DNA of 63,461 nt, filler included, from Perkinsus chesapeaki ATCC PRA-425 (taxonomy: Eukaryota; Protista; Perkinsozoa), in assembly GCA_013115145.1 (NCBI GenBank). It is 15 parts of 15 records of this genome, joined end to end, with 100 filler letters (N's around TTAATTAATTAA, not from the genome) between each part and the next. Parts side by side here need not be neighbours in the genome. Positions count along the whole stretch, not along the records: positions 21,198 to 35,095 come from JAAPAO010000772.1; 14 more parts are not named here. The stretch is one strand, 5' to 3'. The notes under the pieces were generated by a model, which saw only the letters and a program-made list of their open reading frames with translations, did not search any database and was not told the DNA's origin. Positions 1-63,461 of the stretch are shown here, in pieces. Position 1 is the stretch's first letter. Each line of letters opens with the position of its first letter. Position numbers and translations under genes: made by a program.

Positions 1-73
1 GCAGTTACTGCAACATAGGAGACCTAGCCAACTGCATTGCAGTTACTGCAACATAGGAGACCTAGCCAACTGC
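1..73. repeat. 38-bp direct repeat, about 2 copies, with internal palindromes
   Basis: GCAGTTACTGCAACATAGGAGACCTAGCCAACTGC occurs at 1-35 and at 39-73. It sits at the window edge. Confidence 0.85.
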
Positions 74-698
74 TCCGGAAGAACTGCTCCGGAAATTCCA
101 AGTTGAAATCACCTTCGGCGTCAGCCAGTCTGGCTTGCTTGATGCAAGCTCCATATCTTTCAAACTTGCGAGTCTAAGCCACCAGCGCGATTGCTATTAG
201 ACTACAGCCCGACGAAATGAGATAGAATGTTCCGCATTATTTCGATTTGTCAGTCAGTATTGAGTGTTAAACTTTTTAACTTTAAGACTTCAAACATGAG
301 TACTAGGACGAATAAGAACAGCATTACATTTTACAGATGGACCGCTTCATGATTACCCATACAGATAGTATCTTGGATGTAGATATCTGGGCGCGCGAAC
401 TCCATAGCGCACGCAGAACCCACGCAATGTTGTACGTTATTTATTCTGATAAGCTGTCCGCAATCGTTGATTGACATCGTCTGCAATGGTACGATCAGCT
501 TATATATATCTCGAAATATCAGTCGAAGCGGTCATTGAATGACCATTATTTCCACTCCGCCCAGGGCTCCTGGCCCAGGAGCTCCTCCCTCGTACGACGT
601 ACGTTAGCGTAACCGCTAAAATTTCGCCTCGCACATTGAACAGTAAGATCCGCACAACCGAATATCAGAATACATCTGCGAGACTACTTCATATTAGC

Positions 699-1048
699 AT
701 GAGAATTCCCGAAGTATCCACCACTATTCTGTATTTGGTGCAGCGTATTCTGCAACGCGCATGGTTATGCGCAGGTGCTCTGCCGCCTAGGACAGTAGAC
801 TTCCCCATCAAACTGGCTGAGAACCGATCTTTGGTGGAGTTGGTCTTTGATGGTCAGCGAGTGAGAGTCCTCCCCGATACCGGTGGGGCTAAAACTTATG
901 CCCTGTACGAGGATGCATTTGGGGCATCAACATGCCGTACCTTCGCTGCTGGTTGTTACTCCTGTCTCGGTGATACTTGTGCAGAGAGCAGCAAAATAAA
1001 CCGGACTACCAGATTTGCAGATGGAACTGCTTTCACCTACTTCCGCCA
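699..1048 (+). CDS. Secreted pepsin-like (A1) aspartic protease-like protein, 5' part, cut by contig end
   Basis: ATG at 699, a hydrophobic N-terminus, then VELVFDGQRVRVLPDTGG, which resembles the first D-T-G catalytic motif, and a downstream Cys cluster. Confidence 0.55.
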
Positions 1049-1092
1049 NNNNNNNNNNNNNNNNNNNNNNNNNNNNNNNNNNNNNNNNNNNN

Positions 1093-1104
1093 TTAATTAA
1101 TTAA
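1093..1104. other. Artificial contig-joining linker (N-run, TTAATTAATTAA, N-run), the first of 14
   Basis: The same 12-mer with stops in all frames starts at 1093, 3079, 7241, 9222, 12165, 17370, 18974, 21142, 35140, 52288, 57337, 58703, 59949 and 61106. Plain N gaps without the linker lie at about 4276-4372 and 5704-5800. Adjacency across a linker is not biological. Confidence 0.97.
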
Positions 1105-1148
1105 NNNNNNNNNNNNNNNNNNNNNNNNNNNNNNNNNNNNNNNNNNNN

Positions 1149-3034
1149 CCTTCTTGTAGTACACCTTGAACTTGAACTGGGACATGCTGATGAGCCAACG
1201 CTGCACCTTCGGAGTAGTAGCAGTCTGGATCCATTCCAGGGGCTTGTGGTCAGAAAAGACAACTAGCTCTAGATGGTAACCCCAGAGAAGCGGTCTAAAC
1301 CGCTCCAAGGCCTTGAAGATGGCGTAAGCCTCCCGCTCATACACCGGCCAGACCTTTTGGGTGAGCGTTAGAGACTGGCTGAAGAACGCTAAGGGGCGTC
1401 CATCCTGCTCCAACACCGCTCCAATGGCCACATCACTGGCGTCGGTCATGAGCTGGAAAGGTCGCGAGAAGTCAGGGTAGGCCAACAAGGGAAGGCTAGC
1501 TATCCACTGCTTCAGGTCATTGAAGGCTAGTTCCTCCGCCTTGCCCCACTGGCTCCCGAGCTCCACGATCTTGTTCTTGGTACAGTAATTCACGGCTTCA
1601 TAGAGACACCGAGACCTGTCCGCAAAGTGCGGGACAAAGTTCCTATAGTATCCCGCCAGCCCTAAGAAGGACCTAAGGGCCGGGGCAGTCCGGGGCATAG
1701 GCCAGCGCAAGATAACCTCCACCTTGCCCAAGTCGGGACTCATACCAGTACTGTCGAACATGTGACCTAGATATGTCACCCTGTCCTCCATAAACTCGCA
1801 CTTCTCAGCGGCCACGGTCATACCAGCTGCACGTAGAAGTTCGAAGACGATCCTTAGATGCTCAAGATGTTCCTCGGTAGATCTGCTGAAAATCAGGACG
1901 TCATCCAGGTACACTCTCACAAAAGGAAGGTGCCCCAGGATAGCATCCATCAGACGCTGAAAAGTAGCTGGGGCGCCGGCCAGTCCAAATGGCATCATCA
2001 CCCACTCGTACAGTGGGAAGCCTGGGCCAGGACAGAAAGCGGTCTTCCGCTGGTCCTCCTTACGCACCGGGATCTGCCAATAACCACTCCTCAAATCGAG
2101 GGTCGAGAATACTTGCGCGCCGGCTAGGTGCTCCTGCACGTCATCTGGCCGGGGCACTGGGTACGCCTCAGTATGGCATGCTTTGTTGAGGTTCCTGTAG
2201 TCAATACACATTCTCACTTTACCATTCTTTTTCGGGACGAAGACGCAGGGGAACCTCCATGCAGACGTACTTCTTCTTATAACACCCATCTCCTCCATCT
2301 CTTTCAGTAGAGACGAAATCTCCTCACGATACTTGTGTGGGATAGGCCTTATCCTCTCGCAAATAGGGGGAGCCGTACCAGTCTCGACCGAGTGTTCGGC
2401 TTGATTACAACGACCCGGACGTAGAACAAAGAGGTCCTTGAACTCCTCACATAAGTTAGCAACCGGCAACTGCTCCTCTGTAGGGCTCTCACATATGTCC
2501 GGTAGCTTAACCGTCTCGTCCAGAAACTCCGGGACAGCGAACCGTAGAGGGTCTTGGCATATATCATCTCCTTCTAGACCATCCACGTGCTCCCAACCCG
2601 GTGGGGGCCATTCTTCACCGTCAATCAGCTCTCTACCTCTCGGCTTAGACGTGCTGGGGACTCTAGCCTGTAGTTCGGCCGGGAGCTTCAAGTTGGCCTT
2701 CTCTAGCTCTTCATTAGTCATGAGTGGCCCATCCGCTCTCAGTCCAGCACACCCAGTCGGGGCAGAGCAAATATCACAAGGGTGATCGAAGGTAAAGACA
2801 TCCAAGTGGGCAAATGCCGCAGCGCATCCCACACAATAATGCTCGGGCTCTCTCGCGAAGTCGACCTCCCTTTCTTCCTCGGGACAAGGTTTATCATATA
2901 TCCCCTTGGCCGGGGCAATTACAGCATCGTTCGGCGCCTCAGCAACGGCCTTGTCCTCAATCATGACCTCTTTCGGTACCTCAGTTTCGGCCTTGTTCTC
3001 AACCAAGAGCTCTTCCGTCTGGCTTCCACTGTTC
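1149..3034 (-). mobile_element. Ty3/gypsy LTR retrotransposon pol (RT and RNase H), open across the whole contig
   Basis: RT motifs VPKKNGKVRMCIDYRNLN, LDLRSGYWQI, MPFGLAGAPATFQR and YLDD. RNase H motifs TDASDVAIGAVL, YEREAYAI and SDHKPL. No internal stop codon. Confidence 0.96.
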
Positions 3035-3135
3035 NNNNNNNNNNNNNNNNNNNNNNNNNNNNNNNNNNNNNNNNNNNNTTAATTAATTAANNNNNNNNNN
3101 NNNNNNNNNNNNNNNNNNNNNNNNNNNNNNNNNNG

Positions 3136-5114
3136 ATGTCAGGTCCTCTACAAGACCGCATGGAGGTTATCAGATTATCTGGATATGACACTCCTGAAAA
3201 AATACAAATTGCTCAACAGTACTTGATACCAAAAGCGATCACTTCTAATGGTCTTGAAAACCAGAAGGTTTGTGTATTGGTCATAGCGCCCCTAGCAAAA
3301 AAGTTCACAGGTAGAGATGACCGACAAGGCAACAGAATCCCTAATACGAGGATACTGTAGAGAGGCTGGCGTGAGGAACTTGGAGAAGCATGTTGATAAA
3401 ATAATGCGCAAGTTGAGCTACAAAGTGGCAAAGGTTAAAGAGGAAAGGTGAGCGGAGTACATGACAGTATTAGTGTTATGGACCACTGACACGTGATGTA
3501 TGCGACAAACACGGCATTCTTCACTTCTGTTACCGTATGCCGACCAGTGTGTATTCTTCGAGTTATTATAGTCAATAGATACTGTATTCAATAGTCAATA
3601 GTCAGTCTCTAATTCATTTATGAGAGTCAGTCCCGAATCCTTGTTGATGATGGGGGTTACACCCGCGGAGTATGGCGTTACAATCTCTCTTGCTTGCCAT
3701 CATATCGACCGATTTGGCCAGTCCTCTCTGGATGACGCCCTCCCTTCTGCTTGCCTCTAATATATTGAAATTTTAATACTGACGCTTACATCGTGTTTTC
3801 AGCTTATAGGCTTGGAAGAATAGTCACTGAGATGTTTGATAGGTTGTCTGAGGAGGTGGGAGCTAAGCACCCAGAAGAAGTAAAGGTCGATGGAGGTGAC
3901 CAAGAAAAGGAGGAAGATGGCCAGCGAGAAGAGGCGCTGAAGTGGGACCCGACTAAAGAGACTGGTTGTGATATGCTGAATAAACAAGTGAGAAAGGCGG
4001 GTCTGCTCCTCCAGTAGCTTGCTTTGAACTGATGGATGATATCTCTGTGCATCCATTGGCTTATTTGACGCCTCAGGTCCCTGAAGACGTTGATTGCATA
4101 ATAACCCCAGAGCGTTTGGTTGATCTTGTGGGGAAGCCAGCCTTCACTACTGAGAGGCTTTTTGAAGGTCGGTACCTCGGCAAAACGGCGTGTCTACTGT
4201 GTTCACGCCTCATCGGAGCTGTTGTCAATTACCACGTTCAATCGTGCGAACATTCGTCAGAATTTATGTTGGAGANNNNNNNNNNNNNNNNNNNNNNNNN
4301 NNNNNNNNNNNNNNNNNNNNNNNNNNNNNNNNNNNNNNNNNNNNNNNNNNNNNNNNNNNNNNNNNNNNNNNNGTCCTAGTAGCGATAGTAAAGCTGCGTT
4401 GGAGATAACCGGCCAACTTGGTAAGGTTATGTCCGAGTCTACTAAAATAGCATTGACGGTTGCCAAAAAGGTAAGTTAGCCTTTTCTGGCCTTATGCAAA
4501 CCTTCGATGCATTCAGGTTGTTAACTCAGTTCAACCCGACTCTAAGTTTTTCGACACTTCTTCGATACATTTACATTTCCCGGAAGGCGCTACTCCCAAG
4601 GATGGCCCTTCCGCAGGTGTTACCATTGCCACTGCGTTATGCTCTTTGGTACGCGTGTCGGCTCAGTCCTCACTTATCATGCACCATTCGTCTTCAGGCG
4701 CTTAATCGTTCTGTTAAGGACAATTTAGCGATGACGGGCGAGCTCTCGTTGAGCGGTACGGCTCCTCTATTTCCATTCCGAGCTAGCGCCGATGTCAGGT
4801 CTGGTTCTCCCGATTGGAGGCGTGAAAGAGAAGGCAATTGCGGCGGTCCGGGCTGGCGTCACTACTCTTTGTTTGCCTTTGCAAAACAAACACGATGCTG
4901 TCGAATTGCCAGAGTAGCATTCCCCACTGAGTTGTCGTCCTCTATAGTGTTGCACGCCAGGTATTTGAGGAGAAATCTTACCATTTGCTTCGTACGGAAT
5001 TTTGATGAAGTGGCGCACATTGCGCTCGGAGTTGGATCTCCGGCTCTCGAAACTGAGATCCTCAAGCCTACTAATTGCAGCAAGGCTTCAGCTGATCGCT
5101 CCGTCGGGGTATGA
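3136..5114 (+). CDS. lon: Lon protease, C-terminal part, multi-exon and 5'-truncated
   Basis: [16 protein letters not shown] marks the end of the AAA+ domain. Then [31 protein letters not shown] (catalytic Ser), [10 protein letters not shown] and [11 protein letters not shown] (catalytic Lys). GT-AG introns such as 4471-4516 keep the frame. Stop at 5112-5114. Confidence 0.95.
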
Positions 5115-6209
5115 GCTTTTACCTCCCTTTCAAGGTTGTCTGTTTACGTTCATTTACCATTGCTTTACACAAAGTACGCTTGCACGTTCGGGATAACTTG
5201 TTACGTGTGCACTTGTTTCAATTCATCGCGTTGATGTAGGCCTCGTGTTTGATGGTAACCGGGGAAATCATCACCAGCCTGGCGACATTCACTATGCTGT
5301 TTCCGCTGCTTTCTGAATTTTTCTCGTGAAAACTCCTAAGTGCAAAACACTCCATCGCCCAAAGGCTACAAGGAGAATCAACACGTGTCATTGTTAAGTA
5401 GAAACAGCAGCAATTCGAGAACAACGCAATTAGGGAAAACGAGAAGAGGACGATCCTACTCTTCAGTCGTCGCGGTAAGTTCAAACGTAACACTATGATA
5501 GTAATCGTAACCCAATTTCTCTAGGGTGTGTGTAGTTTCCTCGAGAGTCTGCAACCCAGACTGCTTTCGCCTGCTTCTACAGACCAATTGAAGAAACTTC
5601 ACGATCAATACCTTACCTATCACGTGCCGTACTTATGAATGATAAGCTCTGAGTGAAGGCTACCTCAGTAGCTATGAGTGATGACATGTGAGCAACGCGT
5701 TGANNNNNNNNNNNNNNNNNNNNNNNNNNNNNNNNNNNNNNNNNNNNNNNNNNNNNNNNNNNNNNNNNNNNNNNNNNNNNNNNNNNNNNNNNNNNNNNNA
5801 CAAGCATCGCAGTTCAGTACAAAGCCGTGGAAAATGATAAGAAAACTCTTGTAGAGGCATACTAGTAGCCTGTCAGAGAAGACGCCATAGTGTCCATACG
5901 GCGTATGGTGTACGAGACTCTAGCCTCGTAAGGTTTCATAGAACTTACTGTATATAGTAGCAGTTTCTAATAGAAATAACAGTCATTCAGGGTGGGTAAT
6001 TGACTACGATCGTTACGTCAAGATACGACACGAATACAATACTATGCCGTTGTACATTGTCAAGTACACTGCCACAGCATCATCTACGTCTTCAGCAGTC
6101 TCCTCACAAGAGGTAGAACTGCACCGTGTCGATGCGGACAAAAAAATAGGAAACGTATCGTAGTGAACAATATAGGCCAATCATCGTACCAGTTATTAGT
6201 TTGACGCAC

Positions 6210-7154
6210 TTATAGTTCCTCATGAAAGAACTTAAAAATGGTTCGTGTCGCACTGAAGCGGCCGCGGTTTCCATTTCTCATCGGCCAGTCATGTCCAAAA
6301 CCCTTCACTGAAGCCAGGTAAGCTCGATTACCCGGATGGCAATCATCATATCCTTCAATCAGAGCATCCCCGCGCTTCCCGACTCGCTTCCTCTTTCTCA
6401 TATCACATATCAATCTCCTGGCCCATCTTACGAAGTCGCTTCTCACCGATGGGTACTGCAGAAATGGATGCTCAAAGTCAGATCCGCCTTTATAGGGTAC
6501 ATATTTATCGTCCCTACCGTGTATTTTAATGATTTTGCGCACCTTCCCAGGAGTGGCATCAAAGACATCGTCACATTTTTTGTATCCCTTCTTGAGTCCA
6601 GGCTCGAGAGTCAAAATACCACCAACAGAAGCGACTTGCGACACGACATTGTAACATAACAAAGCCTCGGCCAGCATTCCACCATTATCGTGACCAATTG
6701 CATAGACCGGCAGACTACCCACACCTAGAGACTTTGTGACCACCGGAATGATCTGCCTCACGAAGTCAATGTCGTCAACCGACTTGTTGGATTGGCAACA
6801 GGTACCAGCATTGTAACCCCATCCTCCAATGAGTGAGCCCGGACTTTTCAGGGGACACGGTGTTACGAGGAGAGCCTTATACTTCTTGGCTAGGACTCTG
6901 ATACCCAAAGCGTCCGAATCCTTATGCCACAGTTCACAAATGTCTAAATCTGGAACATATCCAACCAGAGTAAAGATGACGGATCTCGGCTTAGCTGTCC
7001 CTGAGTACGTCCAGAACTCGCGGACTCTTCCTTGGTGGAGAAGAGTTGAGTGTCGGTCAGTCCAATCATCAGGGTTGCTCGGGATGTCGGCCTTGGCACC
7101 ATAAGCACTGATCCATAACCCAAGGGCTGCTAGAAGTATAGTTGGATAGGACAT
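6210..7154 (-). CDS. Secreted LpqC/PHB-depolymerase-family alpha/beta hydrolase, intronless, with Asp at the nucleophile position
   Basis: Signal peptide MSYPTILLAALGLWISAYG. Family motifs YNAGTCC..DDIDFV, GHDNGGMLA, IHGRDDKYVPYKGG and GFGHDWP. Confidence 0.85.
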   Translation of the reverse strand: MSYPTILLAALGLWISAYGAKADIPSNPDDWTDRHSTLLHQGRVREFWTYSGTAKPRSVIFTLVGYVPDLDICELWHKDSDALGIRVLAKKYKALLVTPCPLKSPGSLIGGWGYNAGTCCQSNKSVDDIDFVRQIIPVVTKSLGVGSLPVYAIGHDNGGMLAEALLCYNVVSQVASVGGILTLEPGLKKGYKKCDDVFDATPGKVRKIIKIHGRDDKYVPYKGGSDFEHPFLQYPSVRSDFVRWARRLICDMRKRKRVGKRGDALIEGYDDCHPGNRAYLASVKGFGHDWPMRNGNRGRFSATRTIFKFFHEEL

Positions 7155-8144
7155 GCTGAGGAGCAAAAATGAAGGGGGCTACAACAAACCGAACAGNNNN
7201 NNNNNNNNNNNNNNNNNNNNNNNNNNNNNNNNNNNNNNNNTTAATTAATTAANNNNNNNNNNNNNNNNNNNNNNNNNNNNNNNNNNNNNNNNNNNNCATG
7301 CGTGCAACCGAAACATAGCTCAGCGCAATCGTCCTCTCGCTGTTTCCGATGTCGCCAGCCCCAGTATATGATATACTGTATATCGCCTAGACCCCCGGTC
7401 TAGTGGCAGAAAAGCATTTGCCCACCCGTCCCGCCCTGTTGCTCTTCAGGCATTTCTCTGGAAATGCGACATCTGGGAAGGGACGGCCCGCCCCGTCCCG
7501 GACGGGGCACCATCGGCGATGATCCATCGCACGAGTGATCCTGCCCCTGACCAGCATGTCCCATCGCCCACTTTGGCGACGACTTTAAAATTAGCGAGGA
7601 AACGAATTTGATTCGACAGTTTTCTACGATGTTTAAATCGGGGCAAAATCCGTATGAAATTTATACTGTAAATTGTTTGAACAAACTTTGATTTGACGGG
7701 AAAATGGTGTAGTAGGCTACTATAAATCATAGTATTACCATCTATGTGGGTAAATCCGAGTTTAGCCTAAACCGTTTAGGAAAAATCGGGAGATTTGTCC
7801 GTAGCCCGGCTACAGACAAGTTTCGTCGCTAGCGCGCGCCTTGCCGATCGATTCCTGACGTATCAGAACTGTGTGCCGAGTAGTACGGATTTAGCGCGAT
7901 TAATCGTGTTGAAGATGATCTTTTCATTCCCGTCATTTTTGGCCAACTCTATTAGGTAGTGCCTTTATTTTTGCGGGCCTTTGTTGTATGGTCGAATTGG
8001 ATATTGGCTAGAGTGGTAGTCGTAGTCCTATCTGGGATAGCCTGGTGCTGCTGTCTTGCTCATCGATGCTTATTAGTTGGAATTTTATCCGTTTTCCTGT
8101 TCCTTCTATATAATATATCATTCAACAACTTCACTTAATAGAGC

Positions 8145-9177
8145 ATGTCTTACGGCGGTTACTGCCCAATTGGTAGTGAATGCAGTTCAGCAAGTAAATG
8201 CGCTGAAGGATCATTATTTGAGCAATCAACTCAAAATGGTATATGTGTAGAATGTGGAGCTGATGTCATTAAAGCTGGATATTATTGTATTAATGGTGTA
8301 AGTGATGTTTGTCCGCCGGGTTATTATTGCCCATACGATGATACAAGTGGACCTATACCATGTCCAGAGGGTTATTTCTGTAAACAAGGTTTTGCACAAC
8401 CTGTATCATGTCCATGGTTCTCCGAATGCCCACGAGGAGCAACTAATCAGATACCAGCTTGGGGTGCTATATTTATTATAGTTATTATTGGTATTATAGT
8501 GGCAGGGTTTAGTATCTGGCTTTGGCTTTATCGTAGGCAAAAAGAGAGAAAAGCTACTTTACAGGGAGCAGCTCATCAGCGGACTACTGAGATATATAAC
8601 AGTGTTGTTCAAGCTTTAACTGGCGTATATTTACAATCTCAAAGGATGCAGGGATTTACTAATGATATTAAATACACTCCTGTGGATATACGATTTGAAC
8701 ATTTATCAATGACTCTTAAATGGGGTACTAGAAAACAGATTCTCCAAGATGTTACCGGTGAATTTCCAGCTGGTTCATTAACAGCAGTTATGGGACCATC
8801 TGGTGGTGGTAAAACAACGTTCATGAATGCTTTATCGAATAGGGCACCATATGGAGATGTTACCGGTAAAATATGGGTAAATGGGTTTGAGGGCAATTTC
8901 GGGGAATATCCTAAACAAGTTGGATTTGTACCACAAGATGATATTATGTTTGATCGTCTTACTGTATATCAAAATCTCTATTATTCTGCTATGGTTCGAT
9001 TACCGGAAGATATGCCACGAGAAAAGAAATTAAAGATTATTGAAGATGTGATTCAAGTGTTAGATCTTGAACAGGTTCGACATACAGTTGTAGGATCTCC
9101 TGGAAAAAGAGGTATTTCTGGTGGACAGAAAAAGCGTGTTAATATTGGTATCGAATTGGTGGCATATCCTCGTGTAT
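8145..9177 (+). CDS. ABCG-type transporter with an N-terminal Cys-rich domain and TM helix, 3'-truncated
   Basis: CPPGYYCP and CPEGYFC repeats, TM segment AIFIIVIIGIIVAGFSIWLWL, Walker A GPSGGGKTT, Q-loop GFVPQDD and signature ISGGQKKRVNIG. Confidence 0.93.
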
Positions 9178-11875
9178 NNNNNNNNNNNNNNNNNNNNNNN
9201 NNNNNNNNNNNNNNNNNNNNNTTAATTAATTAANNNNNNNNNNNNNNNNNNNNNNNNNNNNNNNNNNNNNNNNNNNNTCGCCCTGCTAAGCTATAAAGAA
9301 TTAGAAGTAGTGCCCGCGTAAGGAATTTAGTGATGCATTCAGTTTGAGCGAATTATTCTGCGCAGCTCTGGGCGCGCGCTAAAGCTTCGAATACGACATA
9401 TTTTAGACAAATTGCGGTACGAAGTGAAACGGTGCTCCAGAAGCTCCGCAAATGTCGGAAGACAAGATCTGCCTATGAGACATATGTCGATTGTGCAGCT
9501 TTTGACAAGAAAGCGTACTTGTCCAAAGGAGCCCTGACGGTTTGGGTTGGCCCTGAAATTGGTGAATCGGAATAAATAGCCTGTATGCACTGAAAACAAG
9601 AGCCAATAAACCTGGTAGACCGGTCCACTAAGGATTGGTATAGGTGACAATGGATTATAATAAGATTTAAAAAAGTACAATTAATTTGACCGAGTTCGCC
9701 GTATTAGACGTGATGATGATTTGTTGCGTGTCTCGGCGGTGTATCATATTTTGAGATGATACTATTTCCGAAAGGTCTACTTGGTCAGTGGAGTTCCTGT
9801 ATATCGGAAGCTTGGTGTCGATAAATGTTTACCATAGCAAATACGGTAGAGGACTCTGTACGTTTATAACAATTCGTGGAATGGATTTGATTCGGAACCT
9901 CGACAAATCTTTATGTATCGACGCTTTCAAGGGATATGATGTTATTAATGAGGAGGATATTAATCTGACAAGCATTAACGCTATTTATCGCATACAGCGC
10001 AAACCGTTATGCAAATTTCAAGGTCCACCAGGCCTCCTCGAAGGAGGCGGCGCGAGTGCCTCTTATCTTGTAAGTGTACTCTTCCTCTTCGATAGGCATT
10101 ATGTCAACTCATAGATGAATAACGGTGATCAAACGGTTGGATATTAACTGTAATTAGACTCTATATTATCGTTTATACATTCAGGCTGTTCAGTAAACTT
10201 AATACACTCCAGAATTAATTCTCAGAATCTATTCTTGATTCACTCGTCAGCTTTGATTTAAATCCAGTTGTGGCTTTCACCATGGAAGGTCGGCTCTCCA
10301 TGAGACCGCCCAATTTGCGGCGCCGGCTGCCTATGTTGTGCGTCTGTACATTTTTCATCGGAGGCCTAATCGAGTTTGTAATGTGCACCAGTGGATTCTA
10401 TAACGTCACTTCGGTCAACGTAAGATATTTTCGAGGTTAACAATTTGACCTTGGCAAGATTTCATTTTTAGCAAGGAAAAAAGGAGGCTGAAAAACAGCA
10501 GAAAGGCAGCGATTTCTGGATGAGGGTGAAGGCAAGGCGGCAGGCTCGCGAGGGTACTAGGGGGCTTTTTACGGAACCAATTCACTAGCGACCGAGGGGA
10601 CCGTAGAGACGGAACTGTATGGGATGCAATAATAGAGGAACATTGACGTGACGCTGGTGGCATAGTTAGGAGCTTGATTACTGGAGACACGTTATAGCGT
10701 TATTTATATTGCAGCGCTATATAAGAATCTGAGATGAAGCGAGGCAGAATGAATGTGCCATTTCGAGCTTCCTTATGGTAGCCTTGGACAGTATTTCCTA
10801 CCAAAATTGCGGTATCTCCTCCGTATTAGGAGCACGTCTTGTTGTGCATTCTCAAGTGACAGACTCGCTGATTTCATAATAAACTTATTGCCACCGATTA
10901 ATATGGTTCATTATTATTGATAGCTAATTATACTTGTTGCGCTTTAACAGCCCTAACTTGGATTTATACCCACAGCATCGCTCCATCTTTCCTCCAAGTA
11001 AATTTCTGTCATAAGTCCGTTCACAAGCACGGAGGATTGCATTTCGATCGATACTGCTGTTCTAGTGTCAACGGCTTAAAAATCGTCCGCACTGTCGGGT
11101 GGCTTGAGCGGCGGATAGATTAATTAGTTCTTGAGACATACTCTTCTCGAGAAATCAGCTTCCAAACAAAAACCTTTTTCCGCCGATACTTTTCCATGCG
11201 TTTCTTTCAGCGGCCGGTTTGATCTATGATGACGGTGAAGTCCCGAAGGAATAATAATGCTTCTCATGGATGGTAACGTTTCAGTCGACCTATCTATGTT
11301 TTTTTGAGTGCACCGTCAATGACCTTCTCTTGAACGAGAAGAACCAAGATAATTGGCTTCGCTTTTGATTCGGGTTTGACTTGGTCCAAGTCAATACATT
11401 CGGGAGTAAATTGGATTGATTGTTCTCCCCGCTGCAGTGCCTGGATGTCAGCGAATCTCGATCAACAACTGTACAAAAAAGTATAAAAAGCGAATTGAAG
11501 TGAGGCGATTGAAATTGTTCTATTGCAAAGATCGGCCAGCTCGCAAAGATCTGCAACCAGTCCATAGTGAGAATTTCTATAAAATTTGATGATCAGAATT
11601 TTTATATATTTTTTGAAAGTATTCTTCCTTGGAGCACTACGGTAGAACGCAGCAAGGTTGTCGTATCGGAAAAGGAGACAGTTTGTAACACAATCGACCA
11701 GACAGCCTCGCGCTTCAAAGTATACAACGCACAATAACATACTTGGCATCTCGGTTACAGGAAAATGGCTGTTACCATATATTTCCGGTTTGAACTGTCA
11801 AGATGGAATTTCGATTCCCTTCACAGACTTGCCTTGATTCCACTGTCATCGTCGAAGAAATTGGTTTTGTTGTGT

Positions 11876-12058
11876 ATGTTGCTTCTACCACTGTTGATAG
11901 CACTATCGGTCTTCGGAGCTTCAGCGATCGACTCGGCCAAGGAGGAGGTTCAACTTATCGAGAACTTCAATGGGAAGGGAGATCTACTGGTAGTAATGGG
12001 AGGGAGCTTATTGGGGAGGATTAACTATCGATGTGAAGGATGGGAAGTGTATTACTAG
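11876..12058 (+). CDS. Possible small secreted hypothetical protein or first exon
   Basis: MLLLPLLIALSVFGASA resembles a signal peptide. No domain recognised, and it lies near a contig end. Confidence 0.3.
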   Translation: MLLLPLLIALSVFGASAIDSAKEEVQLIENFNGKGDLLVVMGGSLLGRINYRCEGWEVYY

Positions 12059-12954
12059 TGATACGGAGGAGGAGATATAATAGAAAGGAGTTTGATAGGA
12101 AATATGTTACTAGTGATACGNNNNNNNNNNNNNNNNNNNNNNNNNNNNNNNNNNNNNNNNNNNNTTAATTAATTAANNNNNNNNNNNNNNNNNNNNNNNN
12201 NNNNNNNNNNNNNNNNNNNNGCTTAAATTTGACCCAAGGAATATCTAATTTTTTCATTGGGGAGGTACTTTTGCGTATACCAATACGATAAAACTAGGTA
12301 GTGAAGAGCAGCAGCTCAATGCGAAACTGTCAGTTTACACTAAGAGGACAGACGGCATACTGGTAGGTTTGAATTAGTAAAAATATATATACACTTTATG
12401 GCATCATTTTGAATAGCTAACTGCATGTAAATGCGTGCACTATGCACGCGTTCGCATTGGCCAGTTTAGAGAAGTCAACAGGACTATCTGCAGATAAGTT
12501 ATCTGAGATAACGACTGTTCTCTTCGATCATGATATCCTCCCTCTTTAAGAGAAGGTTCCTAGCCATGTTACTGTCATGAATCCTTTTGGTTGTATTCGG
12601 CTTGGCGTCCACGTGCGACGGAAACGAGTGGCCGCGAATGTTAGGCTAACAATGTTAGCTGGTAAGTGAGCCAGCGCCCCATTTCCCATAACTTTCAAAG
12701 AGCCGAGAACATGCTCACACCCCTCCGAGAAGGGTCGAGTAGTTTTGCAGTAAATTGATATAATGGGAAATGCCGTATAACCAGTCATTACCTGGCAGAT
12801 AGCTGGATATCGCCATTTGGTTATCGGGAAAACCGCTAAATGGTAAATCGAATTACCACTTCGCGGGATAACTCTATCGAATATCTCGTACTTACGACAT
12901 GACCAATGCCGTCCAAGATAATATGTGGTAATCGCGATGAGGTAAGGTAAGCGC

Positions 12955-12999
12955 GGTCAGTGACCGCCCGTCACCAATGGTGATGGGCGGTCACTGGCC
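12955..12999. repeat. 22-bp inverted repeat (hairpin)
   Basis: GGTCAGTGACCGCCCGTCACCA-A-TGGTGATGGGCGGTCACTGGCC gives 20 Watson-Crick pairs and 2 G-U pairs. Confidence 0.85.
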
Positions 13000-14475
13000 G
13001 GTGGTGACTCACCATACCACTACGTGAAACCGCGAACCAAAATATACATCAACATCTTATAACTCTGCACAAAAGGACTCAGGAAAGCCCCGTGAAGTTC
13101 AATCGCAGTCTATTAGGAGTACAACTGTTAGGGTCTTCAGTTCCTTGGATGGATTCTATATCTTGTAATAAAAGACTTGTGTGATGAGCGCAGAAGCCGA
13201 CTCCGCTGAGAAGGACGTCGCCCATCGAGGCCTATTTGTGCATGCCGTATACTTGTGAACTTCGACTATCTTTAGCACGATCGCATGGAAGTCTGTCTAT
13301 CGAAATGGAAGCGATGCATGTTACGAGATGCTTGTTACCGCTATCGCATGGAAGCGGTTAGACCACTGAGTGGTAGCCTACTTCAAAGCAGTTCTCTTAG
13401 CTGCTATCCGCAACGTTAGGTTCGGCACGGTTGTTCTGTTCGAGCATTGTTTCTCTCGAGTTCTGTTCATCGTATTCTTTATTGCGTAGCACAAGATATT
13501 GTGTAGCGTGAAATAGCGAATACGGTTCGAGGAGTGCTACTGTGTTATGGGTTAGGACGAGACTCACAGTCGAATCTACAGTGTGCCAGCACACAAGCAC
13601 ACACGCAAACTGGTCTACTCCAACGTAGGCAAAACGTAGCTCCAACTGTCCGTGCACGAGTATCACTGCCAAACTCAGCTCGACGTCAGCAAATCATCAA
13701 TCGTGTTGTGCTGCAGGTAGCTGGAGGGAGCACGACGGGATAATCTATTAACCATCTGGAGTGCAGATGTATGGTTCCACTTTGTCCGTCACACAGTAGA
13801 CGCATGTACTTGCCGACCAGGAAGTGATCCAGGCTAGATTATTCAGCAGATATGCACGCCTCCTCGTAGTGGATAAATTGCCCGGGCTGACATCGGTGTC
13901 CGATGTTATAATCTCTGTTGGTAACACTACCAAATACAATCCTATTTCTTAGCTACGTTAGCTATCAGGTACTACCTTAGCTACCAGCGACTGGGGTTGC
14001 TCACCAGGTGAGCCCCACATGATTGACTCTACGCGGTTCCTATTTCGACTCTGAATACTGGTTCCAAGCTTCCACATCCCAGCACACAAACTATGTGTCG
14101 CAAAGCGCACAGAGCTCTGGGAGGGACTCAAGCCGCCGCGTTGCACCAAAGGGACTTGCCTATTCTCAGTTCGCAAGGACGAACTCGAGGCAGGAGATAA
14201 GGCATGCTCCTCGGCGACTTTACCGACGAAAAAAGAATTAGCCATACTGCATCGTGCTAAACGGGCCGTTTAGCATCGGGTGGACAATAGCGCCGGCGGC
14301 GCCCTGTGAGTCACGCGCAATGACGCATCGTCAAAGGGACCTCGCATAGCCTATGGGGTTTCCCCATTGGGGAGCAGCGTATCTGTGTAGTGAATCTCGT
14401 ACTTTCGATGATTGGGAGCTCCGTATCAAGAATCCTCAGTACCATTCTTCCAGGGTCGCATCCGTTTAGGTCTCG

Positions 14476-16905
14476 ATGTTGTACAACCTCCACCTAGTCT
14501 CAATAATCTTTTCAGTTGTGATCGCAAGAGTCCCCCAGTCTCCAGGAAGGGATACTTTAAGTAGTACATTTCCCCGTCTGGAGTTAGGTGGACTGACTGA
14601 GCACTTCGTAGGTACTCACAATTCCACTGCGAAGACCAAGAACCTACAAAACGGTGGAGTGCTATGTCCCCATAGTGTTGGACGACAAACCTTTGGGTAT
14701 TCGCAAGTTAGTTCCAAAAATAAGTAAGATATCAAATTATACTGCACAATACTTCTTCTTTACAATCAGGTATTTTTATGCCATTATAGAGGCAGACGAG
14801 AATCCTAGTACTGCTCCGACTTTCATACACCTTGCTGGTGGTCCCGGCATAAGTGCAATGGACCCGCTTCTTGTGTTGAACGGACCGTGTTTGATCCAGA
14901 AGGATGGTGGAGGTTTAGATGCTAATCCGTAACACATCTGATCGATGTATCGACTACTCCTATCAAAAGGATTTGTAGATACTCGTGGACCAGAAAAGCC
15001 AATGGTATCTGGATTGACGCCCCCGGGACTACGGGCTTCAGTTTAGGACCTATTGAAACCACTCTGGCAGAATATATGAACGATTTGTAAGTCGGCCATC
15101 TTCGGCGGTTTGATCCTCTAATCGGGCCAGTGCATAATTGACAATGCTCGCGTTCAGGTTTAACCTCCTCTTAGATGTATTCCGTAAATATCCGCATCTC
15201 AACCATAATGTCCACTTGGTTGGTTTCTCCTCTTATAGTATGCCATCCGTAAGGTATCCCATCCATCATCCTTTATTAGGCTCCACAGCAGTTCTTCTGG
15301 CATCGAAAATCATCCTCCCTTTCAAGTCTGCTATCGATTTGAAAGGAGTCATGATTGTTTCCGCCATGGTTGGGCCATCATATGTGTGAGTAACCCACCC
15401 TGATTAATGCTTAGGCCCTTTCCAGGTACCAGGGATGTTTACAGATGGCAAAGGACAAGAAGCTGGTATCACAAACAGTGTAGGTTTACACTTTCGGAAT
15501 GCTATAACCGGTATCACCGCTATTTAAGGAAGATGAGGAAGCTTCTAAGTGCTCCCTCTGTCATTGGTTTCCCCTGCCACTTATGCACGGGTGCTTTAGT
15601 CTTTTTTCGCATTATTGTAACCTTCTAGGCTCTCTTTCTTCCTAAGAGCAACCTCTGGTATATCGGTCTCGCTTAGGCTCAAGAAGATGACTACCGACAT
15701 CAAGTCCTGTGTTAATTTGGTCGCAAAATGCAAACCTGCCAAACCCGGAGGAGAGCCGGGTCCTGGTCCGTGGCGAACTATAGTGTCGATCCACAGTTCG
15801 CTCTTCAGCCGCCTGTTCCGCTGCGCAGGATGCATGTGACACAGCTGCCATTTTGCCGGTTGCAAATACGGGGAGAAGTGTGTAAGAATGTGCTTAAGAA
15901 TGTCCTTAGGTGTTCATGATGCTATGCACCTTTGCTGGTCCTCCAGTTAATGAGCTTGTTGACTCCGTCAGGCGCAAAAAGGAATCCAAAACGTTTGAAT
16001 GGGATCTAACTTTATTCAACGCGTGGTGTAGCTGTGAACTGATAATCGGTGGTCAATCTCTCAGATACGACATTCGCGTCAGAGCTGGGAACGAGGCGAA
16101 ATATTACAGGTTTCTTCCCGGAAATGTAGGCTAGCATGTTCAGTCTTGCATTTTGCTCAAGAGTTGACCCCCAGCCGACGGATTTCTACAACAGCAAAGA
16201 TGTTCAGACTAAGCTGGGTGTATCCAAGGCATGGAAACCGCTAGATAAAGAAGTAAGCTACTGTGGTAAGGTATCACTGATACCTCCATGACATTGATCT
16301 GACGACAACTCCCGCGTGACATCAGGTTCTAGCTCATTTCATCAAGTACGCAGCCTTCGACGTAACTTTTGCCGTCAATCAAGTCCTCGACGCGGGGCTG
16401 AAGGTAACTCGGTATGGTTCATGTTCTCGCGCTTGCTCCATGGCTTGCCTTTTACGACTAACTTGGTCACAGGAGCTGAGCATTAAACGTCTCTATAGGT
16501 TATGGTCGTATCCGGAGATTCTGATTTTATCACCAACGGTATTGGTGCACTGAACTGGATGCTATCTCTGAAGGGAACAAAGAGCTATGGAGAGAAGCTC
16601 AAAGCGGTTCGTCCAGTCCCGATTTCTGTAGGACGATTTGATACTCCGTGTGTTTTGAATTTTTCTGCCAGTACGCCGATGGCCCGCTGGGAAATATAAG
16701 AAGACTGGTCTACTCCAACGGAGCTAAAATAGCATTCCTAAATGTGAGTATCTAACCAAAGCAACTAGCGCTGCCAAGCACGCCAAGGCAGCTCATCAGC
16801 TGTGTTGTGATCCAGGTAACTGGAGGATGTCACGACATGATATTCAATCAACCATCTGGGATGCAACAAGCATTCCAGGATTATCTTGCTGGGAAGCTCT
16901 GGTGA
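14476..16905 (+). CDS. Serine carboxypeptidase S10 homologue, secreted, multi-exon and divergent
   Basis: Signal peptide, HLAGGPGISA..NGP, WIDAPGTTGFS, VGFSSY (Ser codon 15228), DLKGVMI, GDSDFITN (Asp codon 16523) and GGCHDMIFNQP (His codon 16831). Stop at 16903-16905. Confidence 0.88.
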
Positions 16906-17730
16906 TTTTTACGACGAGCGGGCGAAGTACATGCCCTTTTAGCTCCTTGCAGTAATGCCTATGTGCACACAGTGAAGGTATCAGCTTCTCACCCTTATGC
17001 CGTGTACACAAATATATCGTCTCCTCGACACTTTAAGTAGATGCCGGACTTCTATACGGCTTTTCAACTAAGACTAACTGGTTTTGGGTTCTTATACGTA
17101 TTTCAGATGTGGCTCAAGATGAGTACTCCAAGCGTGAGCGTAGGTTGCCGAGAGTACTTGCTAATCAGGATCCCTGAATCAGGCCATATTGAAAACACAT
17201 CTAAACTAGATAGTCTGCAGGCTAAAAGCCAGCTCTTAACGTAGAGGACACATATTGCCAGTCCTGCGGCGATAGGCTTGCCTCGGTACTATCTTGAGCC
17301 GTCATGGCTAGGGCTCCATCTGAAGNNNNNNNNNNNNNNNNNNNNNNNNNNNNNNNNNNNNNNNNNNNNTTAATTAATTAANNNNNNNNNNNNNNNNNNN
17401 NNNNNNNNNNNNNNNNNNNNNNNNNTCAATTGTGATTATGGCTATGAAGTTCCCACGTATCCTAAGCTCTAAGTTTCGGCTCGCCATTCAAGCTTAAGGC
17501 GACTGAATCAATCTCATCAATCGGTGAGCCTTCTCCTTTCGTGGAGCACTCTTTAAGGTGCATAGGTTCTACAATGGTTAGGTGCATACTGCTCCGCTCT
17601 CATGTGTCTGATGTTGAGGCTAGCTGTCACCCGGCTTCGCCGCAATAGTTTGTTATTAATTTCCAATTTAGTTTTACCACTCTCTCATATGGTCCGCTGT
17701 GCCCTTCCCACTCCCTACTCTGTGGCAAGT

Positions 17731-18225
17731 ATGGGCTTCTTTGTAAACATGGTGTTGGTCCTATCATCAATATTGTCTGTGAGCTCCGGCAATCCTTTCT
17801 CCGACCTCACTCCATTTTTCTTGGGAGTCACCTCTCGCCCACACTCCAGGCGTTTCTCTGCGACTGCCAGACCCTCTAGGGACGCCAATGTCATGTATGT
17901 CGTGGTGAAATCTTTCTCCAATGATACATCGAAGGGGTTTCACTTGAAATACGACGAGCAGGTTATCAGCAGGGAAGGTTCCGAACAATTCTTGCTTAAC
18001 CTCGACCACGATCCCGAGACCGGTCGTTTCTCTCGTTTCCTTCAGGAAATGGTTTTCACTGATAATATTCTATCCGTTAATCCATTTTTCACTCTAGGAC
18101 ATGATACTACCAGTCGTATGACTCTCACCTTGATAGCTGGCAATGCTACCCTGGCCCTCTACCCATATTATTGTCCAGAGCTCGACACCGCTTTTCATCC
18201 ATGTATTAATGGCGATCCCAAGTAA
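17731..18225 (+). CDS. Hypothetical secreted protein
   Basis: Open frame starting MGFFVNMVLVLSSILSVSSG. A possible GTAAGT donor near 18221 suggests further exons. Confidence 0.45.
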   Translation: MGFFVNMVLVLSSILSVSSGNPFSDLTPFFLGVTSRPHSRRFSATARPSRDANVMYVVVKSFSNDTSKGFHLKYDEQVISREGSEQFLLNLDHDPETGRFSRFLQEMVFTDNILSVNPFFTLGHDTTSRMTLTLIAGNATLALYPYYCPELDTAFHPCINGDPK

Positions 18226-19266
18226 GTGTTATGTGTTGGAGGAATTATTCCAGTCTCAATCTGAAAGCTCTGTGGAGTGTATCTCTCATGAAGAGAATGT
18301 TATTATCCCAATAGTTATTATCAACAACAGAACAGTCATTATTGAGAAATAGGCTTCACTGACATTCAGTTATACCTTTTTCTCGTCTTGGCAGTTGCCA
18401 GTAAGTCTCCAGATCAATATTGTGATTTGTGTTTAAACATAGCATGAACACCATTGCGTAACGACTTGTGAGGAAGTGGGAGTCACAATATGCTACCGGG
18501 CTCCAAAATATACAATTTAGGCACTTATCACCAATAAGCTACTAGTTCGCACCAATACATTTCCCAGACTCGAGGATCCCAGGATAGTGTATACGAACTT
18601 CCCATTGGGAAGGATCCATATTTGGTACTCCGAAAAGACCATGCCTTTAATACCACCAATGTCGATCTCATGAGCGAAAAGTTGTGGGTGACCGACCTAC
18701 ACATTCAACGGCTTACTCTGCACTCGGTATAAGCGATTGCATGAGCGTGTCATGGAGCGCCACGAATGATCATCTAATCTAGAAAGCAATTGGGATATAG
18801 CTTTTTAGGGAATATCACACAGTCACAAAAAAACTAGCTGCTGGTGTCACTTAGCTTTATTTTGCGCTACGCGCGACGAGTTGCCTGTCAGAAGAAAGTT
18901 CTTGGCAGACCGTTCTAACTGTCGAAGCGNNNNNNNNNNNNNNNNNNNNNNNNNNNNNNNNNNNNNNNNNNNNTTAATTAATTAANNNNNNNNNNNNNNN
19001 NNNNNNNNNNNNNNNNNNNNNNNNNNNNNCGATTCTCTTCAGAAATACAATATTCTCCGGTTGCTACCGTCTGGACTACTTTCTGCTACCGTCTGGACAA
19101 CTGGCCAGATTTTCGTTTCCCGGAGCGACAGAATTCAGAATCCAGCTAGCCCCAGCGCATAGATTCCTACAAGAAAGATGTGACACAACAGATGTCTATC
19201 GTGAAGTATCTTGGGTTCGAGCGTGCAAGATACATAATACGTTAACAGGATTATTCCCGCCTATAA

Positions 19267-20987
19267 ATGGCCAGTGTAGGGGAATCAGTTGGTTTCACTG
19301 AGGAGCTACTTGCCGATCGAAAGCAGCAAGCGCAGCCCCCCTTCGGTCAAGTGCCCGAGACCAAACTGCTCGTTACTGAGTACCAGGTAGCATCCTATTC
19401 CTGCGCGCCTCAAAACTCTTCTTCAGGCGGGTTTGCTTTCCGAGCCAGAGTTTGATCAATCATTCGATCGTGAACTCGAGCAAGCTCACGGTAAATACAA
19501 GAAAGTGTCACAGAATGGCAAACAGCGTATGGAAGTTAAAGACGCTGTCTATGCCCTTGTCTGTAAGCTTCGTATTGTTGACCTTCAACGTATCTTTTTA
19601 AGTATAACCTAAAAAGTATCTTTTATTAGGTACCGCTATCGGTGCTGGTGTACTTACTCTGCCCTATGCTCTAGCACAGAGTGGACTGATTCTAGGTAAG
19701 CATTTATATATAACATTGATAATTTATAAATGGGCAATTCGTGTATATCGCTATTGACTTATTAAAGTATATGATATTTTATTATAATATATTATACAAT
19801 AATGATTGGATTATTTATATTGTATTATAGCTTCTTTCAGACGGTATCATTATTGTCTTTTCCCCATATATTTGTGCTTGGAAGTCTTATTGAAAGTCAT
19901 AAATAGCTGTGAGATATTCTTTAAAGTCTTATTCGAAACAGGTATATAGACAACTGTTAAGGATTGTCTAAGATGCTTTATTGCCTAGTATGTTGATATT
20001 AATCAATAATATTTATTTATAATAATACTTTTAACCAAGCTATTGATTAGATTCAAGTATTATTCTTACCTTACTTCTATTGCATTGTTCAAACATTATA
20101 GCTTATGATACTGCATTCTTGACTATATTAATAAAAGTTGTTTTTTAATACTCATTATAATTAATACTTGATAATATTATTATTCTTCCTTTTATTTACC
20201 CAGTCTCTTCCGTCTCTCTCACACATTTCGCCTGCGTCATTTGGTCCCCGTCAATCACTGTCAGGTACCCTAATCTTGCTTGGCATTGGTATCCTTAGGT
20301 CTTACGCAGGAGAGCTTTTGATCGAAGCATCGAAACGTAATATTTGGAGACATATTTTCGGAAAATATTTTATTTTTCACAATGCAAAATGCAGTGTATT
20401 TTCCTATCACTGTGTCGCTATCTTGTGATTAATAGTACCAAATTGATGCTTTAATTGTTACGTGATAATAATGCTTAGTCTCAACCACAAACCTTTGACA
20501 AGAAGTAGGAATGTTCCAGAAAAGATGATATTTTCACATTTGATTATGTTAGTCCTCTAGTTGTTAGACAAAGGTATATTTCTGGAGAAATATAGGAAAT
20601 TCCTGGGAAAATAAGGAAAATTTCTGGGAAAATATGGGAAAATAAGGAAAATTTCTGGGAAAATATGGGAAATTTCTGGAAAAACATTGAATATTTCCTC
20701 CTTTGTTTTCTATACTCGATCGATTTCAGGTACGGGAATGTTGAGCTATGGCTCGCTGGCTCGAGCAACTTGTGGGAAGTGGGCCGAGATGCTTACATCA
20801 ATTTGCATCGCGTTAAGTAATAAATGCCGCACCCGAGGATCGAACCTGGGACCTATTTTCTGCAGCCACATGGTTGGTGATGGGATCGTATATGATTGTA
20901 ATGGCTGATTTGATGGTGCCTGCATTGGAGTGGATGATTCCGGGAATCACTGCCTTTGCAGGCGGATACTGGGCTTTCCGACTATGG
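19267..20987 (+). CDS. Amino acid transporter (Aa_trans/SNAT-like), multi-exon and 3'-truncated
   Basis: Spliced reading gives AVYALVCTAIGAGVLTLPYALAQSGLILG, YGSLARATCGKWAEML and WLVMGSYMIVMADL. Confidence 0.88.
20577..20685. repeat. Intronic degenerate minisatellite (GGAAAAT/TTCTGGG units)
   Basis: Repeated AAGGAAAATTTCTGGGAAAATATGGGAAA-like units inside a transporter intron. Confidence 0.75.
20817..20865 (-). other. 49-nt intron of the transporter gene carrying an antisense tRNA 3' half
   Basis: GT..AG and restores the frame (IAL-T-TWL). Reverse complement: AGGTC CCAGG TTCGATC CTCGG GTGCGGC A TTT. Confidence 0.8.
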
Positions 20988-21031
20988 GTAGTAAACTGGG
21001 GGGGGGGGGGGGGGGGGGGGGGTTTTTTTTT

Positions 21032-21062
<31 letters not shown>

Positions 21063-21933
21063 TGTTTTGGCCATTTTTGGGGTTTGCTGTTGGGGGGNNN
21101 NNNNNNNNNNNNNNNNNNNNNNNNNNNNNNNNNNNNNNNNNTTAATTAATTAANNNNNNNNNNNNNNNNNNNNNNNNNNNNNNNNNNNNNNNNNNNNAAT
21201 CCGAAACGGTTCAGTTTCGGGCGACGGCGATAATTGCATCATGGATATGACAACGTACAGAATCTTATCAATACATTAATAGTAGCTTCATAGAACTACT
21301 ATAAGCCAGAAGACTAGAAGACATCAATGGACTGGACACATTACGTTGAAGCGAGCGCTACGGTACGTCAATGATAAATCCAGGCGCAACCGACGCAGTA
21401 CACAACAACGGTCGAATACGCAGACAATGATTCGATATACGATATGGCACTAAACACGGTGAACCGATAGCAAACAGCGATCGCCTACAGGCATCTCGGG
21501 TCTTCCCGTGGTGATGGGAGGGTAGTAGAAGAGGAGCCAGCGGCCATGGGAGAACAACAAGCGAACGAGGAGACGAGGACGCTGCTACAGGGACAAGCAT
21601 TGACACAAGTAGAGACGCCACGTTTCATAGGAACACAAAGCAGGGGAGGAGGAAATCATGCTGGTGATGACCGGATTTAATTTTTACCGACAGTGACAAG
21701 GCGGGCATACTGAAGCCACCATTTGGATGGCGATGACTGATGGTCCTTGTAGAGATGATTACGCACCAACCTGGGCGGATGAATTGTGCAGAAGGGGACA
21801 GCGGCTGGCTCACCGGTCCACAGTAACATTCCTAAGATGACGGAAATACGTTCCCAATTGCTCGAGATCATCTGATGATACTCGTGTAATATCAGACTCT
21901 TCCCGTAAGAGAAGAAATGTATCTGCAGCAGCG

Positions 21934-22758
21934 TTAACCTATTTTGTATCTTGCATGCTTCAACCTACGCTTCCAATCATTAATGGAATCACCATCCTTA
22001 TCAGCGTCTATCGAGGCGTCTTTCAATATCCACAAGAGCTTGTCCTTTGAAAGCTTACTATCCGACGCGTCCTCTAAACTGCCGTCTGAAGAATCCGAAT
22101 AATACAACTCACCAGGATGTGAGGCATCCCAGAACAACATTGTAAAATAGAGTAGAACAAGTTTAGCTTGCTGCCAGTGCTGCAGCCTGTTTTTTTATAC
22201 AAGTCTGATGGGAGTTATGCAACAATAACAACAACTTAGACGCCCCATTTGTCCTATGGGTTTCAAGGTGATATATTTCCAACGCATGTTGCTCATTGGA
22301 GACAACAGCAAGAAAGGAGAGCGAGGAATGCGCCACGAAATTGCTGGCTGCTTACCGCTGGTCTCCCCCGGCGCCTCGCCAGGCTCGTTCATAGCTTCCT
22401 CAGCGATACAAAGGCATCTATGTATCCAAATCATAATGTAAGTCATAACTCTGTCATAGGTATCCATAGGTCGAAATGAACCTGTAACACAAAAACTGTC
22501 TCCCTCGACAGTGGTGCGGCAGGTGGTACCGAGATGCCTGCCCTCTCGAACAGCTCCATCTACCACGGCGTTCGCCATCGGCGAAGTGTAAGTACCCAAA
22601 GCCAAGATGTCCAACCGAAATGCTTTCAATGCTTCATCAACAATATCAAGGTAATCTGAAGTCAGTAGTAGGTTTTCAGTATCGACCAAAAAAAAAAAAA
22701 GGGAATCATAGAAATTATGCTTCAATGGAACAAAGTGAAAAATGTCGAGTAGGCGCAA
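21934..22758 (-). CDS. Hypothetical protein, probably multi-exon
   Basis: Two protein-like ORFs (22195-22758 and 21934-22140) separated by intron-like sequence. No domain recognised. Confidence 0.35.
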
Positions 22759-23748
22759 CTAAACGGGTCAACTCGAAGGCTTTCTGGCACCGTCAGCACC
22801 AAAATCATCGCCTCCGTAGAGATCGCAGCACACTGCGAGCATCCTCTAAGAGTGAGTGGCATGAAGATATGGCTTGGGACTCACTGGGCTCCTGTTTATC
22901 CCATACCTCCTCCACAACTGGTATACCTGAGCTAACACTCCTGCGGCACCTTATTGGCAGTATAGGTATCCTGACAGGGACAATGTGATGACAATACAAT
23001 GTGACATGATCATGTACCTACCCACAGACGCAACGGCATTTAGCATTCAACGAGCCAAGCCATTCAGCTTGGTGACTGTGATATAACATTATTAAAATAG
23101 CTATAGCAGAGAACTACCAACCGCACTGACCTGCCGGCTGATATGTTAATGCACATGGCATCATCTATTAGCATTTACAAGCCACGCCAGGTACCTCCGT
23201 CACAGAACTCAATTATATGAATTCTCTACAAGGCCTACAGGGCTTCAGAGAAGAATTTACTAGAAAATTTCTTAGGCAAAATTGCAGCTTCTCTTCGTTA
23301 AGCTGTCCCTGAATGGGCTAGATGCTTTATTAAGGAGGAGATCTTAAAGCACGACTGAGCAAGGTTAAAAGATATTCCAAGCTCGGCTTTCCCACACTAG
23401 AAGTCAGCGAAGTGAAGAGGGATGGATTAACAAGCACATACAACACAAGCCATAACATCATTCAATATCGGATAAATAAATGAAAAAGAAAACGACCCTT
23501 GAGACCATGAAGGAGGCAAATGAAAATGCCCTATAAGACCACTTGCCGATGTGAGCGACGGCGGGCTGCAATGCATTGCCAACTCGAATGTATTCGATAA
23601 ATAGTTAGATGATAAGGAGTCGAAATCAGCCTTATTATTTGCAGCCAGGTGATATAAGAGGCTCCTCGAATGTAACAATATAAGCTGGGTTGAGCATTAT
23701 ATTGCAAAATCCTAAAACGATAATAACAACAACAACACTGCCTATTAT

Positions 23749-25390
23749 TCACATTTTACCTGCTCCTATCTTAACATGGGGATCACGTACCATCCTCGCA
23801 AAGCCGTGCTCCCCCCAATCAGACCCCCAGCTATTCCTGACAGTCCAGTAACTGACAATACGAGAATAACAGCGAGGGGTCGCCCCCATCAACCTCATCA
23901 TCCTCACTTTATTCCGTCCTCGCTTACGCCGTAGCCAACCAAAAGCATAAAGTGAATGGGGTATTCTGTGCAGTTGAGCCCTTAACATGCACGCATGTAT
24001 TGATATGAAAACTAACGCACCCTGAAGAATCCCTCCGCGGTAGAACGGCCACTCCGACGCGATGACATCGATTCCCACGGCGACTGGCGCCTCCTGGATT
24101 CTCTCAAACAGACCATCAAGTCTCTTCGAGCCGATTACAGTAACATCAATCCCACGGAGCTCACCGACCTGAGAAATTCCCTTAACTCTCGAGCCGGACA
24201 GCCCCCTGCCCCCTGCTCCCATCGCCCCAAGCATTCCCACCCGTAGGCACTGCTTTGATACATCATCAGTAACAGCATGGTTGCAGAAGCCATCCTTAGC
24301 TTTATAAGGATAACTCGAGTTGGATACCAGACCGTGTCTGTTGATATATCTCAAAGAATTGGCAATGTTCCCCTTTGAACACCCTCTGACCAAATAAGTG
24401 ATGATGATGCCAGTCGTTACAAGTAGGTTCATTACACATTTCCTTCCCCTCTCGAGCAATCAACTATTTGCTGTACTGAAGTTCGCGGCGGCATCCATGT
24501 CTTTTTCCAGATGGCCGCTTCAATCACGCCTATAGTAGCGGGCATGCTTCAACCAGCGCATTCCTCGCCCCCCCATTTCGCGATCCCTGGATGTTCAGCA
24601 GAAGGATAAATGACAGAAGTTCAATACAGAAGGAGCTTTTCATCACGAATCTGTTCAGGAATCACATCATTCGACATTACAGCGGAGAGAGGACCAAGTG
24701 TAATTACCAATGGTCCTTTTTTGCATCCACCAGCACAAGCAGGATAAGAGACCCCCTCATTTCCATAACGCCGCTGCTCATCGACCGACCCGCCTCTCAA
24801 CTGCCTAGTGTAGCAGCCGCATAGCAGCTGCCGCACGACAATTGTCGCATAGGAGGGTGGACAGCTCCTTTTTTAACCCAGTCGATCTCTGCTGGAGCGT
24901 GAAGTGTCACGTTGGGAACGTAAGGTTCGTCAGACACTTGAAATGGACTAGAATGCTTCCCCATTTCCGACCGGACATCCCCACTGGTCATCAGCCCTGA
25001 TGCGCCGAAGATCTCCTCTCGCGTCATTGCTGCGTACTTGTTGACTTCCAACGTATACGAGCGATCTGAGGGACATCTCGCACTTATAACGAAGGCTACA
25101 CCAATAATGCAGACGATGACATCATCGGTAACATTGTCGTTCAATCAATCTACTCCCACATTCCCGCACTACGTTTGTTATTCTCCTTATCGATGAACCT
25201 GAAGTTCCTTTTGAATACTTGGAATCTATATGCATCCTCAGCGTCATCAGCAAAGTTCATCGAATATCTGAAGGAACGGTATGAGCAGTTCTGCCATCCT
25301 GCCGCACTTCTGCTTGAAAGCGAGATACGCTTTCTTGATTCGTCCACTACAATCATCGGTGCCGCCGCCGCGGTAGTACGGCAGGTACTA
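23749..25390 (-). CDS. Papain-family (C1A) cysteine protease with an I29 propeptide, multi-exon
   Basis: ERFNIN-like EDAYRFQVFKRNFRFIDKEN, NKYAAMTREE, IDW..GAV, RQLSCGSCY (Cys 24824-24826), IPHSLYAFGW (His 23956-23958) and YWTVRNSWGSDWGEHG (Asn 23833-23835). The start was not resolved. Confidence 0.88.
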
Positions 25391-25529
25391 AAATATTGAC
25401 AATTACTTTCAACTCAACTCAACCATATCTTAACACTGTGACGCCGCCTCTCTTGCTTCACTCATGCTCCATGTATCTCCTCTAGATAGGACCTCGACGT
25501 AGCCTTCCTCAGGTAAGATATCCAACCTC

Positions 25530-26724
25530 TCACGTATCATGCATGCATCGACATACAGATGTGGGCTTGCTGCATTCAGTGCAGCATAAGGAGGACAAGT
25601 CAATTACAGCCTGTGGCCTTTCTGGGCACCTTCGAGACAGTCCCTCAAATGCCCGCTGTGGGGGAGAGCGGTAATAATATGAAGGCACCCTAGTAAGGAA
25701 CTGAATCAACCGATTAAGAATCTTTCCAATATACCTCATTACATTCAGGATATTATTGAATGGTTGCGGGACCTCAGGCGGCTGCAGCGTCTGTGAGTAC
25801 GCCTCGGCGACCCCCTGCGGCAAATACACCGCCTCACTTTCCTCGTGTACTTCACTACTGCTGCTAGATGAAGACGAAGAGGAAGAGGATGACGATATAG
25901 ATGATGAGTCATTTGTAATGCTACCACCAGAGGTTTCACTGGCAGAACTACTGTCATCTGGCGAATGACTCGGTGACCTGTCTGACCTTCGAAGATCTCA
26001 AAATATTCCAGCGTTACCCCAAGGAGGCCACCTCCGAGCCCGAATGTTCCTCCTCCTCCTCTTCCTTGGCTGATTCCCCTTTGGCGGCTCCCTTGGCTTT
26101 GCGTCGTCCCTTACTAAGCGTGTTGCGTCTAACAAGTGTGCAATTGTCAGTTTTTACGATTTCTTCTTGTCCTTTTTGGCCTTCTCTTTTTTCCTTTCTT
26201 TATCTTCTTTACGCTTCCTCTTTTTCTCCTCCTTAAGCGCGCCAAACCTCCTCCTTCTCCCCGGGTCAAGAGCCGGATGCCGGTGCCGACTCCGAGGTCT
26301 CAACTTCAAAGGAAGATGTCCAAGGGCCTCTTTTGGGCAGGTGGGGACAGCCGACACAACCCGGATATCTATAGGTCAACTTGAACACCCCTGTCCTTCA
26401 CGTGGACTACTCGCTGCGGTTTCATCTCCCGAGCTCGAGCCCTCCTCAGTTCGATGCCGACCCCCGAAGGTCTGAAATCCTCCCTCCAGGGGTTCAATCT
26501 TATTGCGACGCAGTGGAGGCAAATCTGATCTCGAAAAGATATTTCGAGGTTAACTTGGCTGACGACTCACCATAAAGATTCCCATACATTTGCTTTCTTA
26601 TCATCCTATCTTCCTTCTTTAATTGTTCAGCAGTTGGAGGGACGTTGCTGTCCAAAAAAAGGTCCACTTCAGGCAGCTTGGGTTTACTCGGAGCTGCCAG
26701 CTTCGGAGGGGCCGCAACAAGCAT
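25530..26724 (-). CDS. Hypothetical Lys-rich and Ser-rich protein, multi-exon
   Basis: ATG at 26724, exons encoding KEEKKRKRKEDKERKKEKAKKDKKK and a poly-Ser tract, with GT-AG boundaries visible. Confidence 0.45.
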
Positions 26725-26975
26725 TCCTTTGCCACCTCGTCCACGACTAAGGCGAATCTTTGAGCTTCAAGAATTATTTTATTTTTTACCCTTTCCCTAG
26801 TATGCCTTTCCCCTTCCCTATCGGAGGTATCCCCTTCCCTCCTTTCCCCCGTCCTTTACTGTTCATCGTTTGACCTTCTTAACCAAAGAGAAAGATGCGC
26901 AATGTAAATCTCGCTACGCCATTCTAATCGATTTCAAACTTGCCAGGATCTTGCGCTTGCCTATCTCATAGCATT

Positions 26976-29900
26976 ATGAGTGCACCAGGCGGCAAAGGTA
27001 CATCCAATACAAGCAACATAGGGCAGGATGTCCAGCGCGAGGACATTACCATCGAGTTGCCTCCCCATCATCCACTTTACCCGGGGACGGATCTCGCCGA
27101 TATGTCCCCGTTAAGACACTCCTTATCGAGGCCAGAAAGGAGGCAATCTGTAATGAGGGATCTTTCCAAATGGTCGTTGTTGGGACATGGTATCTTTTAG
27201 TCGATCAATGTGCTTGGCTTCGACCTCTATGATGCTGTTGAGGTCGAACAGAAGGGGTGGCGCGGCGCCAAGGAATGGGTTCCCGGGACGATTGTCCAAG
27301 TGAATGCTCATAACAATACGTTTGACGTTAAGGTAGCTTGGATTGAGCTTTTATAAAGAGTCTCAATGGGAATGATAGGTATTGAAGCCGAACCAAGAGG
27401 GGGAGGTATTGGAGAACGTTAATCCTTTGAAACTAAGGCGAATTGCAGAGTCCAGACATCCACATCAGCAGAAGGCGGAGGACAGCCCTCAATGTAGTCG
27501 AGATTAGGCGGAAATACGGTAGAATTATCTAACTCAGTGGGGCCTGTTCCGGGAGATTCTCCTACTCATGGTGGACAAGACTTTTTGAAGCAGCGTCATT
27601 TGGGGGCGGCCGATGCCTGTGAAATCATGGACGAGTTTAACTTCCAAATGCAGGCTAGCTTGTTCACTTCCAAAGTAATAGCTGCAGTCGAGCCGACCTC
27701 AAAAATATCTTTGTCGAATAGGTTCTGAAACAGTTGGATTCTGTCCCTGAAGCTGACCTTATGGCTGTATCCCCTTGCGTCAAGTCATTAGCCCATGCCA
27801 GAGGTAATACAGTGGTAAAGGCGCTGTGTAAATGGGGCGAGAATAACCTAATATGAAAGAAGACAAGCGGCTTACCATCCTTCTCGTCGCTACTTCATAG
27901 ATTGGTGCTTAGATCGAACTAGGAGTCGTGTTGAAAGCGGCGAGGGCCCGCTGCTGGATCGATTCTTCTTTCAATGTGACACGGATGAAGCAGCAGGCCA
28001 AGCCTCGGGGTTCCCGACTAGCGCTCAAGTGAGTTAAACGGGGGCATCACTGGGGATCGAACCGGGGACCTTTAGGTGATGAAAATGCTAGAAAGCATTA
28101 CTGACTTCCACGCCAATTGTCCTTTTACAAACTCGGGTGGAGTTGCCGATGTGGCGATGGGCACCAACTGTATCGTGGCGGACCGTCACTGTGAGGAGGT
28201 AATGCGGGGTTGGGGTCTGTTTCTTCCTTATGGTGGTCTCCGGAGAACTCCGTATACGAGGCTGGGAGCTGCAAAGCTCAAGTTGGCTTGGCGTGAGGTT
28301 TCGCCCGAACTTCCCTTGTGTCGTCGTCCATATATATAATCCGTCATTTATCTATATTCGGACTTGGCTGTCAGATTTGCAGCCCAGAAGCGATGGTTCG
28401 ACTCTTGGACAAAATGTACGAGTTGCTCGAAATGGAGGCGCCGGTAAGACCATGGTCGTTCATAGGGTTGACCCGGGTTCGAATCCCCGTTGGTGCATTT
28501 CAGACCGCCCTCATATCGGTGACGGTTCCAGCAGATGGACGTCTAGTGGTAGTGGGGGATACACATGGGCAGCTGGAAGATGTCCTGTGGATGCTATTCA
28601 AGCATGGTGTACCTAATAAGAATAATGTGTAATAAAATACCCTCGCCAGGGATCGAACTCGCCTGCTATGGGTAGGTATCTTTTCAACGGGGATATCGCC
28701 GATCGAGGCGGACATGCATTGGAGATATTCATTCTATTGTTCTTGTTCAAGCTACTGTGCCCGCAGAGCGTAAGCAGCCGTTTCGGCATCGAAAGGTCCC
28801 CGGTTCGATCCTCGGTGACGGTATTCAGGTATATATTCTGAGAGGGAATCATGAGGATGACTATTGCAATTTAAACTACGGCTTTCTGGCCGAACTGAGA
28901 CATAAATTTGGTCAAGTTGAAGGTGGACGAATGCATAGAGATTTCCTCAGGGTAGTACAGAGGCATATCACGACTCGCAATTTCCTATATTTCGCCTTTA
29001 CGCATAAGCGATGATGATACGTAATCATACAATAATCGTTCTTACGTCATATTGTCGACCTTCTTCGTATCTTTCACGCATCATATCTTCGACCTCCTTT
29101 GTATCTTTCACGCATTGTATCTTTGACCTCTTTTGTATCTTTCACGCATCATATCTTTGACCTCCTTTGTATCTTTCACGCATCATATCTTTGACCTCTT
29201 TTGTATCTTTCACGCATCGTATCTTTGACCTCTTTTGTATCTTTCACGCATCGTATCTTTGAGCTCCTCCTCCTTCTCTTTTCCCAGGTATTCTATTCCC
29301 TACCATTATCATGTATTATTGATTCTTGGGATGGCTACTACAGATGCCAACAAACCCACATGTTGGTTCAACTCAAAGTCGGCTCCTCAGCCGTATCCGT
29401 CACCGACCTCCCCGGACAGCACAGGCGTGTGGTAGCACTGAATCCAAACTTGCCACTGTCGTGTCTGACACTGAGCGTTAGATACCAGTAATGCTGCGGG
29501 AATGTACTAACGAGGATACTTCAGACAGCAGCTCCGGAGATGAGGATAATATTAATGCGGAAAATGGATGGTATCAGGTAAGCGGTCTCCTCTTAGCGGA
29601 GCGAAGCGATTCATATTGTCATTTTTCCTGACTGCTGCCTCTGTTCAGGGTGGAGTATCTGAAGAGCGTTTAGTGTTCGTCAAGCGTGTAGGTGTCCGAG
29701 GGTTGAATGAGAATGGCGAAACTGAGGTGGGTGTTCCCTTTTCTTTAGGTGGTTGATGGTTACGGTTTTCAGATTAAATGGTCATCTGGAGATATTTGGA
29801 CGTACGTATCACCTAGGCTCATAGTGTTGCATGGAGGCTTGCCAATGCATCCCGCATCAGGATCGCCAATCAGCTCTCAGAGGCCAAGTGGGGCATTTGC

Positions 29901-32900
29901 TTCATTATTCTCGTAAGATAAATAGTGGAACGGTTAACATTGTCTGTTAGTAATCTTTTGACCCGGGTTCTATCCCTGGTCGGGTTATATTATTATTTTT
30001 AGGGGTGCCTCAGCAATGGGCCCTCAATCAGTGAGCAGCCAAGGAGACGACGGCAGGAAATGCGTCCTGCTAAAGTACTTCCACCAGCTCCCGAACAGGA
30101 TGCGAATTCCAAGCTCGCCCCAGGGTGTCTTTGAGCAGTGGATGTATCAGATCCTCTGGAGTGATCCGAGGTAGTAGAGATCAGAGGGAGGATGGGGAGG
30201 GGTGTTGAATTGGTGGCTTAGGGAGGTTGGAGATACAAAGGGGAGAGGCACACCGTTCTATCCGGACGATACGGAGCTATTCTGTGAAAGAAATAACATT
30301 CAGACGGTGATCAGGTAGTCTAGTGGTAGAGCGTCTGACTGTATACCTTATGTCCCGGGTTCGAATCCTCGTAGGAGCCATCAGCTTCCGGCTATGCAAC
30401 GAGGATTCTCATTCCATCATAAGCATAAACTTATTACTATCTTCTCGGCAAGTAACTACTGCGGGACATCTCAGAACTATGGAGGTAATAATAATAGGAG
30501 ACAGCGGATTGTGACACTGTTGGGATATATGATGTCATTCCACATACATTAGCGAGGGAGAAAAACTTTATGGAATTTTACAGAATTTTGTGGAATTTTG
30601 CAGAATTTTCTGGAATTTTACAGAATTTTCTGGAATTTTACAGAATTTTGTGGAATTTTACAGAATTTTACAGAATTTTCTGGAATTTGACAGAATTTTG
30701 TGGAATTTTACAGAATTTTTGCAGATTTTTGCTGCCCCCGGTATTAAGGAGTGCATTCTCTATAATTATTCGGAGAGGGAGTTTTACACCTACTCTAATG
30801 AATGCCAGCAGATAGCTTTGCGATCTCTCGGCTAAGATTCTCCCGGAGCAGTTGTTTGCGCTGCTGCAGGTCTGCTGATATTCACTACTGAGTTGTTCCC
30901 TGAGATTCAGTACTCCCGGAATCTCTTTGAGCACTGGAGTCCGCCTCTGTCGGTCATTCAAGACGTTTACTCCAAGGTAAGCTGGAAGCGATGCTTTCGA
31001 GGTGATGATGATGCTGTTATTAGCATAAAAATGCGACTCAAGATGTGCGGCAGTACATCGCTCGGGAGACTGAGTCGGCCAGGATGCCGACGGACATGAA
31101 CAGCAGCTCCAAGTGGCTTTACATTGAGCAGAAGGTGTCGGAGTATGCTATGTCGCTCATAGTGCAGAATAAGAGGCATCTTTGGACAAACTTATGGACC
31201 AGAGATGAGGATAAGAATATGAGGGTTGATCTGGCGGACTGGGAAGATGTGAGAGGGGAAAGAGATAGCGGCGAGAGCAGTATAGGCACACTGGGGGAGG
31301 GGATCCATGGAACAGGACAGCTCCCCTGTTGCAGGCGGAGCTTGCGGGAAATGAGGCATTCGTGCTGTCGTATGCGTGCCTTTTTCAACTTGGTTTCTTT
31401 CACTTAGGCATGCGCTCAAGTGGTGGGGCATCAGTTCCCATGGAGAACACTGTTCGTGCAGTTGGATATAGAAGAGGAAGATGATGGTACGGTAGACTAC
31501 CTGGAGTTCCTTAATAGATTCAGAGCCAGTTTGAAGGATGATAGCGGTAACAGTGAAATTAATATCTCGTAATTGCTCGACGCTCTCTCTGTTACAGGCC
31601 CGTTCGACTCCTGGCTGGCCTCGGTGGTTCTAGGATTCTTCATGGACATCCTTAATGCTGATATGGCTATCCAGCAGGACCTCCTCACTGGGTACGAAAT
31701 CCTAGCATTAAGCTAAGATATTCATGGCCATTCAGAGAACCAGGCGAAAATCTTATAAGCTACGAGCAGTTCGAACGCTCCTTGCGGGACAACTGTCCCG
31801 ATTTAACCATTACTCATGTAAGGTGGTGGTGCATCGCTCCGCTAAGTAATAACATATTTTTATCAGATTCAGCTGGCTTGGCAAGCTTTGATCGAATGCT
31901 CTACTCCCGAGCGTCGTCGATCTGGTCTGGTTGATGCCCGCCAGTTCGTGTGTGCGTGCGGGGAGTTCTACCGAGCTCGCTGGGTGAGCCTGTTTTTCTG
32001 ACTGCCCGGGCACGGTTTGATTGGTACGGTTATTCAGGACTTACACGACCCTGTCTTTTCGACTTCGCAAAATTTACCGTCGGCGAGTGAGGAGGAAATG
32101 TTGGAGAAGATCATGGATTTCTTGCCGAGATTGAGAGACTCCATCGAACAGAAATACGACAACGACACTCAGGTTAGAGGTCAATTCTAGCGCGCCCAGG
32201 AAGGCGGATAAACATTGCCGCGGTCACTCCGAGTTGCTTCTACGGCATTCGCTGTTCAGTGGTGTGTTTTCAGCGCTTCTTCGAGGACAGGATAGAAAGC
32301 CGATCTCAGAACAAAATCCCGGGTGCTGTGTCCAATGAAGGTGAACCATCATCCGTATTTTCGGCTTTGTCTGTTATTTCGTTCCATCAGACTTCGTTAA
32401 CGCATTGATTGCCGAGCTCCCCTCGCTCGGCATCACTGAACTCCCGTCACGTAACTTCCTGGAGCTCACGGCACGCATGATGGAGTCAAGCAGTTCAACC
32501 AGTACCGGTCGTCCTGCCGGTCGAGGAGCTCGGCTGGTTAGCTCCACGAACAGCGGTTACGTATCTCTGTTCCGCTTCATGGCCACGCTTCATGTTGATG
32601 GGACATCAGCTGGTCGAGTGATGGCGCAAAAGATCACCGAGCATAGTTGCGCGTCGACTTACTTCCACCGCAACGCTTTCAAGTGCGCCTGTGCGAGGCT
32701 GGACCCGCAAAACTGCGGGGAAATATCCAAGAGGAATTTCCGAAGGGCTTTCATGGCTCTGAATCAAGCGTTGGATCCGGAATGGAGACTGACCAAGTAG
32801 GAAAGGATGCTCGGTGAGGAAGATATTTCCTATCAGGTTGCAGATAGATGCTGCTCTGGATCATTTCGATTGGGTGGTTGATGCTGATGAAGACTACACC

Positions 32901-33303
32901 GATGGTAAGTGACGCTCTCCGCGAGAGGTTGCTCATTTTCATTATTAGCGTCGTCTTCGGACCAAGACATGAAGTCGGTGGATGAAGAGCCGAGTGGGGC
33001 TGGCGGCGGGGCGAGGAGGCCAACTCTAGGAGCACTTTCGGCCTCTAATACGAACAGTGCGTTGGAAATGTTGCGAGGTACAGTCCAGCAACTGTAGCGC
33101 ACATCAATGCAGCGGTTTATCGCTCAGAACGTTCGAGAACGCGTTCTTCGGCACGGTTGATGCTACCGCCTGGGGCTAGCTCACCCGCTCCAATGATCCT
33201 TGATCATCCCCAACCAGAACAAATTGACCAAAAAATGTGGATAAATTACGATCAGTTCTTGAGGTCCTTTGAAATTGCTGATTGGAGGAAGAACAGCAGG
33301 TAG
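26976..33303 (+). CDS. PPEF/rdgC/PP7-like Ser/Thr protein phosphatase with C-terminal EF-hands and many introns
   Basis: PPP motifs [35 protein letters not shown] and [12 protein letters not shown]-hand-like [23 protein letters not shown] and INYDQFL. Splicing restores the frame at each catalytic exon. Confidence 0.9.
28029..28075 (-). other. 47-nt intron carrying an antisense tRNA(Phe)-like 3' half
   Basis: GTGAGT..TTTAG, phase 0 (SAQ/VMK). Reverse complement: CTAAAGGTCCCCGGTTCGATCCCCAGTGATGCC. Confidence 0.8.
28444..28503 (+). other. 60-nt intron carrying a sense tRNA(Gly)-like 3' half
   Basis: GTAAGA..TTTCAG, joins EAP/TAL in frame, and contains GACCCGGGTTCGAATCCCCGTTGGTGCA followed by TTT. 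Confidence 0.85.
28629..28675 (-). other. 47-nt intron carrying an antisense, degenerate tRNA 3' half
   Basis: GTAATA..GGTAG, joins NNV/YLFNGD. Reverse complement: GCAGGCGAG TTCGATC CCTGG CGAGGGT A TTTT. Confidence 0.72.
28770..28828 (+). other. 59-nt intron carrying a sense tRNA variable loop, T arm and acceptor strand
   Basis: GTAAGC..TTCAG, joins [12 protein letters not shown], and contains GAAAGGTCCCCGGTTCGATCCTCGGTGACGGTA. Confidence 0.85.
29067..29264. repeat. Intronic minisatellite, 34-bp unit, about 6 copies
   Basis: GTATCTTTCACGCATCRTATCTTTGACCTCYTTT units start at 29067, 29101, 29135, 29169, 29203 and 29237. Confidence 0.95.
29913..30002 (+). other. 90-nt intron carrying a sense tRNA-like T arm and acceptor strand
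   Basis: Phase-2 GTAAGA..TTTTAG. Contains GAC CCGGG TTCTATC CCTGG TCGGGTT A, with a fully pairing T stem. Confidence 0.7.
30315..30374 (+). pseudogene. 60-nt intron that is essentially a tRNA core (about positions 7-67, with A box and B box)
   Basis: GTAGTCTAGTGGTAGAGCGTCTGACTGTATACCTTATGTCCCGGGTTCGAATCCTCGTAG. Removing it restores VIR/SHQ. The anticodon stem does not pair, so it is not a functional tRNA. Confidence 0.85.
30571..30722. repeat. Intronic minisatellite with a 10-bp base unit (RGAATTTTNN)
   Basis: About 15 degenerate copies of GGAATTTTAC/AGAATTTTGT-type units. Confidence 0.9.
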
Positions 33304-36185
33304 GCCTTGCCATTGACAAATATGATTATCCCTCAGCTGCTGTTTCAGGGCTGGTTCGTTTGGCTGGCATCTGCTGCGCAACAGCATGTTGAGATTTTAA
33401 CGATTTACATTGAGTGATGATATCATCAGTGTCTGTCGCACTAGTAGTAGCTGTCCTTTACCGACATTAGTGATGTGGATGGTGATTGGTGACATCTTAT
33501 CGAACAACCACAGTCTCATTTATTTACTAGTCATTTGGTTCGTAGTGTTAATGGTGAAGTAGAGGAGCAAGATAACTGGGAGACATATTTCTAACAATAG
33601 GCCAAGGGAAGGGAAGGCCAAGTATATGACATAATCGTTATTAATCGATCGCACCGAGTACATTTGTATGTTCCTAAAGTCGTAAAGAACATCTTTTCCG
33701 TCCAGAATGGATAAATATAAAGCAAGCTCCAGCGGAATGAGCTTCCTTACCGTTAGTTATCATTCAACCAGGATCTTCATTCTCCAGGGTGTGTTAATTA
33801 ATACGAACTAGCATGCTTGCCTGTTCCAACCGTGTTATTTGGTTATCTGTCAACATCACACTCTTCATCATTACTGAACCACAATTGAATTGAGATATCA
33901 CTGATGGGCTGCAGCGGCAGCCATCGATATTATCGATCGTTTATATCACTCGAATGATGCAGTGCGGGTCGTGAAATGACTTGGTCGATTATAAATGTGT
34001 CTGTCTCTAAATAGTTTTAGTACCGCTTGAAGTCCACTTGTCCCCGCCTTTGCTACTAGCAAATTGCTAGTCGGCATGTCCCTATTGTAATGAATCTACT
34101 TGATCAGAAAAAAATCAACGTAACTCAACATCAAAGATGAGGAGCCAAATCTCTCGGCGTGGAAGTTAGCGGTAGATGGTGACACCGCTTCAACCTCCGA
34201 GCACTGGATGAGACGAGTGGTGGAAGTTACCGGATTACGCATCGCTTCCTCGTTGTGTGCAAAGACGCTGCAACGTTTACCTATATCAAGATATAGGTTC
34301 GGCTTCCGTCTCGGTACATACCACGCTCAGCGAAGTGATCCACACGCTGGTCAAATACGAATGATGGGACCCCTGCACAAAAGCCCAGCAACAACAGGAA
34401 GAATGATTGATGAATATCCATAATATTCACACTCAGGTGTAATGCTAGGAGTTATTGTGTCTTTCACAGCCCGAACGGCCAACACAACAAAAGCATCAGA
34501 CCAGATGATACAGGAAGGTTCTTCGGAAGAGTACCTTACGTTAAATAAACCATCAACTAGCACATACTTGCACTCAAGAGCGCACCGAATCTTCTCGGCT
34601 CTGACCACTGCACTGCAGTGACCGGAACCCAATTCTTCCTCTCAATGAGTTGAGAATTATTCTAAGAAGAGAAGCAGAAATGTAGTAATAATATTGATAA
34701 TGGCGGACCGAACCTCAACCTTGAATGACTACCAGGTAGATGGCCATCATAGGGAGTGGGTTAGGGGCCGTTGATTTATCCGCCATATCACTATGGCGCG
34801 TGACCTGCCTATGCGTGATCCATGTCTATGAGAAGTGCACGTGAAACAACGGGCAACGTGTATTACATTAGGGGACGTGACAGGTACGTTCGGCTATGAA
34901 CCTCCGTCATACCACTCTTTCATCGTGTTTCGCGCTCTCTCTTCTGGAAGAGGTCTGCTACTGACCGGTAACTTGAAATTAGTTAGGGACATGATAGACT
35001 CCAGCGGAGCGCTACCGGACATTGTAAAGGAGTAGACAATATGTATCTGTTGGAGTATTTATTGGCGTAGGCTAGATCATTCTATGTGCACTAGTNNNNN
35101 NNNNNNNNNNNNNNNNNNNNNNNNNNNNNNNNNNNNNNNTTAATTAATTAANNNNNNNNNNNNNNNNNNNNNNNNNNNNNNNNNNNNNNNNNNNNCCAAA
35201 GAATATCGATGAACATTCGCTGAGGCAGATGCTGACAGGACGTGGGTTGATGGAGGAGATGACTGTGTAGACGGCAGAGAAGGCGGCGATGCTGCGAATG
35301 CTAAGCATTTAGACTTGATGCTGGCAAAGCTAACAAACATCACATTAACGAGCTAATGACCGAAGTAGTACATCTTTTAATATGGAGTATATCACCAGAT
35401 TCGGGCCCCGGCCGAAACGGCTGTCGGTTTCTTTCAGGAGTATCTTTACGCTCGCGTGCCATTTAGAATGTCGACCGTCATGCACAAAGGGGCGGCTCGA
35501 AATGTTGGATAGACGGAGCGGATCCGTCGGAGCTAGACGGCCAAGTTACCGGCCGCAGCCCTAAAACGGAGAGCATGATCTTGTATATCACCAACTTCGT
35601 GACACTAAGTGATCAAATCTTGTTGCTCGTTATTAGGAATTGTTGCTTGGCAAGAAGTTTAAACCCAGGTTTTAAACCTGGTACCTGCTCATGTGACGTC
35701 TGCTGCCGACGAATAATTCGTCCTCATCGTCCTCATGGGCCCATATTCGAGCCTCGAATGTCGAGAAAACCACATGATTCAATTTGGTGATTCTCAGAGG
35801 TGGGTGTCAGGATTGAGCCTGGGTCGTCTTACTGTGTAGTGTAGAGTCTACATTGCAGACTGCGAGCTCAAGCCCAAGATAAACCGCAAAAGCAGTAGCT
35901 GAACATTTCGGACCGAAATTTTCGGTTACCGAAATGTAAGCTGCCGTAGCTAGCTTACAGTCGTCAATTCGAATGTTTTTTTCTCAGAAACCCGAGAAAG
36001 TCAATGAGCTTACAAGGCAAATGACGCTCGCTGAGGCGTTTGTTTGAATAACCTAGTTAATTCTTGATGCATGACGATACGTTCATTACTTCGGGTGTCG
36101 CCTGATTACAGTAATCAGATTACTAGGGTTTCGTGGCTCGGCTTTATTGCCACTAGAGAGGGAATTGTGTTATTCTAGTTATTCT

Positions 36186-36350
36186 ATACTTCTAGTGGTC
36201 CTGTGACCAGCTCATCTACTACTAATGCTCCTGTGACAGTAACAGTGTGACCAGCACACCTACTATTAGTGGCACTGTTACCAGTACACTCAGAACTAGC
36301 GGTGCCGAGACCAGTACAACTACTTCTAGTGGCCCTGTGACCCGTATGGG
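36186..36350 (+). repeat. Degenerate Ser/Thr-rich coding-like repeat (mucin-like remnant)
   Basis: Recurring ACTTCTAGTGGYCCTGTGACC (TSSGPVT) units broken by a frameshift and stops. Confidence 0.5.
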
Positions 36351-36741
36351 CTACTCCTAGTGGTGGGTAACATTTGGACATACGGGGCATCATGGAGCTT
36401 GGCATTGTTCCTGTACAACTAAGTATCCGTGCACCTTGCCCTAGCCCGCTTAGCCCTACTTGTGCAATAAATGGATTTATTATCTTCAGCTTCCCTGAGC
36501 ACTTCGCATGTCCTCTTTTATTTGGTTCGGTGACGTTTTGAGGGTGCCTGTGACTTGCAATTTACTCTCCAAACACAACCGCATTCGAAGGGAGAACTGA
36601 TCAAGGAGGAGTACAGAAGAAACGTAAAGTGTTTTTAGTAGAAAAATGATCCTGATAAGATTTCGCTCACTAACAACACCAGCTGAGCGTCGGGAATTAT
36701 GGTATGTCTTTAGCGCCGCTCGCCGCCTCGATCAATCGTGT

Positions 36742-39700
36742 TTACGGTCGACCACCAGCCTTTTCCTTGAAGCTGCTGTAAAGAGCTTCTTCCAACTTCT
36801 TTTTGGCCCCTTCACACGACGTTTTAGTATCTTCAACTTGACCCATGTCCTCGAAGATCTGTCCCATTCTAAGTAAGGCATATGCCCGGCGCATTCTAAT
36901 CTACAACAGACAGGCATGTGCATTACACCACAAGCAACGAGCTCACCTGCCACGGAACTGAAATATCCATCAGCACTCTTTTGCATATAATCTTCACAGT
37001 GTGCTCGATGTCAAGTGCACACATGTCCCAAGCCGTTCGGAGGAACACTGGCAAAGCACTTTCGAATTCCTAAAACGAAAATGAAGGGCAAATCAGAAGA
37101 AATGGATAAGACTCACCTCAGAGGCCTTCTTCAAATCATCGTCATCAAGTTCGATAGGAGCATCATCCTCGCCAGTCTCACCACGAGCTGGAAATGAATA
37201 ATTTAATGGCGCGCGGGAAATAAGTTCATACCTCTGCGTTCTTGTTCTCTCCTCTTGATTGCTTGTTTTTGAGCTTCCTCCGTTGCGTTTTGCATTTTAT
37301 TCAGGACCATCCTGAACAAAAACACATCGACACGAAATGGACGACGTTCTCGAGCGATGTGAAAGATATCGAACGAAATCGGGTGCCATCTTGGAAGGAG
37401 CCACGCTGGCCGTATCATCGTGTCCTACTAAAAAGAATACTTTTTAGTGTGTTTAAATGTGTTCATCATGCTGGCCTACTAATGAATATACTACAAGCTT
37501 TATGTACATTATGAAAGTTATACTTATTCATATCAATTAGTATCGAGATGTAGTAAAGCCGAGAACTGTGCTCAACTTCAATGGCACATATTTCATCTCG
37601 TTCGGACCTATGCCAATTTGAGCTATCTTGGCGGAACGTACGGCAATCAAAAGCAACTCAATCTTGAAAGTTTAGCTTTAATCGGGTTTTCATAAGATGA
37701 TGAAAGATTTGTCTGGTAGGAGGACCACACACCGCAGGCTTATGATAAAAAGTGAAATACCATATTAACATTCCCCCCGCATAGCAACATACTTTAAATC
37801 ATTGCACATTACCCACCCTATCGCCCAGTGCTTACGCCGCCTTAACCATTGAAGATGCCACAGAATACTTGTTCGACATCGTACGGCTGGTTGCCTTCCA
37901 TGATGCAGTCTGACAACAATAATTTCCTGGCGCGTGACTTTAACATCTCTCGACTTACCCTTCTTGCCCAACTCTTACCACACTCCTCATTGATGAATTG
38001 AGTGGCCCTATTTTGGTACATCCAACCAACGGTTTGCAGCAACGGAGCACCGAAAGATGTCTGACAAAGAGAACAACAACAAAAATGACAGGTAACCAAG
38101 TTAACCTCAAAAATATCTTTTACATTAGCCAGCACTTGTGCCTCCTCTATAGTCTCATTAATGAACCCTTGCTCATCACGGGCAATCACGTAACGGTCCA
38201 ATCGTGACAGCAACTCTTCAGCACATTTAATCTAAACTTAATAATGCCGCCCCCAACAGACGGTTTAAAATATCTTTGAAAGTTGATCTTGAATGGAACT
38301 AATTGATCTTGAATGGAACTAATTAAAATCATTATAATGATTTATAAAAAATATAGTGTAACTTCACATTCAGCGATGTAATACTACCTACGTGTAGACG
38401 AACAAAAGATATCAGCCCTCGAATGATGGTGCATTCGGACGTTTCTTTCGGTCTAAAACCACATAATTTCCGATATGACAGAAGAGCACTGCTCGAAGGG
38501 TGCATAACTCCTTGTATATAACTGGGCCACACACTGTCAATATCACTGTCCCCATAATTGTGTAATCAGCAGACATTAAAGATCCAGAATTCGCCTCGGA
38601 CAAAATCTTCCTTATTTTTCCGGCCTACTTCCCGCCTGTGTTGCTGCCTCTTGGCCTTCCTCTTCTGGTCAGTATCCTTACTCATCTCACTCTGCAGCAA
38701 TCTGTTGGTATAATCCTCGTCACTCTCTCCGGGATTCTGTTTCATATCTCCACGTTTGGTGGCCTTATCAACTTCCTGCAACATAGCGTCCGCTTGACTT
38801 GCCAACTCCAAATGACCAATGAACGGTAAGAACTTCTCAGACCCTGAAAACGCGATTCATGAAACGCTTCGCTTCGCTAAAATGAGCTCACCAAATAAAA
38901 CAGCGAAGAAGAGCTTGGGGTCCAATGTAGCGACATTGTCTTGGACACCTTCGAGGCCTTGAGTATCATACTTCTTACGAAGCTCAGGATCGGACAGGCA
39001 CTGAATGAACGATAATACTACATCACCAAATCTAAGTACTTCCGCCGCCAAAGGGGCTCGAGAGCTCATCAAGTGGCGGAAAAATATCTTATGCACCCTT
39101 TCAAAACATCAACGAGATCTTAAGCTAGATGAGCAAACATTGCAATGCAAGGTATGGAGCGAATTATCACACCTACGCGTTGATACAATATATTAACGTA
39201 GCGTCATGAACATCTGTAGCACGCACTCTCTCAACTCAGGTACAAATATTTATACATACCATTTTTACATCACACGCACATATCATTCGACACAGGAATG
39301 ATAAGTTTTCCACTGCCCTACCTGATAGGCCTGTGATAGCTCCTGGAACTTCTTATGTGCTTCAGGATCATTAGGGTTCTTATCAGGATGCACCACCATA
39401 GCTTTCTTATAATAAGCCTTCTTAATCTCCCCTTTACTCGCATTTGGCTTAACACCAAGTACATCGTAGAATCTGATAACAATGAAAAAAGTAACAACCG
39501 ATTCCCCACAATGAAGAATACGAAGACCAACAGAAGTCCCTAATTTCCTTCTGCACATTCGCGACCAGCTGATCCCGGTTAATGGCAGAAGCTCTTAAAT
39601 ATTGTTAGCTTTGATTACTTTTTCAATCTCATTTCGGAAGGACAATACTCCCTCAATTTGGAACAGAGTTGAAGTTCAATAGACTACCCAACTGCGAGTT

Positions 39701-40649
39701 TCACAGTATTAGCAATGGCCGAGCATCAACCTCGAAAGAATCTTTCAGCAGTTTCACATATTATGATAAAGCAGACCATATTAAGATAATGCCTGTCCCT
39801 ATCAAACTTCAATCAAAACAAAAATACATTCGCACAGAACATCAAGCTCTCATAACACTTCGTACCGCTCTCCCCTCAACTTTCGGATAATTGAGTGATA
39901 CCCCCCGGGTACTGGCCTACTTGGTATCGACAACTTCACCATCATGGCCACCACCTTCATGCTCGGTATCGGAATCAGGGTCCTCGGGATTCTCATGAAC
40001 CTCTCTGATCAACTCTCGAAGATTCACAGTCTCATCAACCCATGCACCAAGCTCGTCATCCCACTTCATGTACCTGAAGAACGACACTCCTATTAGCCTT
40101 CTGGGTATCTTGCACGCTTCGAGGTAAGATACGCACTGAAACTCACTTCTTATTTCCAGCTCTGATTGCTTCTGGTGTGTTGTAAATACCGCGACCGACT
40201 TGAACCGCGCCAGCTGCTACACCGCCGATACTCAACCCAGCAAATCCAACAACACCTGAAAATCCAAGTACCCCAAACAACCTACAGCGTATCTTGCACA
40301 CTCAACCCAAAGATACTTACCCTTAGCTAAGCCCGTGAAGAATCCTCCAACTCCCTTTTCCTTAGCTCCAACCGTCGGTGCCGCAACAAGTGTAGCCGCA
40401 CCCGCAAGGATACCTCCACCGGCTGCCTTAAGCCCAGACCCAACACCTAACATCAATACCCTACATCACCAAACCCGCACAGGTTCGATTACCGCTGAGG
40501 GCATTTTTCGGTCTGCTTTGGTTCATAAGATCTGTATACCCATCCTTGTCAGCATATTGTTCATCAATGGCTGCCAATGACTTATTAAGTGTTCTCCTCT
40601 TCCCTCCTTGAGTTGCCAATGCTTCCTGTTCTTGTCGTTCAGCCTCCAT
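36742..40649 (-). CDS. DnaJ (type III) protein with an internal J domain and a C-terminal X domain, multi-exon
   Basis: [33 protein letters not shown] (HPD motif), [23 protein letters not shown] and X-domain-like [46 protein letters not shown]. Stop at 36742-36744. Confidence 0.9.
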
Positions 40650-41063
40650 TTTACGGGCGAAGCTGTCGTCGTGTAACTAGATAAACCATATCCTCATGTT
40701 CGTTTACAAGTACGACTTCACCCCATATAGAACTTCCAAGAATCCCTCGCTTTCGTATCTCCGAGCATCACATGCGCAACTCAGAGTCCTCAATGTGAGC
40801 ATCATATACATTAGTGAAAAGTTTTGCGTGTCACAACTGCGCGTGGTCGATTCTCGGGAAACCCAGTACGGGGATTTCAACAGATCAGCAATCGTAAGAG
40901 AATCCGTTTCGGTTGTTGAGGAAATTGCCCGCCAAGTTTGCCATCTCTATATGACGCGTACTGTATACTAATATATCCCTATAACACATAAATCATACTC
41001 TATGCGAGAAAAGCTACCAATTTTCCCACAATTCTTCCATTAATATTTTCCCGATCAGCTTTT

Positions 41064-41829
41064 CTATCTTACCACTAGTGCTTCAGTTTCAGTTTTCTTC
41101 TTATTCTTCTCCTCATCCTCCTCAGGTATCGGCCCCAAGGTCACTTCCTCCTTCCTCGCTGTTGTCGGTGCGCTGCTCTCCGGCGTTGATGATGACGATG
41201 ATGTCGTCGAAGGGACAATCGGTGGAGGGAACTCTGTGGGGTCATATGGCGCCAACTCGGAAAATACTTCAAGACGAATGTGATTCACATAGCCCAAGCT
41301 CTAATCAACAAATCGATCACGCGATCGATTATGCTCGACCTCTTACCTCTATGCTCCACCGGCAACCTGGCACCTTGGCGTCACTCAACTGCATACCACC
41401 ACCGAGCGACTTCAAACCTGACAAGAAATTTACAAATCATTTTTTTCATAAATTTTTACTTTCGGCGACTTCAGCAAGAGTCGGCCTCTCCCCTGGTTCA
41501 CCATAACGCGCCATCATAGCATCGTCACGCGCCATGAAACTATCGCCATCCGAATCGACACGAGTCGTCGCCGGAGGCGGTGCTTCGCTCCGCTCGTCTA
41601 GCGTCTCATGTTTCTTAGATTTTGACTTCTTCGATTTCAAAGCCTTTGGCTTATGCCAATGCCTTTTATGACTTTTCTTTTCCTTCTCTCGTTCCTCCTC
41701 TGCGCCTACGTGCAAATTATCATTGTCATACCACACTTTTCTCAAATCACCGCCAAGGAGTGGTACAACAACAACCAAGGAGGAGAGGCCTAATTTTTCC
41801 CAAAAATTTCCCAGAAAATTTCGTACCAC
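41064..41829 (-). CDS. Hypothetical protein, multi-exon, with charged and low-complexity regions
   Basis: Two protein-like ORFs can be joined through a small exon with GT-AG boundaries. The start is uncertain. Confidence 0.4.
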
Positions 41830-42771
41830 TCCTTCGCAGATTCGTCCCGTTACTTACTTTGTGCAGCGTTGTCCCATTCGACCTTCAAGTCGTATGGAGG
41901 AGCTCCGGCCCAGGCCTCGAAAATGCCTTCGCCGGCTAGAGGATTAGAAAATATGAAACTGAAAAACACCACATGCGAGGATAGAACCAGCGACCTCACG
42001 ATCCACAAACACGAACACTACCCACCTGAGGTATTTATCCTGACTCTGTTCGCTGACAAGCCATGCCAGGCCAGAGACGCCGCTGACAGTATCCCCCATA
42101 TTGTTGAATTCTATAGTCGTCTCTGCGTGCGCATTCACATGCTAAAAAACTAAATTCCTAGCGGAGCGACGCAAACCTTTTCACTATTACCTTGCAGCGA
42201 TTACCCGGGGCCCAGTTGCCGCTGTCGAACCATTCACCATCGGCAACGAAGGTTTCGTCCGACCTAATAAAAACCATAATCTATTCGATACAACCTCCAC
42301 GCCCCCAACGCCTCGATTGCACAACCCTGAAAGGTTGCCTGGATTTCTACATTTCTCGCTATTAGGATGAATCTTCTACGAGGAGTCATAGTGATACCAT
42401 CTATCACAAGAAAGCGAGGTCAATTCCAATAAATGCCGGGAGCCTTTCAGAAGTAATCGATTTCAGAGATGCGATTGAACCACAGAAATTTCTCATCACA
42501 CAATCCGAATTACCGCTCCCGCGTCAACGCATATTAATAAAAACCCCTTAAAGGTAGCCAAGTGAGCCCAGAAAGTACCTGTTATCAACGGTGATCCTGA
42601 AGGCTCTGGAAACCATACTCTTCTTGCTACAACCGGAACCAGTCTTGCCGATAGTGCTAACGGATGCAGGGTCGACAGGCACCATGGAGTCGGGGACCAT
42701 GGCATGGATAGATGGACACTCAACAGCTTCGGGGAGACGTCTGAAGAATAGAAGGAAGAATGAGGGGAAAA

Positions 42772-42859
42772 ATACAAAATAGGTTAAAATGGAAAGATAC
42801 AAAATAGGTTAAATGGAAAGATACAAAATTGGTTAAAATGGAAAGATACAAAATAGGTT
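42772..42859. repeat. 25-bp minisatellite, about 3.5 copies
   Basis: ATACAAAATAGGTTAAAATGGAAAG units start at 42772, 42797, 42821 and 42846. Confidence 0.9.
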
Positions 42860-44258
42860 CCAATGAAGATATACAAAACAGGTCAAGTATGTTACCTTTG
42901 AACGTTGACAATCTGAACTCTGCTAGGTTCCACTCCATAAACATAAAGCCGGACAACAGCATGCTCTGAATCGAGAGAAACTACCTCCCAAGCGCACCCA
43001 TCTGCCTTATACAGATGACCGGCTCGTAATTGATGCTAAAAACAAAACAGTCATTACAGCCCAATCGTCAAGAAGCTCTGCTATCATCCCTTCCACCCTG
43101 GTTCGATTCCACCATATTACCTTTATTGCCGGGGCTTTGTCCAGCATTAATCTACCATCCGCCAGAGATGACCCTGCTCTAGCTGTGAATGTTGCATCAG
43201 ATGATTTGCCGTTATAAAAGGCTAACGTTAGGAATACGGAATGATCAACCGAGGTGAAGTTTACAAAACCTTCAACACCACTGAAGGAACCTGAAAAGTA
43301 TGAACTAGGTCACAGCTAGAGGTGTCAGAAAAATGTCCCGAAATAATAAGCCACAACATGCACTTGGCGTTTTCATAAATGCTCAAGCCACGAGGAGAAC
43401 GGTCCTTTATTGGTAAGATATATAATAATACAACACGCGTAATCGAGGAGCTTATTCCTACCACTAGAGGAGCATCGATTGCAAACTGCTCTACACTGTG
43501 ATTTAAAGCGGGAAATCGAATATGAAGCTAGCAGCAAATTATGATATTTGTGAAAGACAGCTCCTAAACGGCATAAAGCCACCCAAAGGCTCTTCTAGCG
43601 GATGTGATGAAGCAATTGAAGAATGCACATAATGTAATCCATTCCTTTGATAGTACCGGTGTTTTCAAATTCAAGTAAAGTGCTCTTATCCAGGGCCTTT
43701 GGTCGGGAACCCTTCCAATCACCATGCTCGAACCTATAGGTAATATGACGGAAGTACGGTATAATTAATATTACATTTCGCCGGCATATTCTAGCTTTTG
43801 TCCAAGCCAATTATCGACCTCTACTGAGAAGGTCTTAACCATTATTATCAATAAAACACTGAAAGTTACTCCATTCACGATTAGAGGGAAATATGGTATT
43901 AAACCATAACACAATTTACTACCACTCAGCCAGCAGGCCACTCTAAATAATATTACATCACAATAAACCCAATAACCTTCCTCCAGCAATCAAGTACCAA
44001 ATTATTAATATACATTTTAATCTCATTTCTATAATATATCACCATCGAGATTTCCCATTTCTTTTACTATACAAAAGCAAGCTCGGGGACCTATTAAAAT
44101 TTCTCTAGTGTATTACCCATACTATCACTCAACTAGTACTCTTTAATCAAACTATCGATTTGTCCCACCCTTTGTGCCAAGCACCGCAATGTAAAAAGCG
44201 CTCGCCATCATAATCGATTTATTAACATGCTCTCTGACTTTAAGTCACAGTTGCCAGC

Positions 44259-44510
44259 ATGCTTTTAATATTGTTATTGGTTGGGTCTTGCTTCGGAAGT
44301 TATGATGATATCAATCCATTAAGTGGTGAAGATTATGCGTTGATGGTTAATAAATGTGGGGGACAGATGGATTGTGTCAGTAATATGGGAAAAGCACGCT
44401 TCGACCTAAGATACGTTTTTGAATCTTTCGCTGCCGAATTCCTCACGAGTCTTCAATCTTACAGAGTTCATTCTGCGTCGCTACGATCCGTACCGGACGT
44501 AGCAGCTTGA
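44259..44510 (+). CDS. Small hypothetical secreted protein
   Basis: Signal-like MLLILLLVGSCFGS in an 83-aa ORF. No domain recognised. Confidence 0.35.
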   Translation: MLLILLLVGSCFGSYDDINPLSGEDYALMVNKCGGQMDCVSNMGKARFDLRYVFESFAAEFLTSLQSYRVHSASLRSVPDVAA

Positions 44511-47500
44511 AGGTCGGCACCCTTTCACTCTACCACCAAGCTTACCAATAAATTTCAATTATTAATATCACTTTTAATTTTTATTGAAACCGACGTTATG
44601 TTGTTACTAGACCTTTCGATCCATATATGCTGTAACCGTCTTAAGTAACCTTACTCGCAAGTACTATTATAACTACAACTGTATTATTAGTACTTTTATA
44701 ACTCCTACAACCGTTTTTTCCAATCACTAACACCTGTTCAATTACTCCTGTGGAGTACAAGTTTGTTTTCTCCGAAATATCTTTCAGGTTGCTACAACTC
44801 CTCCTACCTCTGCCACTGGTGCGCGGACAACCCCGAAGATCCACCTGGTCCCGATATCCCCGGCACATGCCACTATAAAGGATCGGTATACGGCTGTAAA
44901 TATGGTAGTAATAGCTGGTATTAATGTTATTAAAGGCAGCATTAGGGGCATCGTGCTCGAAGGATGCATGCTCCTATACAGAGTGTAATACGTGCGAGAA
45001 GGCCGGATGCAAATGGTAGGTGTAGGAGGGAGTAAGTAGGAGCCGTACCGCAATTGGTGGATATCCGAATTATACCGAAGAAGGAATCTTGGAAAAGATA
45101 CTTTGAAAATGTGATAAAATATATAGCATCACACCGTCCCATGTATTTTAGCACGCTGTGTAAAAAAATGCGAAAAAAACCGAAGTCCTGGCATAGGATT
45201 TCCTGGATGAGGGACAGTGTCGGTTTTTATTCCTCATACCGACTTTTCCTCTAATCAGGTGCGGAGGTGACCAACAATGTCATCATCAATACAGCTGGAG
45301 CTGCGCTATGTCCAGTCAATGCTTCCCTAACTCGCAGTGTAAACGTGACAAGCCACAGTAAATTATGTTAGCTTCAAGCATGCATTATACACCTCCTTAA
45401 GATACGTCGGTACTGTTTGGGCACCAAGAGCAGTAACTTGGTCTCTACTTTTAATAGTATTAATTGTTGGTAGCTGTGGAGGGATGACTCTGTTGACATG
45501 CAGACGAATGAAGGTGATTAAATGGTTCGTTCAATATCGTACAAATGGGCGACTCGCGGGTCCAAAAAATGTTCCATAGTGTTTTTGAACTAGTTGCGAT
45601 TGATCTTCGCTAATAGAAAATGACTCGCAGTTTTTCGCTGGATAAATGACCTGGTATGATTATTGAAATGTTCACTTTAGAATGTAGTGGCGAGATCGAA
45701 CAGGCTCGATAGGCAGCTGGCATCGGAGAGGCTGAGATCAGCAGCGAGGAGGGACAGACCTAGTTTGGAAGGTATTTTGGGGCGCGCGGGAAAAGGGGAA
45801 TTTATCATATACCAACATATTCATTGAGGTATATCATTATATTATAATGATTATATTATATTATTATATTTTGCATTGTTTGTTCCAACAAGATATATTG
45901 TCTTGATTCTAGAGATAGCTCTACTCGTATCCTTCAATAAATCTGAAAGTTTGTTCAGATTTATTTTGCATCGAAGTCGGACTTTCCTGATAGTTTGGTT
46001 TAGTTTTAACAGTTGATCTATTAGTGAGCTGCTAAATATAAGATATGCGGTGGTATTGACATGGGTGAAGTATGTCACTGTATGTATCTGAAATTCGTTA
46101 TTATTGCATAATTTGAAATGTTTATAAAAGTTCCTACTTCATGGTCCTTTTCTATGTCTTCACGATGTCATCTTTGACAATTTCTGGACAACTGCAGGTG
46201 GCCCGCGGTAGGTCATCGAGGACTGATTTTATGCTCGTTAAACGAGATTCATTCTGAGGGGCGAAAATCTGTTGTTGGTAGCGATTCTCAGTAGGACAAC
46301 ATTTCTTCATTTTAGCTGAAGAAGCCCTAATCGATCACGAAATCGATTATGATTCTAGAGAGGTCGATGTCCTATCACTCGCCTCGCTACTGGATCCCTG
46401 TGCCGCTTGCATTTATCGAGCTGTTGGATGCTGTTGGCTATTTGGAATGTAATAACCGAGCGCGAGTTCGAACCCGGGGAGGGTAAATTTATTGCCAATA
46501 CGGAGTCATATCTCACTAGAGGTTCACCGTTGATGTACAAAACGGTAGTGAAAACATTGTTTACGTTTTTCGTACCGAATCTCATACGTCTCTCCCTGTA
46601 GTACACGAGACCCGAATTCCAGACTGGAATTTCCAGTTGATTCCCGCTTATTCTTAATTCTTATCAAGTGGTTTCTGCTCTGCTCCGGAATCTCAAGTCA
46701 TTGTTAGGATACTATTATCGATCCTCGCACTTGGTGTAGCAATATTCTGGCCCCATGCACCAACGGTGAACTACTGCAATGTAAGAATTGAAATAAAATT
46801 AGATGAGTTATTAGTTGGATGATATTAGGTTGAACTGGTATGGAACAGGACGTTGGCCATGGTGGTTGAAAGTGCGTTGGTTAAAACAGATATTGAAATG
46901 GAATCTTTGGTGTCGATATATAATCCTAATAAGTTAGGCGTCAGGTAATAATGGAGGGTCTGAATATTGTCAGCGTTAGCTTGACACTGACATCAACGGA
47001 GTAGTCGAGGGAGGTGCATTACCTTGATGATATCCAAATTATATTCACCATTAAATATTATTAAATAGTTGTACATTGATAACGGTATATAATAAACTAA
47101 TCGTCTCACGGGCTTCTACAGTATATTATTCAAAATCAATACGGAAACTCTGACTTCAAATCCCGTGATGATTGTGTGTGTAACTTGTGATGACCCATGA
47201 CGCATAAATGAGTACTACGGGAAGTTAGCCTTGCCACATGACCGGATAGTTATCTTGAATTGTGATACGCGTAGAGGTATATAATAGAGAAGAAGCTGAT
47301 GTGAGGACAGGTCGAAAAGTATGAGTTGAAAGTATTCCGAGGCGGATGGCGCTGAACGAATACATTATATGTGGTACTCCGAGGAAGCTTTCGATCGGCT
47401 GAGTGCCCTATGTGCAATTGCGAGATATTTAATCTTTATATAGATGTCAACGTTGGTATTTAGTGGCGGAATTGGGCGGGTTAGGTGGTGTCAGACTCAT

Positions 47501-49985
47501 ATTATGTCCATCCTTATATGTCTTATGCTATTCAGAGTTAACCATTTATCTGGTAACATATTCTATAAAGGAGCTGAGATTGGCACTTTGGCACTACATA
47601 ACTTTTATGGTAATAATACAGGATGCAGGGGATGTATCGAACCAACAGAATTTTTACCAAAAATCTGCTATCAGCGGGGGTGTGAGTCATCGTTGGTTTT
47701 CGGCAAGGCACCATAACAACCATTACATCACGACCCAGCCCGAGTTAGGGCAGATTTGATGCAACTTAGTTGAGGCACCGAGCGGCAATGCAGCGAATAG
47801 GCCGTATCCGATAGTATCGGATCGATATGGTTGTCAACCATAAGGTGACCATCGTGACGATGATATCGTTAAGATGCTATCATCTCAAATCCTCCTGCTT
47901 ATACGGATCCAGGAATGACAGTGGTACACAGCGTCTCCTTCAAACTGGGATCCTCTCGCACAATCAACTAGTCAGGGTGCGTCTTCGTATTCGTCGAGGG
48001 CCCAATTTGCGCGTCCTCCCAGTTCCTTGGGATAGTCATCCCAACGATGACATCATTGACGAAGTCGTTACTGGGATAGTATCTCTCTTAACGAGACTTC
48101 TTCGTAGATAATGATTGTGGTCAGTCCTAGACACCTAGGGCCTCTCTCACCAGTTCGATTAATAATTGAGCGTGCTATCATTCACGGATTACGTGACAGT
48201 ATGGCATGAACTGTAGAAAAAGCTGGTGTGTACAATAGGTAAAACACTGATCGTATGGTGCGATATGGCAGAGCTGGGGGTGATGATCAAACTAGACCGC
48301 TTGCACGTCCTGTTGAGCTTCGCCAGAGCGATACCGTCGAACCACTCTCGCAGGCAGGATTTGTTAAACAATCCGATTATCATCAGAAAACTCTAGCGGT
48401 AACCCTTATTATTCATTGCCTTTTTCCCCATGATTAACGACGATGCCCATTTCAGCGTCGAGGAACTGTGTCAGCTCCTCGACGCCCTGTCAGACTACAA
48501 CGATAGCCTGACGAGGTTGGTGGCAGCCTGAAAGAGTATGGATTAGAGATGGAAGGATATCAAGTTCAAACCTTTCACAACGGATACTTCCATCTTACAA
48601 GTTCGACATGTTATTGTGAGTGCGTTTAGGATAATCCGAACTCACTCCCGCATCTTGCAACCATCGCTGCAATCAGACAAACTAGTTTTCATAGTAGTAA
48701 TTCTCACTATCTCTAACTTTAAGCATGTTGTGTTGTGATGCTAGTCCCTAGCACTAAGCGCTGCAAGTGTCCGCTTCACTGGGTCACGGAATGATACTGA
48801 GTTCACTCTCAAAATTGTTCCTTTCGGCGTGCTCCAAAGTTGTTATATACTATTTCAGCTCCGGGAGGATACGTGTCGGATGGACTTGGTTTGATAACAT
48901 ATAGTGCACTTGACCGGGCCGCTGAGATGCTTATCGACTACAAATGGAGTAATGGTGACAGCTAGAGGTGTCAGAAAAATGAAATGCGCATATTTCAGAT
49001 AAGGATTTGGTATTGACTGTTACAGGAACGATATCATTCGACATATTGTGGTAATAAAATCCATAATTTGGGCGAGCGCTAAATGCACAACAGGCCGAAT
49101 TCGGAGGTGTTGACATCTTTATCGGCAAGCGTACCACCAGCTATTATTAACGTTAATAAAGAGCCTGATCAAAGATACTGTAAATGTCAAGTATGAGTGG
49201 GTTACTAAGAGCGTTGAGTGACGGTTAGATTATCTCCGGACTGCTTCAGGGATATCGCTTGAAATACCAGGTTTGATCCGTCATATTATTTACAATGATG
49301 GTGTTTTATTCCTGAAGTCAGTTGGTGTTTCTAGAGCGTTGCTTCACTGTTTTTGGTGAACTATTTTTATGTCTAGGGTAGTTTGTTTGTGTCAGGGTAA
49401 TGTGACAGATGTATCGGAGAAATGGTTCTTGCCGGTCACAATGGATGATGAGTAGAATTGATTTATTACATTGCATTTATCGTACAATTATTATTATTAC
49501 AAATTCTGACTACTTTCATGAAGTGATTTTATTTATTTATCACAAGTAGTTTAGTTTATTAATTCGGGAATATAAGATAATGAAACGGTTGATCGATTTC
49601 ATGGCGTTATGACTATTCTCGGTATATTCTACCGCAACGTATCTGACTGTTGCATCATTATTGATTAACGGTTTCATTGTTACTCATAATAACAAGGTTC
49701 TTCTTCTATCCCGTTCTCACCAAAATCTCATTTTGCTAAACACTCAAGTGCTGGACTAATTTGAGTTGTAGTAACGCGTTCGATCGGGTTGGAATCAGTG
49801 GTATAGTCACCCACCAATTTTACGAAGTCATGGCTGATATATTTATCTTGTAACACGGAAGTACTTTCTGAGTTTACCAGCTAGCAAATTTGAACGCTAA
49901 ACTGGTGTTCCAACACTAGGGTAGTTGGGATCTTAAAGGATACATTTCACCGATGATGATACCTCCCCCGTCCCCTCAAGGAGGC

Positions 49986-51550
49986 ATGTCTCCCTTCCCG
50001 TATACACCCATTGGTCGCCCACCCCTGCCCACGAGGCCACCACTGCAGAGGGGGATTTCAGCCCCTGCTGGGACGAGACAAAGAGCTGTGAGAATTGGAT
50101 GTGGAATTTATTTACATTAATTGTTGTTAGTTCGTTGAACGCGGCAGCACCATTCGCGAATCTTTCCGATATACGCCGACAGTCCTTCAGCCAGCATCAT
50201 CTGGATTCTTGCCGATGTATCCTCCTCCTCCGGCCCCACTGCAGCAACCTGCCGGCTATACGCCGCAGAAATCGCTGCATCAAAGTTGCCCTTTAGGTAC
50301 GATATCACAAAGGAACGAAACCATTAATCGGAATTTTTCACGCACGATTATAGCCGTCCACTTATGGTTAACTCGCCTGTCGTTTAATAGAGCTCTTTTT
50401 GACTGAACGAACATAACCTATGTTGCACCCTCGAGTCAGTAAGACTTAATTATCACTCCGTGTGACAATGACTATCGATCGTCTGGGCGAGCGAACTGCT
50501 GATATAATGCAGCGATTGTGACAGGTCCTATAGGGCCACCACAGGCATTCTTTTCACCACAGCATGCACGAGCGCCGAGCTTTATGGGAGAACAAGGGAT
50601 GTTTAGTGTACCTGGAACACCAATGAGAGGCTGGGTAGGCAAGCGTTGAGGAAATGCAAGTGAGAGCAAGATTGCAAGATGGACCGTTTCATTGTCAGGA
50701 GAATCAAAGAGCAGGCCCGCAGACAACAAGAGAGATGACTGACAAAGAGAATTGTAAAGAGCTAGAAAAAGCAGTCGAAAAAGATATTTATGAGGTCAAG
50801 TTGAAGTCACATGCTGCCGCCCCGAAAGTTGCCCCCACCAAAATGACTGATGAGAATACCCAAGTTGAAGGGAACGGTGAAGCGGTTACCCGACTGCGAG
50901 CTTATGTTATTTGCAAACAGCCGAAGGTTCGATTGATTCCTGATTTTCTTACTGAAGCTGAATGTGAATATTTGATAAGCTTAGCTGAGGGGAAGTGGAG
51001 ACCGAGCACGGTAGGGAGAAGTTACATTTCTGATAGAAAAAACGACAAATATGTGAATAAGCGGTCTAAGATGCGAACCTCGAGTTCATTCATGCTGCAA
51101 CACGCCCAAGACGATATTGTTAATGAGATAGAGCGGAGAGTGGCTAGTTTGGTTGGCTATCCTGTGGACCATGTGGAACGACTGAACATGTTGAAATATG
51201 AACCAGGGCAGTTGTTTGGTGAACATCATGACGGAGCATTCAGACCTTGGACGGTATTTATAGCTCTTAACGACGTTCCTAAAGACGCCGGTGGTGAAAC
51301 ACTGTTCCCCTATTTGGGATTGAAGATTAGACCGAAAGCTGGTACGGCCCTGGTGTGGCCGAACTGCCTTGAGAATGGAGAAGTCGATGAACGAGTTCGA
51401 CACGAGGGTCTGCCGCCTGGTGTTATGAAGTATGCCGTGAACTGCTTTGTTAACGAGAAGCCTATAGCTGAGTTGATGAGGAGCACTAGTAGCTTCTCAG
51501 AGGGTGGATCTGATGATCCTAATAATCTGTGGCTAGATTATGACGATTAA
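49986..51550 (+). CDS. Prolyl 4-hydroxylase alpha-like 2OG-Fe(II) oxygenase with Pro-rich 5' exons
   Basis: PDFLTEAECEYLI, RTSS, LKYEPGQLFGEHHD (HxD), GGETLFP, PKAGTALVW, RHEGLP (distal His) and KYAVN. The Pro-rich upstream exons from 49986 are tentative. Confidence 0.85.
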
Positions 51551-52343
51551 ATGACTTACTTATATGCATGATATTCATTGAACACCCATTTCCTTCTCCT
51601 CCACTAGTTGTGTTTTTCTAGTATGTCAAGTCTGTAGAAACGGATTGTGACTGAAACACTCAACGCTATTTTGCACAAGGCCCGATTGACGCTAGCCGTA
51701 ATGACAGAACTCATAGTCGAACACAAGCTCTCATTCCTCTGAGGAATAGGAACTGGTTTGAGGAATTTCCTCAAACCAGTTCGAGCACTACATGGATATG
51801 TTCCCTGCATTTAAGGCAGTACAAACTTGGCATAAATAGAGTTTGGGCGATAATAAGTTCTATTAAAGCAACACGGATTATCATAAGACTGGTTAAGTAG
51901 TAATACATCGCGGTAACCTCCTGTGCAAACTTCGGACGGTGAAGCTCAGAATTCGGCTTGAGCAGACATAGCCCTAGAAACATAATACAGATAAGAGCCT
52001 GCGAATATGACGTAAATATGCACCCTCGTAAAGTCACGGTCACATACGTGAATCAATTGCATGTTAAAGCCCAATTATTTTGTATTTTGCATTTTCAAGT
52101 TACTTCTTCCCGTCACTATCCGTACAATACTCAACAGACTCACAATGAAAGTGAGACAATCCAATGAGGTTGTTGCTCGTTGCTCACCAATCAGTGTTCA
52201 AAAATGGTCAGTCGCATGCAAAAGAGGATTAGTCAGTACGATTNNNNNNNNNNNNNNNNNNNNNNNNNNNNNNNNNNNNNNNNNNNNTTAATTAATTAAN
52301 NNNNNNNNNNNNNNNNNNNNNNNNNNNNNNNNNNNNNNNNNNN

Positions 52344-52700
52344 ATGACATCTCATCCCATTGGGGCATGACTGAGGGGAATGACATCTCATCCCATTGGG
52401 GCATGACTGAGGGGAAGGGCTCTTCCGAGATGCAGCCAACAGTACTTACATTGGAACAATTGACGTAGCACTTAGCGTTGATACACTCAGCTGACTCGCC
52501 CGGGAAAGGAGGGCACGAACTCCCCTTGCAATATGGGAACCACATACCCGTACCAACCTTACGACCTGTGTGAAAGAATTACTTGGTAAGTTGGAAAACC
52601 TAGCTATTGTAAGCTACCATTTATAACATTAGGACTCCAGGAGCGACAAGTACACATTGGCCGTCAGGAAAATAGCAATAATGAACCTCCTTGCCATCAT
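52344..52700 (-). CDS. Cys-rich secreted protein, family copy A, 3'-truncated
   Basis: Signal-like MMARRFIIAIFLTANVYL and exon VGTGMWFPYCKGSSCPPFPGESAECINAKCYVNC. A 36-bp duplication lies at the contig edge (52344-52415). Confidence 0.55.
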
Positions 52701-53019
52701 GAGTGCTGCACTTGTGCACATTATGTTCATCTGGCTCTTTAGACAACGAAAGATAGCGTAATTCCAAATCCGGCAGCACATTTCCCTATGTAGTCATTTC
52801 CGTTTGACCATTGCTCGGAGCACAGTACGAATATCGGAGTTAGAGTGCTCGTACGGCATTAGAAAGACCTCGGCGAGAGCTCTCGAATGGGATCCGTGCT
52901 ACCAATAAATTCGGACGCGTTACGAAATCCCGGGGTATGGGCCCCACTACTACTTTTTTTGCAGCACCCTGCAGTAGCTTGGGAGTATAGGCTATACTAA
53001 TAGTGACCGTATGATACGA

Positions 53020-54448
53020 TGTATCTTAATACCACTTTACTGATGTATACAATATATTATATCATAATATTGTATGTGATATGATGGACCATGCAGACCT
53101 CATTGACAAGTTAGCAACGCAAAGGCATCACTCATTCTACTTCATATTGCCTGACAGCTGGCATTTACCTCTACAGTAGATTACTAACAGGCTGATAAAA
53201 GCATTGTGCGCTGTAGATGACGGCAAACCGATGCAGGTCTAGTCGATCTTATCTATAGGAATTGAGACCGCCTAAGTTCCACTTGACCGTTCGTGAGCAA
53301 TAGAGTTGCCGAGAGATAAGTGACAGGAAGTACCGAATCACGTCTCGTCCATCCCCTTATGATACATCGAATATAAACAGAGGTAGTTAAAGGGAGGGTC
53401 AGCTTTATAACATATCGTTCCACCAGTGCATGGCTGAGAAGAAGAAGAACTTCATCCGCGAATGAGGAAATGGATTAAGCAATACTTACATCGTAACAAT
53501 TGACGTAGCATACACCGTAGATGCACTTAGTCGACTCGCCCGGGAATGGAGGGCATGGCTTCCCATTGCAGTACGGGAGGCACATGCCAGCACCAACCTT
53601 TTGCTCTATCTGAATTAATTCTTAGAAGGACAAGTGCAGTAACACTACGATTCCGAGAAATGTGTATTCACCGGCAGGACAATGGCAGTCGTGAACGTGC
53701 TTCCCATCCCATGTGCAGCTTCCAGTTGGTTTAGTATAAGGTGGCGGGAGTGTAGTTCTTGGTTTACGAGCAGGATCAGCCGAGAAGTTCACGTCCACGG
53801 GGTACCTGCAGTTCACCAATCAAGGCTTAATGCGTCAACAGTATGATAGCTCACATGTTATGAACCACAACAATGTCCTCAGCTTTGATACAGCAAGTAA
53901 TGAGAATGCCGAAGACAGCGAGCTGAAGCATAATGGTAGAACCAAGGTACCTAGTCCGAAAGCACACTGCAGTAGGCTGTAGAAGTTGAAGCCAGTGTTG
54001 AGAAACCCTACGATCCTAGTGTTTGTCCGCAAATTAGCTTGACAATGGGAGAGGGATATTGGAATCACGGAACCGCCAAACACTGAGGTAGATATTCGAC
54101 GATGCTGTAAAGCTTCTTCGAAGAGAGGGAGTATGGGTGGGTCAGGGAAGGCAAGACCAGAGCTCGGCTGACACCTTTGTTCGCCGAATCCCGTGACATG
54201 CATGGTGGCGCGTGCGTGACCGAGAGGCGTACTTGGTCCGATTTGACTTCAATACACTTCGTGCATCTCATATTAACTCATCTGAACTGGTAGTGACGAC
54301 AATGTTTTGCTCCAAAATGCTCCATTGCGCATTTCGGTCACCTAATGAAGCACAGTAGCAAAGGGAAAATGATTGCGGATGGTTGGCCCGGAACAATATC
54401 GGAAAGAATCTCCTGCGGCATCGCCCTTCCAAGTTGAACTGCTCAACT
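53020..54448 (-). repeat. About 1.4-kb duplication unit, copy B, holding a Cys-rich protein gene
   Basis: Aligns with 55023-56441, near-identical over the first ~240 bp. Exons encode PYTKPTGSCTWDGKHVHDCHCPAGEY and GMCLPYCNGKPCPPFPGESTKCIYGVCYVNC. Confidence 0.85.
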
Positions 54449-54704
54449 CTCACCTTGTAGGGATCGAACATGCGTTATCGAAGGATGGTCACGCTTCCTG
54501 TCGCTATACTACTCCGATATACAAACCTAAAGCTTCTCACCAAAGTTCGGGATTTTTCAACTCTCGATCAGCTATGACTATTGCGTAGCTCCTTCTAGTA
54601 GACGTCGCTTGGGTGGCTACAACGGTTACAGATGCTCACTGTTACTGACATTTTCAGTCTGAGAAAGCCCCGCACTGGAGGAGAACAATACTCAACTTAA
54701 TATA

Positions 54705-54771
54705 TAGACAAGTTGGTAGAGCGCTCTGCTTGAGACTTATAATTGAGAAACATAGGGTTCGATCCTCGCAG
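54705..54771 (+). pseudogene. tRNA-like core with A box and B box, possibly another tRNA-derived intron
   Basis: TAGACAAGTTGGTAGAGC followed by AGGGTTCGATCCTCGCAG. The ending parallels GGGTTCGAATCCTCGTAG at 30357-30374. Confidence 0.65.
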
Positions 54772-55022
54772 GCAACTCCGTAAGTGCGATTTTCAACCCG
54801 GAACAACATATTTCCAACATCTTACTGATTTGGGACCGGGATCATATCATCCAAAGTATTGTTGCTTGCCGAGAGAGCGGCACTGAAGATATTTAGCCGT
54901 GAAATCGCCGAATAAACTCAAATACCGGAGGAATCCTCGACTAGAGTTGTTGAACAATCCGTCCTCGACATTGAAGAGGGGTTTGAAGAAAGGCCGTTGA
55001 CATCATGGTCTAACCCCCAAGG

Positions 55023-56441
55023 TGTATCTTAATACCACTTTACTGATGTATACAATATATTATATCATAATATTGTATGTGATATGATGGACCATGCAGA
55101 CCTCATTGACAAGTTAGCAACGCAAAGGCATCACTCATGCGACTTCATATTGCCTGACAGCTGGCATTTACCTCTACAGCAGATTACTAACAGGCTGATA
55201 AAAGCATCGTGCGCTGTAGATGACAGCGAACCGATGCAGGTCTAGTCGACCTTATCTATAGGAATTGACTCCTAATCGATCCGATATAAGCAAAAGTATT
55301 TATAGGGCGGTCCAGCATAATAACACGTTGTTCCATGACGGCATGGCTGAGAAGAACAGTTTTATCTGCGGAGGGAGGAATGGATTAAGAACTACTTACA
55401 CCATAACAATTGACGAAGCATATCTCGTCGATGCACTTAGTCGACTCGCCTGAGAAAGGAGGGCATGGCTTCCCATTGGAATACGGAAGGCACATGCCAG
55501 CACCAACGTTGCCATCGATCTGAAGTAATTGATGATTGATTCTTAGAAGAATGAATGTAGTAATACTACCAGCCCGAAAAATACGTATTCACCGGCAGGA
55601 CAATGGCAGTCGTGAACGTGCTTTCCATCCCATGTGCAGCTTCCAGTTGGTTTAGTATAAGGTGGTGGGAGTGTAGTTCTTGGTTTACGAGCAGGAGCAG
55701 CCGAGAATTTCTCCTCTACGGGGTACCTGCAGCTCACAAATAAAGGCTCAATGCGTCAGATATGTGATGTTTCACATGTTATGAACCACAACAATGTCCT
55801 CAGCTTTGATACAGTAGATAAAGAGAATGCCGAAGACAGCGAGCTGAAGCATAATGGTAGAACAAAGGTCCTTAGTCTGAAAGCATACTGCATCCATGCC
55901 CAAGATAGAATACCGTCATTGTCGGAAGTCAAACCCATTGTTAAGGAGCCCTAAGATCCTAACTGTTCATCCGCGAACTAGCTTAAGGGAGAGGGAGCTT
56001 GAATCACGTAACCATCGAATACCGAGGAAGCTTTGATACGATCTTGTAAGATCAAACTTGCGACATTGTTCTTCCGCGAAGACAGGGAGTATGGGTGCAT
56101 CAGGGAAGGCAAGACCAGAGCTCCGCTGATTTACCGACCCCCTCGATCGTCGAATCCCGTGACGCATAATGGCGCCCGTGCGTGACCGAGAGGCGTACTT
56201 GGCCGGGTTTCAATTCAATACACTTTGTGTATCTCATATCAACTCATAGGAACTGGTAGTGACGACAATGCTTTGCTCCAAAATCGTTTAAGTGCTCCAT
56301 TGTGCATTACAGACAGCTTTCGGTCATCTGATGAAGCACAGGAACAGAGGGGAGAATGATTGCAGATGCTTGTTCTGGAACAATATCGAAAAGAATCTCC
56401 TGCGGCATCGCCCTTCCTATGCTTCAAGCTAGACAGCTCAA
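55023..56441 (-). repeat. About 1.4-kb duplication unit, copy C, holding a Cys-rich protein gene
   Basis: Paralogue of 53020-54448 with the same CTWDGKHVHDCHCPAGEY exon. Confidence 0.85.
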
Positions 56442-58780
56442 CGAACATTGCTGGAGTGTTACTTAAATCCGAATGACGCTAAAGCATCGTTCCTCATATC
56501 CAAGAGGAGCGGTTCCGCAAAGAGCATGGTTACCGATAGTTCACTAATCATTGGAACGTGATTCGAATGTTGTGAGTTTACCGACATGCTAAGTTTTCAC
56601 CGCCCTTCGACGAGAGGGCTTCAACTACGATACCTGGTTCCCGCGGTTACCACAAATGATCATCAACCATGCTTCATGCTGGAGCGGCCCTAGAGAGCCC
56701 TGGATTCGCCTCAATGAGACATACCCGGCTAATGAAGGAAACTTGGCGTTAGAAATACCATTTTTAGCTGTAAAGGTGGTCACAACACTTGAAGTGCGTG
56801 ACAGCAAGCATGCTGAGGATATAGGCAACGAAACTCGTGAGAGTTAGCACCGATTTTACACTGTTTTCGTAGTTTCTCGCTACTTGCAAGCGGTTTAGCT
56901 CTGAATCTTTGAGTGTATCCCTAGTGTGCTGAGGAAGTATATACTTTGGGTGCTCATTCATTAGCAAACCTTCTTTGTTCATAAATCCCAAAGAAGCACG
57001 ATGGGAATTTGACGCGCAGACTGCACACTGCACGGCGCAGTGTAATTGATACCTCACCATAGAAAGGATCTACTGCGATTCGTGAGAGCATGAGCTCACG
57101 CGGTACGTACCTCGGGGCGCGATGGACTGTAGATGGCTTTGCCTTGACTACTACTAGACGCAACAAGAGACAACCGTCCAAGGAATGGCACTTAGCCAAA
57201 ATGTACTTTGAAAGAGCAGGAAAAAAGGAAGTAAGAAAACTTACTGAGCAGCATCGACCTTGCTCATGTGAACAGCGAGATCGACAAGACGGNNNNNNNN
57301 NNNNNNNNNNNNNNNNNNNNNNNNNNNNNNNNNNNNTTAATTAATTAANNNNNNNNNNNNNNNNNNNNNNNNNNNNNNNNNNNNNNNNNNNNGAGGCAAC
57401 ATGGACCAGCGCTGAAGTTATACACACGATCGTACTTCTGAGGGAACTGCTCGGACGGCATTTTTAAAGTAGGAGAATACAATTATTAAAATCTACCAAA
57501 ACAGTCAAAAACTGAAGATACTTATAAAGCAGTGTACCGACAATTCGTGTGAGATTCTGGTGGGCTAGTCTAGCACACGCTGTGGTCACGGAACAAGTTG
57601 TCCTTCAGGTGGGGTATCTTTAGCTTAAAGATACGATCGAAGCTAGGAGTAGAATCGGACACAAGATCTACACCAAATCGCCTGACACTCGCCCTAATCC
57701 ATATCGGAAGGGTTAGCTAAATGTCATTTTATGCGATGCTTCCCAGCTCATCGTCAAGGATTCCTTGACACGGCATCAACCGACCTTTAAGAAACTCGAG
57801 AGGCAGGATTCATTTCGCTGAATGGAAATACTTTTCCCCTCTACGCTCGATGGATTCTAAGAAGCTTTACTAGCTCCAGAAATACCGTGATGTCTTACCG
57901 TCAAAACGATGCTCGACAGAGTTCATAAATTTTAATATAGCTAAATAGGCAGGCCTCCAGCCGCACCGCACTCGCACGTGTCCCATGGCGAAAGCAACGT
58001 ATTTTTGCGAAAACGCCTTGTCCTTGTCCGACTCTAGAGACGCAATCAAATTCGAAAAATTGGTCAATACTCTTCAACACTAAGTTCCGAAGGGAAATAC
58101 GCAGCCATCTGCTACATCGATAGTGGCCGACGCTATAAACTCGAATAGAGATACACTCGCCATCCATAGCACAACTCATTTCACCACATTCTTCACTACG
58201 AAATACATGCCTAGAACTGGTGCCATAGTATTGGCTGCCTGTTCACTTACAGCCCCCCCACTGGGAAACACAACTTCTAAATGGACCTCTTAACTTGACA
58301 GGAAACAGCATAAGCCACGTACGTAGCCAGCAAATGAACGACAACCTCACCGATCAATACCGAGGCAAGATCGCGGGCGCCGATGATAATAATAACGATA
58401 TTTCCGAGCCGTAATGTTGGCCATTGCTTAGTCTTCGACGCTCGATAGGGGCCTAGATGAACTTATATAGTCGGCTGAAACGTAGTTAAACAGTCTATTA
58501 TTCAGCAGGCACCATCATAGCAACGATAGCATCAAACCAATGGCGCACAGTAGCTGCTTTACTTATTCTCGTTGTAGAACTTGTCCATGAATTCTACCAA
58601 ACGTTGAACACCTTCCAAAGGCATACCATTGTATAGACTTGCACGAAGACCTCCAACANNNNNNNNNNNNNNNNNNNNNNNNNNNNNNNNNNNNNNNNNN
58701 NNTTAATTAATTAANNNNNNNNNNNNNNNNNNNNNNNNNNNNNNNNNNNNNNNNNNNNAAAATTCGTTTTAGCCCCCTAA

Positions 58781-59904
58781 ATGACAAAGTCAAAGAAGGT
58801 CCATCCCCGATCTGATTTAGCTCGAGTCAGAAGAGCCATGAAGGAGAGAACAAGGCGAGTTTTGAAGCTGGCCAATACAAGCAATAAGCAAGATCCTGTA
58901 CCAAGGGGAGAGATAGGCAGTTCCCAGCCCCATGGTCTCGTTATTACCAACGATTCGAATGTGGATAGAGAAGCAGTGAATCTATATAAAAAAGCATATG
59001 AGTCTGCGTTGGAGAAATACAAGATCCTCTGTGCTAAGATTACAGACGGAACAGCAGCAGCACATATGGTAGAATGGGGCCCCATAAATGGCGAACGTGA
59101 TATAATACAGGAATTGGATCGGGACACTGAGCTTATTCTCGAGCTTCGAGACCTCTTACAGGCTACAGTAGACGAGGTACTGCGGGATCCGGCCAGTGAG
59201 GAACTAAGAGTTTGGCTGAACCTGACTAGAGAAGAGCAAAAGGACCAACAAGAAGTTTGGAATACCTTGCAGCCGATAATTGCCAAGGCATCTGAATCAC
59301 TCCGAGCTAGGCTTTACAAAGTGACGAAGGTGGATGCTGCGATAGAAAAAGGTCCTCAGAAGCTCCGAGCTGGCCTCCTGAGAGGCCTCCTAAAAGCAAC
59401 AGGCTCCTTGGATGCAGACGATGATACTGTATTGCTGGACCAGATATTACAGAATGGTGGTGTCGGCATTGGTATAGAACGACCGATAGTGGCTTCTGGC
59501 AAGTGGCCAAGACGTCCCAAAGAAGGCAGCACTGAGGCTTTTAAAGTTAACCATGGTTCTCGTGGCTTGTCTTTATTTGCTTCGGATGCTTGGCGGAATT
59601 ACCAGAGTGCTTCAATACTAGACGAACCAGTGAGGAGATATCTAGAAAAGGAGATTAAATGTGGCAATATGGAGATTTTACCGGAGATTCCTTTGGGGGG
59701 CGTAGTGTCGAGAATCGCTGCTGTTGAGAAAATAAAGGGAGACCCTTCTTCCCCGATAAGGGTCATAGATGATTTAAGACGGTCGGGAATTAATGACATG
59801 GTACAAATGGAAGAGACCCTCCAATTGCCAGGAATAGCAACGAGCGCCTTCCTGATACAACAACACAAGAAGGTTATTCAAAAAAACGAAGCCTCTTGTA
59901 CAGA
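58781..59904 (+). mobile_element. DIRS/Ngaro-like tyrosine-recombinase retrotransposon ORF running into the RT N-terminus, truncated
   Basis: NYQSA..V..YLEKEIKCG..P.GGVVSRIAAVEK...RVIDDLRRSGINDMV resembles the RT start of YR retroelements. The catalytic motif lies beyond the contig end. Confidence 0.62.
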
Positions 59905-60388
59905 NNNNNNNNNNNNNNNNNNNNNNNNNNNNNNNNNNNNNNNNNNNNTTAATTAATTAANNNNNNNNNNNNNNNNNNNNNNNNNNNNNNNNNNNNNNNN
60001 NNNNATGATGTATTGAAAGAATTCAACACCTGGACACTCTCGAATGCTAGTTGCTGCCAGTAGTGTTAAACTATCAGTTTGGATCCAATTGTTACATGGG
60101 ATTCGGTGAATTGTTTACTTGATTATTTACAGCGCCAGAGTTGCACGTGCACAGTGTGTATTCCGTAAGCTGTAGTTCGATTGCAATCTACTGCGTCACT
60201 TCTACGGCTACGAGTTCCCCCGTGGAGTAATGTACAAGTCCTTGTGGAGCTTTTGGTGGTTAAGTGCCATCACTACGTCCGTTACCCTCAATGACATCAT
60301 GTATGTTAAGGGTGGCGCAGCCGTGTTGTGAATGACCAGATAAGTCGTTTCAGGCCACACTCGGACTGGAATTCTCGTGACGTGAACG

Positions 60389-60850
60389 GTGATGGTAATA
60401 ACAGTTGACTGTAGTAAAAATGGTGACCCTCGGATGTCAGGTAATTATACCATGCCGAGGGGCCATTGCCGTTGGGTGCATATTGGAAAAAGCATTTCTG
60501 GATGCACTTGCCCCAAGGGTACCTATCCTTACTGCGATGTAAAAGAACCCGGAGAATGCGGACACGGTATCCCACGGTGTGGAGTAACTTCGTGGAAGTT
60601 CACACCGTGAAGTTCACAGTGTGAACTCTATATGAGACTGATGTGATCAGTCTGAATCGCAGTCATCCTCCCAGGGACCACCCTAAATTGTTGGCTCAGG
60701 GTGCGAAATCTGAAGACTGGTGGAATCCTCCGGAATGCTTGTGTACCGTGCCTTGCGGAGTTAAAACTGACTGCCCTCGAACATCAGAAGGGGATGCTTA
60801 TTGTCATAGAGGAAGTTGCTTAGTTGGTTGTTCGGTAAGACACATGAAAC
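60389..60850 (+). CDS. Cys-rich protein exons related to the 52-56 kb family
   Basis: YTMPRGHCRW....GCTCPKGTY parallels YTKPTGSCTW....DCHCPAGEY. A second exon reads CTVPCGVKTDCP....AYCHRGSCLVGC. Confidence 0.5.
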
Positions 60851-61505
60851 TACTCATCGCTAGTCACGTGTGCCTTAGTATCCGCTGGAATGTCCGATGA
60901 GCATGCACTGTTCCGAGAGTATATCGCATGGCTTGACTTTCGACTGCTACTTCCCAAACTCATGAGTGACAGCTGAACTGTGTTGAACTTAACGTTCGTT
61001 AACCCTGCGGTTAGATTTCTGCTCTTGTTGGCCATCAAGCCAGAATCTGGCTTTGCCTTTTNNNNNNNNNNNNNNNNNNNNNNNNNNNNNNNNNNNNNNN
61101 NNNNNTTAATTAATTAANNNNNNNNNNNNNNNNNNNNNNNNNNNNNNNNNNNNNNNNNNNNCCAGACAATCTTCTCATCGTCTGCGTAGCTGGATTTAAA
61201 ATAGGTGCGTAAGTCACCATGGTTTCACTCAATGGAGTTTCACCCCCGTTATGTAAAACGCTAGTGTTTAACGCATAACGCATAACACAACACGTTTTGG
61301 CCCGAGATACCGCATATAACGCGTGAAACGCGAAATGTGTTATACACACTCGGTGTAAAACGCGTGATCATAACGCCCCTGGTGTTATGCCAAACATTTT
61401 CAATTTTCTCCCAGCAAAAACTCGCCACTGCGACTACAGACACGTCCTGACTATCAACTCAACAACATGGGTATTCAAATACTTTATCTACGTATAAGAC
61501 GATTA

Positions 61506-62237
61506 TTACAGACCCAAGCCTATGCCGGTTTGCTGACCATAAAGGAAGTCAAAGTTTACGAGAATACGACAGGCACAGATCGCCCTTGGCGGCCGACCGC
61601 CTTGCCTACGGATATGAGACCGACAGCGAGTATACAAAATGTCAAAACGCTTCAAGAAAGCAAAAGCGCGCTCGACTATGCTCCTGATACTGGCGTGTCG
61701 ACGATTGAAGAGAAGACGCTGAGGACTGAGAGCCTGCCCAGGAATCCTTTTGTGCGGCGTAAGCAAGCGTAGTGCTTGATTGTCACGCGTGGCATACCCG
61801 AGATCGGCCATCAGTCTCCTCTGATGGGGCACCCGCAGAATACCCCGCTGCAACGTCTCTCTATAAATGTAAAGGTCATGCCGAGCACCAATCCATGGGA
61901 GGCTCAAGTGAACTATGCGTCCGTGTAGATCCACCACCGCTTGTACCTTGATGACATGAGACTTGTATTTTGGCTGGTAGTAGTAGCTCTGGCCAACAGC
62001 GGGGCGGCGGATACGTATCGGAAACACATCAACATGACCGATGACATTCCGGAATGGACCTTCACCACCCTGGCGTGGGAGACCTTGCAGATTCTGAGGA
62101 ATGTAGGGCCGCTCGTTGAGAAAGTCATGCAGCAGTACCTCGAGGTTGGCAACCGCGCTCGCAAAGCTCCCACCACACCTGGTTCTCGATTCGTGGTAGT
62201 CTGGGTTCTGCTTGTAAATACGTAGTAGCTCCAACAA
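61506..62237 (-). CDS. Harbinger/IS5-like DDE transposase (DDE_Tnp_4 type)
   Basis: VDVFPIRIRRP, YYQPKYKSHVIKVQAVVD, GARHD, ADLGY and FNRRHASIRSIVERAFAFLKRF. The ORF-track start is TTG, not ATG. Confidence 0.88.
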   Translation of the reverse strand: MLELLRIYKQNPDYHESRTRCGGSFASAVANLEVLLHDFLNERPYIPQNLQGLPRQGGEGPFRNVIGHVDVFPIRIRRPAVGQSYYYQPKYKSHVIKVQAVVDLHGRIVHLSLPWIGARHDLYIYRETLQRGILRVPHQRRLMADLGYATRDNQALRLLTPHKRIPGQALSPQRLLFNRRHASIRSIVERAFAFLKRFDILYTRCRSHIRRQGGRPPRAICACRILVNFDFLYGQQTGIGLGL

Positions 62238-62323
62238 ATGCTCCTTTTTGTATCGAGCATCAAGCAGTCTGTGGAGACGTTCAAAAAGTTTGCAAGCATT
62301 TCTGTTACACCAAGGAGGGTCTG

Positions 62324-62866
62324 GTGAAAAGGGTGCTATATTTGTTCGACTACGACCTCTCGGAAGCCCTTCAGGAAGTACCCCAAGAGTCTACGCAGAA
62401 AAGGCCGTGCACGTCTGGTACCACTACCCCATCGTCACCGCCCAAGCCAAGCTGTATATCACGGGAGATGCCCGGTATTGTGACGCCTACTGTTGCTCAA
62501 ACGGAGAGTTATTGGTATAAACGTTTAGACGAGCGTTTATCGGGTATTCACGGGTGTGTTAAGGATCTCAGCGACAATTTAGTTGAAGCGATGGCTCGAG
62601 TGGAAAACATTCTGGTGACTATCGCAGAGCAGTCTCGGGTAAGTGGTGAAGCTGTGAAGGATGACGTTGACCTTGATGCGGGTCCACAAGCGGAGTCCAC
62701 TGGGTCTCAGTCTGACGAAGAAAGAAACATACCTGAACCATACCTGCCTTCTTTGGAGGATCAGGCTAAGGTTCTGCAAGAGGAACGTGGACGTCGTTCT
62801 TCAGCGAAGATTAAGGCAAAGGCTGCACCGAATAAAGGCCGAAAGAGAGGGAGGGGTTCTAAGTGA
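62324..62866 (+). CDS. Second ORF of the transposon (accessory protein with a coiled coil and basic tail)
   Basis: Inside the TIRs and divergent from the transposase. LDERLSGIHGCVKDLSDNLVEAMARVENIL is coiled-coil-like and KGRKRGRGSK is NLS-like. The first ATG is at 62468. Confidence 0.55.
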   Translation: MKRVLYLFDYDLSEALQEVPQESTQKRPCTSGTTTPSSPPKPSCISREMPGIVTPTVAQTESYWYKRLDERLSGIHGCVKDLSDNLVEAMARVENILVTIAEQSRVSGEAVKDDVDLDAGPQAESTGSQSDEERNIPEPYLPSLEDQAKVLQEERGRRSSAKIKAKAAPNKGRKRGRGSK

Positions 62867-63461
62867 GTTCGTTTCACTAAGTTGTGCAGCATGTGTTACC
62901 GTCGTGAGTTTCCGGATTGCTTGGTTTTGTGTTTGGCAATCGAATGTGTCGATGGTTTTGGATGGTGGTTTTAGATGCCCTTGCGGGAAGCGTTATTGCC
63001 CGTTTTAACGCGGTATAACGCGTTAAAATAGCCTCGTTTTACACGTGTAGTGAAAAACGCGTTTTTCTAACGCCATCACGCGTACTACGTGTTATAACGC
63101 GTTTTGACTCAAGCGTTAAACGCGTTATTGCGTTTTGCACTAGCGTTATCACGCGAAGTGATATGACTACACAACACATCGCGTTTTTCGCGTAAAACAC
63201 TTCACGTAAAACTGTTTTACGTGTTAAACAGGTGAAACTCCAATGAAGTTTTCTTTGGGTGATTGTCCGTGGAAGGCATATTCAGGACGGACGAAGTTGT
63301 ACTCGCGTGTGAACGTAGAAGAGTTGTGCTCGCTAAGGTTAGCAAGGGCACCCCTGTATGCACGGGAAAGAGGTACGCTCCTTGTTCCCCATGCTTTCCT
63401 CGATATAATGCTCTATACCTTTCTATTCACTACATTTATTATTATATAATACGAGTATAAT

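What the first reader, a model, noticed from the sequence alone, without database searches (positions are those of the whole stretch)
28029..30374. A family of spliceosomal introns built from tRNA sequence (candidate tRNA-derived intron system)
Seen: six introns of the phosphatase gene (28029, 28444, 28629, 28770, 29913, 30315), plus one in an unrelated gene on another contig (20817), are mostly filled by a tRNA variable loop, T arm with B box (G-TTCGA-NC), acceptor 3' strand, and usually a discriminator A with a short T-rich tail. Removing each restores a conserved or plausible reading frame, including PPP motifs [15 protein letters not shown] and IRSHQ. Three are consecutive and alternate in orientation, and the copies differ, resembling different isotypes. 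Known: tRNA-derived SINEs exist and introner elements create introns, but I know of no described class where tRNA pieces form most of a 47-90 nt spliceosomal intron. Inference: either a tRNA-templated intron-gain or insertion mechanism, or intragenic TFIIIC/Pol III or RNase P/Z signals.
Basis: partly seen in the sequence, partly recalled or inferred. Interest (0 to 1): 0.9.

Follow-up and report, generated by a model that had tools for sequence, protein, structure and literature searches.

The report
Conserved tRNA-gene relics forming Perkinsus introns
Six short introns of a phosphatase gene in the shellfish parasite Perkinsus chesapeaki are made of leftover tRNA-gene ends, and their tRNA promoter motif (the B box) has stayed almost unchanged in three species whose neutral sites are scrambled, so it is probably still in use.

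Summary
Observation confirmed. The piece is a 13.9-kb contig of Perkinsus chesapeaki, and the gene is a PPEF-type phosphatase with about 30 introns.

- **The introns are real.** All six are supported by spliced alignments to four homologues and by the deposited gene model.
- **What they contain.** Each carries the 3' third of a tRNA gene: variable loop AGGTC, T arm/B box, acceptor 3' strand, discriminator and T-run. Four are in sense and two antisense.
- **They are not tRNAs.** ARAGORN and Rfam find none, no fold is significant, and the T stem has decayed.
- **They are not recent.** P. marinus and P. olseni have introns at the same codons, although four-fold sites are near saturation (33-44% identity).
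- **The core is conserved.** The 11-nt B-box core is invariant in 46 of 55 columns, against 11% in the gene's other introns (p about 2e-33).
- **The family is wider.** A covariance model finds more copies in introns of unrelated Perkinsus genes and none in two non-Perkinsus loci.

Best reading: an old, genus-wide family of tRNA-gene relics filling short introns. Selection keeps the B box, most likely as a TFIIIC-binding DNA site. Gene conversion and an RNA-level role remain rivals. Whether the relics created the introns or entered existing ones is unresolved. No RNA-seq was available.

The parts
26976..33397 (+). PPEF-type Ser/Thr phosphatase gene of Perkinsus chesapeaki (deposited protein P0284 = KAF4653964.1, 1303 aa), about 30 GT-AG introns
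   Evidence: Searches identify the organism, the contig (13,898 bp) and the deposited protein. Searches give the exon-intron structure. record Metallophos (P0006, P0027, P0161) and weak EF-hand Pfam hits (P0006) on the homologues.
28029..28075 (+). Intron 1, 47 nt, phase 0. The tRNA relic is antisense: variable loop, T arm, acceptor 3' strand and trailer. The B-box core is at 28053-28063 on the - strand.
   Evidence: Searches give the boundaries. R1 37.3 bits; an 18-nt run is identical in P. olseni, and the core is invariant in three species.
28444..28503 (+). Intron 2, 60 nt, phase 0. The tRNA relic is in sense. The B-box core GGTTCGAATCC is at 28476-28486, followed by TTGGTGC, A, then TTTCAG (T-run plus 3' splice site).
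   Evidence: (37.5 bits). Lengths are 60/62/60 nt in P. chesapeaki, P. marinus and P. olseni, so it is non-coding although in frame here.
28629..28675 (+). Intron 3, 47 nt, phase 2, splitting the codon before [11 protein letters not shown]. The tRNA relic is antisense. The B-box core is at 28649-28659 on the - strand.
   Evidence: 32.3 bits; AGGGATCGAAC invariant in three species.
28770..28828 (+). Intron 4, 59 nt, phase 0, just before VYILRGNHE. The tRNA relic is in sense, with a hairpin that looks like a long variable arm. The B-box core is at 28802-28812, followed by TGACGGT, A, then TTCAG.
   Evidence: (40.9 bits); 28788-28825 matches another P. chesapeaki contig at 36/38 bases, where it is followed by a T-run.
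29913..30002 (+). Intron 5, 90 nt, phase 2. The tRNA relic is in sense. The B-box core GGTTCTATCCC is at 29966-29976, followed by acceptor-like TCGGGTT, A, and a long T/A-rich tail.
   Evidence: Searches give the boundaries (distant orthologues merged it into a longer gap); 37.2 bits; the P. marinus and P. olseni orthologues carry GGTTCGATTCC.
30315..30374 (+). Intron 6, 60 nt, phase 2, inside IRSHQ. This is the most complete relic, in sense: D-arm/A-box-like TAGTCTAGTGGTAGAGC, an anticodon-loop-like CTGTATA (GTA), and the T arm with B box at 30358-30368.
   Evidence: (32.7 bits); the orthologous introns in P. marinus (46 nt) and P. olseni (44 nt) have lost the T arm.

Best explanation
These are old spliceosomal GT-AG introns of the genus Perkinsus whose bodies are decayed 3' portions of tRNA genes. 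Each holds a variable loop, the T arm (which is the B box), the acceptor 3' strand, the discriminator and the Pol III T-run terminator.

They belong to a dispersed family that also fills introns of unrelated Perkinsus genes. The relics no longer encode or fold as tRNA. In sense copies the terminator T-run lies directly before the AG, so it doubles as the polypyrimidine tract of the 3' splice site.

What is maintained is the primary sequence of the B box, GGTTCGANNCC, plus a few flanking bases. The motif keeps its tRNA-oriented asymmetry in both orientations relative to the gene. I infer that purifying selection keeps it because double-stranded DNA is still bound there by the Pol III factor TFIIIC. 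That would make these 'extra-TFIIIC'-type sites inside a Pol II gene. Their downstream role (chromatin boundary, Pol II pausing or something else) is unknown.

**Shown:** intron status by homology, tRNA-gene origin, age, conservation of the core, and absence of RNA structure.

**Inferred:** selection rather than homogenisation, and TFIIIC as the reader of the motif.

**Unresolved:** whether the tRNA pieces created the introns or entered existing introns that later shrank to minimal size around the conserved block.
For: **Introns.** Searches agree on the boundaries. Intron lengths differ between species by amounts that are not multiples of three.

**tRNA-gene origin.** The consensus of 20 copies reads as the 3' third of a tRNA gene plus T-run. 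Intron 6 adds D-arm-like and anticodon-loop-like parts.

**Family.**
- R1 separates members (28-41 bits) from background (11 bits or less).
- Further copies lie in an intron of a C2/hydrolase gene in P. olseni, and in introns of a response-regulator-like gene and a PP1 gene in P. marinus.
- It finds none in two non-Perkinsus loci.

**Age.** The introns sit at the same codons in three species. Four-fold site identity is 0.33 (P. chesapeaki-P. olseni), 0.34 (P. chesapeaki-P. marinus) and 0.44 (P. marinus-P. olseni).

**Constraint.**
- The core is invariant in 46/55 columns, against 196/1770 in the other introns (Fisher p 1.8e-33).
- The rest of the same five introns is invariant at 37%.
- The longest exact runs between P. 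chesapeaki and P. olseni are 18, 11, 11 and 10 nt, against a mean of 5.3 in other introns.
- Substitutions in the core fall mostly on the degenerate B-box positions.
- A chance exonic B-box look-alike at 28395 is not conserved at synonymous sites.

**Not RNA structure.** Fold z-scores range from -2.1 to +1.4. T-stem pairing is 72% against 67.7% in shuffles.

**Not a general splicing signal.** TCGAA occurs 6 times in the other introns, with 5.2 expected.

**Confined to the introns.** Synonymous sites in flanking exons are not unusually conserved.
Against: - No binding or expression data exist. TFIIIC is inferred only from the identity of the motif.
- The B box is nearly palindromic, so conservation in both orientations does not by itself exclude an RNA-level reader.
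- Intron 6 lost its B box in P. marinus and P. olseni, and one P. olseni strain carries GGTTTGA in intron 5. Any constraint is therefore not absolute.
- There are hints of sequence exchange between copies. Part of intron 4 matches another P. chesapeaki locus at 36/38 bases, although that part is absent from the orthologues. P. chesapeaki introns 2, 5 and 6 share a CCCGGGTTC block that their orthologues lack.
- The sample is one gene plus about 47 kb of flanks in three species.
- Splicing was not confirmed by RNA.
Confidence: 0.42

Rival explanations
1. Concerted evolution without function. The intronic relics are repeatedly overwritten by ectopic gene conversion, either from the very numerous Perkinsus tRNA genes or from each other. 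The part common to all tRNAs (the B box) therefore stays tRNA-like in every species.
For: - P. marinus has hundreds of tRNA gene copies (PMC3706591).
- Intron 4 shares 36/38 bases with another P. chesapeaki locus, over a stretch that the P. olseni and P. marinus orthologues lack.
- P. chesapeaki introns 2, 5 and 6 share a block that their orthologues lack.
- P. marinus intron 1 and an intron of another P. marinus gene share a 23-nt identical block.
- The pattern of variable positions equals that among tRNA genes, so it cannot separate this idea from selection.
Against: - Flanks only a few bases from the core diverge at near-neutral rates. That would need implausibly short conversion tracts with almost no flanking homology.
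- Copies mostly group by orthology, not by species.
- Conversion from real tRNA genes should also restore the T stem and acceptor, which are decayed.
Confidence: 0.2
2. RNA-level function. The tRNA-like piece in the pre-mRNA or in the excised intron is recognised by a T-loop-binding or tRNA-processing factor (RNase P/Z, La, a pseudouridine synthase). Alternatively it acts as an intronic splicing enhancer or yields a small RNA.
For: - Most copies (4 of 6 here, 3 of 3 in other annotated genes) are in sense.
- Conservation extends beyond the B box into the variable loop and, in intron 2, into the acceptor-like TGGTG.
- There is a weak, non-significant resemblance to the tRNA-like mascRNA at intron 6.
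- The near-palindromic core gives similar RNA in both orientations.
Against: - No stable or conserved fold and no covariation in the T stem.
- Rfam and ARAGORN find nothing.
- Two conserved copies are antisense.
- The motif is not enriched in other introns.
Confidence: 0.13
3. Neutral relics of an introner-like or SINE-like burst. A tRNA-derived mobile element created these introns in the Perkinsus ancestor, and the apparent conservation is an alignment or ascertainment effect.
For: - The family is dispersed in introns of several genes.
- The closest relatives found outside the genus have no introns in this gene.
- The relics fill the introns almost end to end, and the T-run abuts the 3' splice site.
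- The gene is a hotspot: 6 copies in 6.4 kb, against 5 in about 47 kb of other Perkinsus sequence.
Against: - Conservation was measured in species that played no part in choosing the introns, and it is extreme (p 1.8e-33).
- No target-site duplications or terminal repeats are evident.
- The copies look like different isotypes rather than one master element.
- No copy is present in one species and absent in another.
Confidence: 0.1
4. They are functional or split tRNA genes (or Pol III genes) nested in or overlapping the phosphatase gene.
For: - Intron 6 has A-box-like and B-box elements about 40 nt apart.
- At a lowered threshold ARAGORN draws cloverleaves across exon-intron 2 and exon-intron 4.
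Against: - ARAGORN at default settings and Rfam find no tRNA in any locus.
- The low-threshold structures differ between species.
- There is no synonymous constraint in flanking exons.
- Most copies lack the whole 5' half.
Confidence: 0.02

Closest known systems
Extra-TFIIIC (ETC) sites and B-box-only TFIIIC sites (budding yeast ETC, fission yeast COC sites, human ETC and Alu B boxes; e.g. PMC7014570, listed but not read)
   Same: An isolated B-box consensus without a working Pol III gene. Sequence conservation between related species. Location inside or next to Pol II genes. Recognition as DNA, which fits the same tRNA-oriented motif being kept in both orientations relative to the gene.
   Different: Here the sites are visibly relics of tRNA genes and make up most of very short spliceosomal introns. 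Six are clustered in one gene. TFIIIC occupancy is untested. The properties of the known systems are stated from general knowledge, not from a tool result.
Introner elements (Micromonas, Aureococcus, Symbiodiniaceae, Amoebophrya; PMC7789003, PMC11282704)
   Same: Families of related sequences that occupy introns of unrelated genes, in an alveolate lineage. Copies occur in both orientations. A host gene very rich in introns, while the relatives found outside the genus are intronless.
   Different: Known introners are recent and near-identical. They are often flanked by direct or inverted repeats, and they vary in presence between close relatives. These copies are old, diverged, shared by three species, derived from tRNA genes, and show no terminal repeats.
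tRNA-derived SINEs and tRNA pseudogenes
   Same: A tRNA-related sequence with a B box, dispersed in many copies that appear to outnumber real tRNA genes.
   Different: A SINE carries the tRNA-like part, with A and B boxes, at its 5' end, followed by a body and a LINE-like or A-rich tail. Here only the 3' third of the tRNA gene plus its own T-run is present, with no body or tail, and several isotype-like variants occur.
Dada DNA transposons that target tRNA genes in Perkinsus marinus (PMC3706591)
   Same: Same genus. The paper documents an unusual amplification of tRNA genes (for example 349 tRNA-Leu-CTT and 116 tRNA-Gly-GGA copies) and mobile DNA that cuts tRNA genes at the A box (TAGCTC). Intron 6 begins at about that position.
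   Different: Dada elements are 4.7-11 kb and encode a transposase. None lies in this piece, and no link to introns has been described.
tRNA-like RNA elements processed by RNase P/Z (mascRNA type, Rfam RF01684)
   Same: A T-arm-like and acceptor-like sequence embedded in a Pol II transcript.
   Different: The match is not significant (11.4 bits against a gathering score of 42.5). There is no conserved fold. Two copies are antisense.

Membership tests
Spliceosomal (U2-type) intron | GT...AG boundaries, and removal restores an open frame colinear with homologues | tested here: met
   All six have GT-AG, and the spliced product is 92% identical to P0161. Intron lengths differ between species by amounts that are not multiples of three.
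Spliceosomal (U2-type) intron | Spliced junctions seen in RNA | tested here: inconclusive
   Only two tiny RNA data sets exist for this species and nothing from them could be laid.
Functional tRNA gene | Complete cloverleaf detected by tRNA finders or the covariance model | tested here: not met
   ARAGORN finds 0 genes in the piece and in L001-L006. Rfam gives no tRNA hit even on 97-111-nt windows.
tRNA-gene-derived sequence | Ordered variable loop, T stem-loop with GGTTCGANNCC, 7-nt acceptor strand, discriminator and T-run, in one register | tested here: met
   Alignment A1 consensus. The exact motif occurs 3 and 5 times, against 0.0 and 0.3 in shuffles. R1 scores members at 28-41 bits, against 11 or less for background.
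tRNA-derived SINE | 5' tRNA-related head with A and B boxes, then a body and a LINE-like or A-rich tail, flanked by target-site duplications | tested here: not met
   Only the 3' third of the tRNA is present in introns 1-4. There is no body or tail, and no flanking duplications beyond 1-4 nt of splice-site consensus.
Introner elements | Related copies filling introns of unrelated genes | tested here: met
   Further copies lie in an intron of a C2/hydrolase gene (P. olseni) and in introns of a response-regulator-like gene and a PP1 gene (P. marinus).
Introner elements | Recent gain: presence or absence differs between close relatives, with near-identical copies | tested here: not met
   All six are at the same codons in three species with near-saturated four-fold sites. 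The copies are diverged.
Introner elements | Terminal inverted repeats or target-site duplications that supply a splice site | tested here: inconclusive
   The only repeats at the junctions are GTGA, GTA and GTA at three of the six. These cannot be told apart from the AG|GT proto-splice-site consensus.
Extra-TFIIIC (ETC) site | A B-box consensus standing without a functional Pol III gene | tested here: met
   Searches show the motif. Searches show there is no tRNA gene.
Extra-TFIIIC (ETC) site | The motif is conserved between related species beyond neutral expectation | tested here: met
   46/55 core columns are invariant, against 11% in other introns and 31% at synonymous third positions.
Extra-TFIIIC (ETC) site | TFIIIC occupancy without Pol III | not testable with these tools
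   This needs ChIP-seq or CUT&RUN in Perkinsus.

The most novel reading that the evidence does not exclude
Perkinsus keeps thousands of tRNA-gene relics as short introns. From about 1 copy per 10 kb outside this gene and an 87-Mb genome, a very rough extrapolation gives several thousand. In this reading their B boxes work as TFIIIC-bound DNA elements inside Pol II genes. The tRNA gene end, with its T-run terminator, is itself the module that made them spliceable. That would link Pol III promoter relics, intron origin and Pol II gene architecture in a way not described for any eukaryote.
Probability: 0.3. Interest if true: 0.88.

Novelty: new variant of a known kind. Interest (0 to 1): 0.72.

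Why it matters
How new introns arise, and what intron sequence is for, are long-standing open questions. Here a recognisable source (tRNA gene ends) fills a set of introns. A specific 11-nt Pol III promoter element inside them has resisted change over a divergence that randomised synonymous sites.

If the B boxes are bound by TFIIIC, this would be a clear case of Pol III factor sites embedded as introns in Pol II genes. Perkinsus marinus can be cultured and edited (PMC8062965), so the idea is directly testable there. If the cause is instead gene conversion, it would be an unusual example of very short dispersed repeats evolving in concert.

Either way the family offers a simple sequence marker for a genome-wide study of intron history in Perkinsozoa, the sister lineage of dinoflagellates.

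Tried and rejected
1. **Complete tRNAs overlapping the upstream exon.** At a lowered threshold ARAGORN draws cloverleaves over exon-intron 2 and exon-intron 4. The drawings differ between P. chesapeaki and P. olseni, and flanking exons show no excess synonymous conservation. Rejected.
2. **RNA structure.** Folds are no better than shuffles, and T-stem pairing is no better than composition predicts. Rejected as the conserved feature.
3. **The core as a branch-point or general splicing motif.** TCGAA, TTCGA and similar words are not enriched in the other 70-odd introns of three species. Rejected.
4. **Recent intron gain.** Refuted by orthologous introns in P. olseni and P. marinus.
5. **Intron 29578-29648 as a recent, P. 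chesapeaki-specific gain.** I first read it this way because it is absent in P. olseni and its core is multi-copy. P. marinus has an intron at the same codon, so loss in P. olseni is more likely.
6. **The second recurrent motif (GCGGAGCGATG) as an A box.** About 10 such near-matches are expected by chance in the piece by my own estimate, so I do not make the claim.
7. **RNA-seq confirmation.** No run holds the gene.
8. **Pfam and PDB searches with single exons.** These found nothing because the pieces are too short.
9. **Look-up of P0020**, a possible exon product from another relative. It is not on record.

Full report
**What the piece is.**
- A papain-like ORF on the minus strand matches one protein, 'hypothetical protein FOL47_010213 [Perkinsus chesapeaki]'. 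Its longest contig is 13,898 bp, exactly the length of the piece.
- The 90% cluster of the P. olseni orthologue contains the deposited P. chesapeaki protein on that same contig (P0284, KAF4653964.1, 1303 aa). It also contains the P. marinus protein P0282.
- The gene is a PPEF-type phosphatase: Metallophos plus weak EF-hand Pfam hits on the homologues.
- Perkinsus genes are known to have many short GT-AG introns, 1-10 per gene and mostly under 100 bp (PMC3101222). This gene has about 30.

**Are the six segments introns?**
- I wrote a protein-to-genome spliced aligner. Three environmental orthologues are encoded by uninterrupted ORFs (P0006, P0013, P0027). Guided by them, it places introns at 28029-28075, 28444-28503, 28629-28675, 28770-28828 and 30315-30374. 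It leaves the fifth region ambiguous.
- Guided by the P. olseni protein P0161, it gives all six, including 29913-30002, among 28 introns. The spliced product is 92% identical to P0161.
- The deposited P. chesapeaki protein maps to exon blocks that break at the same six places.
- In P. marinus and P. olseni the orthologous introns differ in length by amounts that are not multiples of three (47/52/50, 60/62/60, 47/49/51, 59/57/54, 90/99/96, 60/46/44). They are therefore non-coding.
- No RNA evidence could be obtained. The only RNA data sets of this species are tiny and nothing from them laid on the gene.

**Is the tRNA likeness real?**
- Yes, as a relic. The exact B-box consensus GGTTCGANNCC occurs three times in the piece (none in 30 shuffles). 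With one mismatch it marks all six introns.
- Twenty copies from three species were anchored on the T loop. They give a consensus that reads AGGTC, CCnGG, TTCGATC, CCCGG, TnnGGGC, A, TTT. That is variable loop, T arm, acceptor 3' strand, discriminator and terminator T-run (alignment A1).
- The ends are T-runs, not CCA, so the source was tRNA genes or precursors.
- Intron 6 also keeps a D-arm/A-box-like stretch and an anticodon-loop-like CTGTATA. Intron 4 keeps a hairpin that looks like a long variable arm. The copies therefore look like different isotypes.
- None is a tRNA. ARAGORN and Rfam find nothing. Folds are no better than shuffles. The T stem pairs in 72% of cells against 67.7% in shuffles.

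**Is it a family?**
- A covariance model of A1 (R1) gives a clean gap. Members score 28-41 bits and background scores 11 or less.
- It finds no copy in two non-Perkinsus loci.
- Outside the phosphatase gene it finds a copy in a 58-nt intron of a C2/hydrolase gene in P. olseni.
- In P. marinus it finds copies in a 49-nt intron of a response-regulator-like gene and in an intron of a PP1 gene. Two more lie in a duplicated unannotated segment.
- That is 5 copies in about 47 kb, against 6 in the 6.4-kb phosphatase gene, so this gene is a hotspot.
- DNA contigs of P. chesapeaki from elsewhere in the genome also match introns 1, 3, 4 and 6. One matches 36 of 38 bases of intron 4 and is followed by a T-run.

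**Age and constraint (the main new result).**
- P. olseni (L003, L006) and P. marinus (L005) have introns at the same codons.
- Four-fold degenerate sites are 33%, 34% and 44% identical between the species pairs, which is close to saturation.
- Ordinary short introns are 38-44% identical between P. chesapeaki and P. olseni. Introns 1-4 are 72, 67, 55 and 66% identical.
- The longest exact runs are 18, 11, 11 and 10 nt, against a mean of 5.3 in other introns.
- In three-species alignments the 11-nt core is invariant in 46 of 55 columns. The figure is 196 of 1770 in the other introns (p 1.8e-33), 37% in the rest of the same five introns, and 31% at synonymous third positions.
- Changes in the core fall mainly at the two degenerate positions and at the last base.
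- A chance B-box look-alike in an exon (28395) is not conserved at its synonymous sites.
- Flanking exons show no extra synonymous constraint.
- The T stem's 3' strand and the acceptor strand are not conserved.

**Interpretation.**
- Core conserved, flanks near-neutral, no RNA structure, and the same tRNA-oriented asymmetric motif kept in both orientations. This pattern is what purifying selection on a short protein-binding DNA motif produces.
- The motif is the TFIIIC-binding B box, so TFIIIC is the obvious candidate. I put about 0.4 on this full reading.
- Gene conversion is the main rival, and some observations point that way. Intron 4 has a species-specific match to another locus. P. chesapeaki introns 2, 5 and 6 share a block. 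A 23-nt block is shared by two P. marinus introns. However, conversion should homogenise the flanks too, and the copies mostly group by orthology.
- An RNA-level role cannot be excluded, because the core is nearly palindromic and most copies are in sense.
- In sense copies the T-run directly precedes the AG. A tRNA gene end therefore offers a ready-made 3' splice region.
- Whether that is how the introns arose is open. The alternative is that tRNA genes landed in existing introns that later shrank to the minimal 44-60 nt around the constrained block.

**Literature.** Searches for introners with tRNA, Perkinsus introns with tRNA, tRNA-derived intron gain, and Perkinsus with SINE, tRNA-like or TFIIIC found no description of this. 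The nearest facts are the amplification of tRNA genes and the tRNA-targeting Dada transposons in P. marinus (PMC3706591).

**Verdict.**
- The 'intragenic TFIIIC signal' idea is supported indirectly.
- The finding is a new variant of known kinds (ETC-like sites, introner-like families) and deserves a genome-wide and experimental follow-up.

Noticed in passing
window 31834-31846 (intron 31818-31866); 29594-29612 (intron 29578-29648); L005 14573-14632; L003 14983-15035: There is a second recurrent intronic motif, CATCGCTCCGC (reverse complement GCGGAGCGATG). It is conserved as an exact 11-nt run in all three species (13 nt between P. chesapeaki and P. olseni) in one intron. It is present in sense in another intron, and it occurs in the P. 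marinus and P. olseni intron at residue 962 of P0161. The stretch 29593-29629 also matches several other P. chesapeaki contigs. Its nature is unknown.
   Followed up: partly
window 29578-29648; L005 12254-12304; L003 about 12410-12420: This intron is present in P. chesapeaki and P. marinus but absent in both P. olseni strains, where TGG TAT CAG GGA is contiguous. That suggests a precise intron loss in P. olseni, or less likely two parallel gains.
   Followed up: partly
window 28952-29287 and 30485-30869: Two introns are inflated by tandem repeats. One has a 34-nt unit repeated 6.2 times (29057-29268). The other has 10/20-nt units (30567-30719). The first intron is only 46-55 nt in P. marinus and P. 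olseni.
   Followed up: no
L001 2789-6025, L002 3001-6156 (metagenome contigs): The closest relatives of this phosphatase outside Perkinsus (about 39% identity, many metagenomes) are encoded by single uninterrupted ORFs on gene-dense eukaryote-like contigs. One such contig also carries XPG and DNA polymerase alpha genes. Their organism was not identified.
   Followed up: no
L005 20470-20700 and 21950-22180: P. marinus carries a duplicated segment, about 1.5 kb apart, each with a decayed tRNA-Met-like (CAT) pseudogene ending in a T-run. It lies outside annotated genes.
   Followed up: no
window 28426-28443: The last 18 nt of the exon before intron 2 are identical in P. chesapeaki and P. olseni, including five synonymous sites. 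A windowed three-species test over all introns showed no general excess.
   Followed up: yes
window 23749-25144 (-) and 22195-22758 (-): The neighbouring genes are a papain-family cysteine protease (Peptidase_C1, with introns) and a weak ARPC3/P21-Arc-like ORF. P21-Arc is also called upstream of the phosphatase gene in P. olseni, but not in the part of the P. marinus locus that I fetched. Neither gene carries a tRNA-like intron.
   Followed up: partly
L003 versus L006 (two P. olseni assemblies): The two P. olseni copies of this gene differ at 13% of four-fold sites, which is large for one species. This may reflect divergent haplotypes or strains.
   Followed up: no
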